64,000 bases of DNA, taken from contig DASXGC010000031.1 in NCBI GenBank assembly GCA_036489235.1, forward strand, positions 13 to 64,012, given 5' to 3'. Positions 1 to 64,000 of this stretch are shown in pieces. The stretch is from Vicinamibacterales bacterium (GTDB taxonomy: Bacteria; Acidobacteriota; Vicinamibacteria; Vicinamibacterales; CAVVIG01). The notes beneath the pieces were generated by a model. It did no database searches, was not told the DNA's origin, and saw only the letters and a program-made list of their open reading frames with translations. Positions within the stretch are counted from its first letter, which is position 1. Each line of letters begins with the position of its first letter. The position numbers and the translations under genes were made by a program.

Positions 1-1
1 C

Positions 2-1030
2 TCCCCGGCTTCTCCGAGCGCTACGTTCATCCCCCGTCGACTGCCATGGAACCGCGAGAAGAGCGTCGCCGGAACGCTGGCGTTCATCGTCTTCGGCGCC
101 ATCGGATCGATCGCGCTCGAACTCTGGACCCGGCCCGCGGTTGTGCCTGCGCCGACGATGACGTTCGCGATCGCCGCGCCGCTGGTCGCAACAATTGCCG
201 CGGCGCTGGTCGAATCGATCCCGATCCGCCTCGATGACAACATCTCGGTTCCGTTCACGGCGGGCGTCGTGATGTGGCTTGCCAGCCTGATGGACCGTGC
301 GTCGATTGACGCATCGGCAGTGCCGGTCCTCGCGACGCTGCCGTGGGCCCTGGCGGCCAACACCGTCGCGGCCTGGGCGGGTTACCGCGCCCGATCGGTT
401 TCGGCGGCGGGTGCCGTCACTGGCTTTGCGATCGGCGTGATCATCTACGCCGGCGCGGGTGGCGGCGCCTGGGTGCTGCTGATGATCACGTTTCTGCTGG
501 CGTCTGTGACCTCGCGCCTCGGTCTCGAGCGCAAGACGCTGCTCGGCATTGCCGAGGAACATGGCGGACGCCGCGGCCCCGGCAACGCGATCGCCAACTG
601 CGGCGTCGCCGTGCTGGCGGCGATCGCGGCGGCCACCACACCGTATGCGGCCACTGCCTCGCTCGCGCTGGTCGCCACGCTGACCGCCGGTGGCAGCGAC
701 ACCGTGGCGAGCGAAATCGGCAAGGCCTGGGGGCGATCGACCTTTCTCGTCACCAGTCTGAGGCAGGTGCCGCCGGGAACTCCTGGAGCGATGTCGCTCG
801 AAGGGACAGCGGCAGGACTCGTAGCGGCATTCGCGCTTGCTGCCGCAGGTGTCGCGGCGGGCCTGGCGCCGGCCTCGTGGATCCTGGCGATCGTGGTCGG
901 GGCGACCGTGGGATCGATGGTCGAAAGCGCGCTTGGCGCGACGCTCGAAGGACCGGGTATCCTCAACAACGACATGCTCAACTTCATCAATACCGCCGTG
1001 GCCGCGGCCGTCACACTGGCGATTGCGTGA
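2..1030 (+). CDS. Fused prenol kinase-like (VTE5/dolichol-kinase family, C-terminal part visible) / DUF92 (VTE6-type prenyl-phosphate kinase family) integral membrane protein; 5' end lies outside the window
   Basis: The frame is open from nt 2 with no stop, so the track's ATG at 143 is internal. 'LPWNREKSVAGTLAFIVFG...AAALVESIPIRLDDNISVPF' matches the C-terminal signature of CTP-dependent prenol kinases (plant VTE5: KSxAGS...ALVESLPI..DDNL). The rest matches DUF92/COG1836 signatures ('FLLASVTSRLGLERK', 'GGSDTVASEIGKAWG', 'NNDMLNFINT'). Strongly hydrophobic throughout. Confidence 0.75.
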   Translation, partial: SPASPSATFIPRRLPWNREKSVAGTLAFIVFGAIGSIALELWTRPAVVPAPTMTFAIAAPLVATIAAALVESIPIRLDDNISVPFTAGVVMWLASLMDRASIDASAVPVLATLPWALAANTVAAWAGYRARSVSAAGAVTGFAIGVIIYAGAGGGAWVLLMITFLLASVTSRLGLERKTLLGIAEEHGGRRGPGNAIANCGVAVLAAIAAATTPYAATASLALVATLTAGGSDTVASEIGKAWGRSTFLVTSLRQVPPGTPGAMSLEGTAAGLVAAFALAAAGVAAGLAPASWILAIVVGATVGSMVESALGATLEGPGILNNDMLNFINTAVAAAVTLAIA

Positions 1031-1932
1031 AACTCCGCGCCTACATCGATCTCGGGCGGCCGTTCACGCTGCTCGCGCCGGCGCTGGGTTTCCTTTCGGG
1101 CGGGTTGACCGCCGTCGGTGCAGCGCCCCGGGAACCGTGGGCGCCTTCGCTGCTGGTGGCGCCGATCATCGGTGCGGCCATGGCGGCGTTGCTCAACGCC
1201 GGCAACAACGCGCTGAACCAGATTTACGACCTCGACATCGACCGGGTCAACAAGCCGAAGCGGCCGCTGCCGAGCCATCGGCTCACGCTCCGCGAAGTCT
1301 GGACGTTCACCGTCATCACCTACGCCGCAGCGTTGGCGCTTGCATGGCTGGTCGCGCCGGGCGGTCGCCACGAGTGTTTCTGGCTGGTCGCGGCGGCCGT
1401 GGTCTTCACCTACATCTACTCGGTGCCGCCGCTGCGCACCAAACGCCTCGGCATCTGGGCCAACGTGACGATCGCGATCCCGCGCGGGGTACTGCTGAAA
1501 GTCGCCGGGTGGTCGTCGGTCAAGACGATCGTCGGCGTCGAACCGTGGTACATCGGCGCCATCTTTGGCCTGTTTCTTCTGGGCGCGACGACCACCAAGG
1601 ATTTCGCTGACATGGAAGGCGATCGACTGGGTGGTTGCCGGACGCTGCCTATTCAGTACGGAGTGCGGCGGGCGGCGTGGATGATTTCACCCTCGTTTGT
1701 CGTCCCGTTCGCGATGATCGCGCTTGGCGCGTGGCTAGGTGTATTGACCGGCAACTTCTGGTTGCTCCAGTTGCTCGGGCTGGTGATGACCTGCTACGGC
1801 CTCTATGTCTGCTATCTGATGCTTCGGCGGCCCGAGGATCTCGCGGTCGAGGAAAACCACGTTTCGTGGGCCCACATGTACCGCATGATGTTCGTCGCGC
1901 AGATCGGCTTCGCCCTGGCATATCTGCTATAG
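1027..1932 (+). CDS. UbiA-superfamily aromatic/lipid prenyltransferase (DGGGP-synthase / chlorophyll-synthase-like branch by eye)
   Basis: GTG at 1027 overlaps the upstream TGA (GTGA). The first Asp-rich motif is 'NALNQIYDLDIDRVNKPKRPLPS' and the second is 'KDFADMEGDRLGGCRTLPI'. About 8-9 hydrophobic segments. The 343..1027 part of the track ORF is an out-of-gene extension. Confidence 0.85.
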   Translation: MKLRAYIDLGRPFTLLAPALGFLSGGLTAVGAAPREPWAPSLLVAPIIGAAMAALLNAGNNALNQIYDLDIDRVNKPKRPLPSHRLTLREVWTFTVITYAAALALAWLVAPGGRHECFWLVAAAVVFTYIYSVPPLRTKRLGIWANVTIAIPRGVLLKVAGWSSVKTIVGVEPWYIGAIFGLFLLGATTTKDFADMEGDRLGGCRTLPIQYGVRRAAWMISPSFVVPFAMIALGAWLGVLTGNFWLLQLLGLVMTCYGLYVCYLMLRRPEDLAVEENHVSWAHMYRMMFVAQIGFALAYLL

Positions 1933-2016
1933 CCGCTGGCGTAAAGAAATCGACGCGGGCGTTGCACGAATGCGATATCGTACGAGACAATTCCTGGGGT
2001 TTGTGAAAGGTGACCG

Positions 2017-2292
2017 ATGACAGGTAAGACGCTGAAGCCACTGCTGATCGCAATGATCGCCGCAGTCGTGACGAGTTCGAGTGTGGAAGCGGCACCCAAG
2101 AAGCCGGTGCATCCTCGCGCCAAGCATTCTTCTCGCGTATCCACCGGGGCCTCGGCATCATCCGGCGGATCGACCGCGGCGAAATCGTCGGGGTCAAAGG
2201 CAAAAAGCGGCAGCGCGGCAAGCGGCACGGCAGGCAAGCCCGCACCGAAAACGCAGACCGCGAAGCATCCTCCCAGCACCAAACCGCACTGA
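2017..2292 (+). CDS. Small secreted Lys/Ser/Ala-rich low-complexity protein (hypothetical)
   Basis: ATG is preceded by 'gaaagg'. The N-terminal signal-like segment is MTGKTLKPLLIAMIAAVVTSSSVEA|AP, and the rest is low complexity. No family recognised. Confidence 0.45.
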   Translation: MTGKTLKPLLIAMIAAVVTSSSVEAAPKKPVHPRAKHSSRVSTGASASSGGSTAAKSSGSKAKSGSAASGTAGKPAPKTQTAKHPPSTKPH

Positions 2293-2380
2293 ACTGGTCG
2301 CGCTTGACACCGGACGTCCCCGGCCCGATGATAGGCGAAACAAAGACGAATCGTCTTCGTTCCCCTGAGAATTCGGCCCC

Positions 2381-3400
2381 ATGGCTTCCTTCCCCCTGCT
2401 CTTCGACCTCGGCTCGACCAGACCCACCACCCGGGACGTCGCCAGGACAGTAAAGGCGGGCGGCACCGCTGCGCTCACCGAGGCCGATCGCCGGGCCGAT
2501 TCCGCGCGCTATCAGGAGGTGACCTGCCGTTCGGCGTTGAACCGCGTCGAGGGGATGCCGTTCAAGTGGACGCTCAATCCGTACCGCGGCTGCACGCACG
2601 GCTGCCATTACTGCTTCGCACGCCGCTATCACGTCCAGTTCGAGATGAACACCGACGATGAGTTCGCGTCGGTGATTCTGGTGAAGCACAACCTGACTGG
2701 CGTCCTCACGCGAGAGCTGGATCGGCCGTCGTGGACCCGCGAACAGGTCGCGGTCGGAACCGCGACGGATCCCTATCAGCCGATCGAAGGGCACTACACG
2801 CTCACGCGCCAGGCGATACAGGCGCTGACGCGCGCAAAGACGCCAATCGGCCTCATCACCAAAGGTCCGATGATCGTGCGCGATCTCGACGTGCTGGTCG
2901 AACACGGACGCGCCGCGCGTTCCGCGGTCTACATGAGCATTCCGACGGTAGACGAGGACGCGTGGCGGCAACTGGAACCCGGCACCGCCCACCCGCTGCA
3001 ACGCCTGCGCGCCGTGCGGCAACTTGCCGAAGGCGGGGTGAATGTCGGCGTATTGATGGCGCCCATCGTCCCGGGCTTCTCATCGTCGCGCAGCAAGATC
3101 GAGCGCACGATCAAGGCGATCGCGGATCACGGCGCCCGCTTCGTCGGCTGCAACGTGATGTACCTGCAGGACGGCACGCGGACACACTTCATGCGCTTCA
3201 TCGAGCGCGAGTTTCCCGCGATGACGGCGCGATTCGAAAGGCTCTATCAGGGAAAGTATCCGCCGCAGTCGTACCGGAAAGAAGTTCAGGGCATGGTGCG
3301 GACCCTGCAGGATCGCTACGGCCTGGCTCCTCGTAAGCAGGCCGGTCCGGAGGCAGAGCCGGAAGAGGCCGAAGCCGAGCAGGTCGCTTTCGCGTGGTGA
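2381..3400 (+). CDS. Radical SAM protein, SplB/Rv2578c-like (COG1533 type)
   Basis: CxxxCxxC cluster motif 'CTHGCHYCFARRY'. Length of 339 aa and overall pattern are typical of the DNA-photolyase-like radical SAM family. Confidence 0.85.
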   Translation: MASFPLLFDLGSTRPTTRDVARTVKAGGTAALTEADRRADSARYQEVTCRSALNRVEGMPFKWTLNPYRGCTHGCHYCFARRYHVQFEMNTDDEFASVILVKHNLTGVLTRELDRPSWTREQVAVGTATDPYQPIEGHYTLTRQAIQALTRAKTPIGLITKGPMIVRDLDVLVEHGRAARSAVYMSIPTVDEDAWRQLEPGTAHPLQRLRAVRQLAEGGVNVGVLMAPIVPGFSSSRSKIERTIKAIADHGARFVGCNVMYLQDGTRTHFMRFIEREFPAMTARFERLYQGKYPPQSYRKEVQGMVRTLQDRYGLAPRKQAGPEAEPEEAEAEQVAFAW

Positions 3401-3413
3401 AAATCGATTCGCT

Positions 3414-5723
3414 CTACGTCAGGTCACCAAGCGCCAATGCACCGCTCGCCGTCGCGACGGTCGTTAGGCCAGGTTCGACGAGGACATGGCCGTCGCTCAC
3501 TCTGACGTCGAAGTGCGAGCCATCCTTCCACCGCGCGCTGATCGGTACTTTGATCAGCTCGTCGATCACGCGTTTCAGCATGCGTGCGCCGAACGCCAGG
3601 CTGTAGCCCTTCGCCACCACCAACTCGAGGGCGGCGTCCGCCACCGTCAGCGTCTTTCCGGCCCGCGCCATCGTCGTCGTGACCTGCTGCAGGTAGTGCT
3701 TCGCTACCTCGCGGACCTCGTCGTGGGTGAGTGGCGCAAAGACGACGACTTCGTCGATGCGATTGCGGAACTCGGGCGGAAAACGGCGCTCGAGTTCTCG
3801 CATCACTTCGACCTCGACCTGATCGGCGCCGATCGTCTTCTGGAGGAATCCCAGCGGGCTGGTGAGCTTTCGAAAGCTTTCAGCGCCAAGGTTCGACGTC
3901 ATGATCACGATCGCGTCGCTCAGGTAGACGCGCTTGCCACGGCCGTCGGTCAGCCAGCCTTCGTCGAACGCCTGAAGGAACAGGTGCAGCGCGTTCGGGC
4001 TGGCCTTCTCCACCTCGTCGAGCAGGACGACGCAGTAAGGGTTGTCCTTGAGCTGATTGGTCAGCACTCCACCGCGCTCGCTGCCGACGATACCGCGGGG
4101 CATGCCGATCAGTTTGTCGATCGAGACCGCACCGTCCTGGTATTCCGACATGTCGACGCGGACCATCTTCTTCTCGTCGCCGAAGAGATACTCGGCGACG
4201 GCTTTCGCGAGCTCGGTCTTGCCGACACCCGTCGGACCGAGAAACAGCAGCACGCCGTCGGGTCGATCGAACCCGTCCTTCAACGGGCCCTTGTTCAATA
4301 CCAGGCGGCGGGCGACGGCATTGATCGCTTTGCGCTGGCCGACCACGCGGCGCTGCAGCCTGGTCTCGATGTCGGCGAATCGCTCGGTGACGTCACGGAA
4401 GACCATGTCCTCGGGAATCTGCGCGACGTGCGAGATCACCGCGACGACGTCCTCGGCGCGGACGTCGCGACGGCGATCGATCTCCGAGCGAACCGCCGCG
4501 GTGTCGAGCCAGCCGATGACTTTATCCGGAAGGTGCAGATGCCGCATGTAGCGCGGCGCCAGGTCGAGGGCGGTCTCGATCGCTTCGTCCAGCACGCGGA
4601 CCGAGTAGTTCCGTTCGAGACGCTGACGCAGGCTGTACAGAATGCGCCGGGTTTCCTCGATGCTCGGCTCGTTCACGACGACGCATCGGAACCGCCGCGC
4701 CAGTGCCTCGTCTTCCTGGATGTACTCCTTGTACTCACTCAGCGTGGTGGCCGCGATCATCCGGATTTCCCCACGTGCGAGTACCGACTTGAAGATGTTC
4801 GCCGCATCTGAGGGCGCACCGAGCGCCGATCCGGCGCCGACCATCGTGTGAGCCTCGTCCACGAACAGGATGAGGTTCGGCCGCTCCTTGATCTCGCGAA
4901 TGACGTTCTGAATCCGATCCTCGAACATGCCGCGCAACATCGTGCCGGCGACCATCGAGTTCATCTGCAGGTTGACAACCTGGCAGTCACGCAGACGCAC
5001 CGGTACGGTCTCGGGCTCGAACTCGATCCGGTGCGCCAGACCTTCGGCGATCGCGGTCTTCCCTACGCCGGGTTCGCCGACCAGCATCACCGAGTTGGCG
5101 CGTTCGCGATGACAGAGAATCTCGAGCACCTGCTGAATCTCGTGTTCGCGCCCGAACACCGGCGGTAATTTCTCCTGCCGCGCCAGCAGATTCAGGTTGG
5201 TCGCAAAGTGCTTGAGGAACGCCGGCAGCTCGAAGCGCTTCTTCAGTCGCTCCTCGCGTAATTCCAGATCGCGCATCCGGCTGTTCAGCCGGGTCATCAG
5301 CAGATCCGGCTCGACGCCATTGCGCCGCAGAATCGACCCAGACACGCCCTGGGTTTCCTCGAATAGGGCAGAAAAAAGGTCGATGCTTTCGACCAGCTGG
5401 CGCCCGGCTCGGTTGGCGTGATGCAGCGCCAACTTCAGGACGAGCTTGGTCGCGGGCGACACACGAAGGTCGTGACCCTCGAACGACGGCATCGTATGAA
5501 GGTGTTCTTCCAGCGCCTGAAGAACGACGTGCGGGTTGAGATCAACGTCGCGCATCACCCCGGCAAAGGTGTCCCACTCGGCCTGGGTGAACGCCAGAAA
5601 CAGATGTTCGTTGGTGAGAAGCGCGTGATCGCGGCGACGCGCTTCCTCGAATGCTCGATCGACGATCCGTTGTGCGGATTCGCCAATCTTGCTCGGTGCG
5701 ATATCGAGATCCTCTACGTGCAC
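3414..5723 (-). CDS. AAA+ Clp/Hsp100 unfoldase, ClpA/ClpC-type (two AAA modules, no long M-domain)
   Basis: Clp_N-like N-terminus. Walker A motifs are 'GEPGVGKTAIAEG' and 'GPTGVGKTELAK'. An 'LGF' tripeptide in D2 resembles the ClpP-docking loop. Start is placed at GTG 5723, preceded by GGAGG ('acGGAGGccgccGTG'), rather than the track's TTG at 5753. Confidence 0.9.
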   Translation of the reverse strand: MHVEDLDIAPSKIGESAQRIVDRAFEEARRRDHALLTNEHLFLAFTQAEWDTFAGVMRDVDLNPHVVLQALEEHLHTMPSFEGHDLRVSPATKLVLKLALHHANRAGRQLVESIDLFSALFEETQGVSGSILRRNGVEPDLLMTRLNSRMRDLELREERLKKRFELPAFLKHFATNLNLLARQEKLPPVFGREHEIQQVLEILCHRERANSVMLVGEPGVGKTAIAEGLAHRIEFEPETVPVRLRDCQVVNLQMNSMVAGTMLRGMFEDRIQNVIREIKERPNLILFVDEAHTMVGAGSALGAPSDAANIFKSVLARGEIRMIAATTLSEYKEYIQEDEALARRFRCVVVNEPSIEETRRILYSLRQRLERNYSVRVLDEAIETALDLAPRYMRHLHLPDKVIGWLDTAAVRSEIDRRRDVRAEDVVAVISHVAQIPEDMVFRDVTERFADIETRLQRRVVGQRKAINAVARRLVLNKGPLKDGFDRPDGVLLFLGPTGVGKTELAKAVAEYLFGDEKKMVRVDMSEYQDGAVSIDKLIGMPRGIVGSERGGVLTNQLKDNPYCVVLLDEVEKASPNALHLFLQAFDEGWLTDGRGKRVYLSDAIVIMTSNLGAESFRKLTSPLGFLQKTIGADQVEVEVMRELERRFPPEFRNRIDEVVVFAPLTHDEVREVAKHYLQQVTTTMARAGKTLTVADAALELVVAKGYSLAFGARMLKRVIDELIKVPISARWKDGSHFDVRVSDGHVLVEPGLTTVATASGALALGDLT

Positions 5724-5830
5724 GGCGGCCTCCGTCAGGATAAGAGGCAGCAAGAGGTACGCCAGCGGTCAGCGTGGTGCGGCAACCACAGTGGGCCGTC
5801 TCGGCGAGCCACACCACGGCCGAGCAAGCT

Positions 5831-5911
5831 CGGCCGCTACGTCGCAGGAGTGTGATCGGCCGCGACCTCGCAGCCGTTTGTGAGCGGCCGATACGTCGCA
5901 GGATTCCGTAA
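5831..5911. repeat. Three tandem ~27-bp units (core CGGCCGNNACNTCGCAG), preceded by palindrome GGCCGAGC-AA-GCTCGGCC (5818-5835)
   Basis: Unit starts are at 5831, 5857 and 5885. Units 1 and 3 share 18 of 19 core positions by hand alignment. The repeat lies 8 nt downstream of the htpX stop and upstream of the clp gene. Confidence 0.7.
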
Positions 5912-5918
5912 TGGGCCT

Positions 5919-6743
5919 CTACGATCGCAGCAGCGCCTGGATCCTCTGCTCGGTCGGTGGATGCGTACTGAAAAGCCCCAGCAGCGCGGACGGATTGAAC
6001 GGCTTGATGATAAACATATGCGCCGTCGCGGGACTCGCATCGAGCGGAACGATCTTCGACGCGGCTTCGATTTTCTTCAGTGCGCTGACCAGTCCAAGCG
6101 GGCCGCCGGCCATCGCGGCGCCACCGGCATCCGCGTCGTACTCGCGCGATCGCGAAATCGCCGCCTGAATCAGCACCGCCGCGATTGGTGCGAGAACGAT
6201 GGTCGCGATCATCGCGATCGGGCTCGCGCCTTCCCGGCCATCGTCGCGGCTGCCGCCGAAGAACATCGCGAAGCGCGACACCATCATGATCGCGCCGGCG
6301 AGCGTCGCGGCGATCGAGCTGATGAGGATGTCGCGATGCTTCACATGCGACAACTCGTGAGCCAGCACGCCTTCGAGCTCGTGATCGTCGAGGATCTGCA
6401 GGATCCCTGCGGTCGCGGCAACCGCGGCGTGGTTCGGATTCCGGCCGGTGGCGAACGCGTTCGGCGACGGATCCGGAATCACGTAGCACCGCGGCATCGG
6501 CAGGTTGGCGCTCTGCGCCAGACGCGCCACGGTCTGATACAAACGATGGCCGGGTCCCACCTCTTCCGCGTTGTACATGCGGAGGACAATCTTGTCCGAG
6601 AACCAGTACGAGCCGAAGTTGGTGGCGACAGCGAAGAGAAAGCCAACCGCCATGCCCTGGCCGCCACCCAGCGCGCCGCCGATGAACATCATCAGCGCGG
6701 TGAGGACGCCGAGCAGCAGTGCGGTTTTGGCGACATTAGTCAT
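5919..6743 (-). CDS. htpX: Zinc metalloprotease HtpX (M48B)
   Basis: HExxH motif '[10 protein letters not shown]'. 'NAFATGRNP' and the C-terminal '[10 protein letters not shown]' match. Start chosen at ATG 6743 (8-nt overlap with the M20 stop); the alternative ATG 6776 would overlap by 41 nt. Confidence 0.85.
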
Positions 6744-7887
6744 GGTGCGATCCCAGACGTGCGATAAGTCCCGCAACGAGCGCTGCCCGGTCGGTCAGGG
6801 AAGCCATTTCGACGTGCTCGTGGAGGGCGTGAGCGCCATCGCCAACCGCTCCGAGACCGTCCAGCGTTGGTATCCCCAACGCCGCCGTGAAGTTACCGTC
6901 GGACCCGCCCCCGGTGCCGCCTTCGGCCAGATCCTGGCCGAGTTCCCGTGCGACATCGCGCGCTTGTTTGTACAGACGCGCGACGAGGTCGCTGCGTTCC
7001 AGCGGCGGCCGGTCGAAGCCGCCATCCACCGTGATGGTAGTGCGCTCATCGACAGGACGGAGACCCCGAAACGCCTCGGCGATCTCAGCGGCGGCCGCGA
7101 GCGTCGGAACCCGAACGTCAACCACAGCGTGGGCCTCGTCAGGAATGACGTTCGATCTGACGCCGCCCGAAGTCTGAACAACGTTCACTGATACGCCCCG
7201 CGCGAGATCCTGCAGAGCGTTGATCCGCAGGGTCTGGTGCGCCAGCTCCTGAACCGCGCTCGCGCCCTTCTGCGGTTCGATGCCGGCGTGCGCGGCAATG
7301 CCTCTGATCTGGACTCGATAGCTGCCGCAGCCCTTGCGCGCGGTTTTCACGCCGCCGCCCGGCAGCGATGGCTCGAGCACCAGTACTGCGTCGCTGCGCC
7401 TGGCTTCGTCTTCGATGGCAGCGCGCGACGAGGCGCTGCCGACTTCCTCGTCTGTCGTCCACAGCATGACGATGCGGTGGGACAGCGGGGTCGCGGTTTC
7501 GACCAGCGCACGAGTGGCGAGCAGGGCAATCGCGATGCCTGCCTTCATGTCGAACACGCCCGGTCCATATAGACGACCGTCCGATCGTCGGAGCGGCATG
7601 CGCTCAAGCTGCCCGACCGGCCAGACGGTATCGAAATGGCCGAGCAACAGGATCTGTGAGGCGCCGCAGCCAAATTCCGCAAGCAGATGATCGCCGCGAT
7701 CCGGCCTCGTCAAGCGCGTGATGCGTCCGCCCGCAGCTTCCAGCCGCCTCGCCAGCTCCGCGCCGCAGCGATCGACCGCGGCTTTGTCGGTGGTTGGCGA
7801 CTCCACGGAGACGAGGGCATCAATCGCCTCGAGGAGCCAATCCTCATTGGCGCGACAGAAATCACGAAGGCTTATAATCGGTGGCAT
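6736..7887 (-). CDS. M20-family metallopeptidase (carboxypeptidase G2 / glutamate carboxypeptidase-like)
   Basis: '[11 protein letters not shown]', '[10 protein letters not shown]', 'TTDEEVGS' and 'HALHEH' match M20 metal-binding and dimerisation-domain patterns. Confidence 0.85.
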
Positions 7888-8497
7888 GTTGATCGCGCTC
7901 GTTGTCGGGATTGCGTTGCACGCCGAGTCCGCCGGACCATCACCGTGTGGTCCCCGCGTGTTGTGCGTTCAGAACTCATTCTCGCAGCAACAGCCGGTCC
8001 CCCAGCCGTTCCCTCGTCCCGGCTCCGGGGTGCAGCCGCCGCCCACAAGGCCGGCACCACCGCCGGCGACAGCACCGAAACAGCCCGCTCCGTCGAACGA
8101 CGCGCAGCCGGCGAAGCCGGCGACGGCGGCCGAAGCCGCCCCGACCGAGGCGATGCTCGGCGTCCCTGTCTTTCCCGGCGCGCAGTTCATCCGCTCCTAC
8201 GACGCCGGTCGCGGCCAGCGCTACTACATCTTCGGCTCGGCGGCGTCGTTTGTCGATCTGGTGGCGTACTACCGCACGATGCTGAAGGACAAGGGCGAGC
8301 TGGTGTACGACGTCCCGGCCACCCACGAGTTCGACGTCGGCAAGTACAACGAGAATACGATGGCGTTCCCACCAGGGGTCACCATCAAGGACTTTCAGTC
8401 TGACATCTCGCAGGGATACCCGAATCCAAAGCCTGGCGGTCAGCCGGCGCGGTTTCCCACGCTGATTCAGATAGTGCCCGTAGGGCGAGAGCGTTAG
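7886..8497 (+). CDS. Hypothetical exported protein with Pro/Ala-rich linker
   Basis: Hydrophobic N-terminus, a P/A/Q-rich linker, then a ~110-aa globular tail. The start is uncertain. TTG at 7847 would give a better signal peptide ([13 protein letters not shown]...), but it overlaps the divergent M20 start. Confidence 0.55.
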   Translation: MLIALVVGIALHAESAGPSPCGPRVLCVQNSFSQQQPVPQPFPRPGSGVQPPPTRPAPPPATAPKQPAPSNDAQPAKPATAAEAAPTEAMLGVPVFPGAQFIRSYDAGRGQRYYIFGSAASFVDLVAYYRTMLKDKGELVYDVPATHEFDVGKYNENTMAFPPGVTIKDFQSDISQGYPNPKPGGQPARFPTLIQIVPVGRER

Positions 8498-8626
8498 AGA
8501 TCTTAGGATTTGGGGATTTGAGGATCTTTGGATTTATCTTAAAGGCACAAAACCGATCGAGCTGGATCACTCGACGTTTCTCAAATAAATCCTCAAGTCC
8601 TCAAATCCACAGATCCTGACATCTTC
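8497..8626. repeat. AT-rich imperfect inverted repeat built from ~8-nt units (ATTTGAGG-like / CCTCAAAT-like), ~41-nt arms, ~47-nt spacer
   Basis: The left arm 8497-8537 is 'gagatcttaggatttggggatttgaggatctttggatttat'. The right arm 8585-8626 is 'ataaatcctcaagtcctcaaatccacagatcctgacatcttc'. They are roughly 80% complementary by hand alignment. The element begins at the TAG of the upstream gene and lies between convergent genes. Confidence 0.75.
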
Positions 8627-8643
8627 AACAGCGCGTCAAGAAG

Positions 8644-9087
8644 TCAGCGCGCGTCGACCACCCCTGTCATCACTCCCAACGTAAAGGGCGGCACGACGCG
8701 GGAGACGCCGAGGTCAATGCGCCGGTATCGCCGACGACTCGTGGAGGGTCTCAGCGACAGTCTGGCTCTCACCCACTCGTCGGGGTTCGTGAGCGCGATT
8801 GTTCCGACCAGTTTTCCATCGCCTCTCACCTCGACGTTGACCGCCGTTCCGTTCGGTCCGGGGAACACGGCGCGCAGCGGCAGAATCATTTCGGTTGAAC
8901 TCGAGGGAATGAAAAACGTGCCGCGCCCGGTGGTCCAGCGGAAGCGAGTCCCCGGCGGATCCTCTTCCCACGCACGCAGGCCGGAGGTCACATCGACGAT
9001 CCATGGTGGATCGTACAGGTAGGCGAGACTTGCGGCCGACAGCAACAGGACCAGTGCGACGAGCACGACGAGCCAGCGGCGGGTCAT
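8644..9087 (-). CDS. Small signal-anchored hypothetical protein (147 aa)
   Basis: ATG 9087 overlaps the stop of the upstream gene (ATGA). 'MTRRWLVVLVALVLLLSAASLAY' is an anchor or signal segment followed by a beta-rich domain. The track's 308-aa extension is rejected. Confidence 0.6.
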   Translation of the reverse strand: MTRRWLVVLVALVLLLSAASLAYLYDPPWIVDVTSGLRAWEEDPPGTRFRWTTGRGTFFIPSSSTEMILPLRAVFPGPNGTAVNVEVRGDGKLVGTIALTNPDEWVRARLSLRPSTSRRRYRRIDLGVSRVVPPFTLGVMTGVVDAR

Positions 9088-10378
9088 CTGAACTTCAGAA
9101 ACAGTTCCTGATACTGCGCCCAGGTGGTGTCGGCAAGTGGAAGAATACCCAGCCAGTACTGGAACATCTGAGCGACCGAGAGCAGCACCACCGCCGTCAC
9201 CGCCATGGCAGCGAGCGGCGCGATCCGGCGATGCCGCGAGACCCACTCGAATGTGGCTGCGATGAATGGCGCCGCGAGCGCGAAGCCGTCGGTAAAGCCG
9301 CGGTGACCGAAGCTCGCGCCGAACTGCCACACCGCCCAGCTGGCGATCAGGTACGTCTGCAGCGCGAACAGGACGACGGCCGGAAGGATGAGCGCGCGCG
9401 TCCTGCCTCGCGCGAGAAATACGCCAACGACGCTCAGCACCAATATCGGCGACCAGAAGAACAGCCCCTTCTGCGTGCTGAACAGCACCGCAACGAGATG
9501 CGGCGCGCCGAAATCGAAGCCCATGTCGTGGGTGTCGTAGGCGCTTACGAACCACCGGCCGGTGATCCACTTGTAGAGGGCGAGCTGCGGCAGAGCGACG
9601 ACCAGACCCGCCACCGCTGCAGCCGTCAGCATGCGCCAGCGAATCGTCAACTGCCGGAACCGCGCACTGACATCACGCCAGTGCAGGATTCCGTACAATG
9701 GCAGCACCAGGACGAAGATCGCGTTGGTGTGACGGACCAGGAAATTGAGACCGGCGATCGCTCCGATCGCCAGCGACCGCCACCGCGTCGGTCGATCCCA
9801 CCACTCTTCGACCTGCCAGACGAACAGGCTGACGAGAAAGAATGCGTAGGCGTGGCTGAACACGCTGTCGAACACCCCGTAGTGAAACAGGTTGGTGCCC
9901 CAGGTCAGACAGATCAGCGTGGCGAGCACGACGCCGTCGCTGAACTGCGTTTGCAGCATGCGTCGAACGATGGCGAGACCAAACAGGAAATAGACCAGTC
10001 CGGCGATCGCCGCACCGTGCTGGTAGTACAAGGAGAAGCCGTCACGCGGCAGGTTGGACCAGCGGCTCAGGAAATCGGCGACGAAAAAGAATGGTGCGAT
10101 CAGCACGGCGGTGCCGATCGGGTGCAGGTTCATCAGCCGACCGGTGACCGGCCAGCGGCGGATGCCGGTGAACTCAGGATAAAGGCCGCCGTACCAGTCG
10201 TCCTTGAGTTTTTCGAGCGTGAGGTCGTGATAGAGGAACGCGGACGGGAGGTACACGTAGTAGCTGTAACCGTCGGATCTAATCTGCTGGAGGGAATCGA
10301 GGCGGCCGTAAACGGAGATGTATGCCGCCGCCGCCAGCAACGCGGCAGCGGCGACAAAATGGCGGACGGCGAACGCCA

Positions 10379-10379
<1 letters not shown>
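9084..10379 (-). CDS. Polytopic membrane protein, GT-C-fold glycosyltransferase-like (ArnT/PMT-type, tentative)
   Basis: At least 10 hydrophobic segments with an aromatic-rich first loop ('SDGYSYYVYLPSAFLYHD'). ATG 10379 shares one nt with the thiC TGA (TGATG). Confidence 0.6.
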
Positions 10380-12060
<1,681 letters not shown>

Positions 12061-12065
12061 ATTCG

Positions 12066-12074
12066 ACTATAGCA
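12066..12074 (-). promoter_or_regulatory. Candidate extended -10 (TGcTATAGT) for the thiC riboswitch transcript
   Basis: The minus-sense sequence reads 'aTGcTATAGTcgaatctgccgcc'. The predicted start falls about 7 nt downstream, at the 5' edge of riboswitch P1. No good -35 is seen. Confidence 0.45.
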
Positions 12075-12093
12075 TGCGCGTTCTTCCTCGCTG

Positions 12094-14382
12094 TCAGCGG
12101 CCGAATACCGTCAGTTCTGCGATCGCCCACTCATCGGTCGGATCGGTTGACGTCTGATGAAGCCGGATGTAACGCGCGGCCAACGCCGAAACGGGAATGC
12201 GGATCACCGAGCTGAGCGGCGCATCGATGGCTGCCCTCATCGCCAGCGCCGTGGAAGAACCTCGCCAGCATACGGTCCATTGCAGCTGGTCGGCCGAGCA
12301 GTCCACCACCAACGCTCTCGGAAAACCGAGCGCGAACGGACCAAGCGCCAGGCCGACGCCTGACACATCGCGCCGACGTCCCAGATCGATCAGCACCGAT
12401 TCGTTCCCCGCCTGGACCTGACCGGTGCTCCAGGCGGTGGTCGCCTTGCCGTCGAGCATCCTGCCGACGGTCTCGTTGCGAAAATTCGCGGTGACCGACT
12501 GAATGGACAACGGCGCACCGTCTGCGACTGGTGGCCCGCCGCCCGCCGCAATCCGGTAGAGCCGCCAATTGCTGTCGTCGGCAATCACCGGCCGCGGACC
12601 GACGACTCTGACCCATCGCTCGAACTCCCCGTGACGATCGACCGCGACGATGATGTCGCGATCGCGGGCGAGCTCGTCGAGGACCGCGCCATCGTTCAGA
12701 GTCAATCCGATTCTGAGAACCTGGTAGTGAGGCGGCTCGTAGCCACTGTAGCCGTTGATAGTCGGTCGTCCATGCGTCATGCCTCGATACTCCGCGGCCA
12801 CGTCGCGCTCAGTAGTGCCGAGCGGCAGCTCAATCACCGGTGCGTCATCTCGAAATACAGACAACGCGGCGATCGGTGAGGCCGGCGGCGCCATCGCGAC
12901 ACGAGGCCAGCCTTCGACAAGCGCGACGATCACCACTGCCACGGCGAGGGCACGCTGTGTCTTCGCCGACAGGGCCGAGGTCAATCTGGCAAAACCGACC
13001 GCTGCTGCAACCGGGAGGCAGAGCACGAACAGCATGCCGAACCGGGCCGGCACGCGTATCTCCGAGAAGCCCGGCAAGTTCATCAGCCACGCATACGGAG
13101 CGCGAAACAGCACCGGCATACCGGCCAACCTCGCCCGCGGACCAAAACTCAGAACCAGCATCGCAACCGCAGCGAACATGTAAAACCAGAAGGCCGATCG
13201 ACGGCGCCAGACCAGCCGGAAGGCCGGCAACGTCAGGAACGCGCAGACGAACAAGAACGATGCAATCGACAGCGGCTTGTCGATGCCGGCGACCGACACG
13301 ATCGTCGCTGACCCGACGCTCCACTTCCACGGACCCAGCACGTGAAGGCTGATCGCAATCGCAAGAAACAAGCTGCCCAGCGTCGCCGCAATCATCCTCG
13401 CAACTCGCCAGCCGGCCGCCTCCGGATCCGGGCGCGATCGAAAGCGCACAACCGCGAGTGCTATCGCTGCAACGACCAGGACAACGCAGATGAGACCGGG
13501 GAACAGCTCGCCTTCGGGACGAGACCAGCGCGAGAGCGAATGCCAGACCAGCGAGTCTGGCGAAGCCGCGAAGACCGCGGTCATGTCAGCGCTGAGCGAT
13601 TCGATATCGTTGATGCTCCGGCTCAGCCCCAGCGCATCGTGAATCTTCCAGTAGCCCCAGAGCACCGGCACCAGCGGCAAGGTGCTCACCAGCCACGCCG
13701 CGGCAATCAGGGTCACGCTCTTCAGATCGCGAACAAACCAGAGCATCCATGCCGCGAGCAGGACCGGGAAAAACAGCATGAAGTAACCGTTCGCGGCCGC
13801 CTGCACCAGCCAGGCGGCCCCAAACAGCACGAGCCAGCCACGCCGGCCGCCCTCGACGAATCGGTGCAGCGCCATCAGCGCCAGCGGCATCGCGAACACC
13901 CACATCATCTGGAGGTGGGCGAATTGCCCGACACGATACGGGCTGAACCCGAACATGCATCCGGCGATCGCGGCGATGTCGTGGCGCTTGACGCAGGCGA
14001 ACGCCAGCGCGTGCGCGGCGAGCGCCGAGAGGGGAAATGCGCACACAAAGGCGATATTGCTGGCCGTGATCAGCGGCACCCCGAACCACTGCAGAGGCGT
14101 CGTCAACAGGCTGATGCCGAGGAGATGTTCGGATAAGGCGAGCGCCCCGTGCGCGGGCCAGAAGATCGGCGCGTCCCACCACGCCCGGCTGAGCGGAACA
14201 CCGTGGGCGTCCCAGAACAGGATCACGGCGGTCAGCGACGAGTCATAGGGATCGTGCGGAAACGCTGACGAGAGGTGCGTGACAACCGGCCAGAGGTAGA
14301 CGATCGTAATCGCCGTATAGACCACGGCGGCGATCAGCCAGGGAAGGGCGACACTTCTCGGCTTGCCGCTAAGGTCGGTCAC
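12094..14382 (-). CDS. Large polytopic membrane protein (GT-C-like N-terminal ~500 aa) with C-terminal F5/8 type C (discoidin) domain
   Basis: More than 12 hydrophobic segments and an early 'FPHDPYDSS' loop. The C-terminus 'MLDGKATTAWSTGQVQAGNESVLIDLG...WAIAELTVFGR' fits the discoidin-domain pattern. Confidence 0.8.
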   Translation of the reverse strand: MTDLSGKPRSVALPWLIAAVVYTAITIVYLWPVVTHLSSAFPHDPYDSSLTAVILFWDAHGVPLSRAWWDAPIFWPAHGALALSEHLLGISLLTTPLQWFGVPLITASNIAFVCAFPLSALAAHALAFACVKRHDIAAIAGCMFGFSPYRVGQFAHLQMMWVFAMPLALMALHRFVEGGRRGWLVLFGAAWLVQAAANGYFMLFFPVLLAAWMLWFVRDLKSVTLIAAAWLVSTLPLVPVLWGYWKIHDALGLSRSINDIESLSADMTAVFAASPDSLVWHSLSRWSRPEGELFPGLICVVLVVAAIALAVVRFRSRPDPEAAGWRVARMIAATLGSLFLAIAISLHVLGPWKWSVGSATIVSVAGIDKPLSIASFLFVCAFLTLPAFRLVWRRRSAFWFYMFAAVAMLVLSFGPRARLAGMPVLFRAPYAWLMNLPGFSEIRVPARFGMLFVLCLPVAAAVGFARLTSALSAKTQRALAVAVVIVALVEGWPRVAMAPPASPIAALSVFRDDAPVIELPLGTTERDVAAEYRGMTHGRPTINGYSGYEPPHYQVLRIGLTLNDGAVLDELARDRDIIVAVDRHGEFERWVRVVGPRPVIADDSNWRLYRIAAGGGPPVADGAPLSIQSVTANFRNETVGRMLDGKATTAWSTGQVQAGNESVLIDLGRRRDVSGVGLALGPFALGFPRALVVDCSADQLQWTVCWRGSSTALAMRAAIDAPLSSVIRIPVSALAARYIRLHQTSTDPTDEWAIAELTVFGR

Positions 14383-15002
14383 GCCAAGGCGCCTCGTGCG
14401 GAAACCGGAATCACGAATTTCTCTGCAGTGTGCGTCGCCGAGAAGCCGACGACCTTCACGTCCACCAGTCCCGCGGCCTTACCGGCCGCCATGGTCGCGC
14501 GCTCGGAGATCTCGGGGCGGCCCTTCGGCCGGATGATCCAGAGCGCGCCGTTTGGCTTCAACGACGCCTTCAGTTTTTCGAGACGCGACAGCTCCGCTTG
14601 TCTGGTGACGCCGAAGAAGACCGCGTCGCAGCCCTTGATCGCACGATCGATCGAGAGCCGCGCGCATCCGCTGGCGAGTTCCTTCAGAAAGTCTCCATCG
14701 TCGACCCCAATCGCGCAGGCGGTCCACTCCGGCTTCACGCCGATTTTCTGCAGCCGGGACGGCGGGTTCCTGATCTTGTCGGCCCACTTCGGGGCCGCGT
14801 CGCCGATTGCGAACGATGCCGTTCCATCCGTGGACGTGACGTTCAGCATTCCAGACCTGGCGACAACCGTCGTGATGTCCTTGAACCGAATCGCGAGCCG
14901 GACGTCAGCGCCGCGAAAGTGGAGGACCTCGGTCTCCAGTCTGGCTTTGCCCGAGGTCGTGGCTCCCTTGACGCGGACCGTGCACATCAGTTCGGCGCCC
15001 AT
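14379..15002 (-). CDS. DUF3052-like protein with N-terminal extension
   Basis: The C-terminal half ('LKPNGALWIIRPKG...AAGLVDVKVVGFSATHTAEKFVI') resembles DUF3052. There is a 4-nt overlap with the downstream gene. Confidence 0.65.
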   Translation of the reverse strand: MGAELMCTVRVKGATTSGKARLETEVLHFRGADVRLAIRFKDITTVVARSGMLNVTSTDGTASFAIGDAAPKWADKIRNPPSRLQKIGVKPEWTACAIGVDDGDFLKELASGCARLSIDRAIKGCDAVFFGVTRQAELSRLEKLKASLKPNGALWIIRPKGRPEISERATMAAGKAAGLVDVKVVGFSATHTAEKFVIPVSARGALA

Positions 15003-15032
15003 GTTTACACCTCTGTGGTGATTACGTATCCG

Positions 15033-15116
15033 GGGCCGACATAAAGTCGGCCCCTACAGCCAGATGTAGCGCGGGCCAACATAAAGTGGCCCCCTACAGC
15101 CAGATGTAGCGCGGGC
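15033..15116. repeat. 40-bp tandem duplication (2 units plus 4 nt), each unit carrying two hairpins
   Basis: Unit 1 spans 15033-15072 and unit 2 spans 15073-15112, with 37 of 40 positions identical by hand count. Each unit has GGGGCCGAC-ataaa-GTCGGCCCC (degenerate in unit 2) and CTACA-gccaga-TGTAG. The repeat starts 4 nt from the stop of the upstream (minus-strand) gene. Confidence 0.8.
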
Positions 15117-15119
15117 TTT

Positions 15120-15863
15120 TCAGGCCCGTGTGGCAGTCAGCAACGCGCGCCGCTTCGCATCCGGAAACCGTTCGATGGCGTAGCGAACCGTGGTGCGTGG
15201 AATCGAGGATCCGTGGTCGCGCAGGTAACGTTCGAGCCGTGGCATATCCGTCTTGCCGGCCTCGCGAAGACTCCAGCCGACCGCTTTCTGAATCAAGTCG
15301 TGACCGTCGCCATGAAGCCGTTCGGCGTTCTCGTATAGCCGATCGAGTGCCTGTCCTTTCCGCGCGGACGCGATTAGCCCGACAACAGACGCGCGGCGGA
15401 CCCACAAACTGCGATGCCGCGCCCAGGCGCCGAGACGATCGGCCAGCGCCGGATGGCGGACGATCAACGGTCCGAGGAGCGCGCCACACAGCGAGTCGGT
15501 CGTCGCCCAGTTCGCCGCCAGCCCATCCGCCAGCCAGCGCTTCAGCACCGGCAACAGCGACGGCGTGAACTGGCGCTCGAATCGCGCCAGCACTTCGATC
15601 CCGACCGCCTTGAACTCGAAACAGCGATCCGCCATCAGAATCGTCGCGAACTCGAGCGCTTCGCTCGGGGTCCAGCGGTTGCGCTGCTCTCGATAGATCG
15701 ACAGAGCGATCGCGCGCATTGGCGCCGTGCCGGTGTTGAAAAACACGAACGGGCCCTGCGCGCGCAAGTAGTGCGAGTAGTCGATCGCGTGAGCCCGCGC
15801 GATCCTGCGAAGCGCGGACTTGGCAGCGAGCGCCGCCTGCCGCGGAGTCTTCGGCCGTGTCAC
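15120..15863 (-). CDS. DNA alkylation repair protein (AlkC/AlkD-like HEAT-repeat family)
   Basis: 'DLIQKAVGWSLREAGK' and the overall helical-repeat pattern fit. GTG 15863 overlaps the rlmI-like TGA (GTGA). The track's 414-aa version runs antisense-free but out of gene. Confidence 0.75.
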   Translation of the reverse strand: MTRPKTPRQAALAAKSALRRIARAHAIDYSHYLRAQGPFVFFNTGTAPMRAIALSIYREQRNRWTPSEALEFATILMADRCFEFKAVGIEVLARFERQFTPSLLPVLKRWLADGLAANWATTDSLCGALLGPLIVRHPALADRLGAWARHRSLWVRRASVVGLIASARKGQALDRLYENAERLHGDGHDLIQKAVGWSLREAGKTDMPRLERYLRDHGSSIPRTTVRYAIERFPDAKRRALLTATRA

Positions 15864-17047
15864 GCAAGCTTCCGCAGAATGAAGCATTTCAGATAGTAGG
15901 TTTCCGGCACACCCAGCATCACCGGGTGGTCGCGCCCCTGCATCCGTTTCTCCAGCACGGTGACGTGTACCTGCGCATCCACCGCGGCGTCGTACACGAT
16001 CTCTCCGAACATCGCCTCGTTCACGTTGTAGGAACAGCTGCAGGTCACCAGCGTGCCGCCGGGATTGAGCAGCTTCAATGCGCGGAGGTTGATTTCCTTG
16101 TAGCCGGCGCGGGCATTGGGCACCGCCGCCTTGTTCTTCGCAAAGGCCGGCGGATCGAGCACGATGGTGTCGAATCGTTCGCCAAGGCGATCGAGCCCGC
16201 GCAGTTCGTCGAAGACGTTTCCGGCTCTGGCGTCCACTGCCACTCCGTTGCGCACGGCATTCCGCTTCACCCGCGCAACGGCGTCTTCCGACACGTCGAA
16301 GGCGATCGTGCTGGTCGCGTGGCGTCCGAGCACCAGCGCGAAGCCACCGTTGTACGAGAAGCAATCGAGCAGCCGTCCGTGCGCGTACTGTTCGGCCGCA
16401 GCGCGGTTTTCGCGCTGATCGAGGAACAATCCCGTCTTTTGGCCATGGCGTACGTCCACTTCGTACTCGATACCGAGCTCGGTGATCGGAATCGTCTCGG
16501 GCACCGCGCCGGCGACCACATCCACACGCTGTTCGAGGCCCTCGAGCGTCCGGACTTTGGGATCGTTGCGGGCAAGAATCCCAAGTGGGCTCAAGAGATC
16601 GGTCAGGGTGGCGACAATGAACGGGAGCAGCCGGTCCATCGCTTGCGACAGCGTCTGGATCACCAGGTAGTCGCCGTAGCGATCAACCACCAGCGACGGC
16701 AACAGATCGGCCTCGCCATGCACCAGACGGCAGGCGGTCGCATCGATATTGAGCGACGCGCGAAATGCGAGAGCGGATGCAATGCGATCGCGAATCAGCG
16801 CCTCGTTGGCGACCGCTTCGCCGTAGGTCAACATGCGCAGCGTGATCTGTGATCGATCGCTGAACATGGCGGAGCCGAGCGTCCGACCACGCGGACTCCG
16901 GACCTCGACAATGTCGCCGGCGGCAGCATGGGCATCGGCAACATCAGCGCGGTAAATCCACGGGTGACCACCGCGCAGCCGTTCCTCGCCACGCGCCGAA
17001 ATGACCACGGTTGACGCCATGTTTTCAACGGAGAGCGTACAGTACAA
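15860..17047 (-). CDS. rlmI: Class I SAM-dependent rRNA (cytosine-C5) methyltransferase, RlmI-like (PUA plus MTase)
   Basis: N-terminal PUA-like 'RLRGGHPWIYRADV'. The MTase core includes 'LLDCFSYNGGFAL', 'DTIVLDPPAFAK' and 'LVTCSCS'. Confidence 0.8.
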   Translation of the reverse strand: MYCTLSVENMASTVVISARGEERLRGGHPWIYRADVADAHAAAGDIVEVRSPRGRTLGSAMFSDRSQITLRMLTYGEAVANEALIRDRIASALAFRASLNIDATACRLVHGEADLLPSLVVDRYGDYLVIQTLSQAMDRLLPFIVATLTDLLSPLGILARNDPKVRTLEGLEQRVDVVAGAVPETIPITELGIEYEVDVRHGQKTGLFLDQRENRAAAEQYAHGRLLDCFSYNGGFALVLGRHATSTIAFDVSEDAVARVKRNAVRNGVAVDARAGNVFDELRGLDRLGERFDTIVLDPPAFAKNKAAVPNARAGYKEINLRALKLLNPGGTLVTCSCSYNVNEAMFGEIVYDAAVDAQVHVTVLEKRMQGRDHPVMLGVPETYYLKCFILRKLA

Positions 17048-17055
17048 TCCGGATC

Positions 17056-17499
17056 GTGCGCATCGCCATCGGTTCGGATCACGCCGGCTTCCTGCTCAAA
17101 GAACACTTCAAGGACACGCTGGTGCGGCTCGGGCACAGCGTCGACGACCACGGCACCGGCAGCGAGGCGCCGGTGGACTATCCGCCGATCTGCCTGGGCG
17201 TCGGCCGCACGGTCGCCGGCGGGAAAGCGGATCGGGGCATCGTCCTCGGCGGCAGCGGTCAAGGCGAGCAGATTGCTGCCAACAAGGTGTCAGGCGTGCG
17301 CGCCGCACTCTGCAACGATCTCTACACCGCGCGATTGTCGCGCCAGCACAACGACGCCAACGTCCTCTCGATGGGCGGCCGCATCGTCGCTTTCGAATTG
17401 GCGGACGAGATTCTCGAACTGTGGTTGAACACGGCGTTCGAAGGCGGACGCCACCAGCGGCGAATCGATCAGATTACTGAGGCGGAACGCACTCGATAA
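17056..17499 (+). CDS. rpiB: Ribose-5-phosphate isomerase B
   Basis: '[17 protein letters not shown]', '[17 protein letters not shown]' and '[18 protein letters not shown]' match. GTG 17056 is chosen because the track ATG at 17011 would overlap the divergent rlmI. Confidence 0.9.
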
Positions 17500-17524
17500 T
17501 TCGCCGCATCGTCGGAAAACCAAC

Positions 17525-18793
17525 ATGACGACCAACACCACCACCCCGCCGATGTGGCGCACGCTCGCCGAGGCCGACCCGGAAATCGCCGAAAGCATTC
17601 GCAACGAATTGCACCGGCAGAATCACGGTCTCGAGCTGATCGCGTCGGAGAATTTCGTCAGCAAGGCCGTCCTCGAAGCCGCGGGCTCGGTGATGACGAA
17701 CAAGTACGCGGAAGGCTATCCCGGCAAACGCTACTACGGAGGCTGCGAGTTCGTGGACGTCGCTGAACGAGCCGCGATCGCTCGCGGCAAGGCGCTGTTC
17801 GGCTCCGAGCACGTGAACGTCCAGCCGCACTCCGGTGCTCAGGCGAACATGGCGGTGTACCTGACGCTGCTGCAGCCGGGCGACACCGTCCTCGGCATGA
17901 ACCTCGCGCACGGCGGTCATCTCACTCACGGCCACGCACTGAATTTCTCGGGCAAGCTCTACACCATCGTGCCGTACGGCGTCCGCCAGGACACCGAGCG
18001 CATCGACTACGACGAGCTCGATCGCCTCGCCGACGAACACAAACCAAAGATGATCATCGTCGGCGCCAGCGCCTACGCGCGAGTCATCGACTTCCCGCGT
18101 ATTCGCCAGGCCGCCGATCGGATCGGCGCGAAGATGTTCACGGACATGGCGCACATCGCCGGGCTGGTCGCCGCCGGCGTCCATCCGAGTCCGATTCCTC
18201 ACTCGGACTTCGTCACGACCACGACCCACAAAACGCTGCGCGGACCGCGTGGCGGCATGGTGCTGTGCCGCGAACAGTACGCCAAGGATCTCGATCGCAC
18301 GGTGTTTCCGGGCGTCCAGGGCGGACCGCTGATGCACATCATCGCGGCCAAGGCGGTCTGCTTCAAGGAAGCCGCCGAGCCCGGGTTCGCCGCATACCAG
18401 CGTCAGATCGTTGCCAACGCGCAGCGCCTGGCGTCGGCGCTGGTCGCAGCCGGCTTCCGCCTGGTCAGCGGCGGCACCGACAACCACCTGATGCTCGTGG
18501 ACGTGTTCTCGAAAGGGATCACCGGCAAGGTCGCGGAAGCGGCGCTCGGCAAGGCCGGCATCACCGTGAACAAGAACGCGATTCCGTTCGACAAGAATCC
18601 GCCGATGGTGGCGAGCGGCATCCGCGTCGGTACGCCGGCGGTCACGACCCGCGGGATGCGCGAGCCGGAGATGGACGTGATCGCCGATCTGCTCAGTCGC
18701 GCGCTGCAGACGCCCGAAGACGATGGCGCGCTCGACATGGTGCGCGCTGAAGTCGAGACGCTGTGCCGGAAGTTCCCCCTCTACCCGGAATAG
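17525..18793 (+). CDS. glyA: Serine hydroxymethyltransferase
   Basis: 'ELIASENF', '[17 protein letters not shown]' and '[14 protein letters not shown]' (PLP lysine) match. Confidence 0.97.
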
Positions 18794-20790
18794 CAGGAGC
18801 GGTCGCCGCGGTCTTCGGGCCGGACGGTGCGCTCGCGCGCGCAATGCCCGACTTCGAGCCGCGCGCCGGCCAGCTCGAAATGGCGGCGGCGGTCGCCCGC
18901 GTCTTCGAGGATGGCGGCGTCCTGCTCGCCGAGGCCGGGACCGGAACGGGCAAGACGCTCGCCTATCTGGTGCCAGCGATTCTCAGCCGCGAGCGCGTCC
19001 TGATTTCGACCGGCACCAAGAACCTCCAGGAACAGATCTACTTCAAGGACATCCCCGCGCTGCGGGATGCGCTCGGCATTCCGTTTACGGCCACCTGCAT
19101 GAAGGGCCGGGCGAATTACCTCTGCCTGCACAAGCTGGATCAGTTGAACGACGGCATCGGACCGGCGGTCCACGACGTCTTCCTGCCCATGATCCGCGAG
19201 TGGTCTACGCAAACCGAAGTCGGCGATCGCGCCGAGCTCGCCGATTTGCCCGAGGATCTGGCGTTCTGGAACGATGTGTCCGCGACCGCCGATACCTGCA
19301 TCGGCACCGAGTGCCCGCGCTACGACGACTGCTTCGTGACCAGGATGCGCCAGCGTGCCGCCGCCGCCGACGTCGTCATCGTCAATCATCACTTGCTGTG
19401 CGCCGACGCGGCGGTCCGTCAAAACGCATTTGGCGAAGTCATCCCGGCTTGCACGCGAGCGATCCTCGACGAGGCGCACCAACTCGAGGACATCGCCACG
19501 CAGTATTTCGGATTCAACCTCAGTAACTACCGCGTCGAAGAACTGGCGCGCGATGCTGAGCATCTGCGGTTCGAGAGTCACGACGCGAAGATGGATGTCC
19601 TCAAAGCCGTGGACCGCCTGCGCGAACATGCCAAGGCGTTTTTCGCCGACGTCGCGTTCGCCCACCGCGGCGACGGCCGCGTCCGCAACGAGGAGCGCAT
19701 ACGGGCGTCCGCCGAATCGATGGGCGAGACGCGCGAGTCGGCGATTCCGTTGATTGGCGCGATCGAGGTTCTAGAGGCGACGCTCGGATTGATCCGCGAC
19801 GTCCGGCTCACGCCCGACACGACGGATGAACTCGACGCAGACGGCGGCGATACCAGGCTTCGGCCGGACCACGGTGAAGGTGACGATGCCTCGACGCTGG
19901 CGCGACGGGCGGGTCAACTGCGGGACGATCTCCGCTTTCTGCTTCGCGTCGGCGACGACAGCTATGTCTACTTCGTCGAATTCCGCGGCCGCGGCACGTT
20001 TCTGCGAGCGGCACCGATCGACGTCTCGTCGATTATCAGCGGCCTGCTGCTCGATCGCATGACGACGACCGTGCTGACCTCGGCGACGCTGACAGTGGAC
20101 GGCCGCTTCGACTACGTCCGCGAACGACTCGGCATCAGACACGCGGACGAAATCCGCCTCGCGTCGGAGTTCGACTTCCGTCAGCAGGCGATCCTGTACC
20201 TGCCCAGACAGATGCCGGACCCACGCGACGATCGCTTCGCCGTCGCCGCCGGTCGCGAAGTGATCGAGATCCTCAAGCGCACGCGCGGCCGCGCCTTCGT
20301 GCTCTTCACGAGCTACGCGACGATGCGGGCGGTACAGGGGATGGCGGAAATGGCGTTGGACTATCCGATTCTCGGGCAGGGATCGGCGCCGCGGTCTCAG
20401 CTGCTGAACCAGTTCCGGGCGACACCGCACTCGGTCCTGTTTGCCACCTCCAGCTTCTGGCAGGGCGTCGACGTCGTCGGCGAGGCGCTGAGTTGCGTGA
20501 TCATCGACAAGCTGCCGTTCGCATCGCCGGGCGACCCGATCACGGCGGCCCGGGTGGATGCGATCCGGGCGCGCGGCGGTGATCCGTTCGGGGAATATCA
20601 GGTGCCGCTGGCGATTCTGGCGCTGCAGCAGGGGTTGGGACGGCTGATCCGGCACCGCCGCGACCGCGGCGTGCTGGCGGTGCTCGACCCGCGGCTGCGG
20701 ACGAAAGGCTATGGGCGGCGCTTCATCGCGTCGCTGCCGCCCGCGCCGGTCGTCCACGAACTGGCGAGCATCGAGGAGTTCTTTCTCTAG
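18763..20790 (+). CDS. ATP-dependent DNA helicase, DinG/YoaA (XPD/Rad3) family
   Basis: The N-terminus '[24 protein letters not shown]...[14 protein letters not shown]' parallels E. coli YoaA. A 4-Cys cluster region is present ('C..C..C..C' around [10 protein letters not shown]...[12 protein letters not shown]), together with 'DEAH'. GTG 18763 overlaps the glyA end by 31 nt and is the only start upstream of the conserved N-terminus. Confidence 0.85.
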
Positions 20791-21281
20791 CCGGCCTTTT
20801 CGATGTGAACCAGGTAGGCCTCGACCATCAGCAGGTTGCGCTCGCCTGACTGCTTGATCACGCTCAGCAGCCGGTCCATCTTCACGACCTCTTCGAGCTG
20901 CTCGTCGATGAACCACTGCAGGAAACTCTGCGCCAGGTAGTCATCCTGCTTGATCGCCAGCGTCATCAGGTCGGTGATCTGCTGGGTGACGTCCTGCTCC
21001 CATTTCAGCGCGGCCTGCACGGCGGCTTCCGCCGATTTGAACTCCGCGGTCGGCGCCGGCGTCGCTGGAATTTTCAGGTCGCCTTTGGTATCGAGCACGT
21101 ACTGCACGAATTTCATCGCGTGCAGACGCTCTTCGTCGGCCTGCTTCAGAAACAGCTTGGACAGCAGCGTCAAATGACGCTGGTTGAAATGCGCGGCGAT
21201 GCTGACGTACTGCATGCTGGCGCCAAACTCATGTCCTATCTGCGCGTTGAAGGCTTTGGCCAGTTCGGGGCTGATCAGCAC
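20787..21281 (-). CDS. ftn: Ferritin (non-haem, Ftn-type)
   Basis: Ferritin-like di-iron pattern ('GHEFGASMQYVSIAAHF', 'EERLHAMKFVQY', 'QWFIDEQLEEV'). GTG start is preceded by 'ggagagagag'. Confidence 0.9.
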   Translation of the reverse strand: MLISPELAKAFNAQIGHEFGASMQYVSIAAHFNQRHLTLLSKLFLKQADEERLHAMKFVQYVLDTKGDLKIPATPAPTAEFKSAEAAVQAALKWEQDVTQQITDLMTLAIKQDDYLAQSFLQWFIDEQLEEVVKMDRLLSVIKQSGERNLLMVEAYLVHIEKAG

Positions 21282-21427
21282 ACGGCACTCTCTCTCCTAT
21301 ATGAATCGACGAGAAGGCGACAAGCCGGCTCGTCTGTCGCTGTTATGCTACCCGCCTGACGAGGGAAGCCAGATCAGGGTAAACTAATCCGTACGCGAGA
21401 GTTGTGCTAATTTTTCAGGAGGATTCC

Positions 21428-22414
21428 ATGGTCCGCCGATTGACCGGCCGGCATGCGTGGCTGGTGGCGTGCGCCGCCCTGTTCGCCGCGACGATGGCAG
21501 TGCCCGCTTCAGCCCAGTCAACAGGAATGATTCGGGGCATTGTAAAAGACGCCACCGGCAAACCTGTCGAAGGCGCGAAGGTTTCGATTGACGCCGACGG
21601 CAACAGCCGCCATTTCGAAACCAAGACCGACAAGAAGGGCGAGTTCATCCAGATTGGCCTGACGCCAGGCACCTACAAGGTAACCGGCGAGAAGGACAAG
21701 GTCGTCTCGGCGCCGGCCACGCTGTCCGTGCGGATCGCGCCGGGCAATCCTGTCACTCTGGTTCTCGGCGCCGGTGGTGCGGCCGGGGCATCACCTGAGG
21801 CAGCCGCGAAAGCCGCGGAGTTGAAGAAGACCTTCGAAGAGGGCGTGGCAGACAGCCGCGCCGGCAATCACGCGTCGGCAGTCACCAAGTTTACGCATGC
21901 CGCCGAGTTGAACGAGAGATGCGCCGACTGCTACTACAACATCGCCTATTCCGAGAACCAGTTGAAGGAGTACGAGAAGGCCGAAACGGCTTACAAGAAG
22001 GCGATCGAGCTCAAGCCTGATTACGCCGAAGCGTACAGCGGGCTGGCCAACACTTATAACGCGGAGCGCAAGTTCGATCTGGCGGCCACGGCGAGCGCGA
22101 AGGCCGTCGAACTGGCCGGCAGCGGCGGCGGCGCGGGTGGCGCCGGCAGCGCCGACGCGATGTTCAACCAGGGCGTCATCCTGTGGAACGCCGGCAAGAT
22201 TCCCGAAGCCAAAAAACAGTTCGAAGGCGCCGTCGCGGCGAATCCGAGTCACGCCGAGTCGCACTTTCAACTCGGCATGACGCTGGTAAATGAAGGTACT
22301 CCCGAGGCCCTCGCCTCTGCTCGGACTGAGTTCGAGACCTATCTCAAACTCGCGCCGGACGGCCCGAGCGCAGCAACCGCGAAGGCGGTTTTAGGTTCGT
22401 TGCCGAAGAAGTAG
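21428..22414 (+). CDS. Secreted CarboxypepD_reg-like domain plus TPR-repeat protein
   Basis: AGGAGG lies 6 nt upstream of ATG 21428. Signal peptide is '...AVPASAQS'. 'GIVKDATGKPVEGAKVSI' is the carboxypeptidase-regulatory-like fold signature, followed by TPR-like 'YYNIAYSENQLKEYEKAETAYKKAIELKPDYAEAY'. Confidence 0.8.
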   Translation: MVRRLTGRHAWLVACAALFAATMAVPASAQSTGMIRGIVKDATGKPVEGAKVSIDADGNSRHFETKTDKKGEFIQIGLTPGTYKVTGEKDKVVSAPATLSVRIAPGNPVTLVLGAGGAAGASPEAAAKAAELKKTFEEGVADSRAGNHASAVTKFTHAAELNERCADCYYNIAYSENQLKEYEKAETAYKKAIELKPDYAEAYSGLANTYNAERKFDLAATASAKAVELAGSGGGAGGAGSADAMFNQGVILWNAGKIPEAKKQFEGAVAANPSHAESHFQLGMTLVNEGTPEALASARTEFETYLKLAPDGPSAATAKAVLGSLPKK

Positions 22415-23118
22415 TGTCCGACGCCGCCGCGCTCCAGACCCGGCTGGCCGATGTCCGCGCTCGAATCGCGCGGGCTGCCGGCCGGGCCGGTCGCGACCCC
22501 GCCGCTGTTCGTCTCGTCGCCGTCTCCAAGACATTTCCCGTCGAATTCGTTCGCGTCGCCGCCGAAGCCGGGCAGATCGATTTCGGCGAGAACAAAGTCC
22601 AGGAAGCGCTCCAGAAAATGGACCGGACCGCCGATCTCGACATCCGCTGGCACCTCGTCGGCCACCTGCAATCGAATAAGGCCAAAACGGCCGGCCGCTT
22701 CGACGTGGTGCATTCGATCGACAGTGCTGCGTTGCTGCGCAAGGTAGACGACGCGGCGTCCGCCGCGGGGCGGCACACGGAGCTGCTGCTGCAGGTGGAT
22801 CTCGCCGGAGAGGCGACCAAGCACGGCGCCCATACTGACGAGCTGATGAATATTATCGACGCCGCCCATCAGGCGAAAATGGCGCGAATGGTTGGGTTGA
22901 TGCTGCTCCCGCCAGCCGTCGATACACCGGAGCAGGCGCGGCCGTACTTCCGCAGCCTGCGCGAAGTCCGCGACGACCTGCTGGCGCGGGGAGTTGAATC
23001 GTCACTCCTGCAGCAGCTGTCCATGGGGATGAGCCACGATTTCGAGGTCGCCGTCGAAGAAGGCGCGACACTGGTCCGCGTCGGCACCGCCATTTTTGGG
23101 AGCCGTACTTATGTTTGA
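22414..23118 (+). CDS. yggS: YggS-family pyridoxal-phosphate homeostasis protein
   Basis: 'LVAVSKTFP', 'FGENKVQE', 'WHLVGHLQSNK' and 'LSMGMSHDFEVAVEEGATLVRVGTAIFG' match. Confidence 0.9.
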   Translation: MSDAAALQTRLADVRARIARAAGRAGRDPAAVRLVAVSKTFPVEFVRVAAEAGQIDFGENKVQEALQKMDRTADLDIRWHLVGHLQSNKAKTAGRFDVVHSIDSAALLRKVDDAASAAGRHTELLLQVDLAGEATKHGAHTDELMNIIDAAHQAKMARMVGLMLLPPAVDTPEQARPYFRSLREVRDDLLARGVESSLLQQLSMGMSHDFEVAVEEGATLVRVGTAIFGSRTYV

Positions 23119-23179
23119 CCCAGCTCTGTCGCCAGCCCGGCCAGCGACCGATAAACCTGAGCGGGGAGAAGCATCGACA

Positions 23180-23728
23180 ATGAATGTCAGTCCACTCGAT
23201 CTGCGCCAGCAGCGATTCAGAAAGTCATTCCGTGGGTACGACCCCGTTGAGGTCACCTCGTTTCTGGCCGCCGTCGCCGAGGACTACGAACAGGCGCTGC
23301 GCGAGACCGACCGGTTCCGCCAGGAGCTGATGCGCTCGGAAGCCGTGCTCAACGAGCATCGCGAACACGAGAAAAATCTCCAGAACACGATGACCACGGC
23401 GCAGAAGCTGTCCGACGACATCCGGGCCGGCGCCGAGGTCGAGGCCAAGCGAATCATCCGCGAGGCCGAGGGCCGCTCCGATTTGCTGCTCGAGAAGACG
23501 CAGGCTCGCCTCGAGGACATTCAGCGCGAGATCGACGGCCTCAAACTGAAGCGCAAGGACGTGGAAATCTCGATCGAAGCCAATATCGCCACGTTGCGCA
23601 ATACACTGGAATTCGTCCGCGAGCAGGAAGCCCGCGAGCGCGACGAAAAGATTCTGCTCCACCGCCCCCGCATCGTTGAATCGCAGGACAGCCGGGACGC
23701 TCACGAATCGCGCAAGATCAGCGGGTAG
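23180..23728 (+). CDS. divIVA: DivIVA-domain protein
   Basis: 'SPLDLRQQRFRKSFRGYDPVEVTSFL' is the canonical DivIVA N-terminus, followed by coiled coil. ATG 23180 has 'ggggaga' upstream. Confidence 0.85.
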   Translation: MNVSPLDLRQQRFRKSFRGYDPVEVTSFLAAVAEDYEQALRETDRFRQELMRSEAVLNEHREHEKNLQNTMTTAQKLSDDIRAGAEVEAKRIIREAEGRSDLLLEKTQARLEDIQREIDGLKLKRKDVEISIEANIATLRNTLEFVREQEARERDEKILLHRPRIVESQDSRDAHESRKISG

Positions 23729-23769
23729 CCGCGTCGAACCGGTCCGCTTCCCCGCCCTACAATAGGGGC

Positions 23770-25020
23770 GTGGTTGCGGACGTCCTGATTCACAACACCT
23801 CCGAAATCCTGACCTGTGCAGGACCCGCGCCTCGTATCGGCCGGCGTCAAGGCGACGCCGGCGCGCGGCCCCGGGCCTGCGTCGCATCCTTCCACGGTAC
23901 GATCGTGTTCGTCGGCACCGATGCGGACTGGGCGAGACACGGCAGCCTGATCGCCGACGCTCGCGTCATCGATGCGGAAAACCGGGCGGTGGTGCCCGGC
24001 TTTGTCGACCCCCATACCCACGCGGCGTTCGCCGGAGACCGGAGCGGCGAGCTGCGTCAGCGGCTTGCTGGCGCGACCTACGCCGAGATCGCTGCGAACG
24101 GCGGCGGCATCGTCTCGAGCGTCAACGCCACACGGGCCGCGGGCGCCGACGAAATCGCGACCGGAACGCGCGAGCGCCTCGACGAGATGCTGCGATGCGG
24201 CACCACGACCTGCGAAGTCAAGAGCGGCTACGGGCTGAGCACGGAAGCCGAGCTGAAAACGCTGCGCGTCATTCGCGCGCTGGCCGGGGACCACCCGATC
24301 GAGATCGCGCCGACCTTCATGGGGGCGCACGAGATCCCGCCCGAGTATCGAAACGATCGACGGCGCTACATCGACCTCTTGATCGAGGAGATGATGCCGG
24401 CCGTCGCACTCGAGCGGCTCGCCGAGTGGTGCGACGTCTTCTGCGAGCGCGGCGTCTTCACGCCGGACGAATCGACGGCAATTCTGACCGCCGGCCGTCG
24501 CGCCGGAATGCAGCTGCGGATCCACGCCGACGAACTCGGTGCGACCGGCGGATCGCGGGTGGCGGCTGATCTCGGCGTTCGCTCGGCGGATCATCTGATC
24601 TATGTTGACGAGGCGGGCGCGGACGGTCTGGCGGCGGCAGGCGTGGTGGCGACTCTCCTCCCCATCGCCGCGCTCTACCTGAAACTCGGTCGATTTGCGC
24701 CAGCGCGGATGCTGATCGGTCGCGGCGTCGCGGTGGCCCTGGCGACCGACGTCAACCCCGGCGGCGGCTTCTCACCATCGATGCCGTTCTCGATGACGCT
24801 GGCCTGTTTCGCCATGGGATTGACCTTCGAAGAAGCGCTGGTGGCGGCGACGCTCAACGCCGCCTACGCGCTCGACCGGCACGAACGAGTCGGCAGTCTG
24901 GAAGTCGGCAAACAGCTGGACGCGGTGATCGTCAACGGCCCTGCCATCGATCTGATGCGGGTCGGCGCACCCATCATTCACACTGTAATCAAGAAGGGAC
25001 GGATCGTTCATGCTGGTTGA
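23770..25020 (+). CDS. hutI: Imidazolonepropionase
   Basis: 'VPGFVDPHTHAAFAGDR', 'GGGIVSSVNATRAA', 'KSGYGL' and 'HADE' match the amidohydrolase HutI pattern. GTG start. Confidence 0.9.
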   Translation: MVADVLIHNTSEILTCAGPAPRIGRRQGDAGARPRACVASFHGTIVFVGTDADWARHGSLIADARVIDAENRAVVPGFVDPHTHAAFAGDRSGELRQRLAGATYAEIAANGGGIVSSVNATRAAGADEIATGTRERLDEMLRCGTTTCEVKSGYGLSTEAELKTLRVIRALAGDHPIEIAPTFMGAHEIPPEYRNDRRRYIDLLIEEMMPAVALERLAEWCDVFCERGVFTPDESTAILTAGRRAGMQLRIHADELGATGGSRVAADLGVRSADHLIYVDEAGADGLAAAGVVATLLPIAALYLKLGRFAPARMLIGRGVAVALATDVNPGGGFSPSMPFSMTLACFAMGLTFEEALVAATLNAAYALDRHERVGSLEVGKQLDAVIVNGPAIDLMRVGAPIIHTVIKKGRIVHAG

Positions 25021-25630
25021 TCGCAGTGCCCGCGATCTGCTCGAGGCATTCAGTTCATCGAATCCCACACCGGGCGGCGGATCAGCGGCAGCGCTGGCCT
25101 CCGCATTGGGAGCGTCGCTGCTGATGATGGTGGCGTCGCTGCCGAAGACCCGCAGCGGATCCGACGAAGACCGGACGGCGCTTACTGCATCGGCGGCGGT
25201 ACTGGCTGGTCTGCGTGAGGAACTGACCGACGCCATCGACGCCGATACGACTGCCTACATGCTGGTCGTGGCGTCCTACAAGCTGCCCAAGGCATCGAGG
25301 GAGGAAAAGGAGTCGCGGCAGGCGTCGATCCAGGCGGCGCTGCGGGCGGCCACTGACGTACCGCTGACCGTCATGCGTCTGTCTGCGCTGGCGCTCGAGG
25401 AGGCGGTCCACGTCGCGGGGCACGGCCATCGGCCGGCGGTCAGCGACGTCGGCGTCGCCATTGGACTGTTACGTGCCGGTCTGCACGGTGCCCGGCTGAA
25501 CGCCGAGATCAACACCGACAGCCTGTCCGACGCGGCCTATGTCGGCAGTGCGAAGCTGGACGTGGGGCGCTGGCGTGAACGGGGATCGCAGGCCGCCGAT
25601 GCTGCCGATTTGCGGCTCGGCGAGAAATGA
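25010..25630 (+). CDS. Cyclodeaminase/cyclohydrolase family protein (formiminotetrahydrofolate cyclodeaminase-like)
   Basis: 'SSNPTPGGGSAAALASALGASLLMMVASL' is the family signature. There is an 11-nt overlap with hutI. Confidence 0.8.
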   Translation: MLVDRSARDLLEAFSSSNPTPGGGSAAALASALGASLLMMVASLPKTRSGSDEDRTALTASAAVLAGLREELTDAIDADTTAYMLVVASYKLPKASREEKESRQASIQAALRAATDVPLTVMRLSALALEEAVHVAGHGHRPAVSDVGVAIGLLRAGLHGARLNAEINTDSLSDAAYVGSAKLDVGRWRERGSQAADAADLRLGEK

Positions 25631-25634
25631 TGCG

Positions 25635-25988
25635 CTACGGCTTGGCTGAGATCTCGGAGAAGGTGTCCACGTGCACCTCGAAGGTCCACGGATAAATGAC
25701 GCGCGGAAACAGCTCGATCTGCTCCTGGTAGGTCCCATCGACGTAGGTGTGCTGCGGCATCCCGGTATCGCGACGCACATTCAGATTGTCGTCGGTAATT
25801 GGCACCGAGTACTGCGAAGCGATGTCGAGCACGCGGCGCTCGAGCTGCGGGGGTGACAACGTGGTGCTGAACTGCGAGGCCTGGTTCACGGCGTCCTTGA
25901 ACCTGAAGTAGGTCAACCAGACCGACGCCACATGCCAGCCGGCGTTGGCGATGGCCGCGGTGAGCAGCAGCTTCAGGATCGTCTTCAT
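25635..25988 (-). CDS. Hypothetical small exported/membrane-anchored protein
   Basis: N-terminal hydrophobic segment MKTILKLLLTAAIANAGW. It starts 3 nt after the lepB stop on the same strand. No family recognised. Confidence 0.55.
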   Translation of the reverse strand: MKTILKLLLTAAIANAGWHVASVWLTYFRFKDAVNQASQFSTTLSPPQLERRVLDIASQYSVPITDDNLNVRRDTGMPQHTYVDGTYQEQIELFPRVIYPWTFEVHVDTFSEISAKP

Positions 25989-25990
25989 GA

Positions 25991-26692
25991 CTAGTGAATC
26001 TGGTGAAACATCCGGTCCCAGCGCGTGCGCGTGAAGAAGTGCACGAAGACCGAGACCAGGCCTTTGACCGTCGCGCTGGCGCTCTCGTCCTGGTAGTCTT
26101 CGCGGTCCGATTCGTACGACCAGTAAATCACCAGCGCCTTGCCCTTGATGTAGTCGCGCCGCAGGAAGCCCCAGTAGCGGCTGTCGGCGGAATTGTCGCG
26201 ATTGTCACCCATCATGAAGTACTGATCGGCGGGAACCGTGACCGGTCCGTAGCGTTCGCGGACATCGAACGACGTGACCTCGTGAAGATCGCCGCCGGCG
26301 CCTGGCGGCTGGAGAAAGTGCACGTACGGTTCGTCGAGCGGCTGGCCGTTGATGTAGACCTTTTTCTCGCGCAGCTCGACGGTCTCGCCCGGCAGTCCGA
26401 TTACGCGTTTGATGAAGTCGCGGTCGGGCTCTTCCGGGTACTTGAACACCAGGACGTCGCGCCGCTTGATCGTGGTCACCGGCAGCAGCGTGCGCTCCAG
26501 ACCGGACTCGGTCGGCCCGAGCGCGAACTTGTTCACCAGCAGGTGATCGCCGATGAGGAGGTTGTTCTCCATCGATCCGGTCGGGATCTTGAACGCCTGC
26601 ACCACGAAGGTGCGTATGAACAACGCCAGAATCACCGCGATCACGATCGACTCGAAATACTCGCGGACCGTCGACTTCTTGAATTCAGCCAT
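25991..26692 (-). CDS. lepB: Signal peptidase I
   Basis: 'IPTGSMENNLLIGDHLLVNK' (catalytic Ser box), 'KRVIGLPGE' and 'GDNRDNSADSRYWG' match. Confidence 0.93.
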   Translation of the reverse strand: MAEFKKSTVREYFESIVIAVILALFIRTFVVQAFKIPTGSMENNLLIGDHLLVNKFALGPTESGLERTLLPVTTIKRRDVLVFKYPEEPDRDFIKRVIGLPGETVELREKKVYINGQPLDEPYVHFLQPPGAGGDLHEVTSFDVRERYGPVTVPADQYFMMGDNRDNSADSRYWGFLRRDYIKGKALVIYWSYESDREDYQDESASATVKGLVSVFVHFFTRTRWDRMFHQIH

Positions 26693-26763
26693 TCCGCCTC
26701 CGCTCGCCCACCGACGGGCGAGCTACGGCGAGACTCGCCAAAGCGCCGAAGACGCGACGGCGG

Positions 26764-26798
26764 TAGCCATCAGCCATCAGCCATGAGCCATCAACCGC
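26764..26798 (-). repeat. RATGGCT heptamer array, 5 units (sense orientation on the minus strand)
   Basis: The plus strand reads 'tagccat cagccat cagccat gagccat caaccgc'. The array starts 4 nt after the lepA stop codon (26803-26805) in lepA orientation. Confidence 0.85.
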
Positions 26799-26802
26799 GG
26801 CC

Positions 26803-28611
<1,809 letters not shown>

Positions 28612-28698
28612 GAAGTGGGTGAGAGACTGATGATCGTAGCAGAGGACTCTTTCCGGATCCTCTTGACGGTTGACCTATTTAGGACTTAATATGACTAT

Positions 28699-29253
28699 AT
28701 GGCTCTTCGTGACCCGCTGACTGGCCTCCCGCCTCGCTCGCCGGACGGTTCTGCGGATTCCGAGAATGCCTTGCAGGCCGAATTGTCGGCGATGCGCGAT
28801 ATCGCCCTGGTCCTGGCTGAACTGGACGAAACGACCCGGGCCCGCGTGATCAAATGGGCGACCGAACGATTCGGCCGATCGCCGGCTGTCCCTACCCAGC
28901 CGCAGACTATCCCCGTCAACAGCGATCGCGCGGCAGTCACGGCGCCGATCGACCCGATTGACGCGCTCTCGGTCGACAGCCTCGACGATCTGTTCGACGA
29001 AGTCGCTCCGAAAGCGCCGCATCTCTCGTCGCTGGACGTGGACGATGCGATTGACGGTCCGGGCGAATCGGTAGCCGGAATGGTCCACGAGTTCGTCACC
29101 GAGTTTCAGGAAATCGTGCGGCAATGGAACGGCGCCTGCGACGAGGCCACGGCGCGGCCGGTCGCCGAGCCCGCGGCGGCGCCTGCCGCCGAGCCGCGCC
29201 TCTCGCTCGTCACCAAACGGCCTGGCGGTCAGCGGACATCCAGCGCCGTATAG
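28699..29253 (+). CDS. Hypothetical acidic, probably disordered protein
   Basis: ORF only, with no recognisable family. Codon pattern is plausible. It overlaps the convergent citrate synthase 3' end by 25 nt. Confidence 0.4.
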   Translation: MALRDPLTGLPPRSPDGSADSENALQAELSAMRDIALVLAELDETTRARVIKWATERFGRSPAVPTQPQTIPVNSDRAAVTAPIDPIDALSVDSLDDLFDEVAPKAPHLSSLDVDDAIDGPGESVAGMVHEFVTEFQEIVRQWNGACDEATARPVAEPAAAPAAEPRLSLVTKRPGGQRTSSAV

Positions 29254-30368
29254 CGCTGCGGATACTCCGGCCCGATGTATTCGGCGCGAGGCCGGATCAG
29301 CCGGTTGTTGGCATACTGCTCGAGCACGTGGGCGGTCCAGCCCGACACACGACTCACTGCGAAGATCGGCGTAAACAAATCGGTGTCGATGCCGAGCGAG
29401 TGATACGTCGACGCTGAATAAAAGTCGACGTTGGCGTTCAGCTTCTTCTCGGCCTTGACCAGCGCTTCGATGCGCTGCGACATGTCAAACCAGATCGGCT
29501 GTCCGGCACGCTGACCGAGATCGCGCGACATCTGCCGCAGATGTGTCGCCCGCGGATCCTCGGTGTGATACACGCGGTGTCCGAAGCCGGGGATTTTCTC
29601 CTTCCGCGCGAGCTTGGCCCGCACCACTTCTTCGGCCTTTTCCGGCGATCCGCCCTCCCCGATTTCGAGCAGCAGCCGCATCACGTCGGCATTGGCGCCG
29701 CCGTGCAGCGGTCCCTTCAGCGTTCCAACCGCCGCGACGATGGTCGAGTGGATGTCGGTGAGGGTGGCGGCAGCCACGCGCGCGGCGAAGGTGGACGCAT
29801 TCAGCTCGTGATCGGCGTGCAGAATCAGCGCGACGTCGAAGGCGTGGGTCGCCAGACCACTCGGACGCTCACCGGTCAGCATGTAGAGGAAATTTGCCGC
29901 GTGTCCCAGAACCGGATCGGGCGCGATCGGACTCAGCCCCTTGCTCATCCTGCCGATCGCCGCCACCAGCGAGCTGATCTGCGAGGTGATCCGCACCGCC
30001 TTGCGATAGTTCGCCTGCGATGAGCTTTCCGCCGCGTCGACGTCGTAGTGCCCCAGCGCGGACGTCAGCGTCCGCAGCAGATCCATCCCGTTTCCGGCCG
30101 GCAGTGACCTGGCGATCCGCAGGACCCCTTCCGGTATCGCCCGTGACGCCACCAGCTGCGACTGCAGATCGCCCAGCTCCGCGCGCGTCGGCAGTCGCCG
30201 GTGCCATAGCAGATAGCACACCTCTTCGAACGTGGCGTGACCAGCCAGATCGTGAATGTCGTACCCGCAGTAGGCCAGCACGCCGCGATCGCCATCGAGA
30301 TAGCAGATGGCAGATGACGTGGCGACGGTATCTTCGAGGCCCGCTTTAGGTTTGTCTGGCGGCGTCAT
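29229..30368 (-). CDS. gltA: Citrate synthase (short, ~380-aa type; could be 2-methylcitrate synthase)
   Basis: 'LILHADHELNASTFAARV', 'GPLHGGAN', 'GFGHRVY' and 'DFYSAS' match. Confidence 0.92.
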   Translation of the reverse strand: MTPPDKPKAGLEDTVATSSAICYLDGDRGVLAYCGYDIHDLAGHATFEEVCYLLWHRRLPTRAELGDLQSQLVASRAIPEGVLRIARSLPAGNGMDLLRTLTSALGHYDVDAAESSSQANYRKAVRITSQISSLVAAIGRMSKGLSPIAPDPVLGHAANFLYMLTGERPSGLATHAFDVALILHADHELNASTFAARVAAATLTDIHSTIVAAVGTLKGPLHGGANADVMRLLLEIGEGGSPEKAEEVVRAKLARKEKIPGFGHRVYHTEDPRATHLRQMSRDLGQRAGQPIWFDMSQRIEALVKAEKKLNANVDFYSASTYHSLGIDTDLFTPIFAVSRVSGWTAHVLEQYANNRLIRPRAEYIGPEYPQRYTALDVR

Positions 30369-30393
30369 GGTTTTCGATGATAACTCAATGAGG

Positions 30394-30469
30394 ATGGTGC
30401 GAGGTGCGAAGTGCTTCGTGCTTGGTGCGGGTGCTTGGTGCGAGGTGCTGAGAGCGAGGCGCTGGGCAC
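30394..30469 (-). repeat. NNGGTGC heptamer array, ~11 units (minus sense GCACCNN)
   Basis: 'atggtgc gaggtgc gaagtgc ttcgtgc ttggtgc gggtgc ttggtgc gaggtgc tgagagc gaggcgc tgggcac'. The array lies 26-101 nt upstream of the gltA ATG in the leader/promoter region. It is single-armed, with no inverted partner. Confidence 0.8.
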
Positions 30470-30570
30470 GGCTCTTCAGGACCTGTGCCGCGGCCCTTTC
30501 ACGGCGGCGTGACGCTGCGCGTCGTGGGGCGCCGCGCTTCTCGCCCGGTGCTGCATCATGCGAAAGCGCG

Positions 30571-31740
30571 CTAGTGCAGGCGCGCAGACGCTGACGCGAT
30601 AGTGCCGGACGCTGCCGGCAGATCGGGCGGCGCGCCCTGCGGTCCGTATTCGGCGTAGCGCAGGAACATCTGTCCCCACGCGGTGGTCTCGCACCAGCGC
30701 TCGAAGACGCGGCGATCGACCAGCGGCCAGCGGTAGAAGTCGTGGTACACGTCGCTCGCCAGGATGAAGCCGTTGACCAGCGGCGTGTGGAAGAACAGCT
30801 TCTGAAAGCGCTTCAGCGGTCCGAACCAGATCAAGTCGCCGCCGCCCATTCGCACCAGGTTCTTGCCGACGTGAAACTTCCAATTCTCGCGCGCGGCATC
30901 CGCATCACCGACGATCTCGATGTCCTTCGGATCGCCGACCCCGAGGCCGGCCTCGTGCGCCAGGCGAATGTAGTCGAGCGACATCGGATCAAATCCCATC
31001 ATCTTCGCCGACACGGCGTCGATTGCGACCTGATCGGCCGACGCCAGCATCACGTTCTTCACCACGGGGAACATCGTCCTCGGCCCGGGACCGTTGCCGG
31101 CGGTGGTGCCGTCCATGATCGCGAACAGCCCAGAGTGGATCTCTTTCTGGATCGCCAGCAGATCGACCAGCGTCTCGTGGATCCACGAGTGCGTGTAGTG
31201 ACGCCGGGTGTTGAGCAGCCCGCCGAACGCGTTCTTCATGGCGCCGGTGGTCGTCGTGTAGATATGGCACTTGGTGGTCGGCAGGTGAACGATGTTCTTG
31301 CCGAAGAAGTAGTCCGGGATGTGGATGCCTTCCGGAAAAATCCGGTCGAGGACGCGCATCTTCGCCTTGGGCCGGTACTGCACCCAGGTCATGTCCTCGT
31401 CCTTGAAGTTGTAGAGAACCGGAATCTGGTACTTCTTGAAAATCGGGACGTAGTGGTTCAGATCCTCGCCCTTGAAGGCGTTGGTGACCACCGTCTTGTT
31501 CTGCACGCAGACCTGGTCGGAGAAGCCACGGCGTGCCAGCGCCTGGATGGTTCCCTCGAGTTGCCACGGCGTCGTGTTCGCCGCCGGGAACGGAAAGTGC
31601 CAGGAGATGTTGTCTTTGAGGATTGTCGTCTTGCCGGCCGCGAGCGCGGTGGACACGCCGGCCAGCTCCACCAGCCGGTCGATATCCTTCAGGATTGTTT
31701 CGGGCGCAACGCGGATAACCGCGACTTTGGACTTTGACAA
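30571..31740 (-). CDS. DUF362 domain protein
   Basis: 'AVIRV...ILKDNISWHFP', 'HLPTTKCHIYTTTTGAMKNAFGGL' and 'IMDGTTAGNGPGP' fit DUF362. The only start between the GT2 stop (31745) and the conserved N-terminus is TTG 31740. Confidence 0.75.
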   Translation of the reverse strand: MSKSKVAVIRVAPETILKDIDRLVELAGVSTALAAGKTTILKDNISWHFPFPAANTTPWQLEGTIQALARRGFSDQVCVQNKTVVTNAFKGEDLNHYVPIFKKYQIPVLYNFKDEDMTWVQYRPKAKMRVLDRIFPEGIHIPDYFFGKNIVHLPTTKCHIYTTTTGAMKNAFGGLLNTRRHYTHSWIHETLVDLLAIQKEIHSGLFAIMDGTTAGNGPGPRTMFPVVKNVMLASADQVAIDAVSAKMMGFDPMSLDYIRLAHEAGLGVGDPKDIEIVGDADAARENWKFHVGKNLVRMGGGDLIWFGPLKRFQKLFFHTPLVNGFILASDVYHDFYRWPLVDRRVFERWCETTAWGQMFLRYAEYGPQGAPPDLPAASGTIASASARLH

Positions 31741-31744
31741 CGTG

Positions 31745-33241
31745 CTAACTTCTGACCTCCAACGAACCCTGCGCGACGACCTCGGACCCTGCGTACTGCT
31801 GCGTAATCGACAGCAGGCCGGTGTAGAGGAAGCCGACCTGGAAGAGGACCAGGAACGGAATCGTGGCGTAAATGCCGTTGGCAAGCGCGTAGAACACGGT
31901 GGCGGTGAAGTAGAGGCCGAGCGCGAGCTCGACCAGCGGCTGGACGGCGACCGACTGGCGGTACTTCTTGCCCACCCACTCGTCGTTGTCGGCTTCGATG
32001 TGGTACTTCGGCGTGCGCGTGAACTCGCTCTGTTTGTTGAACAGCGCCTCGACCACGGCGCGCGTGTTGTTGACCGACAGGCCGATGCCGACCGACATCA
32101 GGAAGGGCACGTACTTCAGCCGCGCGACCCAGTCGGTGTGCAGCTCGCGCTGGCAGACCATATAGAAATTGCAGAACGAGAACGTCGCGGCGAAGAACAG
32201 CGGTACGTCGATGAGGATCATCTCGTACCAGCCCATGTTGTAGCGGATCACCATCGACGGGAACATCAGGATGCTCAACACGCACATCAGGATGTAGTTG
32301 AAGTTTGCGGTGAGGTGAAAGAACGCCTCGGCCTTCACGCCGAACGGCAGATCCGACTGCAGGATACGCGGCAGCAACTTGCGGCAGGTCTGAATCGAGC
32401 CCTTGGCCCAGCGATGCTGCTGCGACTTGAAGGCGTTCATCTCGACCGGCACCTCGGCCGGCGCGATGACGCCCGGTACGAACACGAACCGCCAGCCTCG
32501 CAGCTGCGCACGATAGCTGAGATCGAGATCCTCGGTCAGCGTGTCGTGCTGCCAGCCGCCCGCATCGTCGATGGCGATACGGCGCCAGACGCCAGCGGTG
32601 CCGTTGAAGTTGAAGAAGCGGTCACCGCGGTTGCGGCCGCCGTGTTCGAGGATGAAGTGACCGTCGAGCAGAATCGCCTGGATCTTGGTCAGCAGCGAGT
32701 AGTCCTGATTGATGTGTCCCCAGCGGGCCTGCACCATGCCGACCTTCGCATCGCGGAAGTGCGGCATCAGACGCATCAGGAAGTCGGCGGTCGGGATGAA
32801 GTCGGCGTCGAAAATCGCCACGAACTCGCCGCGGGCAACTTTCAGACCCGCCTCCAGCGCTCCGGCTTTATAGCCGGTGCGATTGGTGCGGTGGATGTAT
32901 TTGATGTCAACGCCGCTGGCCGCGAATCGCCGTACCGCCAGGTCTGCAATGCTGCGCGTTTCGTCGGTCGAGTCGTCCAGCACCTGGACCTCGAACAACT
33001 GGCGAGGGTAGTCGATAGCACAAACTGCCTCGATCAGGCGTTCCGCTACATACATCTCGTTGTATAGCGGCAGTTGGATGGTCACGACCGGCAGCGGATC
33101 GAGCGGAGCACCTTGCGTCGGCTCTTTGTCCTTGTTCCTCATGTACAAGTACACGAGGTAGTAGCGGTGCCAGCCGTAAATCGCCAGGATGATGAGGACG
33201 AAAAAATAGGTTGCGAGGGTGAGGGTTTCAGCAGCAGTCAT
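31745..33241 (-). CDS. Processive family-2 glycosyltransferase, CslA/CslC-like (beta-glycan synthase type)
   Basis: 'QLPLYNE', 'QVLDDSTD', 'FDADF', 'TEDLDLSYR' and 'QQHRWAKG' (QxxRW) match. One N-terminal and several C-terminal TM segments. Confidence 0.9.
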   Translation of the reverse strand: MTAAETLTLATYFFVLIILAIYGWHRYYLVYLYMRNKDKEPTQGAPLDPLPVVTIQLPLYNEMYVAERLIEAVCAIDYPRQLFEVQVLDDSTDETRSIADLAVRRFAASGVDIKYIHRTNRTGYKAGALEAGLKVARGEFVAIFDADFIPTADFLMRLMPHFRDAKVGMVQARWGHINQDYSLLTKIQAILLDGHFILEHGGRNRGDRFFNFNGTAGVWRRIAIDDAGGWQHDTLTEDLDLSYRAQLRGWRFVFVPGVIAPAEVPVEMNAFKSQQHRWAKGSIQTCRKLLPRILQSDLPFGVKAEAFFHLTANFNYILMCVLSILMFPSMVIRYNMGWYEMILIDVPLFFAATFSFCNFYMVCQRELHTDWVARLKYVPFLMSVGIGLSVNNTRAVVEALFNKQSEFTRTPKYHIEADNDEWVGKKYRQSVAVQPLVELALGLYFTATVFYALANGIYATIPFLVLFQVGFLYTGLLSITQQYAGSEVVAQGSLEVRS

Positions 33242-33299
33242 GGTTTAAAGACGGAGGAACCCCCATCAAAACAACAAGTTATATTACTGTTGGGTCTGA

Positions 33300-34061
33300 A
33301 TGACGTCAATCAGACAACTCCAGGATCTTCTCGACCAGGTCGCCGCCGGCACGCTCGACACCGGGGCCGCGCGCGAGCAGCTGCTTGCGGCCTTCCGTGC
33401 CAGTCCTTACGAGGACCTTGGGTTTGCGCGAGTCGATCATCATCGAGCCATCCGTCAAGGCTTTCCCGAAGTCATCCTGGGCCTAGGCAAAACTCCTGCC
33501 CAGATCGCGGCAATCGCCCAGGAAATCGTCAAACGGGGTTCCAGCCTGCTGATTACCCGCGCAACCGAGGCCGCCTACGCCGCCGTGCGCGTGGTAGTGC
33601 CGGCGGCCGCGTATTACGCCGATGCAGGTGTCATCACCTTGCGTCAGCAGGACATCGCTCCCGGACACGGCACAATTGTGATCGCCGCCGCGGGAACGTC
33701 GGACCTCGGAGTCGCGGAAGAGGCCGCGCGGACCGCCGAACTGATGGGAAACGAGATCGTCCGGATGTACGACGTCGGCGTCGCCGGCCTTCACCGCCTG
33801 CTCGGGGAGCGCGAACGCCTGACTGCCGCGCGAGTCATCATCGTCGTGGCCGGGATGGAGGGGGCGCTGCCCAGCGTGATTGCAGGCCTGGTGAACGTGC
33901 CGATCATCGCGGTGCCGACCAGCATCGGTTACGGCGCCAGTTTTGGCGGGATTGCCGCGCTGCTCGGCATGCTGAATAGCTGCGCGTCAGGGGTCTCGGT
34001 CGTCAATATCGACAACGGGTTTGGCGCCGCCACCGTCGCGTCGCTGATAAATCATCTCTGA
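33300..34061 (+). CDS. larB: Nickel-pincer cofactor biosynthesis protein LarB (PurE-like AIR carboxylase family)
   Basis: 'ARVDHHRAIRQGFPEVILGLGKT', 'VIAAAGTSDLGVAEEA' and 'VVAGMEGALPSV' match. Confidence 0.85.
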   Translation: MTSIRQLQDLLDQVAAGTLDTGAAREQLLAAFRASPYEDLGFARVDHHRAIRQGFPEVILGLGKTPAQIAAIAQEIVKRGSSLLITRATEAAYAAVRVVVPAAAYYADAGVITLRQQDIAPGHGTIVIAAAGTSDLGVAEEAARTAELMGNEIVRMYDVGVAGLHRLLGERERLTAARVIIVVAGMEGALPSVIAGLVNVPIIAVPTSIGYGASFGGIAALLGMLNSCASGVSVVNIDNGFGAATVASLINHL

Positions 34062-34075
34062 CGGTGGCTCCATCC

Positions 34076-34168
34076 ATGGCTGAGGGCTAATGGCTGATGG
34101 GATGGCCGATGGATCGCCGATGGAGGAACCCTTAACCATCGCCATTAGCCATTAGCCTTCAGCCATGA
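34076..34168 (+). repeat. Opposed RATGGCT / AGCCATY heptamer arrays forming a long hairpin
   Basis: 34075-34100 'catggctgagggctaatggctgatgg' pairs with 34142-34167 'ccattagccattagccttcagccatg' (24 Watson-Crick plus 2 G-U in the plus-sense RNA, hand-checked). An inner 6-bp stem pairs CGATGG with CCATCG. The element starts 14 nt after the larB stop. Confidence 0.85.
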
Positions 34169-34224
34169 CCGTAGTGGCATCGAGCCGTAGTGCCATCGAG
34201 GTACGCTAATATTAAGGGTTCCCC

Positions 34225-36651
34225 ATGCAACCAGGCGCCCTGCGAGCCCTCGAATTCGATCGCATCGTCGAGGCAGTTACGGCCTTTGCCCAGACCCCGA
34301 TGGGGGCCGGGCGATTGGCGGAGCTGCAGCCGTCGACCGACTACCAGCGCGTCGCGCAGGCGCTCGCGGCGACCACCGAAACGGCACGGTTCGTGACCGC
34401 CCATGGCGGGTTTTTCCTGCGCGCGTCAACCGATCTGCCGCAGACGCTGGGGGCCCTCGCGGTGGACGGACGCGCGCTCGAGGCGCTGCGTCTGCTTGCG
34501 CTCGTTGCCTTTCTCGACTCGGTGGATGAAGCGCGCGTCGCCATCCGACGCGCACCCGGCTCGTTTCCACTGCTCGAAGCCGCCAGCGCCGGCGCCGCCT
34601 CGTTCAAGGGCGAGTCGGCGCAAATTCGCGACAAGATCGACCCGTCGGGCGATGTGAAAGATCACGCCAGCCCCGAGTTGCGCACGATCCGCGATCGGCT
34701 CCGGAAGCAGAAGACGCGTCTGCGCAGCACGCTCGAGTCGTACCTGCGCGGCAAGGAAACATCGAAGTACCTGCAGGATCAGGTCGTCACCGAGCGCAAC
34801 GGCCGCTACGTCATCGTCGTGAAGGCCGAGCACCGCGACGGGATTCCGGGAATCGTGCACGGCACTTCGACGAGCGGCGCCAGCCTCTACCTCGAACCGC
34901 TCAGCACCGTCGAAATCAACAACGACATCGTCGCGCTCGACGAACAGGAAGCCGAGGAGGTACGACGCATTCTGCTGGCGCTGACCGACGCGTTCCGCGG
35001 ACGTGCGACCGACATGACGCGCACGATCGAGGCGGCGGTCGAACTCGACGTGCTGCAGGCGCGGGCACGGTTCTCAGAGTCGATTGACGGCATCGAGCCG
35101 GCGCTGTCGGCGGATGGCGCGTTCGAACTGCAGGCCGCCCGGCATCCGCTGTTGAAGGCGCCGGTGCCGGTGACGATCAAGGTGATTCCTCCGGCGACGG
35201 CGTTGCTCATTACCGGACCGAATACCGGCGGCAAGACCGTCGCGCTGAAAACGGCGGGGCTGCTCGCGTTGATGGCCCAGGCCGGTCTGCGCATTCCCGC
35301 CGCGCCGGGCTCGCGACTTCCGGTGTTCCGGTCGCTCTTTGCCGACATTGGTGACGAGCAGTCGATCGAGGCAAGCCTCAGCACGTTTTCGGCTCACATC
35401 ACCAATATCGCCTCGATGGACCGCGGCCTGGCGACGCCGGCGCTGGTGCTGCTCGACGAGGTCGGTTCCGGGACCGACCCCATCGAGGGTGGCGCCCTTG
35501 GTGTGGCCATCGTCGATCACTTCCGTCGCCGCGGCACGACCCTGATTGCCACGAGCCACTACGACGCGTTGAAGACCTACGCGTCGACGACGCCGGGCGT
35601 GGCGAGCGCGGCGTTCGGCTTCGTGGCCGAGACATTCGCGCCAACCTATCAGCTGCTGTACGGAAGTCCGGGACGAAGCCTGGCGCTCGAGATTGCCGGA
35701 CGGCTGGGTCTGAATCCGGCGGTGGTCGCCGCCGCGCGTGAGAACGTCAGCGCGCGCGACGCGCAGCTCGCCGAACACCTCGCGAAAATCGATCATGACG
35801 TCCGCGCACTCGAACACGAGCAGCGGCTGGCGGCGCGCGAGCGCGAAACGCTGCACGCGGCCGAAGCAAAGATGCACCAGCGCGAGGACGCACTGCGTCA
35901 GCGCGAAGAAACGTTCCGGCGCCGGCTGAACGAGGAACTCGAAAAGCAGGTCCGGCAGGCTCGCAAGGAAATCGACGACGTCATTGCGGAACTGAAAGCG
36001 AAGGCGGACGCCATCGCGCGCGGACCGCGCCTGGTGTCCACCGGCGATACCGGACGCGCACGGACCGACGCCCGCGCCGCCGTCGATACTGTCGCCGAGC
36101 GCATTTTGTCAGGCGAGGCAGCTGTCGACGCCGCAAACCATCAACCATCGTCCCTTAGCCATCAGCCATCAGCCATCAGCTCTCAGCCATCAGCCCTCAG
36201 CCATGGGATGGTCAGCGTAGGCGATCGAGTCATCGTGGGCGGACTCGGTCTCGAAGCGACGGTGACGTCGGTACACGACGGCACCGCGGATCTCGACGTG
36301 CGCGGCAAGCGCATGCGCGCGAGCGTTCGCGACCTGAAGATGATCGGCGGCCAGCCGGCGGCGGCACGGATCAGCGTGAACGTCGAGCTGAAGCCCCGGG
36401 AAGGCTCGGCCATCGACCTCAACGTCATCGGCTGCACCGTGGATGAAGCGATTTCACGCGCCGAACGCTTTCTGGACGAGTCGCTGCTCGGCGATCAACG
36501 CGTGGTGCGTTTTATCCACGGTTATGGCACCGGGCAGCTGAAGCGCGCGTTGGCCGGTTTTCTGCAGCAGCATCCGCTGGTCGCACGATTCGCGACCGCG
36601 CCGCCGAATCAAGGAGGCGGAGGCGTCACAGTAGTGGAGCTGAAGGAATAG
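34225..36651 (+). CDS. mutS2: Endonuclease MutS2 (MutS domain V ATPase plus C-terminal Smr)
   Basis: 'ITGPNTGGKTVALKT', 'LLDEVGSGTDP' and the C-terminal Smr 'IGCTVDEA...FIHGYGTGQLK' match. Confidence 0.95.
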   Translation: MQPGALRALEFDRIVEAVTAFAQTPMGAGRLAELQPSTDYQRVAQALAATTETARFVTAHGGFFLRASTDLPQTLGALAVDGRALEALRLLALVAFLDSVDEARVAIRRAPGSFPLLEAASAGAASFKGESAQIRDKIDPSGDVKDHASPELRTIRDRLRKQKTRLRSTLESYLRGKETSKYLQDQVVTERNGRYVIVVKAEHRDGIPGIVHGTSTSGASLYLEPLSTVEINNDIVALDEQEAEEVRRILLALTDAFRGRATDMTRTIEAAVELDVLQARARFSESIDGIEPALSADGAFELQAARHPLLKAPVPVTIKVIPPATALLITGPNTGGKTVALKTAGLLALMAQAGLRIPAAPGSRLPVFRSLFADIGDEQSIEASLSTFSAHITNIASMDRGLATPALVLLDEVGSGTDPIEGGALGVAIVDHFRRRGTTLIATSHYDALKTYASTTPGVASAAFGFVAETFAPTYQLLYGSPGRSLALEIAGRLGLNPAVVAAARENVSARDAQLAEHLAKIDHDVRALEHEQRLAARERETLHAAEAKMHQREDALRQREETFRRRLNEELEKQVRQARKEIDDVIAELKAKADAIARGPRLVSTGDTGRARTDARAAVDTVAERILSGEAAVDAANHQPSSLSHQPSAISSQPSALSHGMVSVGDRVIVGGLGLEATVTSVHDGTADLDVRGKRMRASVRDLKMIGGQPAAARISVNVELKPREGSAIDLNVIGCTVDEAISRAERFLDESLLGDQRVVRFIHGYGTGQLKRALAGFLQQHPLVARFATAPPNQGGGGVTVVELKE
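36136..36205 (+). repeat. AGCCATC heptamer array (10 units) inside the mutS2 coding sequence, stop-free orientation
   Basis: 'aaccatc aaccatc gtccctt agccatc agccatc agccatc agctctc agccatc agccctc agccatg', translated as NHQPSSLSHQPSAISSQPSALSHG between the coiled-coil region and the Smr domain. Confidence 0.85.
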
Positions 36652-36653
36652 GC

Positions 36654-38441
36654 GTGGGTTTATTCCCGCAGACGTTCATCGACGACCTCCGGCTGCAGGC
36701 CAACATCCTGCAGGTCGTGCAGGAGTACGTACCGCTCAGAAAGGCGGGGAACGTCCACAAAGGCCTGTGCCCGTTTCACAACGAGAAGACGCCGTCGTTT
36801 CAGGTCAGTCCAGACAAGGGCTTCTTCTACTGCTTCGGTTGTCACGCCGGCGGCGACGTCTTCAAGTTTCTCGAGCTGCACGAGAAAGTCGGATTCCAGG
36901 ACGCGGTGCGGATGCTGGCGCAGAAAGTTGGGATGTCCGTCCCTGAGCAGACCGATGGATCCGACGATAGCCGGCGCGATGCGGCATTGCGAGAGGCGCT
37001 GCTGAAGGCGCACGAAATCGCGGCTGCCTATTTCAAGGAGCAGCTCGCGGCGCCGGTCGGCGCGCGGGCCAGGCAGCAATTGAAAGACCGGCAGATTACC
37101 GCGCAGACGATCGAGCAGCTCGGTCTCGGTTACGCACCAAGCTCGCGCGATGGCCTCAAGGCGCGTCTGCTGAAGCAGGGGTTCGCCGAGAGCGTGGCGC
37201 TGGCGAGCGGTCTCGTGAAGGCAGACGACAGCACGGGCGAGACCTTCGATCAGTTCCGAAACCGGCTGATGGTACCGATTTGCCGCGATACCGGCTCGAT
37301 CATCGCCTTCGGCGGTCGCCAGATGGACGCGGATCGTGGGCCGAAATATCTGAATTCTCCGAAGACGGCGATTTATGACAAAAGCCGCACGCTTTATGGC
37401 CTGAACCTGACGAAATCACAGATCCAGAAGGCCGATTTCGCCGTGTTAGTGGAAGGGTATTTCGACTTCGCGCAGGTCTTCCAGGCCCAGGCAGCGCCCG
37501 CGGTGGCATCCTGCGGCACCGCGCTGACCGCGCCGCAAGCGCAGCTGCTCCGGCGCTTCACCTCCAAAGTCGTCCTGAGTTTCGACCCCGACGCGGCCGG
37601 CCAGGGCGCTGCGGTCCGTTCCTGCGAGCTCCTCGTCGCGGAAGGATTCGACGTCAACGTCGTGGTGCTGGACAAAGGCGAAGATCCCGATACGTTCATC
37701 AGGAAGCTTGGCGGCGACCAGTATCGTGGCCGGCTGCGTGCGTCCCAGCCGTACCTCGAATACCTGCTCGATCAAGCGGCGAAAGGGCTGAATCTGGCCA
37801 GCGATCACGGCCGGAACCAGCTGCTGGCAAAGATGCTCCCGATTGCGGCTCGTATTCCGGACGCCGCCGGACGCGACCAGTTTGGCGACCGGATTTCCCA
37901 TAAGGCCCGGATCACGGAAGACGTCGTCCGGGCGGAAATCCGTAAAGCGGCCGTGAACCGCCAGACGACGGTGACGACCCGGGAGTTGCCGTCGTTCGGA
38001 CAGCTGAAAGAGGCGGAAAAAGCACTGATCTGGGGTCTGATCAACAATACTAGGGTGGCGGTGCAGGCCCTGGCCGAGCTGGACGAGGACGATCTGCAGG
38101 CCCTGGCCGGACGGCGTGTCTTGGAACTGGCGGCAAGTCTGCACGCGGAGCCATTGGATCGCTTACCCTCGACGCTTTTGCAGCGTCTAAGTACGGTGGA
38201 CGCCCAGTTGGTGACGAGAATCGCCGCTGTCGAGAAATCGCCAGCTCCCCCCGCCGAATGCGTCCGCGCGCTGAAACGGCTCAGATGGGAACGTGAGCGT
38301 GCGGCAATCAAACGCGAAATCGACCGCCTGCAGGAACTCGGCGCCAACGAAAACGGACACGAGATCGACACCCTCTCTCGGCGACTGCTGGCTGTGGCCG
38401 TGCAACTCGACCGGGATCTGACGAGAACGAGAGACGAATAA
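36654..38441 (+). CDS. dnaG: DNA primase
   Basis: Zinc finger '[30 protein letters not shown]'. TOPRIM 'VLVEGYFD' and 'LSFDPDAAG'. Confidence 0.95.
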
Positions 38442-38443
38442 AT

Positions 38444-40228
<1,785 letters not shown>

Positions 40229-40236
40229 AATTGTCC

Positions 40237-40312
40237 GGGCCCATAGCTCAACGGTTAGAGCCGCCGGCTCATAACCGGCCTGTTCCAGGTTCGAATCCTG
40301 GTGGGCCCACCA
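40237..40312 (+). tRNA. tRNA-Met (anticodon CAT), elongator type; tRNA-Ile2 (lysidine) cannot be excluded
   Basis: Hand-folded cloverleaf. The acceptor pairs GGGCCCA with TGGGCCC (G1-C72, so not an initiator). The anticodon arm is GCCGG-CTCATAA-CCGGC. The T-arm has GGTTCGAATCC, and the 3' CCA is encoded. Confidence 0.88.
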
Positions 40313-40355
40313 TTCGACTCGCGACACGACGCGAGCGACAACCGATCTAGACTTC

Positions 40356-40386
40356 AGGCTCCGCTTTGCAGCGGGGCCTTTTTTTT
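40356..40386 (+). terminator. Rho-independent terminator after tRNA-Met
   Basis: The stem pairs AGGCTCCGC with GCGGGGCCT (9 bp including one G-U). The loop is TTTGCA, followed by a run of 8 T. Confidence 0.8.
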
Positions 40387-40398
40387 GCCCAGAGGAAC

Positions 40399-41154
40399 AT
40401 GAACGCCGACCTGGAACGACTCATCGCCCTGCAAGCGCTCGACTCCACCGCTGACGCGGCCCGAAAAAAGCTCGCGGCCGAGCCCGAGCACGACAAAGCG
40501 CTCGAAGCGCTGCTCGAGGCGGCGCGTCAACGCCTCGCAGCGGCCAAGGAACAGGCCGCCACCAACACCTCGGCGCGGCGCGCCATCGAGAAGGACGTCG
40601 CGGTGCAACAGGGACGGCTCTCCAAGTACCGTGAAACGGCGATGGCGGTAAAAACCAACGTCGAGTACCACGCGGTGCAGAAGGAAATCGCCTTCGCGCA
40701 GACAGAGATCAAAGCGCTCGAGGACAAGGAACTCGAGTTGATGGTCGCGGCCGACGAGTTGACCGCGGCGGTGAAGAAGGCGGAAGCCGACCTCGCGTCG
40801 CAGCAGAAAATCACCGAGGCCGACCGCAAGGCGACCACCGCACAACACGGCGAGCTGCAGACCGCACTCGAGCAGATGGCGACCGAACGGGCGCGCGTGG
40901 TCGAAGGCATCGACAAGGCCGCGCTGCTCACCTTCGAGCAGGTGTCGCGCAAACGCAACGGCGTCGCCGTCGCCGAGGCGCGCGATGGCATCTGCACCAT
41001 CTGTCATGTGCGGCTGCGGCCGCAGGTGTTCAACACCGTGCTGCGCAACGACTCGATCATTCAGTGCGACAGCTGCAACCGCATCCTGTTCTTCACGCCC
41101 GCTCCCCCCGCCGCGGCCACGCCCGGCGGCGACAGCGCCTCGCCGGCGTCATGA
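40399..41154 (+). CDS. Coiled-coil protein with C-terminal C4 zinc ribbon (COG1579 type)
   Basis: Long heptad-like helical region, then 'CTICHVRLRPQ...CDSCNRILF'. ATG 40399 has 'agagga' upstream. Confidence 0.8.
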   Translation: MNADLERLIALQALDSTADAARKKLAAEPEHDKALEALLEAARQRLAAAKEQAATNTSARRAIEKDVAVQQGRLSKYRETAMAVKTNVEYHAVQKEIAFAQTEIKALEDKELELMVAADELTAAVKKAEADLASQQKITEADRKATTAQHGELQTALEQMATERARVVEGIDKAALLTFEQVSRKRNGVAVAEARDGICTICHVRLRPQVFNTVLRNDSIIQCDSCNRILFFTPAPPAAATPGGDSASPAS

Positions 41155-41555
41155 TCGTCATCTACATCGATGGCGGCGCCCGTGGTAACCCCGGGCCCGC
41201 AGGATACGGCGTCCGCGTCGAACAGGAAGACGGAGCGCTGATCGAAGAGTTCGGCGACTCCATCGGTACCGCCACCAATAACGTCGCCGAGTATCGGGCC
41301 TTGATCGCCGGCCTCGAGTACGCAAAGCGGAATGCGCACGCCAGCGTCCTGGTACGTTCGGATTCGCTGCTGCTGGTGCAGCAGATGCGCGGTGTCTACA
41401 AAGTGAAGAACGCCGGCCTGCAGCCACTTCATGCAAGGGCCCGGGTGCTGGCGCACGATATCGGCCGCGTCACCTACGAGCACGTCGGCCGCGCCAGGAA
41501 CGCCCATGCCGACCGGCTGGCCAATTCAGCGATGGACGCTGCCGGGAAAGCCTAA
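41151..41555 (+). CDS. rnhA: Ribonuclease HI-family protein
   Basis: 'IYIDGGARGNPGPAGYG', 'TNNVAEYRALIAGL', 'SDSLLLVQQM' and 'NAHADRLAN' match. ATG overlaps the upstream TGA (ATGA). Confidence 0.85.
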   Translation: MIVIYIDGGARGNPGPAGYGVRVEQEDGALIEEFGDSIGTATNNVAEYRALIAGLEYAKRNAHASVLVRSDSLLLVQQMRGVYKVKNAGLQPLHARARVLAHDIGRVTYEHVGRARNAHADRLANSAMDAAGKA

Positions 41556-41562
41556 GCAAGGC

Positions 41563-42399
41563 CTAGAGCCGACCCAAACGGATCGCCGCGGCCATGCGTC
41601 CCGCGGCCTTTCCGTCGCGGCGGTACGAGCACAGCCACTGCGGATGGCTCGCCGAGCACAGTTCGGCAACGGTGATTTGCGCCAACGGCACTCCGGCCGC
41701 CTCCAGTTGATCGCGTGCCGCTCCCCAACCGTCGAAATATTCGTGCCCGGCGCGAGGCGCGCCGAGGCCAGGCATTGGCGGATTGTGGACTGACGGCCGA
41801 GGCGTCGATGCGAACCAGCGATCGATCTGTGCGGGCGGGTATCCATGGATCGCAAACGCCGCACGCACGTCCTCACCCACCTCGTAACAACACCACGAGA
41901 TGGCGGGGCCAATCGCGGCAACAAGATCTTCGGGCCGGCTCGCGAACCCGGTCACCATCGCCGCCACCGCCGCCTCTGGCACGCGCGCGGCAAGGCCGCG
42001 CCAGCCGGCGTGAGCGGCTGCAATCACGCCGGTGCGGCGATCGGCAAGCAGCAGCGGTACACAGTCAGCGGTTTGAATCGCAATCGCCCGCCCGGGCGCG
42101 TCCGACACGATGATGTCGGCGTCGATCAGGCAATCGGGATCAAAACCGTCGCCGGACCTGAGCCGGAGCACCGCGGCGCCGTGCACCTGACGAACGCGGA
42201 CCAGATCGCGTGGTTCGACGCCAACAGCCGCCGCCACCTCGGCCCATCCCTCGCCACCCGATCTTGCAGCAGTGGATCCGATCGTCCACGGACGCGTCGT
42301 AAAGACATGGCCGGCGAGCGGCTGGAGTGCACGACAGACCAGCGCTGGTCGGCCGTCCGCTTGCACCCACGCGAAGCCATCGTTAGGCTTGGGAAACAT
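41563..42399 (-). CDS. pgeF: Peptidoglycan editing factor PgeF / YfiH (DUF152 laccase-domain family)
   Basis: 'QVHG', 'ADCVPLLL', 'AAHAGWRG' and 'CCYEVG' match. Confidence 0.85.
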   Translation of the reverse strand: MFPKPNDGFAWVQADGRPALVCRALQPLAGHVFTTRPWTIGSTAARSGGEGWAEVAAAVGVEPRDLVRVRQVHGAAVLRLRSGDGFDPDCLIDADIIVSDAPGRAIAIQTADCVPLLLADRRTGVIAAAHAGWRGLAARVPEAAVAAMVTGFASRPEDLVAAIGPAISWCCYEVGEDVRAAFAIHGYPPAQIDRWFASTPRPSVHNPPMPGLGAPRAGHEYFDGWGAARDQLEAAGVPLAQITVAELCSASHPQWLCSYRRDGKAAGRMAAAIRLGRL

Positions 42400-42435
42400 T
42401 CAGGTCCTCGTCTGATTCAATCCGCTCGAACCACG

Positions 42436-42819
42436 ATGCCAAACATCATCGGCCTCGGCCTCGACGCCACCGACATCCCGCGCATTGCGGCAACGCTCGA
42501 ACGCTACGGCGAGCGCTTCATGCATCGCATTTTCACCGACGGCGAGGTGGCCTACTGCACCAGGCGGCGTGTGCCGGCAATTAATTTTGCCGGGCGTTTC
42601 GCCGCCAAGGAAGCCGCGATGAAAGCGCTGGGCACAGGCCGCTCTCACGGCGTGCTGTGGCGCGACATCGAAGTGGTTCGAGGCGGCGGACCACCGCAAC
42701 TGCGGTTGCACGGCGGCGCGGCCAGACGCTTTGCCTCGATGGGCGGCCGTTCGTCGCTGCTTACCATCACACATTCCGACGATCTCGCATTGGCGCAGGT
42801 CCTGATCCTCGGCGAGTGA
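42436..42819 (+). CDS. acpS: Holo-[acyl-carrier-protein] synthase
   Basis: 'IIGLGLDATDIPRI', 'FAGRFAAKEAAMKALG' and 'LTITHSDDLALAQVIL'-like C-terminus match. The track ORF from 41845 is an upstream extension. Confidence 0.9.
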   Translation: MPNIIGLGLDATDIPRIAATLERYGERFMHRIFTDGEVAYCTRRRVPAINFAGRFAAKEAAMKALGTGRSHGVLWRDIEVVRGGGPPQLRLHGGAARRFASMGGRSSLLTITHSDDLALAQVLILGE

Positions 42820-42979
42820 CGTCAACTCGCGTTGTCGTTTTCGCCGGCGCCTTCGTTTACCCGCTCCCGTTCCCGCCTCGCCTACGCCCATCGTTCGCCT
42901 TTGCAAGCGGTTGCGGACGCACGCCTGGCGGCAATCATCGGCACTCCGCTTGAAGTGTCACTCGCTGAGGAGTGTCACC

Positions 42980-43282
42980 GTGACGATCAAGATTACGCCA
43001 AACGACAAGGGAAACCCGCCGGGCAAACTCGCCGACGCCGAGCTGCACTTCAGCGAGGGCCCGCTCGAAGGGCTGAAGCTGATTGGCTTTTCCATCTGGG
43101 AGCGCCGCGGCGGCAACGGCCGGAACGTGACCTTTCCCGCGCGCCAGTACGCCGTCAACGGCGAGCGACGGAGTTTCGCGCTGCTGCGACCGGTGGTCGA
43201 TACGACGGCGCAGAGCAAACTGCGGGAGCTGATTCTCGAGGCATTTCAGGAATACGAAGAGCGGGCCGCGATCGCGTCTTAG
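42980..43282 (+). CDS. Small conserved-looking protein, distant SpoVG-like pattern (tentative)
   Basis: GTG 42980 follows 'gaggag'. 'KLADAELHF...LIGFSIWE...GRNVTFPARQY...GERRSFALLRP...KLRELILEAFQEY' parallels the SpoVG layout (A-I-S-I-T / IRVI-G / GLFVAMPSRR / G-FRDI-HP / KI-D-V---Y). Similarity is weak and judged from memory. Confidence 0.45.
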   Translation: MTIKITPNDKGNPPGKLADAELHFSEGPLEGLKLIGFSIWERRGGNGRNVTFPARQYAVNGERRSFALLRPVVDTTAQSKLRELILEAFQEYEERAAIAS

Positions 43283-43321
43283 TGCATCGCCGTGTCGGCG
43301 TAGTGTCCGGCTTTAGCCGGA

Positions 43322-45067
43322 CTACTGGATCACCGGCAGGAGCTTGACGTTTTCCTGAGCACGTTTGGGCGGCAAGGTCCATTCTTCCTTGAGTCCTTTC
43401 GCGAACTCCGACTCGAAGAACGGACGCTTCATGCCGCCGTCGATGATGTCCCAGGGCAGCGCCGCGTCGCGGCTGCGGTCGCGGAAGATGTAGAAGTCAC
43501 CGTCGATGCCGGCTTCGGCCACTGCGGCACGCCAGTTCTGGCCATTTCGTTCGGCCGCCACAATCGCCGGCGCAACGCGACGGTCGCCAAGCGACAGCAG
43601 CGCCTGGAAATAGGAATGACGCTCAGACTTGATGTTGAAAAACACGTTGTCGATGTCCGCGGTCAGGGAGCGCAACCGCTTGATCTTGCGATCGATCATG
43701 GCCGGGTCTTCCATGGGCAGCCACTGATAAGCGGTGCCGGGCTTCGGAATCAGCGGGTTCACACTGCCGATGATCCGGCCGACCTGACCGCGTCCGCGCG
43801 CGTACTTCATCATGCGCTCCCGGATCTGAAGGGTGAGGTCCCGAATCGCGACCAGATCCTCGTCGGTTTCCGTAGGAAGGGCGATCATGTAATACAGCTT
43901 CAGGTTTTCGATGCCGCTCGCGAAAATCAGATCCGCCCGATCGAGAATCTCGTCGTTGGTGACCGTCTTGTTGATCACCCGGCGCAGGCGGTCGGACCCG
44001 GTTTCCGGCGCGATCGTGATCGTGCGTTCGCCGCTGGCGTGCAGCACGCGGACGATCGACTCAGTCAGATCGTCGAGGCGAAGCGAGGCCGGACTGATGC
44101 CGTAGCCCATCTCGAGCAGCCTTGCCAGAATCCGCTCGATATCGGGGTGGTCGCACAGCGCGATCGACACCAGCCCGATCCGGTTCGAGTGGACGCGCGC
44201 GGCTTCGGCGAGCTCGAGGATCCGTTCGGTTGGAAACGAGCGCACCGGCAGGTAGTTGTAGCCGGCCCAGCAGAAGCGGCACAGGTTCGCGCACCCGCGA
44301 ACGACCTCGACCAGGAATCGCGATCCGAATTCGGTGTCCGGGGTGAAAATGCCGGTCGCCGGCGGATCGACAGCCTCGGTCGTCCGCAGCGCCGCCTTCC
44401 GCACCGGTACCGGCGCATCCACGCCGGGCCGCACGGACCACCCGGTCATGGTGCCGTCCGCTGCGTATTCCGGTTCGTACAGCGACGGCACGTAGAAGCC
44501 GCGCTCGACCGACAGCAGCCGTAACAGATCGGCGCGATCGGTCGCAGCGGAGAAAGCGCGACTCAGGCCGGGAACCAGCGCCTCGCCTTCGCCCGCGGCG
44601 ATCACGTCCGCGAAGGGCGCCAGCGGCTCGGGATTCACGAAGGTGACGGCGCCGCCAACAATCACGAGCGGATGGCGCAAGCTGCGTTCCGCCGCATAAC
44701 TCGGCAGGCCGGCGAGCCGCAGGAGCGTCAGGACGTTCACGTAGTCCCACTCGAACGAGACCGAGAACGCGATGATGTCAAAGTCGGAGACGGGGGTCTG
44801 CGACTCGAGGGTCAGCAGCGGAGCGCGGCTCGCCGACAACGCTGCCAGTTCCTGCTTCGGCGGCAGAAAGAATCGCTCGCAGACAATGTCGTCTTCGGCG
44901 TTGAAGAGTTTGTAGATGGTCTGGAAGCCGAGGTTCGACATCCCGACCCAGTAGGTGTTGGGAAAGGCCAGCGCAATGCGCAGGCGACCGCCGTGCGGCT
45001 TCCGGGTGTAACCGACTTCCTTCGAAAGGGTCTCGCGTGCGCGCTCGCTCTGTTCCCAGGATTTCAT
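43322..45067 (-). CDS. B12-binding-domain radical SAM protein of the uncharacterised TIGR03960-like family
   Basis: The N-terminus 'IALAFPNTYWVGMSNLGFQTIY' and radical-SAM cluster 'RGCANLCRFCWAGYNY' match. 581 aa. Confidence 0.85.
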   Translation of the reverse strand: MKSWEQSERARETLSKEVGYTRKPHGGRLRIALAFPNTYWVGMSNLGFQTIYKLFNAEDDIVCERFFLPPKQELAALSASRAPLLTLESQTPVSDFDIIAFSVSFEWDYVNVLTLLRLAGLPSYAAERSLRHPLVIVGGAVTFVNPEPLAPFADVIAAGEGEALVPGLSRAFSAATDRADLLRLLSVERGFYVPSLYEPEYAADGTMTGWSVRPGVDAPVPVRKAALRTTEAVDPPATGIFTPDTEFGSRFLVEVVRGCANLCRFCWAGYNYLPVRSFPTERILELAEAARVHSNRIGLVSIALCDHPDIERILARLLEMGYGISPASLRLDDLTESIVRVLHASGERTITIAPETGSDRLRRVINKTVTNDEILDRADLIFASGIENLKLYYMIALPTETDEDLVAIRDLTLQIRERMMKYARGRGQVGRIIGSVNPLIPKPGTAYQWLPMEDPAMIDRKIKRLRSLTADIDNVFFNIKSERHSYFQALLSLGDRRVAPAIVAAERNGQNWRAAVAEAGIDGDFYIFRDRSRDAALPWDIIDGGMKRPFFESEFAKGLKEEWTLPPKRAQENVKLLPVIQ

Positions 45068-45184
45068 GCGATAGTGCTGACGAACCGGCCGCCCCCGAGC
45101 GGGCTGATGTGATCCGGGCCCTGACGCTCAGACGCCGGCGCTCCCAGGTGCCGTGGATCTATCTACTCTACCATCGGGAACACC

Positions 45185-45230
45185 GGCCAGGGTCCGATTA
45201 GGCCGTCTCCTGGCGGAAACGGCCCTGGCC
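45185..45230 (-). terminator. Compound GC-rich hairpin immediately after the ftsZ stop (terminator-like, no U-tract)
   Basis: The outer stem pairs GGCCAGGG with CCCTGGCC (8 bp). The inner stem pairs GGCCGT with ACGGCC. It begins 2 nt after the ftsZ stop. The lack of a T-run makes intrinsic termination uncertain. Confidence 0.35.
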
Positions 45231-45232
45231 GC

Positions 45233-46651
45233 TCACATCTCCTGCCGGCGCAGGAACGCAGGCACATCGAAGTTCGAACCCTCGTCGAAGTCCGGCTCCA
45301 GCTCGAGCTTGCGCATCTCGTCGAGACCCATCGACGGTTCAGCCTGCGTCATCGCGCCGCCGGCGGAAGCGAGCGTCGATCCGGCGGCGCTGGTCGCGGC
45401 GGGCGACGCGGGCGGTGTCGCGTAACCTGTCGTGCCGGCAGTCGGAGCTGCGGCCCCGCCGGAGCCGATTGCAGACATCGGTAGATCCAGTAGTGGCCGC
45501 CGGGCGATGGACAGACGCGGCGACGCCGCGATCGCTGCCGCCGCCGCTTCGGCGACACTGTCGGCTCGGATGCGGGTGTGCTCGGCGTAGAGCGACATGT
45601 CGACGGGAGTGTGCGCACCGGTGGTGGACGCCGGCCGCACCGCGACCGCCGGTCCGAAGCCGGTCGCGATCACGGTGATCTTGACCTTGCCCTTCAAGGA
45701 TGGATCGACGACCGCGCCGAAGATGATGTTGGCGTCCTCGTCGGCGGCCTCCTGCACGATCGAGGACGCTTCGCTGACTTCGACCAGCGACAGGTCGGGA
45801 CCGCCGGTGACGTTGATGATCACTCCGCGCGCGCCATTGACCGACGCGCCCTCGAGCAACGGACTCGAAATCGCGCGGCGGGCGGCCTCGATGGCGCGGT
45901 CCGGCCCTTCGGCGACACCGGTGCCCATCATCGCCAGGCCCATTCCCGACATGATGGTCTTGACGTCGGCGAAGTCGAGGTTGATCAACCCCGGAACCAG
46001 AATCAGATCCGAGATTCCCTGGATCGCCTGCCGCAGCACATCATCCGCCGTGGCGAACGCCTCGGTCATCGGCGTCGTTCGATCGATGATCGTCAACAGC
46101 CGCTCGTTGGGGATGGTGATGATCGTGTCGACGCAGTCGCGCAGCGCTTCGAGGCCGCGCTCGGCTTGAATGAGCCGTTTCTTGCCCTCGAACTTGAACG
46201 GCTTGGTGACGACCGCCACCGTCAGCGCGCCAAGTTCGCTGGCCAGGCTGGCAATCACCGGCGCGGCTCCGGTACCGGTGCCGCCACCGAGACCGGTGGT
46301 GACGAAGATCATGTCGGCGCCGTCGAGGGCCTGGATGATTTTCTCGGTATCCTCGAGCGCGGCGTGCCGGCCGACGTTGGGGTCGGCACCGGCGCCGAGC
46401 CCTTTGGTCAGCTTGCTGCCGATCTGAATCTTGATCGGCGCGGCGTTTGCGGCCAGCGCCTGGCGATCGGTGTTGGCCACCATGAACTCGACGCCGTCGA
46501 GTCCGACGCGGACCATGCGATTCACGGCGTTGCTACCGCCGCCGCCCACGCCAATCACCTTGATGCGCGCGCCGGCGCTCCCTTCTTCCTCGAGCTGCAG
46601 CCTCAGGCGTGTGACGTCGGCCATCAGATCGGCATCCTTGTAATCATCCAT
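45233..46651 (-). CDS. ftsZ: Cell division GTPase FtsZ
   Basis: '[13 protein letters not shown]', '[15 protein letters not shown]', a long Ala/Pro-rich C-terminal linker, and the conserved tail 'DVPAFLRRQ'. Confidence 0.97.
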
Positions 46652-46683
46652 TCGTCGCTCCTGTCGAACGGGCCCTGGCCCGT

Positions 46684-47919
46684 CTAGAAAAACTCTCTGA
46701 ACAACCCCCGCAGCCGTCCGGCCACCCGCACGAACGCTCCCGCGCCGGCCGGCACACGGGATTCACCTAAAAAATTGCGATACCCATAGAGCACCAGACC
46801 GACGCCGGTAGCGAAGGTCGGGCTGTTGACGTGATCGGCAAGACCGCCGACCCCGGCGGGACAGCCGCGCCGGATTGGCAGGTCGAAGATCTGCTCGGCG
46901 ATCTCGGGCATGCCGTCGAGAATCGCACCGCCGCCGGTCAGTACGATCCCGGAGTTCAGGCTCTTCTCGTACCCGGCACGCCGGATCTCGTCCCACACCA
47001 GATGGAAGATTTCTTCGGCGCGCGGCTGCAGAATCTCGGATAGGATGCGCCGCGCGATCACGCGGGGTTTCCGGCCGCCGACGCTGGCAACCTCCATGGT
47101 TTCGTCCTCGTCAACCATGCTCGACAGCGCGCAGCCGCACTTGCGCTTGATTTTTTCGGCGTCGGGCACCGGCGTGCGCAGGCCCACCGCAATGTCGTTG
47201 GTGAAATGGTCGCCGCCGACGCCGATCACCGCCGTGTGCCACAGGCTGCCGCGCTCGTAAATGGCGATATCGGTGGTCCCGCCGCCGATATCAACCAGCG
47301 CGACCCCGAGTTCCTTCTCGTCCGCGGTCAGCACCGACTCGCTCGCCGCCAGCTGCTCGACGACAGTCTCGGCCACGGTAACGCCGGCGCGGTTGACGCA
47401 GGCGACGATATTCTGGGTCGAGCTCTGACTGCCGGTGACGATGTGGACGTTGACCTCGAGACGGGCGCCGGTCATGCCGACCGGGGCGCCGATGCCGTCC
47501 TGCTCGTCGACGACGAAATCCTGCGGCAGCACGTGGAGGATCTCGCGGCCGGTCGGCAGCGACACCGCCTTGGCGGCGTCGATCGCGCGCCGCACGTCCT
47601 CGCGCGTGATCTCGCGGTTCTTGCCGGCCACCGCGATCACGCCGCGGCTGTTGAAGCCTTTGATGTGGGGACCGGACAGCGCCAGATGGACCGAATCGAT
47701 CTCGACGCCGGCCATCAGCTCGGCTTCTTCGATCGCCTTCTTGATCGAATCGACCGCGGCCTCGAGATTGACCACGACCCCGCGCCTGATGCCGCGCGAC
47801 TCGGCCACGCCGAGGCCGACGATGTCGAGTCCGTCGCCGTCGAGCACCTCGCCGACGACCGCGGTCACCTTCGACGTGCCGACGTCCAGCCCGACCAGAT
47901 ATCGCTCTTTACGTGCCAC
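46684..47919 (-). CDS. ftsA: Cell division protein FtsA
   Basis: Actin-like fold signatures '[10 protein letters not shown]', '[13 protein letters not shown]' and 'GIVLTGGGA'. Confidence 0.95.
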
Positions 47920-47997
47920 TCGAAATCCCCCAAACCGCAGGTGCTGCCACCTGCGCGCTGTTCTTTCCGCCGGCGGACGACCCGCGCGCGCGTCGCA

Positions 47998-48858
47998 TCA
48001 TTGCGGATGGCCCACGCCAGGTTTGCCCCGTCGCGCCTCGGAAGCCGCAACGGGACGGACGTAAATCCGGTCGTCGAATCGCAAGTCCACGTAGTCGATG
48101 TCCGCCATGCGTTCGCGGAGCGCGTCCGCCAGGGTCAGGTACGACTGCAGCCGCGACAGGAACTGGTCGTCCCCGAGCTGAATGCGGGCGCTGTCGCCGG
48201 TCAGAATCACCGACGCGTTGTGCAGGTCGCTGACGTCAATCTGCGACAGGCGCCGCGCCACATCGGGTTTCGCTTTCAGCGCCGCAATCAGGCGGGCCGC
48301 GAGCTCGGCGCGCGATTCGTCAGTCATCAAGCCTGTGTCTGACTGGGTGGCCGAGAGGCCGTCGACGATCGGCAGATCGAGGTCCGCGTACTGCGGCCCG
48401 TATTGGTCGACGATCACGCCGCGTTCGTCCACCAGATACATCTCGCCGTTGATGCGACCAATACAGATCGGGCGGCGTTCGACAATCATCACTTCGATGG
48501 TCGAAGGCAGGGCGCGGCGCAGCGCCGCGTCGCGCACCCACGGCGACGCGAGCAGACGCCGCCGCCACGAGTCGAGGTCGGTCCACATCACGCTCTGACC
48601 GCGAAGGCCGTTCAACACCGCGAGGACTTCGCCTTGCGAGAGCCGGTCGTTGCCACGCACCACGATGCGATCGATCTGCAGCATGTGCGCCGAGGCGGCG
48701 ACGCCCGACAACCGATAGGCGCCGTACGACAACAGCAGCGTGACCACGGCGTACCGCAGCACCGGTCCGACCAACGCGCGCCAGTCGCGCCTGCGGCGCC
48801 CGGGTTTGACGTGAGCACGACGGAATCGGCGATCGGCCGGCGCGGCAATCGCAGTCAC
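47998..48858 (-). CDS. ftsQ: Cell division protein FtsQ (POTRA-containing)
   Basis: Basic N-terminus, a single TM segment, then POTRA-like '[21 protein letters not shown]'. GTG overlaps the murC TGA. Confidence 0.85.
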
Positions 48859-50351
48859 GACGGATCTCCGTTGTCGGCTGCGGACCGGGCTGCGTTGCTC
48901 GAACTGGAGCGCGCGTCGCTGGCCTGGGGCACATGCGCCTGCTGCTCCAGCGCGGCGACGAGACGGTCCGGCACGCCGCCGATCGAGCCGGCACCGAGCG
49001 TGATCACCAGATCGCCGGGGCGCGCGATACGCACCAGCGTCTCGACCACATCGTCTACTCGCGGCACGACGTCGAGCGGAACGGTGATGCTGCGGCGAAC
49101 CGCTGCCGCCAGCGCCTCGAGCGTGACGCCGGGAATGGGATCCTCGCCGGCTGAATAAATGTCGGTAAGCACCACCCGATCGGCGCCCGAGAGTGACGGA
49201 CCGAAGGCGTCCATCAACGCCGCGGTACGGCTGAAACGATGCGGCTGAAATGCGACGATGACCCGGCGGTTGAACGTTCGCGCTGCGGCAAGGACCGCGG
49301 CGACTTCGGTCGGGTGATGTCCATAGTCGTCGACGACCAGAACGCCGTTCGGCTCGCCCCGGACGTCGAAGCGCCTTTCGGCGCCGCGGAAATCGCGCAT
49401 CCCGGCAGCGATTCGATCGAATGAAAGCCCGAGCTCGAGACCGACCGCCACAGCCGCCAGCGCGTTCTGCAGGTTGTGGCGCCCCGGAACGGCGAGCTGG
49501 AGCAGGCCAAGCGTCTCGGTGCCGGCACCCGACGTCTCGGCCGATCCGGCACGCGCTCGAACCCGGCGCTGGACAGTCGCGGTGGCACTGAGCGGCCCGA
49601 GCGAAATGTCAGTCGCCGTGATGTCGGCGTCTGGCGCGTCCAGGCCATACGTGGCGACGCGACGGGTCATCCGCGGCACGACCGCAGCAAGGTTGGCGTC
49701 GTCCAGGCACGCCACCACCGCGCCATAGAACGGCACCTTGTTGGCAAAATCGACGAATGCCTGCTGGAGGTCGTCGAAGCTGCCGTAGTTTTCGAGATGC
49801 TCGTGGTCGATGTTCGTAATCACAGCTATTGTCGGAAACAATTTCAGGAACGAGCGATCGCTCTCGTCCGCTTCCACCACCATCAATTCGCCGGCGCCCA
49901 GCCGAGCGTTGCTGCCGAAGGCGCTCAACCGCCCGCCGATCACCGCCGTCGGATCGAGACCGGCGCGTTCCAGCACCAGCGCGATCATCGAGGTCGTCGT
50001 CGTCTTGCCGTGTGCCCCAGCCACCGCGACGGCGGACTTGAGCCGCATCAGCTCCGCCAGCATCTCCGCTCGCGGAATCACCGGAATCTGGCGCCGGCTC
50101 GCCTCGGTCACTTCCGGATTCGTCGGCCGCACCGCCGACGAGATCACCACCACATCCGCGTCACCGACATTCGCCGCGCCGTGTCCGAGCGCGATCCGAA
50201 TCCCGAGCGTCGCCAGGCGGTCGGTGGTCGTCGAGCGGCGCTCGTCGGATCCGCTGACGACGTAGCCGAGATTGGCAAGCAGTTCGGCGATGCCACTCAT
50301 CCCGATGCCGCCAATTCCGACAAAGTGCACATGCCTGGTCTTGCCCAGCAA
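48855..50351 (-). CDS. murC: UDP-N-acetylmuramate--L-alanine ligase
   Basis: '[17 protein letters not shown]', '[15 protein letters not shown]' and 'DDYGHHPTE' match. There is a ~35-aa Ser/Ala-rich C-terminal extension. Confidence 0.95.
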
Positions 50352-50366
50352 ATACCGTCTCCCGCC

Positions 50367-51473
50367 CTACTGTTTCGCCGCCAATGCCAGCGCGCGATCG
50401 ACGATCACGCGCGCGGCATCCGGCCTGGCCAACGAGCGCGCCGCCACGCTCATCCGCCGCCGGCGTTCGGGGTCACCAGCGAGCGCCTGTATCCGCGTCG
50501 CCAGCACGCGCCCCGACACGTCTTGTTGCAACAGCAGCTCGCTGGCGCCGGCTGCGGCCAGCGCCTCGGCGTTACGCCGCTGGTGATCGTCGGTCGCGGT
50601 CGGCAGCGGAATCAGAATCGCCGCCTTCCCCGCCGCGGTCACTTCCGCCAGCGTCGTCGCACCCGCGCGACAGACGATCAGGTCGGCGATGCCGAGCTGC
50701 CGGCCCATGTCGTAGAAGAACGGTTCGACATCGGCCTGAAGCCCGGCCTGCCGGTAAGCGGTGCGGACCATTTCCAGGTCTCGTTCCCCCGTCTGGTGGG
50801 CGAGACGAAGAGAGGGACCGCCGGTCGCCAGCTGCGATGCTGCCTCCACCATGGCCAGGTTGATTGCGTGCGCGCCCTGAGAGCCGCCAAAAACTAAGAC
50901 CCGTGTGACGGACGCCTGTTCATCGCGTTCCGACTCCTGATCTGGCCCACCCGCGGCAAAGAATTCCGGGCGAACCGGGTTACCGCTGACGAACGTCTTC
51001 TCCCCGAAAAACGCCTGCGTCGAATCGAACGTCACCGCCGCCGCCTTCACGAACCGCGCGAGCAGCCGGTTGGTCAGCCCCGGCACCGCGTTCTGCTCGA
51101 GCAGCATGGTGGGCACGCCGCGGAGCGCCGCCACCATGACCACCGGCCCCGAGCTGTAGCCGCCGACACCGATTACGAGATCGGGCTGCCGCGCGGAAAC
51201 GATCCTCCAGCCATCGAGCAGGCTGAGCGGGACGAGCGACGCGCCGCCCAGTCGATCGGCCAGCGACTTGCCTTTCACTCCGCGGCTTCGAATCAGATCC
51301 AGCTCGAAGCCTTCGCGCGGCACCACTCTCGACTCGATGCCGTGTGCCGTCCCGGCGAACGTCACCTGTGCATCGGGTCTGCGCATCAACAGTTCGTTCG
51401 CCACCGCGATGCCCGGATACAAATGACCACCGGTGCCGCCGCCGGCGATCACCACTCGGAGGGATGACGTCAT
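50367..51473 (-). CDS. murG: Undecaprenyldiphospho-muramoylpentapeptide beta-N-acetylglucosaminyltransferase
   Basis: 'IAGGGTGGHLYPGIAVA', 'GGSQGA' and 'RAGATTLAEVTAAGKAAILIPLP...DHQRRNA' match. Confidence 0.95.
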   Translation of the reverse strand: MTSSLRVVIAGGGTGGHLYPGIAVANELLMRRPDAQVTFAGTAHGIESRVVPREGFELDLIRSRGVKGKSLADRLGGASLVPLSLLDGWRIVSARQPDLVIGVGGYSSGPVVMVAALRGVPTMLLEQNAVPGLTNRLLARFVKAAAVTFDSTQAFFGEKTFVSGNPVRPEFFAAGGPDQESERDEQASVTRVLVFGGSQGAHAINLAMVEAASQLATGGPSLRLAHQTGERDLEMVRTAYRQAGLQADVEPFFYDMGRQLGIADLIVCRAGATTLAEVTAAGKAAILIPLPTATDDHQRRNAEALAAAGASELLLQQDVSGRVLATRIQALAGDPERRRRMSVAARSLARPDAARVIVDRALALAAKQ

Positions 51474-51476
51474 TCG

Positions 51477-52577
51477 TCATGCCTCGGAGGACACGTGCTG
51501 CGATACGTTCAACAAGATGCCCATGCCGATCAGGTTGATGAGCAATGACGAACCGCCGGCGCTGACAAACGGCAGCGGAATACCTTTGGTCGGCAACAAG
51601 CCGAGCACGACGCTGATATTGATGAACGCCTGCACGGCGACCATCATCGTGAGCCCGAGCGCGAGAAAGGATCCGAACTGGTCGGGAGCGCGCATCGACA
51701 CTCGCAGTCCGCGCCACGTCACCACGCAGAAGCAGGCGAGGACGGCGGTGGCGCCGATCAGGCCCAGTTCCTCTGAAATCACGGAATAGATGAAGTCGGT
51801 GTGGGGCTCGGGCAAGTAGAACAGTTTCTGCACGCCGTTCATGATTCCCTTGCCGGTCACTCCGCCGGTGCCGACCGCGATCAGCGACTGAATGATCTGG
51901 AAGCCGTCGCCGAGCGGATCGTCCCAAGGGTTCAGGAACGCGAGGGTGCGGCGACGTCGGTAAGCCGAGCCCATCACCACTATATAAATCGCGGGGAGGG
52001 CGCACAGGAACGCGCCGATCACGTAGCGATAGCTCAGCCCTGCTGCGAACACCATCACCGCTGCGACCAGCAGGATCGACATCGAGGTTCCAAAGTCGGG
52101 CTCCGGCAAAATCAGCGCGACCAGGCCGAGCACGACGATCGCGATCGGCAGAACCGAGTACGTGACTTCGTCGATGCGGTGCATGCGGCGTTCGAGCAGA
52201 GCGGCGATGAACACGATCGCCACCAGCTTGGCCAGCTCCGACGGTTGCACACCGAGGCTGCCGACACCGAACCAGCGTCTCGCGCCGTTCACGGGTGCAC
52301 GGAAATACACCGCCAGCAGTGCCAGCGTTACCAGGCCCAGCGCGCTCCAGATGAAGGTCGGCTCACGGTAGGTGCGGTAGTCGATCCTCATCACGACCGA
52401 CAGAATCGCCATGCCGAGGACCGACCACATCGCCTGCGTAATCAGGAAACGCGAGCCTCGGCCGTAGCGTTCGAGCGCAATCGGCGCCGACGCGCTGTAG
52501 ACCATGACAATGCTCAGGGCCACCAGGAGGATGGTGGCCAGGAAGAGCACCTTGTCGGATTTCAGTTTTCTCGCCAT
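51477..52577 (-). CDS. ftsW: SEDS-family cell-division protein FtsW
   Basis: 10-TM SEDS pattern: 'QPSELAKL', 'EPDFGT', 'PEPHTDFIYSVISEELG' and 'LPTKGIPLPFVSAGGSS'. Confidence 0.93.
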   Translation of the reverse strand: MARKLKSDKVLFLATILLVALSIVMVYSASAPIALERYGRGSRFLITQAMWSVLGMAILSVVMRIDYRTYREPTFIWSALGLVTLALLAVYFRAPVNGARRWFGVGSLGVQPSELAKLVAIVFIAALLERRMHRIDEVTYSVLPIAIVVLGLVALILPEPDFGTSMSILLVAAVMVFAAGLSYRYVIGAFLCALPAIYIVVMGSAYRRRRTLAFLNPWDDPLGDGFQIIQSLIAVGTGGVTGKGIMNGVQKLFYLPEPHTDFIYSVISEELGLIGATAVLACFCVVTWRGLRVSMRAPDQFGSFLALGLTMMVAVQAFINISVVLGLLPTKGIPLPFVSAGGSSLLINLIGMGILLNVSQHVSSEA

Positions 52578-52644
52578 TTGTTCCGCGCCTAAAGCTCCCG
52601 GTCGTTCGGTCCGAAACTATCCTCGGCTTCGCATTACGATTGCG

Positions 52645-52769
52645 CTGAGCGGTCAACAGTCATCAGTCGGCCTCGGGCCGAGGCACCAACTTCCCAGACC
52701 GGGGCAGCCTGGGTTCCCAGCAGTCAGTCCTCAACCGCGAGAACCGACTGACGACTGTTCACCGCTCAG
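52645..52769. repeat. 125-bp element bounded by 26-nt near-perfect inverted repeats (arms built of CAGTCAN-type 7-nt units)
   Basis: 52645-52670 'ctgagcggtcaacagtcatcagtcgg' versus 52744-52769 'ccgactgacgactgttcaccgctcag' gives 24 of 26 complementary positions (hand-checked). The interior contains GCCTCG/CGAGGC and CCCAG/CTGGG stems and a duplicated TTCCCAG. Confidence 0.75.
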
Positions 52770-52785
52770 TACTAAAAACACCGCC

Positions 52786-52872
52786 ATGGCTGATGGCTAA
52801 GGGCTGATGGCTAATGCCCGATGGTTGAAACCGACCATCGACCATATCCATCAGCCATTAGCCATTAGCCAT
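52786..52872 (-). repeat. Opposed RATGGCT heptamer arrays forming a hairpin that overlaps the murD stop codon
   Basis: 52786-52810 'atggctgatggctaagggctgatgg' pairs with 52848-52872 'ccatcagccattagccattagccat' at 23 of 25 positions. The inner stem pairs CGATGGT with ACCATCG. murD's last codons ...M-A-N-G-TAA (52858-52872) lie in the array. Confidence 0.85.
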
Positions 52873-54219
52873 CCTCTGTAGCCGTTCCACCTCTTCGCGA
52901 AAGCGGCGACCACGTTCCGCATAGTCCCGAAACATGTCGAAGCTCGCGCACGCCGGCGCCAGCAGCACGGTTCCTGACGGCTGTGCCAACTCGTAGGCAC
53001 GCGCCACCGCCTGACCAAGCGTCTCCGCCTCGTACACCTCCACCGCGCCGTCGAGTGCGTCGCGCACAAGTGGACGCGCTTCGCCAATCGCCACCACGGC
53101 CTTGCCGCGCTCCTCGAGCGGCCCGCGCAACAACCGCAGATCGCCGCCTTTGAAACGTCCGCCGATGATTGCGACCAGATCACGGTCGAAGCTCTCGATC
53201 GAGCGCAGCGCCGACTCGACGTTGGTCGCCTTCGAGTCGTTCACGAACCGGACGCCGCCGACATCGGCGACCAGTTCCATGGCGTGCTCGAGGCCGTGAA
53301 AGCCATCGAGAGCGGCGGTCATCGCCTCGCGAGGCGCGCCGGCGATCGCCCCGACCGTGGCTGCCGCCATCACGTCGTTGACCAGATGTGGACCGAGCAG
53401 ATGAATGGCGTTCAGCGGTACCAGACGCGTTGTGCTGGCGCCGCGGCGATCGACGATCCAGCCGTCATCGACAATCGTGCCGTCGGCGATCGCGCCGGCG
53501 CGCGAGAACAGCCGGGTGGTGGCGCGTGCATGGCGCGCCAGCGCCAGGACGCCCGGGTCGTCGGCGTTGATCACGGCGAAATCGCCGGCGTCCTGGTTCT
53601 CGAAGATCCGCGCTTTGGCCGCGCCGTACGACTCGACATCAACGTGGCGGTCGAGGTGGTCGGGCGAGAAATTCAACATCACCGCGATCCACGGGTGGAA
53701 CGTGTCGATCTGCTCGAGCTGAAAGCTGCTTGCCTCGACGACGTGAAACGTGTCTGGCGTCGAGTCGGATACCTGCGCACTCAGCGGCGCGCCGATGTTG
53801 CCGCCGACCGCTACCTTGAAGCCGGCTGCCGCCAGCATCCGGCCTGTCAGGGTGGTGGTCGTCGATTTGCCTTTGGTGCCGGTGATCGCGATCACCTTGC
53901 CTTGCAGCCAGCGCGACGCGAGCTCGATCTCCGCGATCACTGGAATTCCCTGGTCACGCGCGGCCTGAATCACCGGCTGATCGGGGGGCACCCCGGGACT
54001 CAGCACCACGAGGTCGGCATCGACGAAGGTCTGGCGCGTGTGACCGCCCAGCTCGAGCGCGATCCCGAGCGAGCGCAGGTGATCCGCCTCGGGCAGCGAC
54101 GATCTCGCGTCCGACAAGGTCACGCGCGCGCCGCGGCGCGCCAGCAGCTCCGCGGCGGCCAGCCCGCTGCGGGCCGCTCCGGCCACGGTCACCCGTTTGT
54201 GTGCGACGTCGAATCCCAC
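52858..54219 (-). CDS. murD: UDP-N-acetylmuramoylalanine--D-glutamate ligase
   Basis: 'VTVAGAARSGLAAAELL', 'ITGTKGKSTTTTL' and 'NDSKATN' match. Start is placed at GTG 54219, the first start downstream of the mraY stop. The track's 491-aa version overlaps mraY by 88 nt. Confidence 0.9.
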   Translation of the reverse strand: MGFDVAHKRVTVAGAARSGLAAAELLARRGARVTLSDARSSLPEADHLRSLGIALELGGHTRQTFVDADLVVLSPGVPPDQPVIQAARDQGIPVIAEIELASRWLQGKVIAITGTKGKSTTTTLTGRMLAAAGFKVAVGGNIGAPLSAQVSDSTPDTFHVVEASSFQLEQIDTFHPWIAVMLNFSPDHLDRHVDVESYGAAKARIFENQDAGDFAVINADDPGVLALARHARATTRLFSRAGAIADGTIVDDGWIVDRRGASTTRLVPLNAIHLLGPHLVNDVMAAATVGAIAGAPREAMTAALDGFHGLEHAMELVADVGGVRFVNDSKATNVESALRSIESFDRDLVAIIGGRFKGGDLRLLRGPLEERGKAVVAIGEARPLVRDALDGAVEVYEAETLGQAVARAYELAQPSGTVLLAPACASFDMFRDYAERGRRFREEVERLQRMANG

Positions 54220-54245
54220 TGCCTGTTCTATCCTCAGCCCTGTCC

Positions 54246-55340
54246 CTAACGAAGTTTCAGCGTCGCCAGACTGCACAACGAGAAAATGATTCCGAGAATC
54301 ACGAAACGCGTGATCACCTTCGGCTCGCTCCACCCGCTCAACTCGAAGTGATGGTGGAGCGGCGCCATGCGGAAGACGCGCTTGCCGCCGGTGGCCTTGA
54401 AGTACGAGACCTGCATCACCACCGACAGCGCCTCGAGCACGAAGATGCCACCGACGATCGGCAGCAGCAGTTCCTGCTTGATCAGAATCGCAACGATGCC
54501 GAGCGCGGCGCCAAGCGCCAGCGAGCCGACGTCGCCCATGAAAATTTCGGCGGGGTACGAGTTGTACCAGAGGAATCCGAGCGAGGCGCCCACCAGTGAG
54601 CCACAGAACACCGTCAGCTCCGCGGCCTGCGGAAAGCGGACCAGCAGCAGGTACTCGGCGAAGACGCGGTGGCCGGTGACGTAGGCCAGCGCGGTGTAGG
54701 CGCTGGCCGCGATGGCGAACACGCTGATCGCGAGACCGTCGAGGCCGTCGGTCAGGTTGACGGCGTTCGACTCGGCCACCAGGACGAACACCGCGAAGAT
54801 CAGGTAGCCGTAGCCGAGATCCGGGATCAGGTTCTTGAAGAACGGAAAGACCAGCCGGGTGCTATAGAGGCCCTTGTACTGCAGGTACAGGAGCACGCCG
54901 CCAACCGCCACTGCGATCAGGATCTGAAATCCCATCTTGTAGCGCGGCAGCAGACCATGATGCGAACGACGGACGATCTTCAGGTAGTCGTCGGCAAAGC
55001 CGATCGCACCGAATCCCGCGGTTGTCAGCACTGCAATCCACACGTACGAATTCGTGAGATCCGCCCACAACAACGTCGGCACCAGCGCCGCCGCCAGAAT
55101 CAGCAATCCACCCATCGTCGGCGTACCGGCCTTGGGCCGGTGACTCTGCGGTCCGTCCGACCGCACCACCTGTCCGATCTGGAACTCGCGCAGCTTGCGA
55201 ATCAGCAACGGTCCGAACACCAGGCTGATCGCCAGCGCCGAGAGCGTCGCCGCCGCAGTGCGGAAGGTGATGTATCGCGTCACGTTCAACACCGACAACG
55301 ATGGATAAGTGTGAAAGCGGTACAGCAGCTGATACAGCAT
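54246..55340 (-). CDS. mraY: Phospho-N-acetylmuramoyl-pentapeptide transferase
   Basis: 'KAGTPTMGG', 'DDYLK', 'NAVNLTDGLDGLA', 'GDVGSLALG' and 'PLHHHFE' match. Confidence 0.96.
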   Translation of the reverse strand: MLYQLLYRFHTYPSLSVLNVTRYITFRTAAATLSALAISLVFGPLLIRKLREFQIGQVVRSDGPQSHRPKAGTPTMGGLLILAAALVPTLLWADLTNSYVWIAVLTTAGFGAIGFADDYLKIVRRSHHGLLPRYKMGFQILIAVAVGGVLLYLQYKGLYSTRLVFPFFKNLIPDLGYGYLIFAVFVLVAESNAVNLTDGLDGLAISVFAIAASAYTALAYVTGHRVFAEYLLLVRFPQAAELTVFCGSLVGASLGFLWYNSYPAEIFMGDVGSLALGAALGIVAILIKQELLLPIVGGIFVLEALSVVMQVSYFKATGGKRVFRMAPLHHHFELSGWSEPKVITRFVILGIIFSLCSLATLKLR

Positions 55341-56854
55341 CAGGTCCGCTCCGCCTTCAACCGATCGACCACGCGATCCGTTCTGATACCGCGCGAGCCT
55401 TTCACCAGCACCAGATCGCCCGGTTGCACCACCGCCGCAACCGCGTCGGCAGCCGCGTCGCTGGTGGCGTAGTGCCGCACGCTGTCGGCGGACATTCCGG
55501 ACGCGATCGCGGCGCCGGCGAGCGCTGCCGCCGGCGTCCCGCCGACCGCGAATAGCAGATCCACCGGCGCTGTCGCAGCAGCGCGGCCGACCTCTTCGTG
55601 CAAATCCACGGCTCGAGCGCCGAGTTCGAGCATCTCGCCGAGCACCGCAACCCGACGGCCGGCCGAGCTTCCGGCCAGAACTTCGAGTGCGCGCCTGGTG
55701 GCAGTCGGGTTTGCGTTGTAGCTGTCGTCGATCACGGTCACGTGATCGCGCAGACGAACCACCTCGCCGCGATGCGCCGCCGGTTTCAGGTGCGCGGCCC
55801 GATCGCGAATCACGTCCAACGGGACGTCACACTCCAATGCCACCGCCGCCGCCGCCAATACGTTCGACAGATTGCCCCGGCCGATCAGCGGCGAGCGAAG
55901 GTCGATCTCGCCCTTGGCGGTCGTGACCCGCGCCTCCACGCCTTCGATGCCCCTGTCGATCACGTCACGCGCCCTGACGTCGGCATCGTGCTCGACGCCA
56001 AAGGTCACAGTCCGTCCGGCAAAGCCACCCGTCCGCGCCGTAATCCGCTCGTCGTCGGCGTTCGCAACGAGCACGGTCGAGGCGGCGGCGCCCTCGAGAA
56101 TCTCCGCCTTGGCATCGGCGATGGCGTCGAGCGAGGCGAAAAAGCCCAGGTGGGCTTCGCCCACATTGGTCCATACCCGGACGTCGGGTTCGGCGAGCCG
56201 GGTCAGCGTGCTGATCTCACCAGCGTGGTTCATCCCCAATTCGACGACAGCGATCTCCGGCCGCTGCCTCAACTCGATGAGCGACAGTGGCAGGCCGATG
56301 TGGTTGTTCAAGTTCCCGCGGTTTCGAATGACCCGGTACCGCGCCGCGAGAAACTCGCTCGTCACTTCCTTGGTCGTGGTCTTTCCCGCGCTTCCGGTAA
56401 TGGCCACGACTTTCGTTCCCGATGCGCGACGAACCGCGCGTCCCAACCGCTGCAGCGCCGTGGTCGTATCGTCCACTTCGATCACGACCGACTCGATCGC
56501 GCCACCTTCTCGCAGGGGCGGAGCTTGCTCTGCTCGAATAGTCTCTTGCTCCGTCCGAATGGCCTCTTGCTTCACCCGAGTGGCCGACCAAGGTCGGCCA
56601 CTGCGCGCCGCCCACCCGCGCGGAACCACGACGCCGCCCGCACCGGCCGCGATCGCCGCGCCGGCGAACTCGCTGCCGTCGAAGCGGTCACCACGAATGG
56701 CGATAAATAGATCGCCGGGCGTCAACGTGCGCGTATCGATCGACACGTTCGCGAATTGCCGCGCCGGATCACCCTGCACAATCACGCCGCCCGTCCCGTC
56801 CGCCACCCATTGGGCAACGAGCGGGATTGCCGTTTCCGCCGAACCCGGCGTCAT
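55340..56854 (-). CDS. murF: UDP-N-acetylmuramoyl-tripeptide--D-alanyl-D-alanine ligase, with an unusual repeat-encoded insertion in the N-terminal domain
   Basis: 'DTRTLTPGDLFIAIRGDRFDG', 'ITGSAGKTTTKE' and 'DDSYNANP' match. The insertion 'RSGRPWSATRVKQEAIRTEQETIRAEQAPPLREGG' has no counterpart in E. coli MurF as I recall it. Confidence 0.93.
   Translation of the reverse strand: MTPGSAETAIPLVAQWVADGTGGVIVQGDPARQFANVSIDTRTLTPGDLFIAIRGDRFDGSEFAGAAIAAGAGGVVVPRGWAARSGRPWSATRVKQEAIRTEQETIRAEQAPPLREGGAIESVVIEVDDTTTALQRLGRAVRRASGTKVVAITGSAGKTTTKEVTSEFLAARYRVIRNRGNLNNHIGLPLSLIELRQRPEIAVVELGMNHAGEISTLTRLAEPDVRVWTNVGEAHLGFFASLDAIADAKAEILEGAAASTVLVANADDERITARTGGFAGRTVTFGVEHDADVRARDVIDRGIEGVEARVTTAKGEIDLRSPLIGRGNLSNVLAAAAVALECDVPLDVIRDRAAHLKPAAHRGEVVRLRDHVTVIDDSYNANPTATRRALEVLAGSSAGRRVAVLGEMLELGARAVDLHEEVGRAAATAPVDLLFAVGGTPAAALAGAAIASGMSADSVRHYATSDAAADAVAAVVQPGDLVLVKGSRGIRTDRVVDRLKAERT
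56524..56601. repeat. Three 21-bp tandem units followed by a perfect 10-bp-arm palindrome, inside murF
   Basis: The units are 56524-56544 'cttgctctgctcgaatagtct', 56545-56565 'cttgctccgtccgaatggcct' and 56566-56586 'cttgcttcacccgagtggccg'. The palindrome at 56580-56601 is GTGGCCGACC-AA-GGTCGGCCAC. Confidence 0.85.
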
Positions 56855-58356
56855 ACCACGCCCGATTTCGTGCGCCGCCGCGCCAGCGCCTCGCGCGCCA
56901 CCTCAACGTCGTCAAACGGCAGCACGCGGTCGCCAATCACCTGGTATTTCTCGTGTCCCTTGCCGGCGATGAGCACCAGATCGCCGGGCCGCGCGATCTC
57001 GATCGCCCGCGCGATCGCCGCGCGACGATCGACGATCGCGATCAGCGGCTGTCCTGTGTCCTTGCGCGTGTCGGGCGTGATGCCCCGCTGGATCTCCTCG
57101 ATGATTCGGCCGGGATCCTCACTGCGCGGGTTGTCCGACGTGATCACGATGACGTCGCTCAATCGCCCCGCGACCACGCCCATCAACGGCCGCTTCGTGC
57201 GATCGCGATCACCGCCGCAGCCGAATACCGTGACGAGCCGACCGCGGGTGAGCGGCCGCGCCGTTTCGAGCAGGTTGCGCAGCGCATCGTCGGTGTGCGC
57301 GTAGTCGACGATGACGGTGACCTCGTCGTTCGCGCCAGACACCTTTTGGAAGCGGCCGGGAACGCCTTCGAGTCCCTGGAGTCCGCGTTCGATCGCGTCG
57401 AACGGCACATCAAGCGCGACCGCGGTGGAGACCGCCGCGAGCACGTTGTAGACATTGGGCCGCCCGACCAGCTTCGAACGAACGTGCAGCGTCCCGCGTG
57501 GCGTCCGCACGTCGAACGACAACCCGTCGAGCGAAAACGATAGTGGGCCGGGTGAAATGTCGGCGGGCCGATTGATGCCGTAGGTGACCGGCCGGCCGCC
57601 GACGTCGAAGAGTGACGAGCCGCGCGGATCGTCCACGTTGAGGAGACTCGGGGCGTCGTGCGGCAGCATTTCGAACAGCCGACGCTTGGCACGGAAGTAC
57701 TCGTCCATGTCAGCGTGGAAGTCGAGATGGTCGCGGGTCAGGTTCGTGAACACCGCCGCGGCGAAGGTGATGCCGTCTACACGCCTGAGCGACAACGCAT
57801 GCGAGGACACTTCCATGGCGCACGCGCCGCAACCGCGGTCCACCATCTCGCGAAGCAGAGCCTGGACCTCGGGGGCCTCGGGCGTGGTCCGAGTCGCCTC
57901 GCGCGTCGTGTCGCCGATTCGATATCCGACGGTCCCGAGCAGGCCGGATCGGACACCCGCCGCCTCGAAAATTGCCGCGAGCAAGTACGCGGTGGTCGTT
58001 TTTCCGTTGGTCCCGGTGATGCCGACGACCCGCATCTCACTGCTCGGATCGCGGTAGAACGCGGTCGCCAGTATCGCCAGCGCAAGCCGCGCGTCGTTGA
58101 CGACGACCCAGGGGACTCGGATGCCGCTCAATGCGGGCTGTTCGGAAACGATCACCGCGGCGCCGCGTTCGATCGCCTGGCGGGCGAAGGCGGTGCCATC
58201 CGCGTGGAGTCCTTTCAGCGCGACAAACACCTGGCCGGCCGCGACGAGGCGCGAGTCGTAGGCCACGCCGGTAATCACGACATCGGCGCCCGGCGTCGTC
58301 ACGCCGGCGGCGAGACCGTAACCGACCAGCGCCGTCTGCAGATCGGCCCAGGTCAT
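56851..58356 (-). CDS. murE: UDP-N-acetylmuramoyl-L-alanyl-D-glutamate--2,6-diaminopimelate ligase
   Basis: 'GITGTNGKTTTAYL', 'DYAHTDDAL' and the 'DNPR' motif ('TSDNPRSEDP'), which is typical of meso-DAP-adding MurE. Confidence 0.95.
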   Translation of the reverse strand: MTWADLQTALVGYGLAAGVTTPGADVVITGVAYDSRLVAAGQVFVALKGLHADGTAFARQAIERGAAVIVSEQPALSGIRVPWVVVNDARLALAILATAFYRDPSSEMRVVGITGTNGKTTTAYLLAAIFEAAGVRSGLLGTVGYRIGDTTREATRTTPEAPEVQALLREMVDRGCGACAMEVSSHALSLRRVDGITFAAAVFTNLTRDHLDFHADMDEYFRAKRRLFEMLPHDAPSLLNVDDPRGSSLFDVGGRPVTYGINRPADISPGPLSFSLDGLSFDVRTPRGTLHVRSKLVGRPNVYNVLAAVSTAVALDVPFDAIERGLQGLEGVPGRFQKVSGANDEVTVIVDYAHTDDALRNLLETARPLTRGRLVTVFGCGGDRDRTKRPLMGVVAGRLSDVIVITSDNPRSEDPGRIIEEIQRGITPDTRKDTGQPLIAIVDRRAAIARAIEIARPGDLVLIAGKGHEKYQVIGDRVLPFDDVEVAREALARRRTKSGVV

Positions 58357-60371
58357 GGCTGCGTTGCGCGGGCCGGATGCCGCGCCGGTTGACGTTCGAG
58401 CACCAGACGGCAGAGACCGTCGGGTTCAATCGGCGTACCTGGCGGCGGATTTTGCGAAACGACCACGCCGTCGCCGGAGAGACGTGGATTCAGTCCGAGC
58501 GTCACCAGCTGACGCACGGCGTCGCGCGCGCTCAGTCCCTCGAGGTTCGGCACCGTCCCGGACGGTTCGTCAGTCACGAAGCTGACCCGGGGCGAATCGC
58601 CGCCCGTGGGCGGCTCAACGTTGTTCTGGGCCGCGACGAGCACGGGCGCCGACGGATTAATCGTCGGACCGATCCCGAGATATGGAAGCGCGGCCTCGGC
58701 AATCCGCTTGAACACCGGACCCGACACCGGTCCGCCGGTATTCAGTCCCGCATGCGGCGAGTCGGTGACGACGATGATCGCGAGCTCCGGATTGCGCGAC
58801 GGAATGAACCCGACGAACGAGCAGTTGTAGTCCGTGGTCGAATAGTGGCCGTTGACTAGTTTGGCCGCGGTGCCGGTCTTGCCGGCAACCGTATAGCCGG
58901 GAATCTGCGCGGTGCGCGCAGTACCGCGATCGACGACGCCTTCCATGATCTCGGTGAGCGTGGCGACGGTTTCCGGCGTGATGGTTCGGCGAACGACCTT
59001 CGGTGGCACGGCGTATCGGCGGTTGTCGCTATAGATGGCGCGGACGACGTGTGGTTGCACCATCTCGCCGCCGTTGGCGACGGAGCTCACCGCCGTCAAC
59101 ATCTGCAGCGCGGTGACGCCAACCTGATAACCCATCGACACCGAAGCCAGCGCGCTTTCGTTCAACTTGTCGACCGGCCAGACGATGCCGGGGCTCTCAC
59201 TGGGAAAGTCCGTCGAGACGGGATGGCCAAAACCGTAACGCTCGACGTAGCGGCTGAGCCGCTCGGCGCCCACCTTGAAGCCAATCTTGATCGCGCCGAT
59301 GTTGCTCGAATGGATGATCACGTCAGCCATCGACAGCACGCCGTAGTCGTGATGGCTGGCTTCGGTGACCGGCTTGGGCCGACCAAAGATGTGCAGGATC
59401 CCCGGGTGTGTGTCGATCATGAAGGTGATCGGCATCACGCGTTCTTCGATTGCGGCGGACACGGTTACCAGCTTGAACGTCGATCCCGGTTCGTAGAGAT
59501 CCTGCACGGCGCGGTTGCGCCGATCCTCGTCCTCGTATTCGCGATAGGCGTTCGGATTGAACGTCGGCTCGTTGGCCATCGCCAGAATCTCACCGGTGTG
59601 GGGATTCATGATGATGGCGGTGCCGCCGACGGCGCGGTTCTGCAGCACACCTGCGTGCAGCTCGCGTTCGGCGACATGCTGCAGGTATTCGTCGATGGTC
59701 AGCTCGACGGTCGAGCCGGTCGTCGGCGGCTGCTCGAAACGGGCGTACGCCTGGTGCTTGGCGTCGGTCTGCACGATGACGGTGCCGACCTTGCCGCGGA
59801 TTTTCGAGTCGTAGGTCGATTCGATGCCGCTCAGTCCGCGGTTGTCGATGCCGACGTACCCAAGCAGGTGCGCAGCGAGCTCGCGGTTCGGGTAGAAGCG
59901 CTTGCTCTCCTTGACCGAGCCGATGCCGTCGAGGTTGAGGTCGGCGATCCGGCGCGCGACATCAGGCGCGATCTGGCGACGGACGTACGCGAACTGCTTC
60001 GACTTGCCCAGCTTCTCGGTGAGTGCCTGGCGCTCTTTGTTGGTGCAATCGCCGAAGGCGACACACAGCTTCGCGACGGTCGTTTTGACCTCGTCGATCT
60101 CGCTCGGCACCGCGATGATCGTGTCGGCGTCGACGCTCATCGCGAGGACACGGCCGTGCCGATCGAGGATGTCGGCGCGCTTGGCGGGCAGGAACTGGGT
60201 GCGCTCCTGCTGACGTCCTGCCCGCGCCACCAGGTCGGCGTGCCGGAAGACCTGAAGGAAGACGAGTCGCGCCTCGATGCCGCCGACCCACAGGCCGAGC
60301 ACCACCGACACGACGCTGAGACGCCGTAAAAGCGAGCTGTGCCAGTTCGTGGACGCCGGAGTTTTCATCAC
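58353..60371 (-). CDS. ftsI: Division-specific class B penicillin-binding protein (FtsI/PBP3-type) with C-terminal PASTA domain
   Basis: The SxxK motif is 'GSTFK', SxN is 'HSSN', and KTG is 'GKTGTA'. The C-terminus 'VPNLEGLSARDAVRQLVTLGLNPRLSGDGVVVSQNPPPGTPI' fits PASTA. Confidence 0.92.
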   Translation of the reverse strand: MMKTPASTNWHSSLLRRLSVVSVVLGLWVGGIEARLVFLQVFRHADLVARAGRQQERTQFLPAKRADILDRHGRVLAMSVDADTIIAVPSEIDEVKTTVAKLCVAFGDCTNKERQALTEKLGKSKQFAYVRRQIAPDVARRIADLNLDGIGSVKESKRFYPNRELAAHLLGYVGIDNRGLSGIESTYDSKIRGKVGTVIVQTDAKHQAYARFEQPPTTGSTVELTIDEYLQHVAERELHAGVLQNRAVGGTAIIMNPHTGEILAMANEPTFNPNAYREYEDEDRRNRAVQDLYEPGSTFKLVTVSAAIEERVMPITFMIDTHPGILHIFGRPKPVTEASHHDYGVLSMADVIIHSSNIGAIKIGFKVGAERLSRYVERYGFGHPVSTDFPSESPGIVWPVDKLNESALASVSMGYQVGVTALQMLTAVSSVANGGEMVQPHVVRAIYSDNRRYAVPPKVVRRTITPETVATLTEIMEGVVDRGTARTAQIPGYTVAGKTGTAAKLVNGHYSTTDYNCSFVGFIPSRNPELAIIVVTDSPHAGLNTGGPVSGPVFKRIAEAALPYLGIGPTINPSAPVLVAAQNNVEPPTGGDSPRVSFVTDEPSGTVPNLEGLSARDAVRQLVTLGLNPRLSGDGVVVSQNPPPGTPIEPDGLCRLVLERQPARHPARATQP

Positions 60372-60754
60372 CGCGACGCAACGATCGATTTCGCCGGCGG
60401 ATCTGCCGGCTTCGCGCGCTCAATCACGATCGCTTCGCCGCGCGCCGGCGCGACGAGATGGAGCGTTCCGGTGGCAAGCGCTTCAATCCGTTTCGGCGAG
60501 CGCAGGGCTTCGATCTCGAGACGCAGACGCCGGCCGGCTTCGTCTTCGGCCGCGCTCTGCCGCTTCATCGACTCGATCTCGTAGCCGTGCCGGAGCAGTT
60601 CGAAGTGCTGCCACGCCGAGAACAGCAGCACCAGCACGAGAAATCCGGCGACGCCGACCGACTTCCAGAGATCGCGCTGCCGCGCCTCGTCAACTTCGCG
60701 GACAATCGGATTGTTGCGGACGTCCTTCTTGACGGCGTATTCGAAGGGCTCCAT
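60368..60754 (-). CDS. ftsL: Cell division protein FtsL
   Basis: Size, position between rsmH and ftsI, a single TM segment ('VGVAGFLVLVLLFSAW') and a following coiled coil all fit. Confidence 0.8.
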   Translation of the reverse strand: MEPFEYAVKKDVRNNPIVREVDEARQRDLWKSVGVAGFLVLVLLFSAWQHFELLRHGYEIESMKRQSAAEDEAGRRLRLEIEALRSPKRIEALATGTLHLVAPARGEAIVIERAKPADPPAKSIVASR

Positions 60755-61635
60755 CAGGCCATCCTTTCAGCCGCGCGAAGCTTGGCGCTGCGGGCGCGCG
60801 GGTTCCGCGCCAGCTCGTCGTCGCCGGCGACGATCGGCTTCTTCGTCAGCACCCTGACCAAGCCGTCGCGCTGTTGCAGGGCGCGAAGCGTGTGCTTGAC
60901 GATACGATCCTCGAGCGAGTGGAAGGTGATGACGACCAGTCGTGCGGCCGTGCGGAGGCGGCGCACGGCGACGTCGACGAAACGGTCGAGACCGTCGAGC
61001 TCGCCGTTGACCCAGATGCGCAGCGCCTGAAAGGTTCGGGTCGCGGGATCGATGCGCTGGTAGCCGCGGTGCGGCACCGCGCGCCGGACCAGCGCCGCGA
61101 GCCGGCCGGTCGTGTCGATCGGCGTCTCGTGGCGCGTTTCCACGATCAGCCGCGCGATGCGGCGCGAAAAGCGCTCTTCCCCGAACTGGAAGATGGCGTC
61201 AGCGAGATCGCGTTCGGTCGAGCGGGCGACGAGATCCGCGGCGGTGTCGCCAGTGGTCTGATCCATGCGCATGTCGAGCGGCTCGTCGCGCTGGAAACTG
61301 AAGCCGCGGCCGGGCGCGTCGAACTGCATGGACGACACGCCGAGGTCGGCCAGGGCGCCGTCGATGCGATCGATGCGACGCTCATCGAGAACGGCATCAA
61401 TCGCGCGATAATCAGCGTGCACCAGCTCGACGCGGTCGCCCCAGGGGGCGAGCGATTCGCGGGCGTGGGCGAGCGCCACCGGGTCGCGATCGAACCCGAT
61501 GACGCGGGTGGCGCCGGCCTCGAGCAAGGCGCGGGAATGGCCGCCCAGTCCGACGGTGCAATCGACGAACAGGCCGCCCTGCTCCGGGCGGAGATGCTGG
61601 AGCGCTTCGGCGGTCATGACGGGGATGTGCATCAT
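60754..61635 (-). CDS. rsmH: 16S rRNA (cytosine1402-N4)-methyltransferase
   Basis: 'HIPVM', 'DCTVGLGGHS', 'DLGVSSMQFD' and 'ITFHSLEDRIVK' match. Confidence 0.95.
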   Translation of the reverse strand: MMHIPVMTAEALQHLRPEQGGLFVDCTVGLGGHSRALLEAGATRVIGFDRDPVALAHARESLAPWGDRVELVHADYRAIDAVLDERRIDRIDGALADLGVSSMQFDAPGRGFSFQRDEPLDMRMDQTTGDTAADLVARSTERDLADAIFQFGEERFSRRIARLIVETRHETPIDTTGRLAALVRRAVPHRGYQRIDPATRTFQALRIWVNGELDGLDRFVDVAVRRLRTAARLVVITFHSLEDRIVKHTLRALQQRDGLVRVLTKKPIVAGDDELARNPRARSAKLRAAERMA

Positions 61636-62075
61636 CAGATGCCGAACTCCGACAACGCCTTCGCGTCATCATCGGTATACGCGTCGCGTTGCAGCTTGAG
61701 GAGGAACCGATCGTGGTTCCAGACTTCGAGGTAGCTGTATTGGCCGAGGACATCGACATCGCCGCTCATCGTGGCGGTTTCGCGAAGGCGGGCGGGAATC
61801 AGCAGCCGGCCCTGGGTGTCGAGTTCGGCGACCTGGCCGAAGAAGTTCACGCGATCGAGGAAGCGGAGACGGGATGGATGGGTGGTTGGCATCTTCCCGA
61901 GTTTTTCCTCGATCTCGAGCCACACCGGCATCGGGTAGACGCGGGCGTACTCCCCGGTGAGGCTGGTGAGAAAGAGCTCTCGCCCGTACTTTGACTCGAG
62001 GAGCGAACGAAAGACGTTCGGCACCTTGAGTCGACCCTTGTCGTCGACACGGGCCTGTTCGTGGCCTCTAAACAC
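61635..62075 (-). CDS. mraZ: Division/cell wall cluster transcriptional regulator MraZ
   Basis: 'FRGHEQARVDDKGRLKVP' and the second SpoVT/AbrB-like repeat 'AELDTQGRLLIP' match. GTG start. Confidence 0.93.
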   Translation of the reverse strand: MFRGHEQARVDDKGRLKVPNVFRSLLESKYGRELFLTSLTGEYARVYPMPVWLEIEEKLGKMPTTHPSRLRFLDRVNFFGQVAELDTQGRLLIPARLRETATMSGDVDVLGQYSYLEVWNHDRFLLKLQRDAYTDDDAKALSEFGI

Positions 62076-62095
62076 ACCACGCCTCTATTCTTCGT

Positions 62096-62119
62096 CCACT
62101 TTTCTCCACAAATTTCCAC
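62096..62119 (-). promoter_or_regulatory. Candidate MraZ operator: three GTGG boxes with exact 10-bp phasing
   Basis: The minus sense reads 'GTGGaaatttGTGGagaaaaGTGGacga' (plus-strand CCAC at 62096, 62106 and 62116). It lies 21-44 nt upstream of the mraZ GTG, immediately downstream of the candidate -10. Confidence 0.6.
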
Positions 62120-62123
62120 GAGG

Positions 62124-62152
62124 ATGGTAAAGGACGGCCCACATGGTGTCAA
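62124..62152 (-). promoter_or_regulatory. Candidate sigma-70-type promoter of the dcw cluster (TTGACA-17-TACCAT)
   Basis: The minus sense reads 'TTGACAccatgtgggccgtccttTACCAT', with -35 at 62152-62147 and -10 at 62129-62124. The spacer is 17 nt, counted by hand. Confidence 0.5.
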
Positions 62153-62324
62153 CCGCAAAATCCTGCACCTCAGTAAGTTACGCCAAATTTTCGCCTTTTA
62201 ATCGCCAAGGGGTTTTGACCCACTTTTTGACCGCTCCGACCGTCCTGCGAACCGGTCGGTGTACGATGCCGCGTCGGACCGGTTCCGGGTCTTGCCCAAA
62301 CCGCGCCCTCAACCACAACGCCGC

Positions 62325-63362
62325 ATGAAAACCGTCCTCGTCTGCGAAGCACAGGTCCCGTTCGTCCAAGGCGGGGCTGAGCTGCTCGTGCGCGGCCTGG
62401 TCGGCCAGTTGCAAAAGCATGGCTACCGCGCCGACAAGGTCTCAGTTCCCTTCAAGTGGTATCCCAAGGACGAGCTGCTGACGAGCGCGGCGGCGTGGCG
62501 CATGATCGACCTGTCCGAATCGAACGGCGTGCGGATCGACGCCGTGATCGCAACGAAGTTCCCGACCTATTTCGTCCGCCACCCGCACAAAGTGACCTGG
62601 CTGTTCCATCACTACCGAGCGATTTACGACCTCTTCGGGACACCCTACAGCGAATTCGATCACACCGAACGCGACGTGCGCCTGCGCGACCGTCTGATCG
62701 CACTCGACAACGAAGTGCTTGGAGAATCGGCGCGCCTGTTCGCGATCGCTCGAAACACCGCGTCGCGGTTGCAGCGCTATAACGGTCTCACCGCCGAGAC
62801 GCTGTATCATCCACCGCCGCTCGCCGAACGCCTGCACGCGGGCCCGTTCGGCGACTACATGCTGTCGGTCGGTCGCCTCGAAGCCAACAAGCGCGTCGAT
62901 CTCATCATCCGTGCCCTCGTCCACGTGCCCACGCTACGGCTGGTAATCGTCGGCGAGGGGCCCCTCCGTGGGCAGCTCGAGAAAACCGCGGCAGAGCTCG
63001 GTGTCGCAGACCGCGTCAACTGGACCGGCCCGGTGGACGAGGAAACGCTCGTCTCTCTCTACGCCGGTGCTCTCGCCGTCGTGTTTCCTCCCTTCGACGA
63101 GGACTACGGCTACGTCACGCTCGAGGCGTTCCTCGCCCGCAAGCCGGTGGTCACCACCACCGATGCCGGCGGACCGCTCGAATTCGTCGAGCACGGAGTG
63201 ACCGGCCTGGTCTGCGAGCCGACGCCGCCGGCGATTGCCGATGCCATGACTCGCCTCCGCGGTGATCACGCACTCGCGCGCTCGCTCGGCGACGCCGGGT
63301 ACGATCGCGTACGACCGATCAGCTGGGAACATGCGGTGGACAGACTAATGGCCAATGGCTAA
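62325..63362 (+). CDS. Family-4 (GT-B, glycos_transf_1) glycosyltransferase
   Basis: 'GRLEANKRVDLII', 'LVIVGEGP' and the EX7E region 'FDEDYGYVTLEAF' match. The C-terminal ...LMANG-TAA is encoded by the heptamer array. Confidence 0.85.
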   Translation: MKTVLVCEAQVPFVQGGAELLVRGLVGQLQKHGYRADKVSVPFKWYPKDELLTSAAAWRMIDLSESNGVRIDAVIATKFPTYFVRHPHKVTWLFHHYRAIYDLFGTPYSEFDHTERDVRLRDRLIALDNEVLGESARLFAIARNTASRLQRYNGLTAETLYHPPPLAERLHAGPFGDYMLSVGRLEANKRVDLIIRALVHVPTLRLVIVGEGPLRGQLEKTAAELGVADRVNWTGPVDEETLVSLYAGALAVVFPPFDEDYGYVTLEAFLARKPVVTTTDAGGPLEFVEHGVTGLVCEPTPPAIADAMTRLRGDHALARSLGDAGYDRVRPISWEHAVDRLMANG

Positions 63363-63409
63363 TGGCTGATGGCTGATGGCTGATGGCTCAGGGCTAATGG
63401 CTGACGGCG
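63347..63409 (+). repeat. RATGGCT heptamer array, 9 units, spanning the GT4 stop and candidate GT2 starts
   Basis: 'aatggcc aatggct aatggct gatggct gatggct gatggct cagggct aatggct gacggcg'. There is no opposed arm. Confidence 0.85.
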
Positions 63410-64000
63410 TGAACGTGGCGGAGACGTCGATCGTCATCCCCGCCTTCAACGAAGCGGCGTCAGTCGGCGCGGTCGTTCAGGCGCTGCTCGCCGTGGGGCG
63501 GTGGCGCGAGATCCTCGTGATCGACGACGGCTCGAGCGACGACACCGCGGTGCGCGCGGAAACCGCCGGCGCTCGCGTCGTTCGTCATCCCTACAACAAG
63601 GGCAACGGCGCGGCGGTCAAGACCGGCATCCGGAACGCGACCGGACAGTTCGTGCTGATCGCCGACGCCGACGGCCAGCACCAGCCCGCGGACGCACGGC
63701 GGCTCGTTTCATACCTCGATCGCTACGACCTCGTCGTGGGCGCTCGATCGAGCCGCACCCAGGCCAACCTCGGCAGACGAGTCGGCAACGCCGCGTTGAA
63801 CTGGCTGGCGAGCTACCTCACGGACCATCCGATTCCGGATCTCACGTCCGGATTTCGCGCCGCCCGCCGCGACTGCCTGCTCGAGTTCATTCACCTCTTG
63901 CCGAATGGCTTCTCGACGCCGACGACCACGACTCTCGCCTTCATGAAAGCGGGGTACAGTGTACGATTCGAACCGATCGACGCCGCGCAACGGAGCGGCG
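63397..64000 (+). CDS. Family-2 glycosyltransferase (DPM1/GtrB-like), 3' end outside the window
   Basis: The frame is open to the window end and is not in the track because it has no stop. 'SIVIPAFNEA', 'ILVIDDGSSDDT' and 'LIADADGQH' match. Start candidates are ATG 63376, ATG 63397 and GTG 63409; the two ATGs lie inside the heptamer array and GTG 63409 sits at its last nucleotide. Confidence 0.8.
   Translation, partial: MADGVNVAETSIVIPAFNEAASVGAVVQALLAVGRWREILVIDDGSSDDTAVRAETAGARVVRHPYNKGNGAAVKTGIRNATGQFVLIADADGQHQPADARRLVSYLDRYDLVVGARSSRTQANLGRRVGNAALNWLASYLTDHPIPDLTSGFRAARRDCLLEFIHLLPNGFSTPTTTTLAFMKAGYSVRFEPIDAAQRSG

Follow-up and report, generated by a model that had tools for sequence, protein, structure and literature searches.

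The locus and its gene layout

The window, a 64,000-nucleotide stretch of a Vicinamibacterales genome, opens with two genes, namely, ORF1, coding for a fused membrane protein, and a gene for a UbiA-family prenyltransferase (Table 1). It starts 12 nt inside contig C200, and ORF1 is thus truncated by the contig end, the 5' end of the gene lying outside the window as originally predicted. The encoded protein is 97% identical to residues 117–458 of P0003, a protein from a Vicinamibacterales MAG. Full-length homologues of the fusion comprise 458–472 residues, and the first ~99 residues of ORF1 align to their residues 117–215. The four-nucleotide overlap between the stop of ORF1 and the start of the UbiA gene is found in identical form at loci L003, L004 and L122. 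A complex prediction for the fusion and UbiA, run without controls, gave a score of 0.00, which speaks neither for nor against an interaction.

Table 1. Features of the fused kinase and UbiA genes, with positions in the window.
Feature	Position	Strand	Basis or remark
ORF1, fused membrane protein, 3' three-quarters	2..1030	+	342 of ~458 codons; 5' end lost at contig end
N-terminal domain, C-terminal ~99 residues	2..298	+	Alignments, AlphaFold model, fold matches, hhalign; no HMM match
DUF92/COG1836 domain, family of plant phytyl-phosphate kinase VTE6	362..1006	+	PF01940
GTGA overlap	1027..1030	+	UbiA GTG start at 1027; ORF1 TGA stop at 1028–1030
UbiA-family prenyltransferase, 301 aa, orphan subfamily as judged by sequence	1027..1932	+	PF01040
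First Asp-rich motif, N64-Q65-x2-D68-x3-D72-x2-N75-K-P-x-R79	1216..1263	+	Invariant columns
Second Asp-rich motif, K191-D192-F-x-D195-x2-G-D199 ... C204-x-T-x-P208	1597..1650	+	Invariant columns

The leftward extension proposed in the original prediction could be made with contig C214 of the same genome, which is the missing left flank and supplies lptD, SDR1 and the 5' end of SDR2, a gap of roughly 1 kb separating C214 from C200. The fused kinase and UbiA genes are best explained as the last two of four operon genes in the order SDR1, HpnA-like SDR2, fused kinase and UbiA, a reading which, taken as a whole, we regard as somewhat better than even. As the original prediction had noted for its surroundings, no photosynthesis, tocopherol or quinone gene is present within the 8 kb that follow the module. 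In the genome, which is 94.8% complete, a type-II reaction centre gave no match, nor did tocopherol cyclase, the latter being a weak blank with a control that stayed under the cut-off.

The two domains of the fused protein

The two-domain architecture proposed for ORF1 is borne out, with a SEC59/VTE5/CdsA-fold domain followed by a DUF92 domain. The latter is confirmed: PF01940 matches residues 121–335 of ORF1 with 149.9 bits against a cut-off of 27.5 (E 1.1e-43), and the hypothetical-equivalog model TIGR00297 reaches 150.7 bits on it, under its cut-off of 205.85. An hhalign comparison relates the domain to CdsA at 90%. The fusion carries the sole DUF92 gene of the genome. By analogy with VTE6, the domain is a putative prenyl-phosphate kinase. 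To our knowledge, the one member of the DUF92 family characterised so far is a kinase, and we know of no assay of either kinase family from bacteria outside cyanobacteria.

The N-terminal domain spans ~215 residues in the full protein, and the part within the window carries the KSVAGT and ESIPIRLDDNISVP motifs, with a DDN ending that would be typical of VTE5/Sec59. Alignments of homologues revealed three invariant motifs, GDG, K-x3-G and E-x7-DN. Residues W16, K20, G24, E71 and D79-N80 of ORF1 (W132, K136, G140, E187 and D195-N196 of the full protein) are invariant, as is G99-D100 of the GDG Asp motif, which lies upstream of the window start and was seen in the full-length homologues. The AlphaFold model of the domain (pLDDT 93) resembles a Streptophyta 'putative phytol kinase' cluster (TM 0.77), a 'SEC59/DGK1/VTE5 family' cluster (TM 0.68/0.75) and DOLK (PF28421; TM 0.67–0.73), all of these targets being themselves predicted models. 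Among solved structures, the best fold matches are CarS (5guf, Z 7.4) and CdsA (Z 5.6), values no better than noise for helical bundles, and Foldseek against the PDB returned nothing at E ≤ 0.001, the best match being CdsA at E 0.3. Since a solved dolichol or phytol kinase is absent from the PDB matches, the first rank of CarS cannot tell a kinase from a CarS activity.

With regard to sequence models, five full-length homologues searched against Pfam at E ≤ 10 gave no match in the N-terminal domain, PF01148 included, and neither NCBIfam nor two PDB profile searches matched it. Among 42 relatives, just two reach PF01148, at 0.005. When aligned to the CdsA catalytic core by hhalign, the motifs coincide, with a probability of only ~50% (E 1.7e-4). 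A CdsA-type CDP-diglyceride synthase, named in the original prediction as the alternative that would overturn the VTE5-like assignment, was rejected for the fusion on the grounds that both a PF01148 match and the CdsA C-terminal signature are lacking; the real CdsA of the host genome, cut by a contig end, scores 87.9 bits to PF01148 and its relatives 159–193 bits. The VTE5-like assignment, favoured by the fold matches and, less clearly, by the motifs, finds no echo in PF01148 or any other HMM.

A fusion of COG0170 and COG1836 was described in archaea in 2015, for example in Mbar_A3310, where DUF92 corresponds to arCOG02245 (Makarova, Galperin and Koonin, PMC5898192). There, HHpred related the first domain to Sec59 at 99.85% and DUF92 to PF01148 at 97.6% (PMC5898192), and a role in the metabolism of phytol phosphate has been predicted for COG1836 (PMC3223725). 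As far as the published description allows comparison, the archaeal and bacterial fusions share the order of a Sec59/dolichol kinase-like domain followed by DUF92, and the two domains are assigned to the cytidylyltransferase (PF01148) superfamily, with conserved Asp residues, and are predicted isoprenoid kinases. They differ in that the archaeal fusion is linked to UppS and glycosylation, whereas the bacterial one is linked to UbiA and has an N-terminal domain too diverged for Pfam. The fold matches, the motifs and this published HHpred relationship lead us to infer that the N-terminal domain is a prenol kinase of the SEC59/VTE5 type. The parts of the module are of known kinds and the fusion architecture has been known from archaea since 2015, so that the novelty first claimed for it was overstated.

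The UbiA prenyltransferase

The protein encoded after the GTGA overlap matches PF01040 with 139.7 bits (cut-off 34.2), and both of its predicted Asp-rich motifs are present and invariant in 24 orthologues. The closest solved structures are those of ChlG (9sau, 1.4e-18) and DGGGPS (6m31, 5e-18). None of the NCBIfam subfamily models is satisfied, with 127.7 bits for PRK12884 (cut-off 269), 115.3 for ChlG (313), 108.8 for BchG (212.3), 95.8 for HPT (226) and 90.5 for DGGGPS (296). Judged by sequence, this UbiA belongs to an orphan subfamily nearest to ChlG/BchG, DGGGPS and HPT, under every subfamily cut-off. Three further UbiA paralogues in the genome cover MqnP, haem O synthase and DPPR synthase, the last with 306 bits. 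Of note, JGI labels some orthologues of the module UbiA as DGGGPS. When an acceptor pathway was sought beside 20 UbiA orthologues unlinked to the kinases, just lineage-specific housekeeping neighbours appeared, namely, a class II RNR, RuvB, a NYN-domain protein, a histidine kinase and a FAD_binding_2 flavoprotein of the succinate dehydrogenase/fumarate reductase type.

These relationships bring up an archaeal-style ether lipid, a decidedly unlikely alternative, in which UbiA, in the manner of DGGGPS, would prenylate a phosphate of the glycerol or DHAP type. Either or both of the CTP-transferase-fold domains would then be CarS/CdsA-like and make a CDP-activated lipid instead of acting as kinases, and the SDR would supply or reduce the backbone. 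The top fold match of the N-terminal domain to CarS, the CDP-archaeol synthase, with CdsA next, would fit such a scheme, as would the rank of DGGGPS among the two nearest solved relatives of UbiA, the JGI naming and two geranylgeranyl-reductase-family genes found above cut-off in the genome. Further, operons of other phyla carry a prenyl-diphosphate synthase, comparable to the archaeal GGPP synthase, and phosphodiesterase-family genes that could code for head-group enzymes. However, no GGGPS/PcrB turned up in a genome that is 94.8% complete, both domains lack the CdsA C-terminal signature as well as any match to PF01148 or CarS HMMs, UbiA falls far below the DGGGPS cut-off, and the DUF92 precedent is a kinase.

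Conservation of the module and its extended operons

The pairing of the fusion with UbiA, on which the original prediction depended, is conserved: the two genes are adjacent and in this order in 79 of 80 Vicinamibacterales loci. Among 151 Acidobacteriota genomes, 53 possess both genes, eight the kinase only and one UbiA only, the kinase domain being present in 53 of the 54 that bear UbiA. In about 22 of the 53 (including the unpublished G048), the genes lie on different contigs, and the co-occurrence thus goes beyond operon hitch-hiking. In a second phylum, both are present in 25 genomes, UbiA only in four and the kinase only in seven, with a variable gene order and with kinase and DUF92 encoded by separate genes; one genome with this split form (G173) was attributed to the Planctomycetota from its nearest named UbiA matches. 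The module is present in at least three other phyla, namely, Planctomycetota, Gemmatimonadota and Ca. Glassbacteria. SDR2 is 43–44% identical to the SDR adjoining the module in Planctomycetota and Gemmatimonadota, and across three phyla the module has the HpnA-like SDR as a fourth conserved gene.

In Planctomycetota and Glassbacteria, the operon also includes a prenyl-diphosphate synthase dedicated to it, together with two phosphodiesterase-family genes. The synthase, of the trans type (PF00348), lies in the same operon at loci L134, L177, L178 and L179. In the genome analysed here, the better-matching synthase is present on contig C397, the end of which, at a distance of 4.7 kb, carries the ~95 first residues of a PDE742-like gene. 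An operon of these two genes was rejected because of opposite-strand ORFs between them. PF01663, with 18 matches in the genome, is too common to inform.

In many Acidobacteriota, the fusion ends a nucleotide-sugar cluster (rmlA, rmlB, rmlD and extra SDRs) adjoining lptD, an arrangement that may point to envelope glycans. In such a role, which we consider unlikely, the module would supply a carrier lipid, the SEC59-like domain acting as a dolichol or undecaprenol kinase that provides polyprenyl phosphate for a glycan made by means of the neighbouring nucleotide-sugar genes. DPPR synthase is a UbiA enzyme with polyprenyl phosphate as acceptor, and by analogy DUF92 and UbiA might process a polyprenyl-phosphate-linked intermediate. 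The gene context speaks for this reading, since across Acidobacteriota the fusion is usually preceded by one to four SDR genes, which at loci L158, L161 and L156 follow bona fide rmlA (470 bits), rmlB (464 bits) and rmlD (280 bits), and lptD often also adjoins the cluster. A divergent GT2-methyltransferase adjoins the fusion in one family, proteins fusing an epimerase to the kinase domain exist (P0314 and P0372), and the sole conserved neighbour of archaeal DUF92 is the cis-prenyltransferase UppS (PMC5898192). Yet the module UbiA is nearest to ChlG, DGGGPS and HPT rather than to DPPR synthase, for which the genome has a separate, true paralogue, and the operon partner in other phyla is a trans-type synthase, not UppS. 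The Planctomycetota, Glassbacteria and Gemmatimonadota versions are without rml genes, and phosphorylating a carrier lipid twice would be counter-productive.

Proposed function and comparison with plant prenol salvage

The likely role of the conserved gene set is to convert a free isoprenoid alcohol to the diphosphate and to link the chain to some acceptor. The best explanation, which we prefer by a modest degree, is that the two-kinase fusion and the coupled UbiA activate and transfer an isoprenoid chain, with the HpnA-like SDR as fourth member. The N-terminal domain of SEC59/VTE5 fold would phosphorylate the free alcohol with CTP as donor, the DUF92 domain would add the second phosphate, as VTE6 does on phytyl phosphate, and the translationally coupled UbiA would ionise the allylic diphosphate and move the chain to the acceptor. 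Judged by the nearest relatives ChlG, DGGGPS and HPT, a chain of the C20 class is probable, and the SDR would probably have the alcohol, the acceptor or the product as its substrate.

This route, in which an alcohol becomes a monophosphate and then a diphosphate before UbiA-type transfer, follows the logic of VTE5, VTE6 and then HPT/VTE2, ChlG or MenA in plants and cyanobacteria. The resemblance extends to the parts, with DUF92 in the VTE6 family, an N-terminal domain close to predicted phytol kinase structures and a UbiA in the ChlG/HPT/DGGGPS neighbourhood. In contrast, plants use three separate, unlinked genes, whereas here a single fused protein combines both kinases, with translational coupling to the transferase. 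In addition, the HpnA-like SDR is an extra conserved member, the host is non-phototrophic and gave no match for tocopherol cyclase, and UbiA fails the HPT, ChlG and BchG cut-offs.

The original prediction had read the locus as a salvage-and-attach module. In its plant-style form, environmental phytol or geranylgeraniol derived from chlorophyll would be recycled to give a product resembling tocopherol, a quinone or chlorophyll, which we hold to be very unlikely. The family relationships are identical to those behind the best explanation, phytol is plentiful in soil, and the carriers come from soil metagenomes (a search of sequencing runs for carriers returned soil DNA runs only, with no RNA among them). 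In addition, UbiA almost never occurs without the kinases, which would suit a donor for which the cell has no de novo route. These points are countered by the lack of a reaction-centre or tocopherol-cyclase match in the genome (the cyclase control being weak), by a separate MqnP-like paralogue as the menaquinone prenyltransferase, by the distance of UbiA from the HPT and ChlG cut-offs and by the prenyl-diphosphate synthase encoded in the operons of other phyla. Because the SDR is conserved and these operons add both a synthase and phosphodiesterase-family genes, a dedicated lipid pathway is favoured over plant-style phytol salvage and, for the same operons, an internal pathway intermediate would be the alcohol source rather than environmental phytol. 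The earlier observation of the locus is thus confirmed, and its interpretation is partly supported.

Further points weigh against the best explanation. Eight Acidobacteriota genomes have the kinase without UbiA, and a diphosphate supplied by the synthase, as in the Planctomycetota operons, leaves two kinases unexplained unless the intermediate is dephosphorylated and modified. We can tentatively propose, as a possibility well short of even, a hitherto undescribed multi-phylum pathway for an isoprenoid membrane lipid, in which the dedicated synthase would make a prenyl diphosphate, phosphodiesterase-family enzymes would dephosphorylate it, the HpnA-like SDR would modify the alcohol, the two kinases would re-activate it and the orphan UbiA would attach the chain, possibly to a sugar- or glycerol-derived acceptor.

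Significance

There is ample documentation of free-prenol phosphorylation for plants and cyanobacteria and very little work on it in other bacteria, and the animal and parasite enzymes are still sought (PMC9782597). New here are the left flank on C214, the HpnA-like SDR as fourth part of the module and the extended operons of Planctomycetota and Glassbacteria. Two kinase families are fused and tied to an apparently orphan UbiA and an HpnA-like reductase across several abundant, poorly cultured soil phyla. The compact set of three to four genes suits heterologous expression, which might uncover a novel class of prenylated lipids in bacteria and would yield the first biochemical data on a DUF92 protein from non-phototrophic bacteria. 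Should the product belong to the membrane or envelope lipids, it would have a bearing on soil lipid biomarkers.

Gene organisation of the locus

The window begins 12 nt inside contig C200, so ORF1, in which an N-terminal kinase-like domain is fused to a DUF92 (VTE6-family) domain, is truncated by the contig end. Full-length homologues of the fusion have 458–472 aa, and alignment to the closest, P0003 from a Vicinamibacterales MAG (97% identity), indicates that residues 1–116 are missing. The DUF92 domain, well recognised by Pfam, also matches the NCBIfam equivalog TIGR00297, below its cut-off. The TGA stop of ORF1 overlaps the GTG start of ORF2 (GTGA), a UbiA-family prenyltransferase harbouring both Asp-rich motifs. 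Downstream lie a 91-aa ORF, a radical SAM gene like Rv2578c, a 779-aa ORF for an AAA+ chaperone of Clp type (Clp_N, AAA and ClpB_D2-small are found in its counterpart in relatives) and two more ORFs, with counterparts in relatives bearing peptidase M48 and M20 domains. No photosynthesis, tocopherol or quinone gene was found among the genes next downstream of ORF2. The gene content described in the original prediction is therefore correct.

The protein of the 91-aa ORF starts with a hydrophobic stretch and ends in a Ser/Ala/Lys/Pro-rich tail, and 91- and 97-aa ORFs without Pfam match occupy its position in two relatives. The radical SAM counterpart in the closest relative (339 aa) is nearest to the Rv2578c family (298.9 bits, cut-off 430). 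Most Vicinamibacterales loci keep this gene 3' of UbiA, a conservation that does not extend to other phyla, and it thus probably lies outside the module.

In close relatives, the gene order is lptD, SDR1 (310 aa), SDR2 (321 aa), fusion and UbiA, with 4-nt overlaps between the last four, which form the operon. The locus could be extended leftwards through contig C214 of the same genome, where the last genes are lptD, SDR1 and an SDR2 cut after its first 101 codons (92%, 96% and, for the SDR2 part, 94% identical to the closest relative's genes). Because this end matches the relative's genes upstream of the fusion, C214 is the left neighbour of C200, with about 1 kb between them unassembled.

Features of the window and of related loci (C, contigs of the same genome; L, loci)
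Feature	Location	Strand	Remarks
ORF1 (fusion, 3' part)	2..1030	+	5' end open
DUF92 domain	ORF1 residues 121–335		Pfam, 149.9 bits
ORF2 (UbiA family, 301 aa)	starts GTG 1027		PF01040, 139.7 bits
91-aa ORF	2017–2292	+	no Pfam family
Radical SAM protein	2381–3400	+	
End of C214 (8,945 nt)	L182:5278–8945		lptD, SDR1, 5' part of SDR2
UbiA paralogue	C136:8838–9554 (L089:1378–2319)		decaprenyl-phosphate phosphoribosyltransferase model, 306.5 bits (NCBIfam cut-off 234)
SQS_PSY-family (squalene/phytoene synthase) tandem pair	C430:1954–3575		
Geranylgeranyl-reductase-family genes (two)	C10:8011–8871; C238:1662–2546		above TIGR02032 cut-off
240–252-aa proteins after the module	L122:4969–5691; L178:8978–9736		no Pfam family; 37% identity, E 5e-35

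The N-terminal kinase-like domain

The N-terminal domain has no Pfam match, even at E ≤ 10, and no NCBIfam or PDB sequence match. Among 1.84 billion representatives, profile searching retrieved 4,853 relatives, including stand-alone forms of about 195 aa and a few epimerase fusions. Residues G99-D100, W132, K136-x3-G140, E187 and D195-N196 are invariant in the alignments, and hhalign places them on the CdsA catalytic core (SDxAxYxxGRxxGxxKLxPxxSPxKTxEG ... ES) with 50% probability; the DUF92 domain aligns with CdsA at 90%, and the N-terminal domain with DUF92 at 51%. The AlphaFold model of the domain is confident (pLDDT 93), and its best matches to solved structures, namely CarS (Z 7.4, 103 residues) and CdsA (Z 5.6; Foldseek E 0.3), fall in the noise range for helical bundles. 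Clearer matches were obtained among ESM Atlas models, with a plant 'putative phytol kinase' cluster (TM 0.77), a 'SEC59/DGK1/VTE5 family' cluster (0.68/0.75), a PF01148-bearing cluster (0.72–0.76) and DOLK (0.67–0.73). In our reading, this is a domain of the CTP-dependent kinase/cytidylyltransferase superfamily with a resemblance to the kinase branch; a CdsA identity was rejected. By HMM criteria, the domain cannot be placed in the VTE5 family to which it was originally likened.

Fusion partners of this domain family are varied: the representative proteins P0314 and P0372 join it to an NAD-dependent epimerase, and ESM Atlas clusters from archaea and Bacillota to PAP2 phosphatase, HAD hydrolase or TauE domains. 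A two-domain layout like that of the window fusion, Sec59-like plus DUF92, was described in archaea by Makarova, Galperin and Koonin, whose HHpred searches linked the N-terminal domain to Sec59 (99.85%) and DUF92 to PF01148 (97.6%) (PMC5898192). The fusion architecture is therefore not new, having been known from archaea since 2015. The library searched contained no experimental study of the bacterial module.

The UbiA enzyme

ORF2 stays far under the cut-off of every NCBIfam subfamily model, the best being PRK12884 (127.7 bits), ChlG (115.3), BchG (108.8), HPT (95.8) and DGGGPS (90.5). Among solved proteins, it is closest to chlorophyll synthase (1.4e-18) and to DGGGPS of M. jannaschii (5e-18). 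Since the three further UbiA paralogues of the genome have clear identities (MqnP-like, haem O synthase and DPPR synthase), ORF2 is an orphan. Its orthologues are unusually conserved (72–98% within the order) and share an invariant C-terminal ENHxSW motif. With regard to the paralogue on C136, decaprenyl-phosphate phosphoribosyltransferase is an enzyme known mainly from arabinan synthesis in mycobacteria; the next gene encodes 436 aa without NCBIfam match.

Distribution of the module

The UbiA gene follows the fusion in 79 of 80 Vicinamibacterales loci, i.e., wherever the contig allows, and at least one SDR gene lies 5' of the fusion; the arrangement is retained in distant homologues (36–38% identity). 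Of 151 evenly sampled Acidobacteriota genomes, the unpublished G048 among them, 61 carry the kinase domain and 54 the UbiA orthologue (53 both, 8 the kinase alone, 1 the UbiA alone); these are counts, not statistics, related genomes not being independent. Where both occur, the genes are adjacent in about 31 genomes (convergent in three) and on different contigs in about 22. The module is not essential, because several Vicinamibacterales families lack both genes. In four Acidobacteriota with the module (G051, G138, G066 and G091), the loci (L139, L140, L152 and L153) have 32–37% G+C, compared with 65% in the window, and the UbiA protein is still 61–65% identical.

A split form is found at locus L134, where genes for a prenyl-diphosphate synthase and a PF01663 phosphodiesterase precede a 198-aa kinase-like gene and, directly after it, a separate DUF92 gene; the UbiA orthologue (57% identity) is on another contig. 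The nearest named hits suggest that this genome belongs to Planctomycetota. Among 101 genomes of its phylum, 25 carry both, 4 UbiA alone and 7 the kinase-like gene alone; about 12 genomes have the genes side by side, in several arrangements. This second phylum, together with the Acidobacteriota counts, bears out the predicted conservation of the pairing. NCBI names of UbiA orthologues include Planctomycetota, Gemmatimonadota, Ca. Glassbacteria and Vicinamibacteria. The Planctomycetota loci L177 and L178 encode a phosphodiesterase (~750 aa), a prenyl-diphosphate synthase, a 590–660-aa protein, a 194–199-aa kinase-like protein, DUF92 and UbiA, followed in L178 by an SDR and a 252-aa protein. The Glassbacteria order (L179) is DUF92, UbiA, phosphodiesterase, synthase, phosphodiesterase and radical SAM, and that of Gemmatimonadota (L180) is SDR, 194-aa kinase-like gene, hemerythrin, DUF92 and UbiA. 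The short kinase-like proteins share 38–44% identity with the window's N-terminal remnant. The 240–252-aa protein that follows the module in two distant lineages (L122 and L178) may have an accessory part in the module; the window's own genome gave no homologue.

The HpnA-like SDR is a fourth core member, because Vicinamibacterales SDR2, unlike SDR1, is 43–44% identical to the SDRs beside the module in Planctomycetota and Gemmatimonadota. Its best NCBIfam matches, HpnA, OleD and SdmB, are all under cut-offs. Where UbiA is unlinked, the fusion still lies behind SDR genes, which in several families follow bona fide rmlA, rmlB and rmlD, and often lptD; in one family, a divergent GT2-methyltransferase lies at the fusion. 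This context could reflect conserved gene order beside an LPS or glycan region, or could hint at a product or acceptor tied to the envelope, which we retain as a rival reading. No clue to the acceptor was found among the neighbours of the unlinked UbiA genes.

Isoprenoid genes and proposed pathway

The genome encodes two trans-prenyl synthases. Because of its two reductases and tandem SQS_PSY genes, it is predicted to handle isoprenoid chains in reduced form, and squalene or a related head-to-head product is probably made. No match to PcrB, a type-II reaction centre or tocopherol cyclase was found in this genome (94.8% complete; the cyclase control was weak).

In the most likely mechanism, an isoprenoid alcohol would be phosphorylated in two steps and would then feed the orphan C20-type UbiA transferase, with the HpnA-like SDR as a further member of the pathway. 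The salvage-and-attach role originally proposed is partly supported; the alcohol is more likely to be a pathway intermediate than scavenged phytol.
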